Assembly: GCF_057098645.1 (NCBI RefSeq)
Contig: NZ_JBXSPU010000007.1
Length of the DNA: 3,133 nt
Origin: a plasmid
Strand: one strand, 5' to 3'
Part shown: positions 1-3,133 of the stretch, in pieces
Numbering within the stretch: the first letter of the stretch is position 1
Layout of the letters: the number at the start of each line of letters is the position of its first letter
Translations under genes and position numbers: made by a program
The notes under the pieces: generated by a model
Seen by the model: only the letters and a program-made list of their open reading frames with translations
Told to the model about the DNA's origin: nothing
Database searches by the model: none

Positions 1-189
1 GATTGTATTGTTTATCGCATTACGCAGAGCAACCTCAATCATCTGGACAAGACAAAAAAAATCGCCAGACAGATCTTGGTAGGCAACGTATGCCCCAACC
101 TTTTCTTGATCAGTAGCGCACCCAAGAAATGTTTCATAGAAAGATAATCTTGGTACAGAAATTGAGCTAATTAAACTTGTTGTATCCAT
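1..189 (-). CDS. Abi_2 (AbiD/AbiF-type) HEPN abortive-infection protein, N-terminal 63 codons. The ORF leaves the window at position 1 and continues in frame at 3133.
   Basis: Minus-strand ATG at 189..187, with an in-frame TGA 9 nt upstream, so this is the first possible start. A weak GTGAG Shine-Dalgarno sits 5 nt upstream. My translation is MDTTSLISSISVPRLSFYETFLGCATDQEKVGAYVAYQDLSGDFFCLVQMIEVALRNAINNTI, with no stop before position 1. The pattern (S..RL..Y, then a hydrophobic stretch, then E-V-A-L-R-N-A-I) matches the N-terminal conserved block of Abi_2 family proteins as I recall it. The ORF track missed it because it has no stop inside the window. Confidence 0.8.
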   Translation of the reverse strand, partial: MDTTSLISSISVPRLSFYETFLGCATDQEKVGAYVAYQDLSGDFFCLVQMIEVALRNAINNTI

Positions 190-290
190 GAAAACTCACT
201 TATCTCTTTACTATGAATATTTTTCAGACTACCATTACAACATTCGAGGAGCAGGCGAACTACCGTTTTTCTGTGTACCTCTAGAGCGTA

Positions 291-338
291 AAATATAACA
301 AAAAAGCCCACTACAGAGTGGGCTTTTTTGTTATATTT
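291..338. terminator. Bidirectional intrinsic terminator-like hairpin with a 22-bp perfect stem
   Basis: aaatataacaaaaaagcccact (291..312) is the exact reverse complement of agtgggcttttttgttatattt (317..338), with loop acag. The GC core gcccact/agtgggc is flanked by A6 on one side and T6 on the other, so it looks like a terminator on both strands. It lies about 100 nt upstream of the abi start codon on the minus strand. Confidence 0.7.
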
Positions 339-343
339 ATCTA

Positions 344-376
344 TATGAAACAACCAGTTATAGTTATTGTTTCATA
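344..376. repeat. Second hairpin next to the terminator (10-bp perfect stem, 13-nt loop)
   Basis: tatgaaacaa (344..353) is the exact reverse complement of ttgtttcata (367..376). The loop is ccagttatagtta. The function is unknown. Confidence 0.5.
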
Positions 377-430
377 ATAAGAATTGAATACTCTTCACAA
401 TCCACAACATCAGAAAATACTTTGCTGCCA

Positions 431-458
431 ATTTACCATAACTCCCCTTACGCGCACC
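431..458 (-). other. XerC/XerD core recombination site (11-6-11 layout)
   Basis: The reverse complement of 431..458 is GGTGCGCGTAA GGGGAG TTATGGTAAAT. That gives a XerC arm, a 6-bp central region and a XerD arm identical to the ColE1 cer XerD arm. Confidence 0.85.
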
Positions 459-558
459 GCTAAAACGCGCTGAACGCGATTCTGCCGCAAACACCGCAAA
501 AAGAGATGTTTTACCCAGTGAAAACCGGAAAAATGCGTCAGGACCGTTTTCAGCTCAC

Positions 559-573
559 TGCATAGCTATGCAT
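559..573. promoter_or_regulatory. ArgR (ARG box)-like palindrome in the cer accessory region
   Basis: tgcatagctatgcat is a perfect 15-bp palindrome resembling the ColE1 cer ARG box (TGCATAGGTATTCATA). It lies about 100 bp from the XerC arm, the expected spacing. Confidence 0.55.
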
Positions 574-647
574 GAAAGTGAATGGCGATCGGTTTGGGGC
601 CTTACGGCGTTCATACCGTCTGTTTTCGACAGTTTCTCTCCGGGAAG

Positions 648-971
648 CTAATCTGCCATAAGCCTGGATAACAGGGCCCGGTGATACTCCGTAATAGCGA
701 TCAGCACCTCCGCATACTCTCTGTCCCCGACACGCTTGCCGTCGATAAAGAGTTTTTTCTGTAACGCCCCCAGTCTCATAACTTCTTTCAGTACCCGATC
801 ATCAGTCAGTGAGTTAACTTTCTTACCGAGAGCTGCCGCCCGTAAAAAACCGGAAACGGTCTTGCCGCATTCAGCAGCCCTTTTTCTGATTTCCTGGTCT
901 TCTTCTGCCGTCAGACGAACAGGGCGACTGATAGCCCGCCTGCGCGTATTACTTCCACTTCGTTTTGTCAT
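648..971 (-). CDS. mobC: MobC-family ribbon-helix-helix relaxosome accessory (mobilisation) protein, 107 aa
   Basis: This lies inside the tracked ORF 648..1061. I place the start at the ATG 971..969 (MTKRSGSNTRRRAISRPVRLTAEEDQEIRKRAAECGKTVSGFLRAAALGKKV...), which has a GGAG 9 nt upstream. The longer start would run through the oriT inverted repeat. R.V.LT.EE......A...G.S.S.FLR.AALG is the classic MobC/RHH N-terminal pattern. Confidence 0.8.
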   Translation of the reverse strand: MTKRSGSNTRRRAISRPVRLTAEEDQEIRKRAAECGKTVSGFLRAAALGKKVNSLTDDRVLKEVMRLGALQKKLFIDGKRVGDREYAEVLIAITEYHRALLSRLMAD

Positions 972-992
972 AAAACATGGCTCCGTATCTGA

Positions 993-1075
993 CATGGGGT
1001 GTCGGGGCGAAGCCCTGACCAGGGTAATTGTAATAGCGCGCATGTATGCGCGGTATAACAATTACACATCCTGTC
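993..1075. other. oriT: bom/oriT-like region. The nick site is not assigned.
   Basis: ggggtgtcggggcgaagccctgacc (about 996..1020) parallels the pBR322/pMB1 bom segment gggtgtcggggcgcagccatgaccc as I recall it. It is followed by an imperfect inverted repeat and a gtataac...ttac stretch reminiscent of the gtatactggctta nick region. It sits directly 5' of mobC, the usual oriT position. Confidence 0.5.
1024..1065. repeat. Imperfect inverted repeat in oriT (20-nt arms, 18/20 complementary, 2-nt spacer)
   Basis: gtaattgtaatagcgcgcat (1024..1043), spacer gt, atgcgcggtataacaattac (1046..1065). It is likely a relaxosome recognition hairpin and/or the mobC operator. Confidence 0.8.
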
Positions 1076-1208
1076 CTGTCAGCAAGTTCGAATTACCGAC
1101 AAAGGCACGGCAGTTTTTTGGCAGTGACAGTATTGTCAGGCAGAAATGCCCGTCAAAGAGTCAGACGACAGAATACCGGCGGCAAAACTGTCGAAAAGTG
1201 GTACGCGA

Positions 1209-1214
1209 TATAAT
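1209..1214 (+). promoter_or_regulatory. Possible -10 element of the rom promoter
   Basis: A perfect TATAAT lies about 42 nt upstream of the rom ATG. I found no convincing -35 at 16-18 bp spacing. Confidence 0.35.
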
Positions 1215-1255
1215 CACACGACGCAGATGACAGACAGAACGGAGAAAACAGAAAG

Positions 1256-1450
1256 ATGAACAAGCAGCAGCAAACCGCACTTAACATGGCAAAATTCATA
1301 AAAAGCCAGAGCCTGACGCTGCTCGAAAAACTGGACTCACTCGATGCTGATGCACAGGCCGCCATGTGTGAGAAACTGCACGAACTCGCAGAAGAACTCC
1401 AGAACAGCATACAGACACGCTTTGAATCGGAAAGTGGCACCGGGGAATAA
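1256..1450 (+). CDS. rom: Rom/Rop, RNA I-RNA II interaction modulator (copy-number control), 64 aa
   Basis: MNKQQQTALNMAKFIKSQSLTLLEKLDSLDADAQAAMCEKLHELAEELQNSIQTRF... is clearly collinear with ColE1 Rom (MTKQEKTALNMARFIRSQTLTLLEKLNELDADEQADICESLHDHADELYRSCLARF...). The size is right and the gene sits next to the ColE1-type origin. Confidence 0.95.
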   Translation: MNKQQQTALNMAKFIKSQSLTLLEKLDSLDADAQAAMCEKLHELAEELQNSIQTRFESESGTGE

Positions 1451-1691
1451 CAGTGTTCCTACACCAGACAGGATGCAGAACGATATACCGGTGCGTAAGG
1501 AGAAAATACCACATAAGGCGCTCTTCCGCTTCCTCGCTCACTAACTCGCTACGCTCGGTCGTTCGGCTGCGGCGAGCGGTATCAGCTCACTCAAAGACGG
1601 TAATGAGGTTATCCACAGAATCAGGGGATAACGCCAAAAGAAACATGTGAGCAAAAAACAAGAACCCGAAAAAGGCCGCGCCGGTGGCGTT

Positions 1692-2193
1692 TTTCCATAG
1701 GCTCCGCCCCCCTGACGAGCATCACAAAAATCGACGCTCAAGTCAGAGGTGGCGAAACCCGACAGGACTATAAAGATACCAGGCGTTTCCCCCTGATGGC
1801 TCCCTCGTGCGCTCTCCTGTTCCTGCCTTTCGGTTTACCGGTGTCATTCCGCTGTTATGGCCGCGTTATCTCATTCCACGCCTGACACTCAGTTCCGGGT
1901 AGGCAGTTCGCTCCAAGCTGGACTGTATGCACGAACCCCCCGTTCAGTCCGACTACTGCGCCTTATCCGGTAACTATCGTCTTGAGTCCAACCCGGAAAG
2001 GCACGACTTATCGCCATTGGCAGCAGCCACTGGTAACTGATTTAGAGGAGTTAGTCTTGAAGTTACGTGCCAGTTAAGGCTAAACTGGAAGAACAAGTTT
2101 TGGTGACTGCGCTCCTCTTAAGCCAGTTACCGAGGTTCAGAAACTTGCCGGTTGCTGAACCTTCGAAAAACCACCTTGCCGGGTGGTTTTTTC
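1692..2193 (-). ncRNA. RNAII: RNAII replication primer precursor
   Basis: The 5' end is inferred 7-8 nt downstream of the TAATCT -10, by analogy with pMB1 (gcaaacaaaaaaaccacc versus gaaaaaaccacc here). The 3' end is the RNA-DNA switch in the ggaaaaacgcc block, which is ggcgtttttcc on the plus strand around 1687..1696. Both ends are approximate to a few nt. Confidence 0.8.
2057..2086 (+). promoter_or_regulatory. RNAI promoter
   Basis: TTGAAG (2057..2062), an 18-nt spacer, then TAAACT (2081..2086). This is positionally equivalent to the pMB1 RNAI promoter TTGAAG...TACACT. Confidence 0.75.
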
Positions 2194-2195
2194 GT
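2093..2195 (+). ncRNA. RNAI: RNAI antisense copy-number/incompatibility RNA
   Basis: It starts at ACAAGTTTTGG (compare ACAGTATTTGG in pMB1 and ACAAGTTTTGG in p15A). Three stem-loops can be drawn: ggtgactg...cagttacc, aggttcag...ctgaacct, and the terminator ccacct-tgcc-gggtgg followed by T6. The 3' end is approximate. Confidence 0.85.
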
Positions 2196-2200
2196 TTTTA

Positions 2201-2229
2201 AGATTACGATGGGCGCGATATGAACTCAA
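2201..2229 (-). promoter_or_regulatory. RNAII promoter
   Basis: The minus strand reads TTGAGT (2229..2224), a 17-nt spacer, then TAATCT (2206..2201). This mirrors the pMB1 promoter TTGAGA-N17-TAATCT. Confidence 0.8.
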
Positions 2230-2299
2230 GGAAATCCGCAATTAAATTATAAAAGTTTGTGGATTAATGGAAAAACTGATGTGAATCAGCTATTTATCC

Positions 2300-2328
2300 T
2301 TAAGATTTGATGTCAGATATGGTATAAT
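2300..2328 (+). promoter_or_regulatory. Candidate sigma70 promoter with an extended -10, driving the small transcript convergent with abi
   Basis: TTAAGA (2300..2305), a 17-nt spacer, then TGgTATAAT with a perfect TATAAT at 2323..2328. It lies in AT-rich intergenic DNA between the RNAII promoter and the abi 3' end. Confidence 0.5.
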
Positions 2329-2401
2329 TAACCATTCAAATAGATGGAATAAAAAGTCAACGCTGCCATTAGAACGGCATAAGAAATAGAGGATTATGAA
2401 A

Positions 2402-2545
2402 ATGAATACTAAAGTTCTTTTTGTGAAAAAAGCCTTGAAATCAATTACTTGCGCAATTCTTTCGCTCTTACCGGCTTTAAGTCGCGCAGTAACAGAGTTA
2501 CGTAGCCTTTCGGCTGCGCGACTTAAAGCCGGTAAGAGCTTTTGA
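2402..2545 (+). CDS. Hypothetical 47-aa basic peptide (49 aa if translation starts at the ATG at 2396). Coding status is doubtful.
   Basis: AGAGGA (2388..2393) lies 8 nt upstream of the ATG at 2402. Translation: MNTKVLFVKKALKSITCAILSLLPALSRAVTELRSLSAARLKAGKSF, stop TGA at 2543..2545. Against coding: more than half the ORF is occupied by a perfect 26-bp inverted repeat. It falls below the size cutoff of the supplied ORF track. Confidence 0.25.
   Translation: MNTKVLFVKKALKSITCAILSLLPALSRAVTELRSLSAARLKAGKSF
2464..2539. repeat. Perfect 26-bp inverted repeat with a 24-nt spacer that can itself form two mini-hairpins (Y-shaped or three-way junction)
   Basis: gctcttaccggctttaagtcgcgcag (2464..2489) is the exact reverse complement of ctgcgcgacttaaagccggtaagagc (2514..2539). 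The spacer taacagagttacgtagcctttcgg contains taac-aga-gtta and (a)gcc-tttc-ggc(t). It lies 30 nt beyond the abi stop codon. Confidence 0.9.
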
Positions 2546-2569
2546 TTGTATCACATTTTTCCTTAAAAG

Positions 2570-3133
2570 TCAACCGGCTACCTTAAGCTCCCTGCACTTA
2601 ATCCTCCCTATAATCCCCATAACATACTCTATCGTGCAGCGTTCATAAAAGCGCCTATCGTGCCCAATAAACTCAATAAGTTCCTTTTTCTCGTTAGAGA
2701 CGATACTCAAGGCATTCATTAAAAAATTGAACTCTTTCAACATATTATTTATGGCTTGACTATGCGACTTGCAGTGGTGTTTTTTCCAAATAGGCTCATG
2801 GTGAAAAAGTCGATTCCTAAACAAAAGAACTTTATGAAACTCGTCAAACAACGCTTTAACCTTCATATCCCCCCCACCCAAAGGATTCTTCGCATGAGGA
2901 AATGTTTTTGCCTTGTTCTCTGGAGTCCAGATGTAGCACGGCCTTTGCGTATCCCTATATGGGGCATCTAACATATAAACCCAAAAGCCAAAGGTTAGAC
3001 GGCAAATAACATCATCATCCGTATACCTTACGCCACACTCATCTAGCGCTTTTTGTTTCGCATTTAAAACAAGATCCTGAGATTTCTTTGTTTGAGGTAT
3101 AGAGTCGTACCAAGCAGGCCCATGATTAGCTTT
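2570..3133 (-). CDS. Abi_2 (AbiD/AbiF-type) HEPN abortive-infection protein, C-terminal 187 codons plus stop. This is the continuation of 189..1 across the circular junction.
   Basis: The tracked ORF 2570..2974 stays open upstream to the window edge: 53 further stop-free codons starting exactly at 3133 (KANHGPAWYDSIPQTKKSQDLVLNAKQKALDECGVRYTDDDVICRLTFGFWVY, then MLDAPYRD...). It contains LTFGFW and FRNRLFHHEPIW (RNRLFH encoded at 2818..2801). That is the Rx4H HEPN-type motif and the RN..aHHe.iW signature typical of Abi_2. The stop codon TGA is at 2572..2570. Confidence 0.85.
   Translation of the reverse strand, partial: KANHGPAWYDSIPQTKKSQDLVLNAKQKALDECGVRYTDDDVICRLTFGFWVYMLDAPYRDTQRPCYIWTPENKAKTFPHAKNPLGGGDMKVKALFDEFHKVLLFRNRLFHHEPIWKKHHCKSHSQAINNMLKEFNFLMNALSIVSNEKKELIEFIGHDRRFYERCTIEYVMGIIGRIKCRELKVAG

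Follow-up and report, generated by a model that had tools for sequence, protein, structure and literature searches.

Does the window, a plasmid contig of 3,133 nt analysed here over its whole length (NZ_JBXSPU010000007.1, assembly GCF_057098645.1), represent a complete circular replicon, and what is the gene whose two pieces lie at its opposite ends? The splitting of this gene, termed abi here as in the initial annotation, is an artefact of the cut that opened the circle, which falls inside this gene of the phage-defence type. The whole is almost certainly explained by a full circular copy of a 3133-bp ColE1-type plasmid whose cargo gene contains the point of linearisation, with functional steps that we infer.

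Closure of the circle through the abi gene

Both pieces of abi lie on the minus strand. Translation from ATG 189 reaches position 1 after exactly 63 codons, as the initial annotation had claimed, and the reverse complement of 1..189 encodes the stop-free N-terminal 63 residues (MDTTS...AINNTI). The reverse complement of 2570..3133 encodes the C-terminal 187 residues and the terminal stop (KANHGPAWYDS...KVAG*), including the invariant HEPN motif described below; this ORF, which ends at 2570, is open back to 3133 and has a codon boundary there, again in agreement with the earlier reading. Because the lengths of the two pieces (189 and 564 nt) are both divisible by 3, the circular join is in frame and yields an ORF of 250 aa, with the sequence ...ALRNAINNTI|KANHGPAWYDS... 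at the join and neither frameshift nor stop. ATG 189 is the first possible abi start, since an in-frame stop lies two codons upstream. When the sequence was re-circularised and its ORFs were called again, the joined abi became the longest ORF, and a length of 250 codons was reached by none of 500 dinucleotide-preserving shuffles (mean 95, maximum 222).

Public databases already contain both the plasmid and the intact ORF; the closure is ordinary and already known. At least 12 PLSDB records, from Escherichia coli and Salmonella, are exactly 3133 bp long and at least 99.9% identical to the window (megablast); each matches it in two pieces and was therefore opened elsewhere on the circle. After rotation, NZ_CP116992.1, NZ_CP103519.1, and CP056790.1 show 0 mismatches to the window at the same length, and an 80-mer across 3133|1 is internal in each, which establishes the window as the circularly permuted complete replicon that had been proposed. 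In NZ_CP103519.1 and CP056790.1, the joined protein is the exact translation of an annotated 753-nt CDS and bears the name "hypothetical protein" (WP_016249639.1 / QLY95115.1).

The clipping of abi carries a practical warning: wherever a circular record has been arbitrarily cut, a gene caller that treats it as linear shortens or loses the gene at that point. For the window, the linear ORF lister returned only a 134-aa fragment starting at an internal ATG (2570..2974), and the N-terminal piece was missing. A public instance of the same artefact is RefSeq NZ_CP116992.1, in which the abi gene is clipped by the record's own start (CDS 1..746); the expectation that linear callers would split or miss this gene thus holds for both. 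PLSDB gene tables leave out start-spanning genes.

Among 5426 complete E. coli genomes, 27 carry the cargo, nearly always on plasmids of 3.1–3.2 kb. In E. coli strain 44, two chromosome assemblies contain it between two direct copies of IS26. In NZ_CM132959.1, the one of these two that was examined, the insert consists of 3133 bp plus an 8-bp target duplication and was opened near window positions 1864–1871, which are the duplicated positions. The 3133|1 junction is contiguous in this cointegrate, and therefore nothing is missing between the window ends; extra sequence at this point, which would have spoken against closure, is present neither there nor in the rotated plasmids. The insert (about 3377700..3382365) has the form of a classical IS26 cointegrate and is located between nfsB and a truncated wcaM.

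The protein is also continuous across the junction when compared with its relatives. Of 63 homologues retrieved by a database search, the close ones are 245–259 aa long; homologues elsewhere are single contiguous genes that start at the same aligned position as the window protein. In an alignment of 40 sequences, none of the 39 homologues has a gap opposite query residues 58–65, so that the alignment is gap-free across residue 63/64. The closest indel, of one residue, lies five residues downstream of the junction and is common to seven natural homologues. In the structure predicted by AlphaFold2 (pLDDT 95.2, pTM 0.90), the junction falls midway in one long helix (residues 27–67).

In principle, agreement of frame by itself has a 1-in-3 chance, and an identical abi gene is carried by two contigs from metagenomes (6.8 and 7.3 kb); both points could be taken to mean that the window is a collapsed assembly or covers just a portion of a larger replicon, with sequence missing at 3133/1 and a coincidental in-frame join. 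The probability of this is practically negligible. Twelve independent assemblies are exactly 3133 bp long, the three 0-mismatch rotations and the chromosomal cointegrate already refute a missing segment, and the homologues are contiguous genes of 245–259 aa with no indel at the junction. The two metagenome contigs (OEQX01000485.1, 7308 bp; SKEB01002086.1, 6801 bp) are about twice the plasmid length and may be concatemeric assemblies or cointegrates.

The ColE1-type backbone and the cargo border

The replication region is of the ColE1 type. RNAI, the antisense copy-number regulator, is located at 2095..2195 on the plus strand (Rfam RF00106, 95.9 bits, E 5e-18) and is the single match in the window at the Rfam gathering score (47 for this family). 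Since RNAI is on the plus strand, RNAII is on the minus strand; from what is known of ColE1, we take it to extend from about 2197 toward an origin near 1650. By analogy with the family, replication would be primed by RNAII. The rop/rom gene lies at 1256..1450 on the plus strand (Pfam PF01815 Rop, E 3e-33, profile positions 1–57 of 57). To our knowledge, ColE1 replication requires no plasmid-encoded initiator protein, and for this reason a 37-aa "replication initiation protein" annotated by PGAP inside the RNAII/ori region (WP_071790583.1, 1927..2040, plus strand) is almost certainly an annotation artefact.

A XerC/XerD-type core, indicative of a cer-like multimer resolution site, was found at 431..458 on the minus strand as a single pattern match, GGTGCGCGTAA-GGGGAG-TTATGGTAAAT, with a 6-bp central region. 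The scan, which covered the core only, used a consensus that we take to consist of half-sites separated by a central region of 6–8 bp; 0 matches are expected in shuffles, as against the one in the window.

The mobilisation features are those of a plasmid that would probably depend on a helper. A gene for a 107-aa ribbon-helix-helix relaxase accessory protein lies at 648..971 on the minus strand. It had been labelled mobC, a name that does not fit: the protein is NikA-like (Pfam PF21983, E 2.8e-18), matches the R64 NikA structure 2ba3 at E 2.4e-5, and is named "MobA" in RefSeq (WP_000166966.1). A candidate oriT inverted repeat (1024..1065; 20-nt arms, 90% complementary) fits a published description (PMC9282650). 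Thus, the single ori, cer, rom, and oriT that had been counted in the window were each recovered once, as RNAI, the Xer core, rop, and the inverted repeat. No relaxase gene is present among the annotated CDSs of the three plasmid copies, and the remaining ORFs of the window are short. MOB-suite typing in PLSDB gives "relaxase MOBF" for NZ_CP116992.1, NZ_CP103519.1, and CP056790.1, though no relaxase is encoded.

These features place the plasmid close to a nikA/oriT group of relaxase-less ColE1-like plasmids around pCERC7 and NTP16, whose oriT has 20-bp repeats (PMC9282650). The expected partner of NikA is a relaxase encoded by an I-complex conjugative plasmid, and mobilisation of NTP16 by R64 has been shown (PMC9282650). 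The window plasmid shares with the pCERC7/NTP16/pU302S group a ColE1 RNAI/Rop replicon, variable cargo beside the multimer resolution site, a NikA-like gene (by family match), and the lack of a relaxase gene, and its 20-nt inverted repeat is a candidate for the oriT of the group; it differs in carrying an Abi/HEPN gene in place of an antibiotic-resistance determinant. From knowledge of the family, it would be transferred only if an I-complex conjugative plasmid provided both relaxase and mating apparatus in trans.

Other ColE1-like plasmids share about 428..2197 of the window (PLSDB megablast). In seven PLSDB matches, homology to the backbone begins at 424–453, mostly at 428–431. This leaves about 2245..3133 plus 1..427 as the cargo, a 1.3-kb segment flanked by the RNAII promoter and the Xer site, the Xer core being one of its borders. 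Its GC content is 37.5%, compared with 50.7% for the backbone. That various segments adjoin the multimer resolution site is stated in the title of Moran and Hall (2017; cited in PMC9282650).

The abi cargo protein and its relatives

Assignment of the 250-aa protein draws on several profile and motif comparisons. The PADLOC PD-T4-5 model (PDLC04038) matches residues 4–229, spanning the junction, over profile positions 8–255 of 309 (E 6.6e-30), with 102 bits as compared with 439 for the canonical protein; the PADLOC AbiD model gives a weak match. No match was found in NCBIfam. The Pfam Abi_2 profile (PF07751) aligns over profile positions 37–118 with 19.9 bits, which is under the gathering score of 25.6, and the protein is therefore not fileable as an Abi_2 member on sequence alone; some of its homologues have a precomputed PF07751 match.

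In the family alignment of 40 sequences, E52, R56, N57, and R169-N-R-L-F-H174-H175 are invariant. R169-x4-H174 is the HEPN R-x4-H motif and falls within the R-x4-6-H definition, so that the protein qualifies as a HEPN member. In a profile search against PDB sequences, both motifs align to 8vz6, the AbiF/AbiFr/RCd22 structure; sequence identity between PbAbiF and the window protein is about 16–20%. The abi label of the initial annotation is thus supported by the PADLOC PD-T4-5 match, the HEPN motif, and the AbiF fold match, but its Abi_2 component is not, with Pfam Abi_2 below gathering. On the evidence of these profiles, the protein is a HEPN protein of the AbiD/AbiF/PD-T4-5 superfamily, and it is most likely an RNase toxin that acts in abortive infection. 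Such a toxin would abort phage infection and may also stabilise the plasmid. The lactococcal proteins AbiD, AbiD1, and AbiF (PF07751) belong to the same superfamily, a likeness reflected in the weak Pfam and PADLOC AbiD matches.

PD-T4-5 is a plasmid-borne, single-gene abortive-infection system that is distantly related to AbiF/D (Vassallo et al., 2022; PMC9519451). For comparison, WP_017880353.1 (304 aa, 439 bits on the PADLOC model) was used as a proxy for the reference RCQ99930.1. The canonical WP_017880353.1 gene is also carried as cargo by a small E. coli plasmid of the ColE1 type, but the window protein is shorter (250 aa versus 304–314 aa) and only about 24% identical; given this identity and the difference between 102 and 439 bits, it represents a subfamily separate from PD-T4-5. 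In that plasmid, NZ_CP086548.1 (4440 bp, ColRNAI), the canonical gene (667..1581) comes directly after the terminator of RNAI. It seems that AbiF/D-like genes are repeatedly carried by small ColE1 plasmids.

The annotation of the 250-aa ORF as only a "hypothetical protein" and its sub-threshold Pfam match would also suit a decayed, non-functional passenger gene with no role in defence. Such decay is very improbable, because intact ORFs of 100% identity are present in plasmids of human, pig, chicken, dog, turkey, and water origin, all 40 family members keep the catalytic motif unchanged, and the fold is predicted with high confidence. Under the preferred reading as a HEPN toxin, the label "hypothetical" covers a probable abortive-infection toxin on a tiny plasmid of mobilisable type, whose hosts are E. 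coli and Salmonella of human, livestock, and water origin. The points of interest are this unannotated defence-type toxin on a widespread 3.1-kb plasmid and the candidate small RNA on the opposite strand beside it.

A perfect 26-bp inverted repeat with a 24-nt loop (2464..2539; repeat scan, fold z-score −8.3) lies just downstream of the abi stop and forms a long stem capped by two small hairpins. A 47-aa "hypothetical protein" (WP_152918943.1, about 2401..2545, plus strand) is annotated across it. The repeat is restricted to this plasmid lineage and is possibly a terminator or insulator. As a candidate partner RNA or antitoxin, the repeat together with the 47-aa ORF (2396..2545) was rejected, since neither is conserved downstream of abi homologues and the arrangement is confined to the lineage.

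A candidate small RNA beside the abi start

AbiF-family toxins are neutralised by a cognate cis-encoded ncRNA (PMC12373285; PMC12737573), and the flanks of the abi homologues were therefore compared. Between a GC-rich hairpin and the abi start lies a non-coding block whose conservation exceeds that of the protein. The element occurs beside homologues whose proteins are 39–67% identical to the window protein where measured, on other small plasmids as well as on chromosomes (Aeromonas, Arsukibacterium, Lonepinella). It is linked to abi at all close homologue loci having upstream sequence, and the favoured strand is opposite to that of the gene.

On this plus strand, three features follow one another in the window: a sigma-70-like promoter (207..235; −35 TTTACT at 207–212, 17-nt spacer, −10 TACCAT at 230–235), a conserved irregular hairpin that would form the core of a small RNA (244..285; from covariation, RNAalifold, and minimum-energy folding), and an intrinsic terminator hairpin (293..336; 22-nt perfect arms, terminator-like in the scan). 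The promoter of the window is weak (8 of 12) and was missed by a stricter promoter scan; an equivalent promoter is present in all 12 abi-linked relatives, with scores of 8–10 of 12 and a −10 box ending 8–14 nt before the hairpin. The terminator is bidirectional in form (A-run, GC stem, T-run), and relatives have an equivalent hairpin at the same position. Given the order promoter–hairpin–terminator on the plus strand, the "terminator" only appears to sit upstream of abi. By these sequence features, the most likely product of the unit is a small RNA of about 90 nt (~242..333, plus strand).

The hairpin was assessed in a structure alignment of 15 distinct but related sequences with 13 pairs. Five pairs are changed on both sides when read on the plus strand (GC/AU, AU/CG/UA, CG/GC/UA, and others). 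The covariation score was reached by none of 500 shuffles, a control that overstates significance because the 15 sequences are related, and the score collapsed in slid controls. RNAalifold agrees with the hand-drawn structure on the helices, and the minimum-energy fold of the single window sequence contains them as well. A covariance model (R1) scores 70.4 bits at 237..295 of the window; among the loci searched, it found the element beside close relatives only and none beside more distant homologues. In Rfam, searched with the window at gathering scores and at E up to 10, RNAI was the only relevant match and the abiF motif RF03085 was absent; at E up to 1, seven related loci yielded neither RF03085 nor any other relevant family. 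The weak Rfam matches are terminator look-alikes.

A block located 55–100 bp from the abi start codon is also where the abi promoter must be, and its conserved TTTAC and TATNAT boxes are promoter-like. Both observations are compatible with a DNA control region, either overlapping divergent promoters or an abi operator, from which no RNA is made. This reading is improbable: compensatory changes at five pairs and lineage-specific base pairs are unexpected for protein-binding DNA, the helices are kept while the loop length varies from 3 to 13 nt, and orphan copies occur in phage contigs without abi.

The strand of the candidate RNA is a separate matter. In known AbiF systems, the ncRNA lies upstream of the gene on the same strand (PMC12373285), and the element could correspondingly be read on the abi strand as a cis 5′-leader ncRNA, like that of AbiF/RCd22, that is co-transcribed with the gene. 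On that strand, 91.3% of the alignment cells are paired, a value reached by 0 of 500 shuffles, and two U-G cells favour it; nearly all of its unpaired cells are A-C. On the plus strand, 96.9% of the cells are paired, thirteen A-C or C-A mismatches of the abi strand becoming G-U pairs. Moreover, a leader on the abi strand would have the terminator before the element, leaving no room for a promoter, whereas promoter, hairpin, and terminator are found in this order on the opposite strand in 12 of 12 loci, and the two phage copies described below are co-oriented with local genes or tRNAs on the opposite strand only. A leader RNA is thus unlikely, although it retains some weight. The favoured plus-strand RNA differs from the AbiFr of AbiF (8vz6) in that it lacks the Rfam abiF motif RF03085 and in that it lies on the opposite strand with its own predicted promoter and terminator, rather than forming a 5′ leader. 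The Arsukibacterium locus has two tandem hairpins before one terminator, which recall the two abiF motifs of RCd22.

If transcribed from the plus strand, the small RNA would be ended by the terminator, which would also shield abi from transcription arriving from cer. The RNA would restrain the toxin either by binding the protein, in a type III-like manner as AbiFr does with AbiF, or by interfering with abi transcription. We infer its role, which could be that of a protein-binding antitoxin, an antisense regulator, or an agent of promoter interference. If the RNA is real and controls the toxin, the AbiF RNA-antitoxin paradigm (AbiF being a proposed Cas13 ancestor) would be extended to a new RNA and a new layout.

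Homologues of abi also occur in relatives of Pasteurella. Among more distant homologues (32–40% identity), a clade of Vibrio, Pseudoalteromonas, and Rheinheimera and one of Burkholderiales have upstream non-coding blocks of their own; these are about 110 nt long, highly conserved, and predicted to form hairpins. Some of these blocks share short motifs with the window element (AAAAC...GTTCG...GCTC). At the canonical PD-T4-5-type gene in NZ_CP086548.1, inspection by eye revealed no similar upstream element.

Copies of the hairpin that are separate from abi were found in phage contigs. A DNA-pattern scan of viral contigs gave 11 matches, of which nine are apparently chance occurrences in coding sequence and two, in IMG/VR contigs with no abi homologue nearby, are convincing. 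The first orphan hairpin (L170, 1906..1945) lies in a 341-kb contig and is co-oriented with the flanking ORFs. The second (L171, 5231..5270) lies in a 153-kb contig between tRNA-Pro and tRNA-Gln, inside an array of eight tRNAs with which it is co-oriented on the favoured strand. Phage-encoded pseudo-ToxI provides an analogue for the speculative idea that the orphan hairpins may be decoy RNAs that disarm the toxin. Tentatively, the locus may thus be an undescribed two-part module of a HEPN RNase and an opposite-strand RNA of about 90 nt that serves as antitoxin or regulator, with the phage orphan hairpins as decoys, a possibility to which we give less than even weight; if true, phage-encoded RNA decoys would also be indicated.

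Two other elements beside abi were considered and set aside. The plus-strand ORF 188..298 (36 aa) does not behave as a conserved peptide, because the frame over the block differs between the window and a relative (L004) and the loop indels are not multiples of three. An AlpA/HTH_17-like gene is not an obligatory partner, since the window plasmid lacks it; many other small plasmids have such a gene (~90–97 aa) directly before the terminator–element–abi unit.

Follow-up and report, generated by a model that had tools for sequence, protein, structure and literature searches.

A predicted structured small RNA gene divergent from an AbiF-fold HEPN gene on a ColE1-type plasmid and in related loci

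The new comparative analysis indicates that the DNA directly upstream of an abi gene on a small plasmid very probably contains a conserved gene for a structured small RNA (sRNA) of about 95 nt (positions 242-338, plus strand), which is transcribed away from abi and linked to it. Specifically, comparison with relatives establishes, at the level of sequence, that the sRNA exists as a conserved structure, on which strand it lies, where it begins and ends and that it is linked to abi, and predicts its expression from a transcription start site near 242. The best explanation, for which we see about equal chances of being right and wrong, is that the divergent sRNA and abi form a mobile two-part module in which the sRNA would be the antitoxin of an AbiF-fold HEPN RNase.

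The stretch of DNA analysed, here called the window, comprises 3,133 nt and is a complete circular ColE1-type plasmid; about ten E. coli and Salmonella records, NZ_CP041117.1 among them, have the identical sequence. The argument draws on the following features.

1-189, minus strand: 5' part of abi, with the ATG at 189; the plasmid is circular, and the 250-aa open reading frame was assembled over the junction
2570-3133, minus strand: 3' part of abi, with the stop codon at 2570-2572
240..235 and 215..210, minus strand: weak candidate abi promoter read from the sequence, TTGTAA and CATAGT at 19-nt spacing
207-235, plus strand: predicted sigma-70 promoter of the sRNA from a position weight matrix (PWM) scan, -35 TTTACT at 207-212, 17-nt spacer, -10 TACCAT at 230-235
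242-338, plus strand: whole predicted sRNA, about 90-97 nt, delimited by fold energy and extent of conservation
244-293, plus strand: conserved structured unit of the sRNA, UCGAGGAGC-NNN-CGAAC-loop-GUUUU-NNN-GUGUACCUCUAGAGCGUAAA
246-249/278-281, 251-255/270-274 and 257-260/265-268, plus strand: helices P0, P1 and P2 of the unit, with the loop at 261-264
291-338, plus strand: predicted sRNA terminator, a 22-bp perfect hairpin with its U-tract at 324-329, bidirectional-looking in this plasmid
291-312/317-338, both strands: arms of that large hairpin, 22 nt, 100% complementary, 4-nt loop
344-353/367-376, both strands: arms of a second hairpin, 10 nt, 100% complementary, 13 nt between them; RNAfold adds an 11th pair
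648-971, minus strand: NikA/MobC-like gene
1256-1450, plus strand: Rop
2095-2195, plus strand: RNAI (Rfam, 95.9 bits)

More than 700 ColE1-type plasmids share homology with the window, and this homology breaks off at about 424-431; the remainder, from about 2240 through the junction as far as about 424, is cargo. A XerC/XerD core (GGTGCGCGTAAGGGGAGTTATGGTAAAT) lies at about 430-460 on the minus strand and, from a reading of the sequence, we take it to be of the cer type known from ColE1; this core is the end of the ColE1 backbone and stands outside the abi/sRNA module. In PLSDB and the complete E. coli genomes, the cargo DNA is confined to one near-clonal 3.1-kb plasmid family, and the sole further DNA match there is a 68% match within the gene on an E. 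kobei plasmid. Because the relatives at the DNA level are almost all the same near-clonal plasmid, the comparison was made via protein homologs, a modest family of 63 clusters, whose loci were retrieved for comparison of the upstream regions. Nothing is annotated at the position of the sRNA in the inspected records, and in the E. kobei plasmid, the only other annotated relative, the unit spans the record origin and is unannotated.

A repeat finder returned exactly two inverted repeats within 150-480 and no direct or tandem repeats there. The initial annotation had described both, as a 10-bp hairpin (376..344) and as a 22-bp perfect-stem hairpin with a minus-strand U-tract (338..291), and for this plasmid both descriptions are accurate. 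The same holds for its leader of about 100 nt (290..190) before abi, because the ATG at 189 is backed by N-terminal conservation in 41 homologs. The large hairpin contains the GC core GCCCACT/AGTGGGC between A6 and T6 and therefore resembles an intrinsic terminator on both strands. It has the GC-rich stem followed by a U-tract that defines an intrinsic (Rho-independent) terminator; a consensus scan lists a terminator at 293-336 on the plus strand, and the minus-strand tail reads UUUUUUGUUAUAUUUU (as RNA U6GUUAUAUUUU). The second hairpin, which is followed by a U-tract on neither strand, is placed between the sRNA module and the end of ColE1 homology; it is specific to this plasmid family and absent from the homologous loci, where the DNA past the terminator is unrelated. 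Of the two hairpins, the 291-338 terminator is kept upstream of related abi genes and the 344-376 hairpin is not. An origin of the hairpins from cer or Rcd was considered and rejected, since homology to the ColE1 backbone stops at about 424-431, before either hairpin is reached. As a whole, the minus strand of 170-440 folds with z = -3.97 against shuffles.

The linkage of the sRNA to abi becomes apparent among the relatives. With a covariance model, the sRNA was found in every abi lineage of at least 45% protein identity that had enough upstream sequence, which amounts to 13 lineages. These include the window plasmid, the AlpA-linked elements L082-87, L100, L090/91, the RepL plasmid L092, the Aeromonas contig L089, L094, the Pasteurella Rep3 plasmid L106, the Arsukibacterium chromosome L002, L105 and L109 (in which contig ends cut the unit) and the E. 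kobei plasmid. The unit always lies 55-150 nt from the abi ATG on the opposite strand, and the replicons that carry it differ, comprising ColE1, Rep3 and RepL plasmids, AlpA-linked elements, a ParA-carrying Aeromonas contig and a 389-kb Arsukibacterium contig. From the A-tract of the hairpin to about 55 nt before the ATG, these loci are nearly identical to the window while their proteins share 45-67% identity; the non-coding block is conserved more strongly than the abi protein. Sequence conservation starts at UCGAGGAGC and stops at the terminator, past which the DNA differs entirely from locus to locus. This unrelated DNA marks the hairpin as the outer edge of the sRNA-abi module and, together with the differing replicons, indicates that the block and the abi gene move as one module. 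The unit of the Pasteurella plasmid presents a new compensatory variant, and L002 carries two tandem units. In homologs of at most 39% identity, the covariance model found no RNA of the window type, and the viral contigs yielded no copy of the unit.

The fold of the sRNA was examined in 13 distinct copies of the block of about 55 nt. In the consensus, P0 pairs GAGG with CCUC or CCUU, P1 pairs (G)C-NNN with NNN-G(U), and P2, closed by a variable loop, pairs GAAC with GUUU. Across these 13 sequences (the alignments are small, with 13, 15 and 8 mutually related sequences), standard pairs occupy 98.1% of cells on the plus strand, and 4 pairs show double-sided changes. In none of 500 column shuffles is the pairing or the covariation score as high as in the real alignment, and pairing falls to 42-64% when the partners are shifted by 1-3 columns. 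RNAalifold, unaided, arrives at the same three-helix fold. The covariance model built on it (R1) matches 238-295 of the window on the plus strand at 72.9 bits, the E-values of the model being rough. The single sequence behaves in the same way: the minimum free energy fold of the unit agrees with the consensus fold, and the 95 nt of 242-336 on the plus strand adopt exactly this structure at -40.4 kcal/mol (z = -7.7), compared with -34.9 and fewer unit pairs for the same interval on the abi strand.

The evidence for the strand is strong and consists of several asymmetries. Specifically, 25 G.U cells (38 with the invariant G14-U46) on the plus strand would be A.C on the abi strand, and the reverse case, pairs valid on the abi strand alone, occurs in 0 cells. 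The fold is supported by compensatory changes and by G.U pairs on the plus strand only. In L082, L089, L094 and L100, the stem of the terminator is kept by U.G wobbles that pair on the sRNA strand only; in L094, L106 and all 19 loci of a more distant clade (group B, below), the U-tract is limited to the sRNA strand, and across the relatives it is on this strand only that the terminator U-tract is constant. A sigma-70-type promoter precedes the unit on the sRNA strand in all nine of nine loci, with PWM scores of 9.2-12.0 and a -10 element that ends 9-15 nt ahead of GAGGAGC; in L097/L102 it is near consensus (TTGACT-18-TATAAT). The promoter in the window, at 207-235, is the top-scoring site in the sRNA direction (PWM score 9.2) and at the same time the weakest of the set, with 8/12 consensus matches, and was missed by a simple consensus scan. 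On the abi strand, the initial annotation had seen no convincing sigma-70 promoter in the leader, and the consensus and PWM scans agree: none was found between the hairpin and the ATG in the window, and the PWM scan of the relatives' loci found none that is positionally conserved. The weak candidate at 240..210 is not listed by the consensus scan and overlaps the sRNA promoter, back to back. Taken together, the strand evidence indicates that the terminator and the leader described initially belong to an sRNA gene on the other strand, of which they form the 3' end and the body, respectively.

The product of abi, 250 aa long, carries the RefSeq label hypothetical protein. It matches the PADLOC profile PD-T4-5 with E = 6.6e-30 over profile positions 8-255 of 309, which classes it as PD-T4-5 by profile and predicts a defence role here. 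The Pfam family Abi_2 (PF07751) stays below its gathering threshold, at 19.9 vs 25.6 bits. PF07751 is carried by some more distant members of the protein family. Among 41 homologs, E52, R56 and N57 are invariant, as is the HEPN motif R169-N-R-L-F-H174 (Rx4H). An AlphaFold2 model (pLDDT 94.7) describes an all-helical HEPN protein with the AbiF fold: the top PDB match in Foldseek is 8vz6_A, the PbAbiF dimer bound to its ncRNA (probability 1.00, TM 0.55), and the remaining matches below it are noise. A sequence-profile search of the PDB with the abi protein returned nothing, so that AbiF was found by fold search only, and identity to PbAbiF is 15%.

The arrangement extends to more distant members of the family. 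Homologs of at most 39% identity have their own conserved upstream blocks, which differ from the window RNA. Group B consists of 19 loci, mostly from beta-proteobacteria, with a Prosthecobacter bin and an Anaerolineales bin as further members. On the strand opposite the gene, these loci show TTGAC, 17-18 nt, TA(C/G)AAT, about 7 nt and a conserved 55-nt RNA with nested helices, which is followed by CCCCGGC...GCCGGGG and a U-tract. RNAalifold assigns 26 pairs to it, 4 of them with double changes; many G.U pairs occur, in the antisense-to-gene orientation only, and the tail has T at 6-7 of 9 positions on the RNA strand vs 1-5 on the gene strand. In group A (8 marine gamma-proteobacterial loci), the antisense strand folds at -44.4 kcal/mol with 38 pairs and the sense strand at -28.5 with 25 pairs. 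Both groups thus present promoter, structure and terminator in the same divergent layout as the window, and since each has an RNA of its own, a divergent, clade-specific structured sRNA appears to be a feature of the protein family beyond this plasmid. By this comparison, a clade-specific RNA is paired with a clade-specific protein. The PD-T4-5-like AbiF-fold HEPN proteins of Proteobacteria may, family-wide, be paired with clade-specific structured sRNAs, each divergent from its toxin gene and equipped with a promoter and a terminator, and not be single-gene systems. This would be an undescribed, type III-like architecture in which toxin and RNA antitoxin belong to different transcription units, and whose RNA domain is re-used elsewhere, alone or as a 5' leader; this generalisation is tentative, and we place it just short of an even chance.

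How does this arrangement relate to known systems? PD-T4-5 itself was reported as a plasmid-borne, toxin-antitoxin-like single gene, a distant relative of AbiF/D without a named antitoxin (PMC9519451). The window gene resembles it in being plasmid-borne, single-gene and Abi-like; the original, a protein of ECOR34, is longer (314 aa as against 250 aa in the window), and its clone included 184 nt of flanking DNA. No RNA partner of PD-T4-5 is described in the literature searched. For the related toxins, the situation is different: small RNAs encoded upstream neutralise the HEPN toxins AbiF, AbiD/D1 and AbiV (PMC13064643, PMC12373285, PMC12737573, bioRxiv 10.1101/2024.05.05.592566), and the upstream regions of AbiD/F, which encode RNA antitoxins, are more conserved than the genes (PMC13064643, PMC12373285).

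The closest parallels are with AbiF/AbiFr (PbAbiF, PDB 8VZ6) and AbiF-RCd22, whose toxin fold is common to the window protein. Both have a single toxin gene without a protein antitoxin; in both, the gene is less conserved than the non-coding DNA next to it, a pattern described for AbiD/F (PMC13064643); and both are paired with a small, structured, terminator-bearing RNA, which in the window is predicted. The two tandem units of L002 recall RCd22 of C. difficile, which contains two abiF motifs (PMC12373285). In contrast to the AbiF RNA, which is co-transcribed upstream of the toxin, the window RNA lies on the opposite strand with a promoter of its own, and it resembles the abiF motif in neither sequence nor fold. 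The motif is an RNA element associated with Abi_2/AbiF genes, as the window RNA adjoins abi. Its Rfam model (RF03085) has no match at E <= 1 in the whole window or at E <= 10 in 190-345, and no Rfam family, the abiF motif included, reaches its gathering score in 40 related loci; the Rfam matches in this part of the window (Thr, Phe and Trp leaders, miRNAs) are all sub-threshold and driven by the terminator.

The window also shares traits with ToxIN, AbiQ, CptIN and TenpIN, which give abortive-infection defence, namely their occurrence on plasmids and an RNase toxin that is proposed to be checked by a cognate structured RNA. It differs from these systems in three respects: it has one unit and lacks a tandem RNA repeat array; its RNA lies opposite the gene, so that the order promoter, RNA, terminator and toxin on one strand is not found; and its toxin is a HEPN protein of the AbiF fold, not of the ToxN/AbiQ endoribonuclease fold. 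By analogy, the window RNA would inhibit the toxin by direct binding, which would make the pair type III in the broad sense that includes AbiF and AbiV. Unlike in all characterised cases, the RNA here forms a divergent transcription unit of its own. The literature searched yielded no precedent for a divergent RNA antitoxin, and the characterised HEPN and ToxN RNA antitoxins are all co-directional with their toxins.

In the best-supported model, the sRNA would be made in excess from a strong promoter and bind the toxin dimer, which would leave the toxin inactive, as AbiFr and RCd22 do with AbiF. Upon infection, a phage that shuts off host transcription or degrades RNA would cause the sRNA to decay and the toxin to be released, resulting in abortive infection. 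For a plasmid-borne pair, post-segregational killing could arise in the same way. That the sRNA may act as a protein-binding antitoxin of this kind is, by analogy, a reading that could fall either way. It is favoured because the protein adopts the AbiF fold, selection acts on the RNA structure, the RNAs are clade-specific, one relative has a duplicated unit and the promoters contrast, and because the AbiF, AbiD and AbiV literature shows the same signature of upstream conservation. Specifically, a strong promoter for the RNA and none recognisable for abi fit an excess of antitoxin, and selection has kept the RNA structure with its invariant G.U pairs and bulges, as would be anticipated if a protein recognises it.

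The strongest competing explanation is regulation in cis or by antisense, in which the sRNA gene would act on abi through promoter occlusion or interference, or through base pairing with the abi 5' UTR in a type I-like manner; we regard it as unlikely. It draws on the geometry of the locus, since the sRNA -35 element (207-212) is just 17 nt from the abi ATG (189) and any abi promoter must therefore overlap the sRNA promoter or gene, and a good abi-strand promoter between hairpin and ATG is present in no locus. Transcripts could furthermore enter from upstream. In L082-87, L094 and L106, an AlpA/HTH_17 gene lies directly upstream and is co-oriented with abi, and the absence of an abi-strand U-tract at the hairpins of L094, L106 and group B makes read-through conceivable; the sRNA would then be perfectly antisense to the abi 5' UTR. 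Type I systems such as IstR-1/TisB and OrzO/ZorO include sRNA antitoxins that are encoded divergently; there, an sRNA gene with its own promoter diverges near the 5' end of the toxin gene, as in the window. The toxins of these systems are small membrane peptides, however, and their sRNAs base-pair with the mRNA, whereas the window toxin is predicted to be a soluble HEPN enzyme of 250 aa and the RNA fold is under selection. A conserved fold, invariant G.U pairs and compensatory changes are not needed for antisense, yet they are present. In the eight loci compared, the sRNA is no more complementary to the abi translation-initiation region than shuffled RNA is (z = -1.2 to +0.6), and in the window the hairpin is also a good terminator on the abi strand, so that transcripts from upstream should stop before they reach the sRNA region.

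Alternatively, the sRNA could be an independent RNA of mobile elements, or a cis-leader, that is functionally unlinked to the neighbouring abi. Orphan copies speak for this: 4 of 8 unbiased metagenome pattern matches (L097, L102, L098 and L103) have no abi relative beside the unit. In L097/L102, the unit forms the 5' leader of a conserved 31-aa open reading frame near HNH and CdiI_2-like genes; in L103, unit and hairpin precede an 89-aa open reading frame on the same strand; and in L098, the unit stands alone after grcA. The idea that the neighbours of these orphan units are hidden Abi relatives was rejected (hhalign probability 0.1%; no PADLOC or Pfam HEPN match). The four loci therefore show that the RNA can exist independently or serve another job, and they are a real complication for reading the sRNA as an antitoxin. 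A lack of any link to abi is nevertheless improbable, given that all 13 of 13 lineages of the protein clade have the unit in the same place and orientation, on unrelated replicons and amid unrelated outer DNA, and that other protein clades have a different RNA of their own in the same layout, which is not expected of a chance neighbourhood.

The layout that the initial annotation had proposed, in which abi would depend on read-through of a leaky terminator that closes a structured abi-strand RNA immediately ahead of the toxin gene, is highly improbable, and on sequence grounds the comparison with relatives largely refutes it. In this plasmid the hairpin does have an abi-strand U-tract, the leader lacks a good abi promoter, and the layout is exactly that of known AbiF systems. 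The notion of an RNA partner for an AbiF-like toxin was right in kind and wrong in strand, order and motif identity, as well as on the roles of the terminator and of the first hairpin. On the abi strand, no sequence upstream of the hairpin is conserved, and this holds for 344-376 too; the conserved part follows the hairpin and is the supposed leader, that is, the sRNA body. G.U pairs, terminator polarity and promoters all favour the plus strand over a structured RNA on the abi strand, where 25-38 helix cells become A.C mismatches, and the compensatory mutations found among homologous loci (4 double-change pairs in 13 sequences) belong to the plus-strand fold only. Because the RNA lies opposite abi, the 22-bp hairpin is not an attenuator of the toxin gene and would instead serve as the 3' terminator of the divergent sRNA. 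Read-through into abi is likewise not a feature of the family, since several relatives have no abi-strand U-tract at the hairpin. A ToxIN-type layout fails for want of ToxI-like repeats in the window and with the RNA opposite abi, and the suggested abiF motif went unmatched in the covariance search even at E <= 10. Finally, the stem that had been noted at 215..245 exists, but it is not conserved in the relatives and overlies the sRNA promoter.

That the conserved block acts at the level of DNA, as an operator or promoter region of abi or as a recombination site, is likewise highly improbable: it does lie directly upstream of abi and contains the palindrome CTCTAGAG at 279-286 of the window, but this palindrome is not kept in the relatives, which have TTCTAAAG and TTCAAAAG instead, and compensatory changes, a strand-specific G.U bias, a promoter at fixed distance and a terminator define a transcription unit.

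These results have implications for how such loci are catalogued and handled. Genes of the PD-T4-5 type are currently listed as single-gene defence systems or as hypothetical proteins; if the divergent sRNA is the antitoxin, defence finders and cloning must include about 150 bp of "upstream" DNA and consider its other strand. Each of the three RNA motifs (window clade, group A, group B) may represent a new RNA family. If the sRNA is an antitoxin, the tolerance of a toxic HEPN RNase on a 3-kb high-copy plasmid would be explained, and an RNA-protein pair that is immediately testable in E. coli would be at hand. In turn, RNA antitoxins of the lineage of AbiF and the Cas13 ancestor would not need to be co-transcribed with their toxins, which would bear on how guide-like RNAs joined HEPN effectors.

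The 22-bp hairpin at 291-338, the predicted terminator of the plus-strand small RNA (sRNA) that diverges from abi, varies between plasmid copies in a single respect: its 4-nt loop (window 313-316) is inverted, reading ACAG or CTGT on the same strand. When L099 and L101 are compared with the window and L104, the plasmid copies are identical apart from the orientation of this loop, a flip polymorphism in a perfect palindrome. The second perfect hairpin (344-376; 10-11 bp) and the stretch of ~85 bp from the sRNA terminator to the end of the cer/backbone homology (339-424) are both confined to the window's plasmid family, and no match to either was found outside it. At the other end of abi, a promoter-ORF unit on the plus strand (2300-2545) adjoins the abi stop at 2570 and is convergent with the abi 3' end; at the DNA level it has likewise been found only in this family. 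The features of these two flanks are as follows.

400..395 and 379..374, minus strand: promoter-like TTGTGA and TATTAT, 15 nt apart, overlapping the 344-376 hairpin
2300-2328, plus strand: strong promoter-like site, TTAAGA-17-TATAAT with TG, upstream of the 47-49-aa ORF
2396/2402-2545, plus strand: 47-49-aa ORF, hypothetical in RefSeq
2462-2541: inverted repeat with a 28-bp stem, then TTTT, inside the 47-49-aa ORF

The last of these hairpins may serve as a shared terminator of the ORF unit and abi.

Beyond the window, several small replicons or elements (L082-L087, L094-L096, L106-L107) carry a gene for an AlpA/HTH_17-like protein of 95-96 aa directly upstream of the sRNA-abi module and co-oriented with abi. 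In L105, HTH_17 is accompanied by a DUF927 primase-like gene, and both lie on the other side. The plasmid cargo region is also matched at 100% within two chromosome-labelled records of E. coli strain 44 (NZ_CM132959.1 and NZ_CM132951.1, at ~3.38 Mb), which reflects either plasmid integration or an assembly artefact.

In an Arsukibacterium MAG (L002 2750-2860), two copies of the structured RNA unit lie in tandem between promoter and terminator with a period of ~51 nt, and their P1 helices differ, each being internally compensated (CUGC/GCGG versus CCAU/AUGG). A Burkholderiaceae MAG (L005 2758-2777, minus strand) has a lone hairpin, CCGG-CGAAC-UU-GUUUU-CCGG, ~225 nt upstream of an abi homolog with 38% identity; its similarity to the unit is limited to the P1-P2 core (E = 0.12), and it could be a diverged relic or a chance resemblance.

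Orphan RNA units with good promoters occur without a nearby abi homolog at four loci.

L097 ~2395-2650 and L102, RNA orientation: RNA unit, then a conserved 31-aa ORF (MLNVYLVSPTTPTTTP...), then a terminator, in a neighbourhood of HNH-like and CdiI_2-like genes
L103 208-480: RNA unit, then a hairpin, then an 89-aa ORF, all on the same strand
L098 5770-5844: RNA unit between grcA and a convergent gene

Finally, in each distant clade of the abi protein family the gene is preceded by a conserved non-coding block particular to that clade. Such a block is present in the Legionella loci (L019-L032) and spans 40-60 nt in the alpha-proteobacterial group (L052-L081), while sequence analysis shows those of group A (L004-L013) and group B (L034-L071) to be predicted divergent sRNA genes.

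Follow-up and report, generated by a model that had tools for sequence, protein, structure and literature searches.

The DNA analysed here (the window) is a complete ColE1-type plasmid of 3,133 bp, from a family of 3.1-kb plasmids of E. coli and Salmonella. Between the stop codon of the abi gene and the RNAII promoter lies a cassette (∼2300–2573) in which two promoter-like sites face each other across a small open reading frame (ORF) and a long palindrome. The features of the cassette, and those at and around the abi gene, are as follows.

2095–2195, plus strand: RNAI (Rfam, 95.9 bits)
2300–2328, plus strand: promoter-like site P+, with −35 TTAAGA at 2300–2305, a 17-nt spacer and an extended −10 TGgTATAAT at 2320–2328
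2335–2401, plus strand: predicted 5′ leader, including AGAGGA at 2388–2393
2402–2545, plus strand: ORF of 47 codons (49 from an alternative ATG at 2396), the PGAP hypothetical protein WP_152918943.1
2426–2463, minus strand: mini-hairpin with a GNRA loop (2463–2437), then U6 (2431–2426)
2464–2539, both strands: 76-nt palindrome with 26-bp arms (2464–2489 and 2514–2539) and a 24-nt spacer (2490–2513)
2540–2549, plus strand: UUUUGAUUGU, the U-rich tail that would complete a plus-strand terminator (read from sequence)
2545–2573, minus strand: promoter-like site P−, with −35 TTGACT at 2573–2568, a 17-nt spacer and TGaTACAAT at 2553–2545
2570–3133, minus strand: 3′ part of abi, which wraps round the circle into 189–1
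1–189, minus strand: 5′ part of abi, start codon at 189–187
238–292, minus strand: covarying 55-nt RNA motif 5′ of abi, outside the 2300–2545 region of the original prediction
291–338: second perfect palindrome (22 bp, 4-nt loop) that resembles a bidirectional terminator and lies immediately 5′ to the 55-nt motif

A search of the whole window against all Rfam families (E up to 1) returned RNAI together with chance-level miRNA- or leader-like matches on both palindromes, ARAGORN found neither tRNA nor tmRNA, and a literature search on the plasmid and protein accessions gave nothing. By eye, a pBR322-like primosome assembly region is seen near 1510–1590. Reading the cassette as a multimer resolution site was rejected, since a cer-like XerCD core lies elsewhere (∼432–459, minus strand, by eye).

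The original prediction placed an inverted repeat with perfect 26-bp arms and a 24-nt spacer at 30 nt from the abi stop. All of this is present: the arms are 100% complementary, and ∼2.6e-11 repeats of such quality are expected by chance in 3.1 kb. Folding energies of −54.0 (plus strand) and −54.5 kcal/mol (minus strand) were computed for the hairpin RNA, and with a GC content of 0.54, compared with 0.23–0.30 in the flanks, the hairpin forms a GC island. Two mini-hairpins had been proposed for the spacer; they appear in the minimum-energy structure of the minus strand, whereas the plus strand forms one small structure instead. On the plus strand the stem runs directly into UUUUGAUUGU, and the UGA stop codon of the ORF (2543–2545) lies within this tail. 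A U-tract had been claimed for the plus strand only, which holds for the immediate flank, where the minus strand reads GAAAGAAUUG past the stem, but a minus-strand U6 (2431–2426) lies 32 nt further, after the small GNRA-loop hairpin (2463–2437). Minus-strand RNA from 2539 to 2415 folds at z = −9.9, and this hairpin with its U6 is a possible end of abi read-through RNA or of a ∼110-nt antisense RNA from P−. The mini-hairpin/U6 stretch overlaps a hypervariable patch at 2434–2462.

The near-consensus extended −10 promoter TGgTATAAT, aimed at the abi 3′ end, was found as described (2320–2328). Its predicted transcription start lies near 2335, and its −10 box is unchanged across 17 family sequences. 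A second extended −10 promoter of similar strength, P− on the minus strand, had been missed; it faces P+ at a distance of ∼200 nt. P+ and P− are the only sites in the window that score at least 10/12 with TG, where dinucleotide shuffles average 0.06 such sites. P− shares bases with the features beside it: its −35 element with the abi stop codon, and its −10 box, as reverse complement, with the plus-strand ‘U-tract’. Transcription from P− is predicted to start near 2538, at the hairpin base. In variant L007 the change G2548A converts the P− −10 box to TATAAT.

The AGAGGA Shine–Dalgarno sequence and the 47/49-codon ORF (2396/2402–2545) are likewise present. Due to the spacing from AGAGGA, which is 2 nt for ATG 2396 and 8 nt for ATG 2402, the 47-codon start chosen by PGAP (2402) is the better one. 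The hairpin takes up codons 22–47, with the stop codon starting 4 nt past the stem. RNA from 2335 to 2463 shows no excess of structure over shuffles (z = +1.0), and is thus more like an mRNA than like a structured RNA. Promoter, RBS, ORF, stem and U-tail are most naturally read, as originally predicted, as a short transcription unit on the plus strand whose end is the hairpin.

The predicted peptide is very basic (pI 11.2), and its best 19-residue Kyte–Doolittle window reaches 1.65 and is broken by KK, compared with 1.7–2.5 for known toxins and 2.2–2.5 for Hok, Fst, TisB and BsrG. Relatives of the ORF were sought by a word-based search of 5.8 billion proteins, by exhaustive phmmer over 1.84 billion representative proteins and by tblastn against 72,556 plasmids, and each search returned same-locus variants only; Pfam and PADLOC gave no match. 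A lipoprotein or colicin-lysis-protein reading was rejected, since by eye the ORF has no proper lipobox or signal peptide. Point changes in the ORF affect three synonymous and five non-synonymous sites, to which three extra non-synonymous database variants are added, and codon 18 is hit by three different replacements. The resulting pN/pS is roughly 0.5–0.9, compared with 0.25 for abi and 0.19 for mob. In all, 33 ORFs of 30 aa or more are present in the window.

Sequence variation within the family bears on both the hairpin and the frame. Of the 17 sequences, 16 have unchanged arms. Only L011, a contig of 484 nt, shows uncompensated arm changes, and it was treated as low quality because of its many other singleton differences; arm invariance alone is not significant (P = 0.07). 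L009 and L094 carry the spacer in the opposite orientation, which keeps the ORF open but rewrites nine residues; in L010 (P0007/L010) the spacer has lost 13 nt, which shifts the frame. The ORF spans the hairpin in every variant, inverted and frameshifted included. P0005 (63 aa) is probably a fold-back assembly artefact at the hairpin. The loop of the second perfect palindrome (291–338) is likewise inverted in relatives, so that each of the two perfect palindromes has undergone loop inversion independently and repeatedly. Such inversion suggests template switching or recombination from arm to arm, a process that would by itself keep the arms perfect. A perfect stem inside a coding sequence had been taken as a sign of selection; since both palindromes flip their loops, perfect arms need not reflect selection, and the argument loses weight. 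Upstream of the hairpin, a 119-nt block (2315–2433, from the −10 box to codon 11) has no variable site in the family while its neighbours vary (P ∼0.001–0.02 for the gap length).

The cassette is confined to one plasmid lineage. It was found in 23 of 72,556 PLSDB plasmids, all of this lineage and at least 95% identical, and in 27 of 5,426 E. coli genomes, again at least 95% identical and always as this plasmid, either free or integrated whole. A metagenome scan with a 33-mer from the start region gave three contigs, all of them this plasmid. Phage collections showed no DNA similarity to the cassette, the arm sequence was not found in viral contigs, and 303 kb of related loci contain nothing resembling an arm. 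There is no target-site duplication at the palindrome, whose flanks are TTTC and TTTT, and the E. coli genomes hold no copy outside the plasmid; a dispersed palindromic repeat or MITE was rejected on these grounds.

The same is seen from the side of the abi gene. No nhmmer match to the cassette was obtained in ∼80 homologous abi loci, and none of 74 has a comparable repeat in the 200 nt that follow abi. Where abi genes of 67% identity lie on ColE1 plasmids in the same orientation, the stop codon is followed after ∼65 nt by the RNAII promoter, with no cassette between. Moreover, the plus-strand RNA, either loop and the P− tail gave duplex energies with the abi leader that are no better than those of shuffles. 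The ORF and hairpin had been proposed as a partner of the HEPN protein Abi, with absence from homologous abi loci named beforehand as the finding that would refute it; both are absent there, and the proposal is not supported. Judged from these sequence comparisons, the cassette is not a family-wide Abi partner, and it might still have a lineage-specific regulatory effect on abi.

A better candidate lies at the other end of the gene. The abi product (250 aa) is an AbiF-fold HEPN protein of the PD-T4-5 kind: PADLOC matched it to PD-T4-5 (E = 6.6e-30), the HEPN R-x4-H motif RNRLFHH is invariant, and its predicted structure (pLDDT 94) has as top PDB match in Foldseek 8vz6_A (probability 1.00, TM 0.55; next match 0.19), which is PbAbiF bound to its ncRNA. 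This match was found by fold comparison alone, a PDB sequence-profile search with the Abi alignment having given nothing, and Pfam Abi_2 scored 19.9 bits, under its 25.6-bit cut-off. Upstream of abi and on the same strand, the 55-nt motif at 238–292 is present in all nine lineages of at least 45% identity, with 92.5% of cells paired, four pairs with compensatory changes and a covariation score of 0.234, compared with 0.082 after shuffling. It matches no Rfam family; the Rfam abiF motif RF03085 gave no match in the window (E up to 1), in 18 homologous loci or in the abi leader alone. In published AbiF systems (PMC12373285; PMC13064643) the antitoxin RNA is encoded 5′ of the toxin gene and on its strand, and the placement of the 55-nt motif matches this position. 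On position and covariation, the motif is the best candidate for the RNA partner of the toxin, and together with the upstream hairpin it probably belongs to the conserved defence system.

The cassette shares with the AbiF-type type III toxin–antitoxin RNAs (AbiFr of Prevotellaceae AbiF, PDB 8VZ6; RCd22 of C. difficile; RF03085) that it is a non-coding candidate beside an AbiF-fold R-x4-H HEPN protein. However, the known antitoxins are upstream, on the same strand and conserved with the toxin, whereas the cassette is downstream, on the opposite strand and absent from relatives; it has no RF03085 match, and it is the 238–292 motif that fits in position and conservation.

Being restricted to a single plasmid lineage, the promoter, ORF and hairpin resemble a local stop or insulator of transcription more than the RNA partner of the toxin. 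We therefore tentatively favour, at somewhat less than an even chance, the reading of ∼2300–2573 as a convergent mini-transcription cassette specific to this lineage, with a hairpin that would stop or insulate transcription between the AbiF-fold toxin gene and the RNAII promoter; firing of the promoters, termination at the hairpin and the insulating role are what we infer from this arrangement. P+ would give an RNA of ∼210 nt, in which the 5′ 130 nt would be unstructured and translatable (RBS and 47 codons) and the 76-nt GC-rich hairpin with its U-tail would form the 3′ end as an intrinsic terminator. The opposing RNA, whether abi read-through or initiated at P−, would carry the same 26-bp stem, whose length suffices for cleavage by RNase III and for a block to 3′ exonucleases. 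Most likely the cassette would act locally, so that abi transcription is kept out of the replication-control region and plus-strand transcription is kept from running antisense into abi. Against an insulator, the sister plasmids have none between abi and RNAII, hence the need for one is not general; moreover, this role leaves the strong promoter and good RBS upstream of the hairpin unexplained.

As a terminator the hairpin is also unusual. Like intrinsic and bidirectional terminators, it places a stable GC-containing stem with an immediate plus-strand U-run between two convergent transcription units. The minus strand has no U-run adjoining the stem, the hairpin lies wholly within an ORF, and a stem of 26 bp with a structured loop of 24 nt is atypical for an intrinsic terminator, where stems of ∼5–14 bp and loops of 3–8 nt are usual. 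A terminator consensus scan, which allows loops of up to 8 nt, did not list it. With sib/int retroregulation in lambda, the cassette shares a long hairpin just 3′ of a gene, which would be present only in read-through RNA and would be a substrate for RNase III. It differs in its perfect stem and in the convergent promoter that accompanies it, and RNase III cleavage and two classes of abi transcript would be predictions here.

The plus-strand unit could also be an ordinary small protein gene, in which a 47-aa basic peptide has its own function and the terminator overlaps the 3′ half of the coding sequence. The RBS 8 nt before ATG 2402, the PGAP annotation, the unstructured 5′ region, the invariant block from promoter to codon 11 and a frame that stays open under spacer inversion would all fit such a gene. 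However, the protein and plasmid searches found no relatives outside this locus, changes are 5–8 non-synonymous to 3 synonymous with codon 18 replaced in three ways, the L010 deletion shifts the frame, inversion rewrites nine residues, and a 49-codon frame is not rare among the 33 ORFs of at least 30 aa in the window; we regard this reading as unlikely. If the peptide sequence is irrelevant, the frame might instead be the leader peptide of a translation-sensing attenuator. Ribosomes close behind the polymerase would melt the hairpin, with the stop codon in the U-tail, 4 nt past the stem; plus-strand RNA would then run antisense over the whole of abi and its leader to the bidirectional terminator at 291–338, and the toxin would be held down. 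Were translation to falter, for example as a phage takes over the cell or Abi RNase activity sets in, the terminator would form, the antisense RNA would end and abi would be released. This would explain the invariant promoter, leader and start, the unconstrained peptide, the ORF over the hairpin in all variants and the placement of the stop codon. The leader ORF does cross the terminator hairpin (codons 22–47), much as in the pyrBI (pyrL) attenuator, where a frame of ∼45 codons passes through the whole hairpin and stops in or after the U-tract, so that a ribosome close behind the polymerase would prevent termination. In contrast to pyrBI, no co-directional regulated gene or operon lies downstream, the plus strand being the antisense of abi as far as 291–338, and no nucleotide-sensing pause logic is evident; of the readings considered we give this one the least credence, as highly improbable.

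Three further explanations use the same elements in other ways. The cassette may regulate abi in cis or by antisense, as originally proposed, through pairing of the plus-strand RNA with abi read-through RNA, or through RNase III cutting of the 26-bp stem in the abi 3′ UTR, which would lower toxin mRNA in the manner of the lambda sib site and int. By geometry the transcripts would be fully complementary, and a 26-bp stem is long enough for RNase III. As the minus-strand side of the stem lacks an immediately adjoining U-run, abi mRNA probably carries the hairpin in full. Abi toxins also need tight control (PMC12373285). Nevertheless, nothing comparable occurs in the 74 homologous loci, the closest relatives lack the cassette entirely, the conserved upstream RNA already occupies the known antitoxin position, and no complementarity to the abi leader was found, which makes this reading rather improbable. 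About as improbable, and if anything slightly more so, is a type I toxin–antitoxin-like cis-antisense pair for abi-independent plasmid stabilisation, in which P+ would give the mRNA of a small toxic or membrane-active peptide and P− a ∼110-nt antisense RNA over its 3′ 110 nt. Small plasmids often carry such modules. The layout predicted here, with a small ORF between convergent promoters at a distance of ∼200 nt and a putative antisense RNA across the mRNA 3′ end, recalls the type I loci with 3′ overlap or a shared terminator (bsrG/SR4, txpA/RatA and par fst/RNAII of pAD1). The facing extended −10 promoters, the very stable predicted P− RNA ending at a small hairpin with U6, and a short ORF with a borderline hydrophobic window (1.65) agree with this; on the other side, the peptide is basic and only marginally hydrophobic, its stretch is broken by lysines and weaker than those of Hok, Fst, TisB and BsrG, the ORF is an orphan without sequence constraint and with a natural frameshifted variant, and the P− −10 box may be a mere complement of the terminator U-tail. 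It is very unlikely, in our view, that the palindrome acts at the DNA level without RNA function, either as a by-product of template switching, by which quasi-palindromes are made perfect and inverted, or as a single-strand hairpin priming replication or transfer. Recurrent independent loop inversion in both perfect palindromes and tolerance of a loop deletion speak for it, as does the high GC content of the hairpin amid AT-rich DNA, suggestive of a separate origin. Against it stand the gene-like arrangement of promoter, RBS and U-tail around the hairpin, a pBR322-like primosome assembly region already on the plasmid (by eye), and a palindrome that is neither dispersed in E. coli genomes or in 303 kb of related loci nor flanked by a target-site duplication.

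The finding as originally given matters little in itself: it concerns an orphan accessory cassette in one plasmid family, and is not general to Abi systems. For cloning or annotating this plasmid-borne PD-T4-5-like defence gene it brings a caution, namely that the downstream hairpin and mini-ORF lie outside the conserved system. Natural loop inversion of perfect palindromes bears on the weight that ‘perfect stems’ carry as evidence for selection. Moreover, the covarying motif found with an AbiF-fold subfamily on small plasmids, as a candidate RNA partner, extends the AbiF RNA-antitoxin theme to PD-T4-5 relatives.

A short plus-strand transcription unit ending in a perfect hairpin had been predicted next to the 3′ end of abi, as a possible ncRNA, micro-ORF or both, and every part of it was recovered as described (first five lines below), together with a promoter-like site on the opposite strand that the original prediction had overlooked.

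Features of the element in the window
2300-2328, plus strand: promoter (TTAAGA, 17 nt, TGgTATAAT)
2388-2393, plus strand: ribosome-binding site AGAGGA
2396/2402-2545, plus strand: small ORF
2464-2489 and 2514-2539: arms of the inverted repeat, 26 nt each, fully complementary, with a 24-nt spacer
After the hairpin, plus strand: U-tail UUUUGAUUGU
2573-2545, minus strand: second promoter-like site (TTGACT, 17 nt, TGaTACAAT), overlapping the abi stop codon

The inverted repeat, for which the chance expectation is ∼3e-11, folds with ∼-54 kcal/mol on either strand and forms a GC island (0.54) between flanks of 0.23-0.30 GC, and AGAGGA is suitably spaced (8 nt) for the ATG at 2402, the start chosen by NCBI PGAP. 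The minus-strand site equals the plus-strand promoter in quality and faces it; its -10 box, complementary to the plus-strand ‘U-tract’, becomes a perfect TATAAT in one natural variant (G2548A in L007). Apart from this facing pair, no site in the plasmid scores 10/12 or more with a TG; the shuffle mean is 0.06 such sites. The predicted minus-strand RNA would be an antisense of ∼110 nt with its 5′ end at the base of the hairpin, folding into the 76-nt hairpin and, ahead of U6 at 2431-2426, a small one with a GNRA loop (z = -9.9).

The original prediction also proposed this element as a candidate partner of the HEPN protein encoded by abi, and comparison with related loci does not bear this out. 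A protein search gave 63 relatives, many on contigs of 2-7 kb, and we compared the DNA of the closest ones and of 71 more distant loci from reference genomes. Plasmids with 67%-identical abi genes (L012-L018) are likewise of ColE1 type with abi in the same orientation, and in these ∼65 nt after the abi stop lead directly to the RNAII start and RNAI terminator, with neither ORF nor long hairpin. An nhmmer search with the element (2280-2569) found no match in ∼80 loci, and in 74 loci the 200 nt past abi held perfect inverted repeats of at most 19 bp (median of the longest per locus, 6 bp), none related to this one. The element is thus absent from otherwise homologous abi loci, an outcome that the original prediction had itself named as refuting it; a small hairpin-ended transcription unit stays plausible, a role as HEPN partner does not. 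Element DNA is limited to this plasmid lineage: among 72,556 PLSDB records 23 carry it, as do 27 of the 5,426 complete E. coli genomes, always at ≥95% identity, and no copy turned up in the phage and viral collections searched. Two chromosomal hits are the entire plasmid integrated with IS26 copies on both sides; in the chromosome of E. coli strain 44 (NZ_CM132959.1 3377700-3382365) the whole plasmid lies between two IS26 copies, and IS91 insertions were seen in other relatives. It is an orphan instance of feature types that are themselves ordinary.

In an alignment of 17 family sequences, 2315-2433 is invariant (119 nt, covering the -10 box, leader, ribosome-binding site and start codons up to codon 11; P ∼0.001-0.02 for such a gap), and the variable sites cluster in a 29-nt patch at 2434-2462, with seven sites in codons 13-23 of the 49-codon frame and three different replacements in one codon. 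The arms are invariant except in one low-quality contig, an invariance that on its own is not significant (P = 0.07). Point changes in the ORF were three synonymous and five non-synonymous, with three further non-synonymous variants among database proteins; its pN/pS is therefore roughly 0.5-0.9, where abi has 0.25 and mob 0.19. A metagenomic sequence (ENA ERZ28660003 scaffold_38221) has lost 13 nt of the spacer (window 2501-2513) and with it one mini-hairpin, keeping the 26-bp arms and shifting the small ORF into a 77-aa frame. In the degree of folding, the first 129 nt of the predicted plus-strand RNA do not exceed shuffles (z = +1.0), resembling an mRNA leader and not a structured RNA. Taken together, these patterns show conservation of the transcript start but not of the predicted peptide.

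The perfect stem had been taken as a sign of selection, an argument weakened by recurrent loop inversion in both palindromes of this plasmid. Two independent metagenome contigs (L009, L094) carry, between identical arms, the exact reverse complement of the window's 24-nt spacer (2490-2513), and the 4-nt loop of the second palindrome (313-316), which is ACAG in the window, reads CTGT in L003, L008, L093 and L094. Since these inversions occur in independent combinations, they have recurred, which points to exchange between arms; such exchange may also keep arms perfect without selection.

The 3,133-nt window is a complete circular plasmid of ColE1 replicon type, and several E. coli plasmid records match it exactly (e.g. 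NZ_CP047017.1, NZ_CP103602.1). With RNAI on the plus strand, the primer RNAII belongs to the minus strand.

Replication and mobilization features in the window
2095-2195, plus strand: RNAI (Rfam, 95.9 bits)
∼2230-2202, minus strand: RNAII promoter, located by eye
1256-1450: Rop gene
648-971, minus strand: MobA/NikA-like gene

RefSeq places a 37-aa ‘replication initiation protein’ (WP_071790583.1, 1927-2040, plus strand) within the RNAII primer region, probably a spurious call. A cer-like XerCD core (GGTGCGCGTAAGGGGAGTTATGGTAAAT) was noted by eye at ∼432-459 on the minus strand, which puts the multimer resolution site elsewhere than the hairpin.

Our best reading, to which we give somewhat less than an even chance, is that the element is a lineage-specific convergent transcription cassette separating abi transcription from the replication-control region. 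The hairpin would terminate the plus-strand RNA and, in minus-strand transcripts, would form an RNase III-sized 3′ structure, thereby effecting this separation. Against this, sister plasmids do without any such insulator, and a strong promoter and ribosome-binding site are left unexplained. A real orphan peptide gene, in line with the well-placed AGAGGA, is rather unlikely: no relative of the peptide emerged from 5.8 billion proteins searched by words, from 1.84 billion representatives searched exhaustively with phmmer, or from plasmids searched with tblastn.

Control of abi in this lineage alone, by antisense RNA or RNase III, appears unlikely; the minus-strand structure would be of suitable size, and no RNA duplexes with the abi leader were found above chance. 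A type I-like cis-antisense pair transcribed from the two facing promoters, whose sites stand out in the plasmid, seems a shade less plausible still, and a DNA-level palindrome with no RNA role, compatible with arm exchange, is quite improbable. Least probable is a translation-sensing attenuator: the ORF stop codon lies within the U-tail, 4 nt past the stem, so that a ribosome close behind the polymerase would melt the terminator and allow antisense transcription through abi.

Upstream of abi the picture differs, and the relevant features are as follows.

abi and its upstream region in the window, and the motif in homologous loci
189-1 then 3133-2570, across the window junction, minus strand: abi, 250 aa
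292-238, minus strand: 55-nt RNA motif, consensus TTTACGYTCTAGAGGTACAC-NNN-AAAAC-loop-GTTCG-NNN-GCTCCTCGA
291-338: second perfect palindrome, 22-bp arms, shaped like a bidirectional terminator, directly 5′ of the motif
L012, 2023-2077: motif
L019, 3372-3427: motif
L022, 1253-1303 and 1304-1358: motif
L096, 1900-1953: motif
L098, 1889-1943: motif
L100, 1467-1524: motif
L103, 1868-1931: motif

Profile and structure-model matches identify the abi product as an AbiF-like HEPN toxin: the PADLOC profile PD-T4-5 recognises it (E = 6.6e-30), Pfam Abi_2 does so weakly (19.9 bits, cut-off 25.6), its RNRLFHH (R-x4-H) motif is invariant across 29 relatives, and of the PDB matches to its confident model (pLDDT 94) only 8vz6_A, ‘PbAbiF dimer bound to ncRNA’, is credible (probability 1.00, TM 0.55; next 0.19). 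PD-T4-5 itself was described as an abortive-infection gene carried on a plasmid and distantly related to AbiF/D (PMC9519451). Most close relatives are cargo of small ColE1-type or Rep3-type plasmids (L012-L017, L098-L104), where a ∼96-aa HTH_17/AlpA-like gene, lacking in the window, precedes abi and is possibly a third component. After this gene, relatives carry a hairpin of other stem sequence at the position of 291-338.

The region upstream of abi is better conserved than the gene, with 79.5% identity over 245-330 to an Aeromonas locus (L019) against 66% for coding DNA and 53% for protein. In every readable lineage at least 45% identical, the 55-nt motif lies upstream of abi at a distance of 50-110 nt and on the abi strand, with two tandem copies in an Arsukibacterium locus; our model of it had no match in relatives of ≤39% identity. 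Its predicted structure, with 92.5% of cells paired and compensatory changes in four pairs, is supported by covariation (score 0.234; shuffles 0.082, with none of 500 attaining the observed value; slid controls ≤0.053). No Rfam family, the abiF motif included, matches it. In AbiD/F-group genes, upstream sequences are more conserved than the genes themselves, and an upstream ncRNA binds AbiF as a type III antitoxin (PMC13064643, PMC12373285, PMC12737573). From this conserved, covarying motif and the published position of the AbiF ncRNA, the candidate partner of the HEPN protein lies upstream and not in the downstream hairpin, and the 55-nt motif is likely to serve this AbiF-fold subfamily as its type III antitoxin RNA. 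The more useful results are found outside the stretch first singled out, in the upstream RNA motif and the recurrent loop inversions.

Follow-up and report, generated by a model that had tools for sequence, protein, structure and literature searches.

How can a 3-kb multicopy plasmid carry the lone gene of a putative HEPN RNase with no protein antitoxin beside it? The question is raised by a stretch of DNA of 3,133 bases (called the window here, always meaning the whole stretch), which is a circular plasmid in linearised form. Complete circular plasmids of E. coli with the same length are 100% identical to it, and 12 PLSDB records of 3,133 bp, with E. coli and Salmonella as hosts, match it over their full length at ≥99.9% identity. 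The sources of these 12 records are human, pig, poultry and water. An earlier note, made from the letters of the window, had described a ColE1-like replicon with an AbiF/AbiD-type HEPN gene as its only cargo, and had argued that the neutraliser of such a protein on this molecule could only be an RNA or a micro-peptide. It also presented AbiF as a toxin neutralised by an adjacent ncRNA and linked to the ancestry of Cas13. This agrees with three reports, in which proteins of the AbiF/AbiD group are regarded as ancestors of Cas13 and as type III-like toxins that a short ncRNA encoded upstream neutralises (PMC12373285, PMC12737573, PMC13064643). A partner small RNA (sRNA), encoded on the strand opposite abi, would explain how the gene can stand alone on this plasmid, and the evidence for such an RNA is presented below.

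The plasmid and its HEPN protein

The backbone is indeed of the ColE1 type. We found RNAI (2095-2195, + strand, Rfam 95.9 bits), the RNAII promoter TTGAGT-17-TAATCT (2229-2201, - strand), Rop (1256-1450, + strand) and a MobA/NikA-like gene (648-971, - strand), together with a cer-like XerCD core at about 456-427 (- strand). ColE1 plasmids with other cargo match the window only across about 428-2200, which leaves about 2236..3133 plus 1..427 as the cargo. The abi gene is present there, but it is not strictly the only cargo, as a 334-bp lineage-specific segment (2236-2569) with an ORF of 47-49 aa is also outside the backbone. The module formed by abi and the sRNA described below was found in 27 of 5,426 complete E. 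coli genomes.

The abi gene lies on the - strand and is joined across the circular junction. Its N-terminal part (codons 1-63, with the ATG at 189-187) occupies 1..189, and its C-terminal part (codons 64-250, with a TGA stop at 2572-2570) occupies 2570..3133. As had been read before, 189..1 plus 3133..2570 make one uninterrupted ORF of 753 nt encoding 250 aa, and both of the motifs quoted for it could be located, RNRLFHHE at 2818..2795 (- strand) and EVALRN at 36..19 (- strand). The latter falls within the N-terminal part of the gene and has the form E52-x3-R56-N57. Among 50 homologues (24-65% identity), residues E52, R56, N57, R169, N170, R171, H174 and H175 are all invariant. The stretch R169-N-R-L-F-H174 has the Rx4H spacing of HEPN proteins and aligns with RNSCCHH of PbAbiF, EVALRN aligns to EVAVRS of the same protein (PDB 8VZ6), and the three-dimensional fold of the window Abi is that of AbiF.

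The Pfam family that had been suggested for the protein, Abi_2 (PF07751), gave a partial match (residues 33-102, E = 9.8e-4) that at 19.9 bits remains below the cut-off of 25.6, and a search of the 250-aa protein against NCBIfam gave no match. The HMM of PD-T4-5 (PADLOC PDLC04038) matches it with E = 6.6e-30 and 102.4 bits, aligning Abi residues 4-229 on positions 8-255 of a profile of 309. Across the members of the family this HMM gives 89-138 bits, and every relative clade falls in the same range. The abi product is an AbiF-fold HEPN protein of the PD-T4-5 family and, as a toxin candidate, a soluble all-helical HEPN protein of 250 aa.

A small RNA gene opposite abi

The Rfam abiF motif (RF03085), which had been proposed for the flanks of abi, was not detected on the two strands of the window at E ≤ 10, nor, at the gathering threshold, in 60 homologue loci. 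The positive control, phage phiC2, gave 37.6 bits at 27065-27100 (+), on the strand of abiF and 75 nt ahead of that gene. Sub-threshold matches in the flanks to Thr/Phe/Trp leaders and miRNAs were discarded as artefacts of the terminator and I1 hairpins described below. What does adjoin abi is a covarying sRNA gene, which reads away from it on the + strand. The expectation of an RNA or micro-peptide neutraliser thus held insofar as an RNA gene is found next to abi, but this gene lies opposite abi and has no Rfam abiF motif.

The sRNA gene, previously without annotation, is predicted to cover ~90 nt at about 242-335. Its predicted sigma-70 promoter (207..235, + strand) consists of a -35 TTTACT (207-212), a 17-nt spacer and a -10 TACCAT (230-235), a position that would set the start near A242, ~53 nt upstream of the abi ATG. 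There follows a structured core (242..292, + strand), in which a helix P1 (GAGG/CCUC, 246-249/281-284) is formed around P2a (251-255/273-277) and P2b, and a conserved single-stranded tail UAGAGCGUAAA; the internal-loop nucleotides A (A250), C and GUA (278-280) are invariant. The gene would end at an intrinsic terminator (293..338, + strand; the structure I2, 291-338) with the core GCCCACU/AGUGGGC, A/U-run pairing and a U-run at 326-331. The whole of 242-335 folds at -39.3 kcal/mol (z = -6.5). Two strong RNA structures had been pointed out on either side of abi and both were recovered: I2, a 22-bp perfect stem, and I1, with 26-bp perfect arms and z of -9.6 on the + strand and -11.1 on the - strand. 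The first of them is the terminator of the sRNA; it is bidirectional in the window's plasmid, and hence blocks read-in toward abi too. On the abi strand, the region 190..241 can be read as having a GUGAG (199-195) that resembles an SD, and TGtTGTAAT (242-234) may be an extended -10; the latter overlaps the -10 of the sRNA. If this site were in use, the sRNA and abi transcripts would be back-to-back and their promoters mutually exclusive.

We gathered the loci of relatives from reference genomes, metagenomes and public assemblies. In relatives with 44-65% protein identity, a near-identical block of 47-51 nt and a hairpin are found just upstream of abi. The block was seen in other ColE1-type plasmids, in small integrative elements with AlpA-like and integrase genes and, in one case, in a Pasteurellaceae chromosome between djlA and dus. 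One locus, L002, contains two tandem copies of the core block. The sequence of the terminator hairpin differs between loci, with compensatory changes. The promoter geometry is kept on the anti-abi strand in 10 of the 11 loci of the window's clade, with the consensus TTTACN-17/18-TAnnAT and scores of 8-10 of 12 (5.8 +/- 2.8 in shuffles), the window's own promoter being a modest match (8 of 12). Between the end of the -10 and the CGAGG of the core there are 9-15 nt, with a single outlier at 34 nt (L179).

The anti-abi strand was chosen because of the conserved promoter, the RNAalifold covariation in that orientation and the universal U-run of the terminator, which is kept on the anti-abi side in all clades and often missing on the sense side. 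With z = -1.0 the core is not especially stable by itself, and its structure rests on covariation in 11 related sequences of the window's clade; the window's own minimum-energy fold matches the consensus. In this RNAalifold consensus (11 sequences, anti-abi orientation) 5 of the 13 pairs show double changes, and two are invariant G.U pairs. Read on the + strand, 99.3% of the cells of the core are paired and 14 are double-change cells; none of 500 shuffles reached as high a value, and slid alignments gave 45-68%. The mirrored structure on the abi strand pairs in only 76.9%, with two pairs broken in 11/11 sequences, and there the two invariant G.U pairs turn into C.A. The length-variable inserts found in three loci merely lengthen the P2 stem. 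A covariance model built for this core (R1) matches the window at 72 bits and gives 63-75 bits over the loci, with one match per locus (two in L002), always on the anti-abi strand and immediately upstream of abi. Scanning about 810 kb with it gave no other match beyond the abi-adjacent loci, i.e., the association with abi is strict.

A hairpin 108 nt upstream of abi had first suggested a sense-strand layout of ncRNA, terminator and abi like that of RCd22/AbiFCd, in which a promoter, a ~100-nt ncRNA with two abiF motifs (RF03085), a terminator and abiF follow each other on one strand. This layout was rejected, both on the strand test and on the position of the conserved block, which in that reading comes downstream of the hairpin.

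The other flank of abi contains I1 (2464..2539, with a 24-nt loop between the arms), which is spanned by a 49-aa ORF (2396..2545, + strand; RefSeq start 2402, hypothetical protein). This ORF has an SD-like GAGGA, and a promoter-like TTAAGA-17-TGgTATAAT lies ahead of it (2300-2328, + strand). The segment 2236-2569 is confined to this plasmid lineage (23 records), a Pfam search of the ORF gave no match, and in two other ColE1-type loci (L082 and L091) the RNAI terminator comes directly after abi, with neither I1 nor the 49-aa ORF. I1 and the ORF were rejected as parts of the module on these grounds: a segment found in one lineage only, no Pfam match, and absence from other module loci. Judging from its position, I1 probably acts as a terminator or insulator that separates abi, the convergent 2335-2545 transcript and the RNAII promoter from one another.

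In an alignment of the window and three sister plasmids, made to look at microevolution, 10.7% of the columns vary in the backbone and 0-3% in the cargo; among the four plasmids, 190-338 has zero variable sites, and the arms of I1 are invariant too. Such low variation in the cargo fits either a recent spread of the module over diverged backbones or strong constraint. In two of the three sisters abi is frameshifted at a G7 run (C7 in the window, 2869-2875) and truncated before the HEPN motif, which would mean that the plasmid persists without an intact toxin. These frameshifts could be real inactivations of the toxin or homopolymer sequencing errors.

The layout in other clades

In all the other clades examined we found the same layout with a different RNA sequence. 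Clade V (Vibrio, Pseudoalteromonas and Rheinheimera; 14 distinct sequences) has the promoter TTGCCC-17-TATATT and an sRNA of about 111 nt, with 99.6% pairing on the anti-abi strand vs. 88.7% on the sense strand. For clade L (Legionella and relatives, 14 sequences) the promoter is TTGACA-18-CATAAT, the length about 78 nt and the pairing 99.0% vs. 94.2%. Clade A, a betaproteobacterial clade of 50 loci with longer proteins, shows TTGAC-17-TAcAAT-6/7-AAGGUUGGUG..., with a pairing (27 sequences) of 97.2% on the anti-abi strand vs. 86.3% on the sense strand, or 96.3% vs. 81.7% when the core is considered; here again 0/500 shuffles were as high, and slid alignments gave 29-51%. The short proteins of Burkholderiales have the sRNA promoter TTGACA-17-TATAGT and, by eye, a hairpin NNNN-CGAAY...GUUUU-NNNN is common to this clade and the window's. 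A similar layout was also noted by eye in an enterobacterial cluster that includes the Abi of an E. coli IncFII plasmid.

We also used an alignment-free scan for a promoter, 40-160 nt and a terminator within 260 nt upstream of each abi gene. Of 153 distinct regions, 96 had such a promoter-to-terminator unit on the anti-abi strand and 4 had one on the abi strand; shuffles had none. Most loci of clades V, L and B have the sRNA -35 at 5-20 nt from the start codon of abi, the distance being about 48 nt in three loci of Legionella. Where it is this short, the sRNA and abi units are bound to interfere or overlap. The sRNA sequences make up at least five classes, none of them in Rfam 15. Model R1 detected none of the sRNAs of the other clades, save for a partial match of 13 bits in L005. 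Homology between the classes would rest on this match and on the hairpin shared by eye. Several unannotated sRNA classes are at present missed by genome annotation and by defence-system finders, in at least 96 of the 153 loci and in both Gamma- and Betaproteobacteria.

Are the Abi proteins of the PD-T4-5 type, then, obligate RNA-protein pairs, with fast-diverging, divergently transcribed sRNAs of at least five classes as partners and the sRNA promoter interlocked with the promoter or start of the toxin? To our mind the case for this general statement is evenly balanced. If true, PD-T4-5-type pairing would couple transcriptional interference with direct neutralisation of the RNase, and the AbiF-ncRNA partnership ancestral to Cas13 would tolerate the inversion of its RNA gene.

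Possible modes of action and known systems

The explanation that we favour, with moderate confidence, is that of an abortive-infection and addiction module made of an RNA antitoxin and a HEPN toxin. Abi would dimerise to form the Rx4H RNase site and would be toxic when free. The sRNA would be an antitoxin of a type III-like kind, binding the Abi dimer and blocking its active site in the way that AbiFr and RCd22 act on AbiF. Since the sRNA promoter coincides with, or adjoins, the region where abi is transcribed and initiated, sRNA transcription probably also keeps that of abi low. On host shut-off by a phage, or on loss of the plasmid, the supply of sRNA would end, the labile RNA would decay and the RNase would be set free, leading to abortive infection or to post-segregational killing. 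RNase activity, toxicity, direct neutralisation of the protein by the RNA and the trigger are inferred here. The conserved fold, with loop and tail nucleotides invariant across deep divergence of the protein, and the tandem core of L002 would fit an RNA that binds protein, as would the RNA-bound state of the closest solved homologue. Nothing in the sRNA that could pair with the initiation region of abi is conserved, which speaks against a simple antisense action in trans; base-pairing in trans was rejected for want of a conserved signal.

It is possible, though in our opinion unlikely, that the sRNA only regulates the expression of abi without binding the protein, in a type I-like or interference mode, as a cis-antisense to the abi leader or by promoter occlusion. 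The proximity of the two units lends itself to this, as the sRNA -35 is so close to the abi start in most loci of clades V, L and B that the units compete or overlap, and in L182 the core is just 19 nt from the abi ATG, so that any leader there would be complementary to the 5' end of the sRNA. Moreover, in several loci an upstream gene on the same strand as abi enters the hairpin where it has no sense U-run, and antisense read-through is possible. Yet a cis-antisense RNA requires no conserved fold, and here the helices covary and the loops are invariant across 44-65% protein identity, with the lack of conserved complementarity already mentioned. In addition, sense transcription too meets a strong terminator in the window hairpin, no sense promoter could be located ahead of this hairpin, and the closest solved relative (8VZ6) is neutralised through direct RNA binding. 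The idea that nothing is transcribed separately, and that the conserved block is a DNA-level operator or promoter of abi or an element of a sense 5' UTR, we hold to be very improbable. The block is promoter-proximal to abi, and operators and promoters can be highly conserved, but this would leave unexplained the strand asymmetry of the pairing (99.3 vs. 76.9% in the window's clade and 96.3 vs. 81.7% in the core of clade A), the inserts that extend P2, and the bracketing by a promoter and a terminator on the anti-abi strand (96/153, vs. 4 on the sense strand).

The sRNA might also be, instead of an inhibitor, a required cofactor or guide of Abi, either sensing or acting like the crRNA of Cas13. 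We find this quite doubtful, as the solved and tested AbiF systems have the ncRNA as an antitoxin (PMC12373285, PMC12737573) and the sRNA has no spacer-like variable segment, its variation being found only in compensatory stem positions and in the loop insert. Least of all would we look for the neutraliser in the 47-49-aa ORF (2396/2402-2545) or in the I1 hairpin downstream of abi, a reading to which we give hardly any credit. The ORF has its SD-like sequence, a promoter-like site with an extended -10 and a RefSeq annotation, and the arms of I1 do not vary among the sister plasmids; however, the ORF has no Pfam match and is largely made up of the two palindrome arms, and L082, L091 and all the other contexts keep the sRNA and abi without this lineage-only segment.

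The RNA antitoxin/HEPN toxin model that we favour has its nearest known counterparts in the AbiF-ncRNA systems, namely PbAbiF-AbiFr (PDB 8VZ6), AbiFCd-RCd22 of C. difficile and the lactococcal AbiD/AbiD1/AbiF. The ncRNAs described for AbiF are on the same strand and co-transcribed with abiF (PMC12373285), whereas the window sRNA has a promoter and a terminator to itself and is encoded opposite abi, so that the analogy spans a difference in architecture. The sRNA also has no RF03085 match, unlike phiC2 with its motif on the abiF strand, and the window Abi is shorter (250 aa vs. about 290-300) and below the Pfam Abi_2 threshold. With the type III toxin-antitoxin systems (ToxIN, AbiQ/antiQ, CptIN, TenpIN) the proposed module would share an RNase toxin, an adjacent RNA antitoxin in terminator-controlled excess and an Abi phenotype. 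However, these have tandem direct repeats on the same strand, set apart from the toxin by a terminator and processed by a Kid/CcdB-like toxin, whereas the window has a single-copy sRNA on the opposite strand and a HEPN protein; only L002 has two tandem cores. The arrangement of a small, terminator-ended constitutive RNA opposite or divergent to the gene that it controls on a small plasmid is also reminiscent of hok/sok and RNAI/RNAII. The window sRNA differs from these in its conserved fold and its invariant loops. No conserved pairing in trans with the start region of abi was seen, but an overlap in cis, and with it cis-antisense control, is possible, depending on where the abi transcript starts. 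A type I toxin is a small membrane or hydrophobic peptide, whereas the candidate here is a soluble protein of 250 aa.

PD-T4-5 itself is a distant plasmid-borne relative of AbiF/D that acts by abortive infection against T4 (Vassallo et al., 2022; PMC9519451). Like the window Abi it comes from an E. coli plasmid, but it is a protein of 314 aa from ECOR34 and the window Abi belongs to a shorter, different clade, i.e., it is a relative and not the same gene; protection against T4 is known for the 314-aa ECOR34 protein only (PMC9519451). We considered P0060 and E. coli plasmid Abi proteins as PD-T4-5 (RCQ99930.1, 314 aa), and rejected them because, at 304-342 aa, they are different. PD-T4-5 is catalogued as a single gene with no RNA component, whereas abi in the window has an adjoining sRNA gene. 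However, the clone of PD-T4-5 was tested with 184 bp of upstream DNA (PMC9519451), and this is room for an sRNA unit of about 150 bp. Toxicity or loss of function would be expected when such abi genes are cloned in an unsuitable setting or with the ~150 bp ahead of them left off.

An AbiF-type HEPN toxin paired with a neighbouring ncRNA is already known, and so is PD-T4-5 as an Abi system of plasmids. What appears to be new is that the PD-T4-5 family has an independent partner sRNA on the opposite strand with a sequence unlike the abiF motif, although an earlier mention in the Cell 2025 AbiF paper is possible. If so, a family catalogued as a single-gene defence becomes a testable RNA-protein pair, and the AbiF-ncRNA architectures, thought to be the source of Cas13, are widened by an independent RNA unit encoded on the opposite strand.

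Divergence of cargo and backbone among the sister plasmids

When the window was aligned with its three sister plasmids (L186-L188), 10.7% of the columns were variable in the ColE1 backbone (428-2235), whereas the cargo, comprising abi and the predicted sRNA gene (2236-3133 plus 1-427), varied at merely 0-3% of its columns. The abi/sRNA module seems to have been transferred recently between diverged backbones or, alternatively, the plasmids are recombinant. A cer-like XerCD core, GGTGCGCGTAAGGGGAGTTATGGTAAAT, lies on the minus strand at 427-456 and coincides precisely with the cargo/backbone boundary, that is, with the point where homology to other ColE1 plasmids starts, so that, as far as the sequence goes, Xer recombination is a possible route by which cargo modules are exchanged.

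Frameshifted and rearranged forms

In two of the three sisters, L186 and L188 (CP042624.1 and NZ_CP080232.1), abi is frameshifted at a homopolymer run (2869-2875; C7 on the plus strand, G7 in abi), and the products end at 152 and 155 aa, N-terminal of the HEPN motif. This could be a natural inactivation of the toxin, phase variation, or a homopolymer sequencing error.

Larger rearrangements were also found. The chromosome of E. coli strain 44 (L192, NZ_CM132959.1, 3375494-3384838) contains the whole 3.1-kb plasmid with a copy of IS26 on each side, adjoining nfsB and a disrupted wcaM, in what looks like an IS26 cointegrate capture. Another variant (L189, NZ_CP148481.1, 4750 bp) has its ori/rop segment duplicated, and carries two copies of rop and two of an ORF annotated as a "replication initiation protein". 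In the window, RefSeq places this 37-aa product (WP_071790583.1) at 1927-2040 on the plus strand, inside the RNAII/ori region; almost certainly no real gene is present there, and the ColE1 origin has been miscalled as an ORF.

Signals around the hairpins

Two promoter-like sites flank the 26-bp hairpin convergently (2300-2573). One, TTAAGA-17-TGgTATAAT (2300-2328, plus strand), is predicted to drive the 49-aa ORF, and the other, TTGACT-17-TACAAT (2573-2545, minus strand), would be directed into the hairpin, antisense to that ORF. The arrangement is confined to the plasmid lineage of the window and, judged from the sequence, could be a sense/antisense pair. At the terminator hairpin of the sRNA, sub-threshold Rfam matches pile up on both strands (217-385): to the leaders of the Thr, Phe and Trp operons, to rimP, and to a number of sRNAs and miRNAs. 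We reject all these identities as artefacts produced by a generic terminator shape.

The sRNA-abi module in other loci

Within the clade of the window, the module is often found directly 3' of an AlpA/HTH_17-like gene (L082-L084, L177, L180, L183, and L087), and the small elements bearing it at these loci encode Integrase_1, RepL or a DUF927 primase; its carriers thus have the look of satellites or of small integrative elements. In the Arsukibacterium locus L002 (2753-2854, minus strand) the sRNA core is present twice in tandem, followed by one terminator, an arrangement that recalls the paired abiF motifs of RCd22, the AbiF-neutralising ncRNA of C. difficile, and also the repeats of type III antitoxins.
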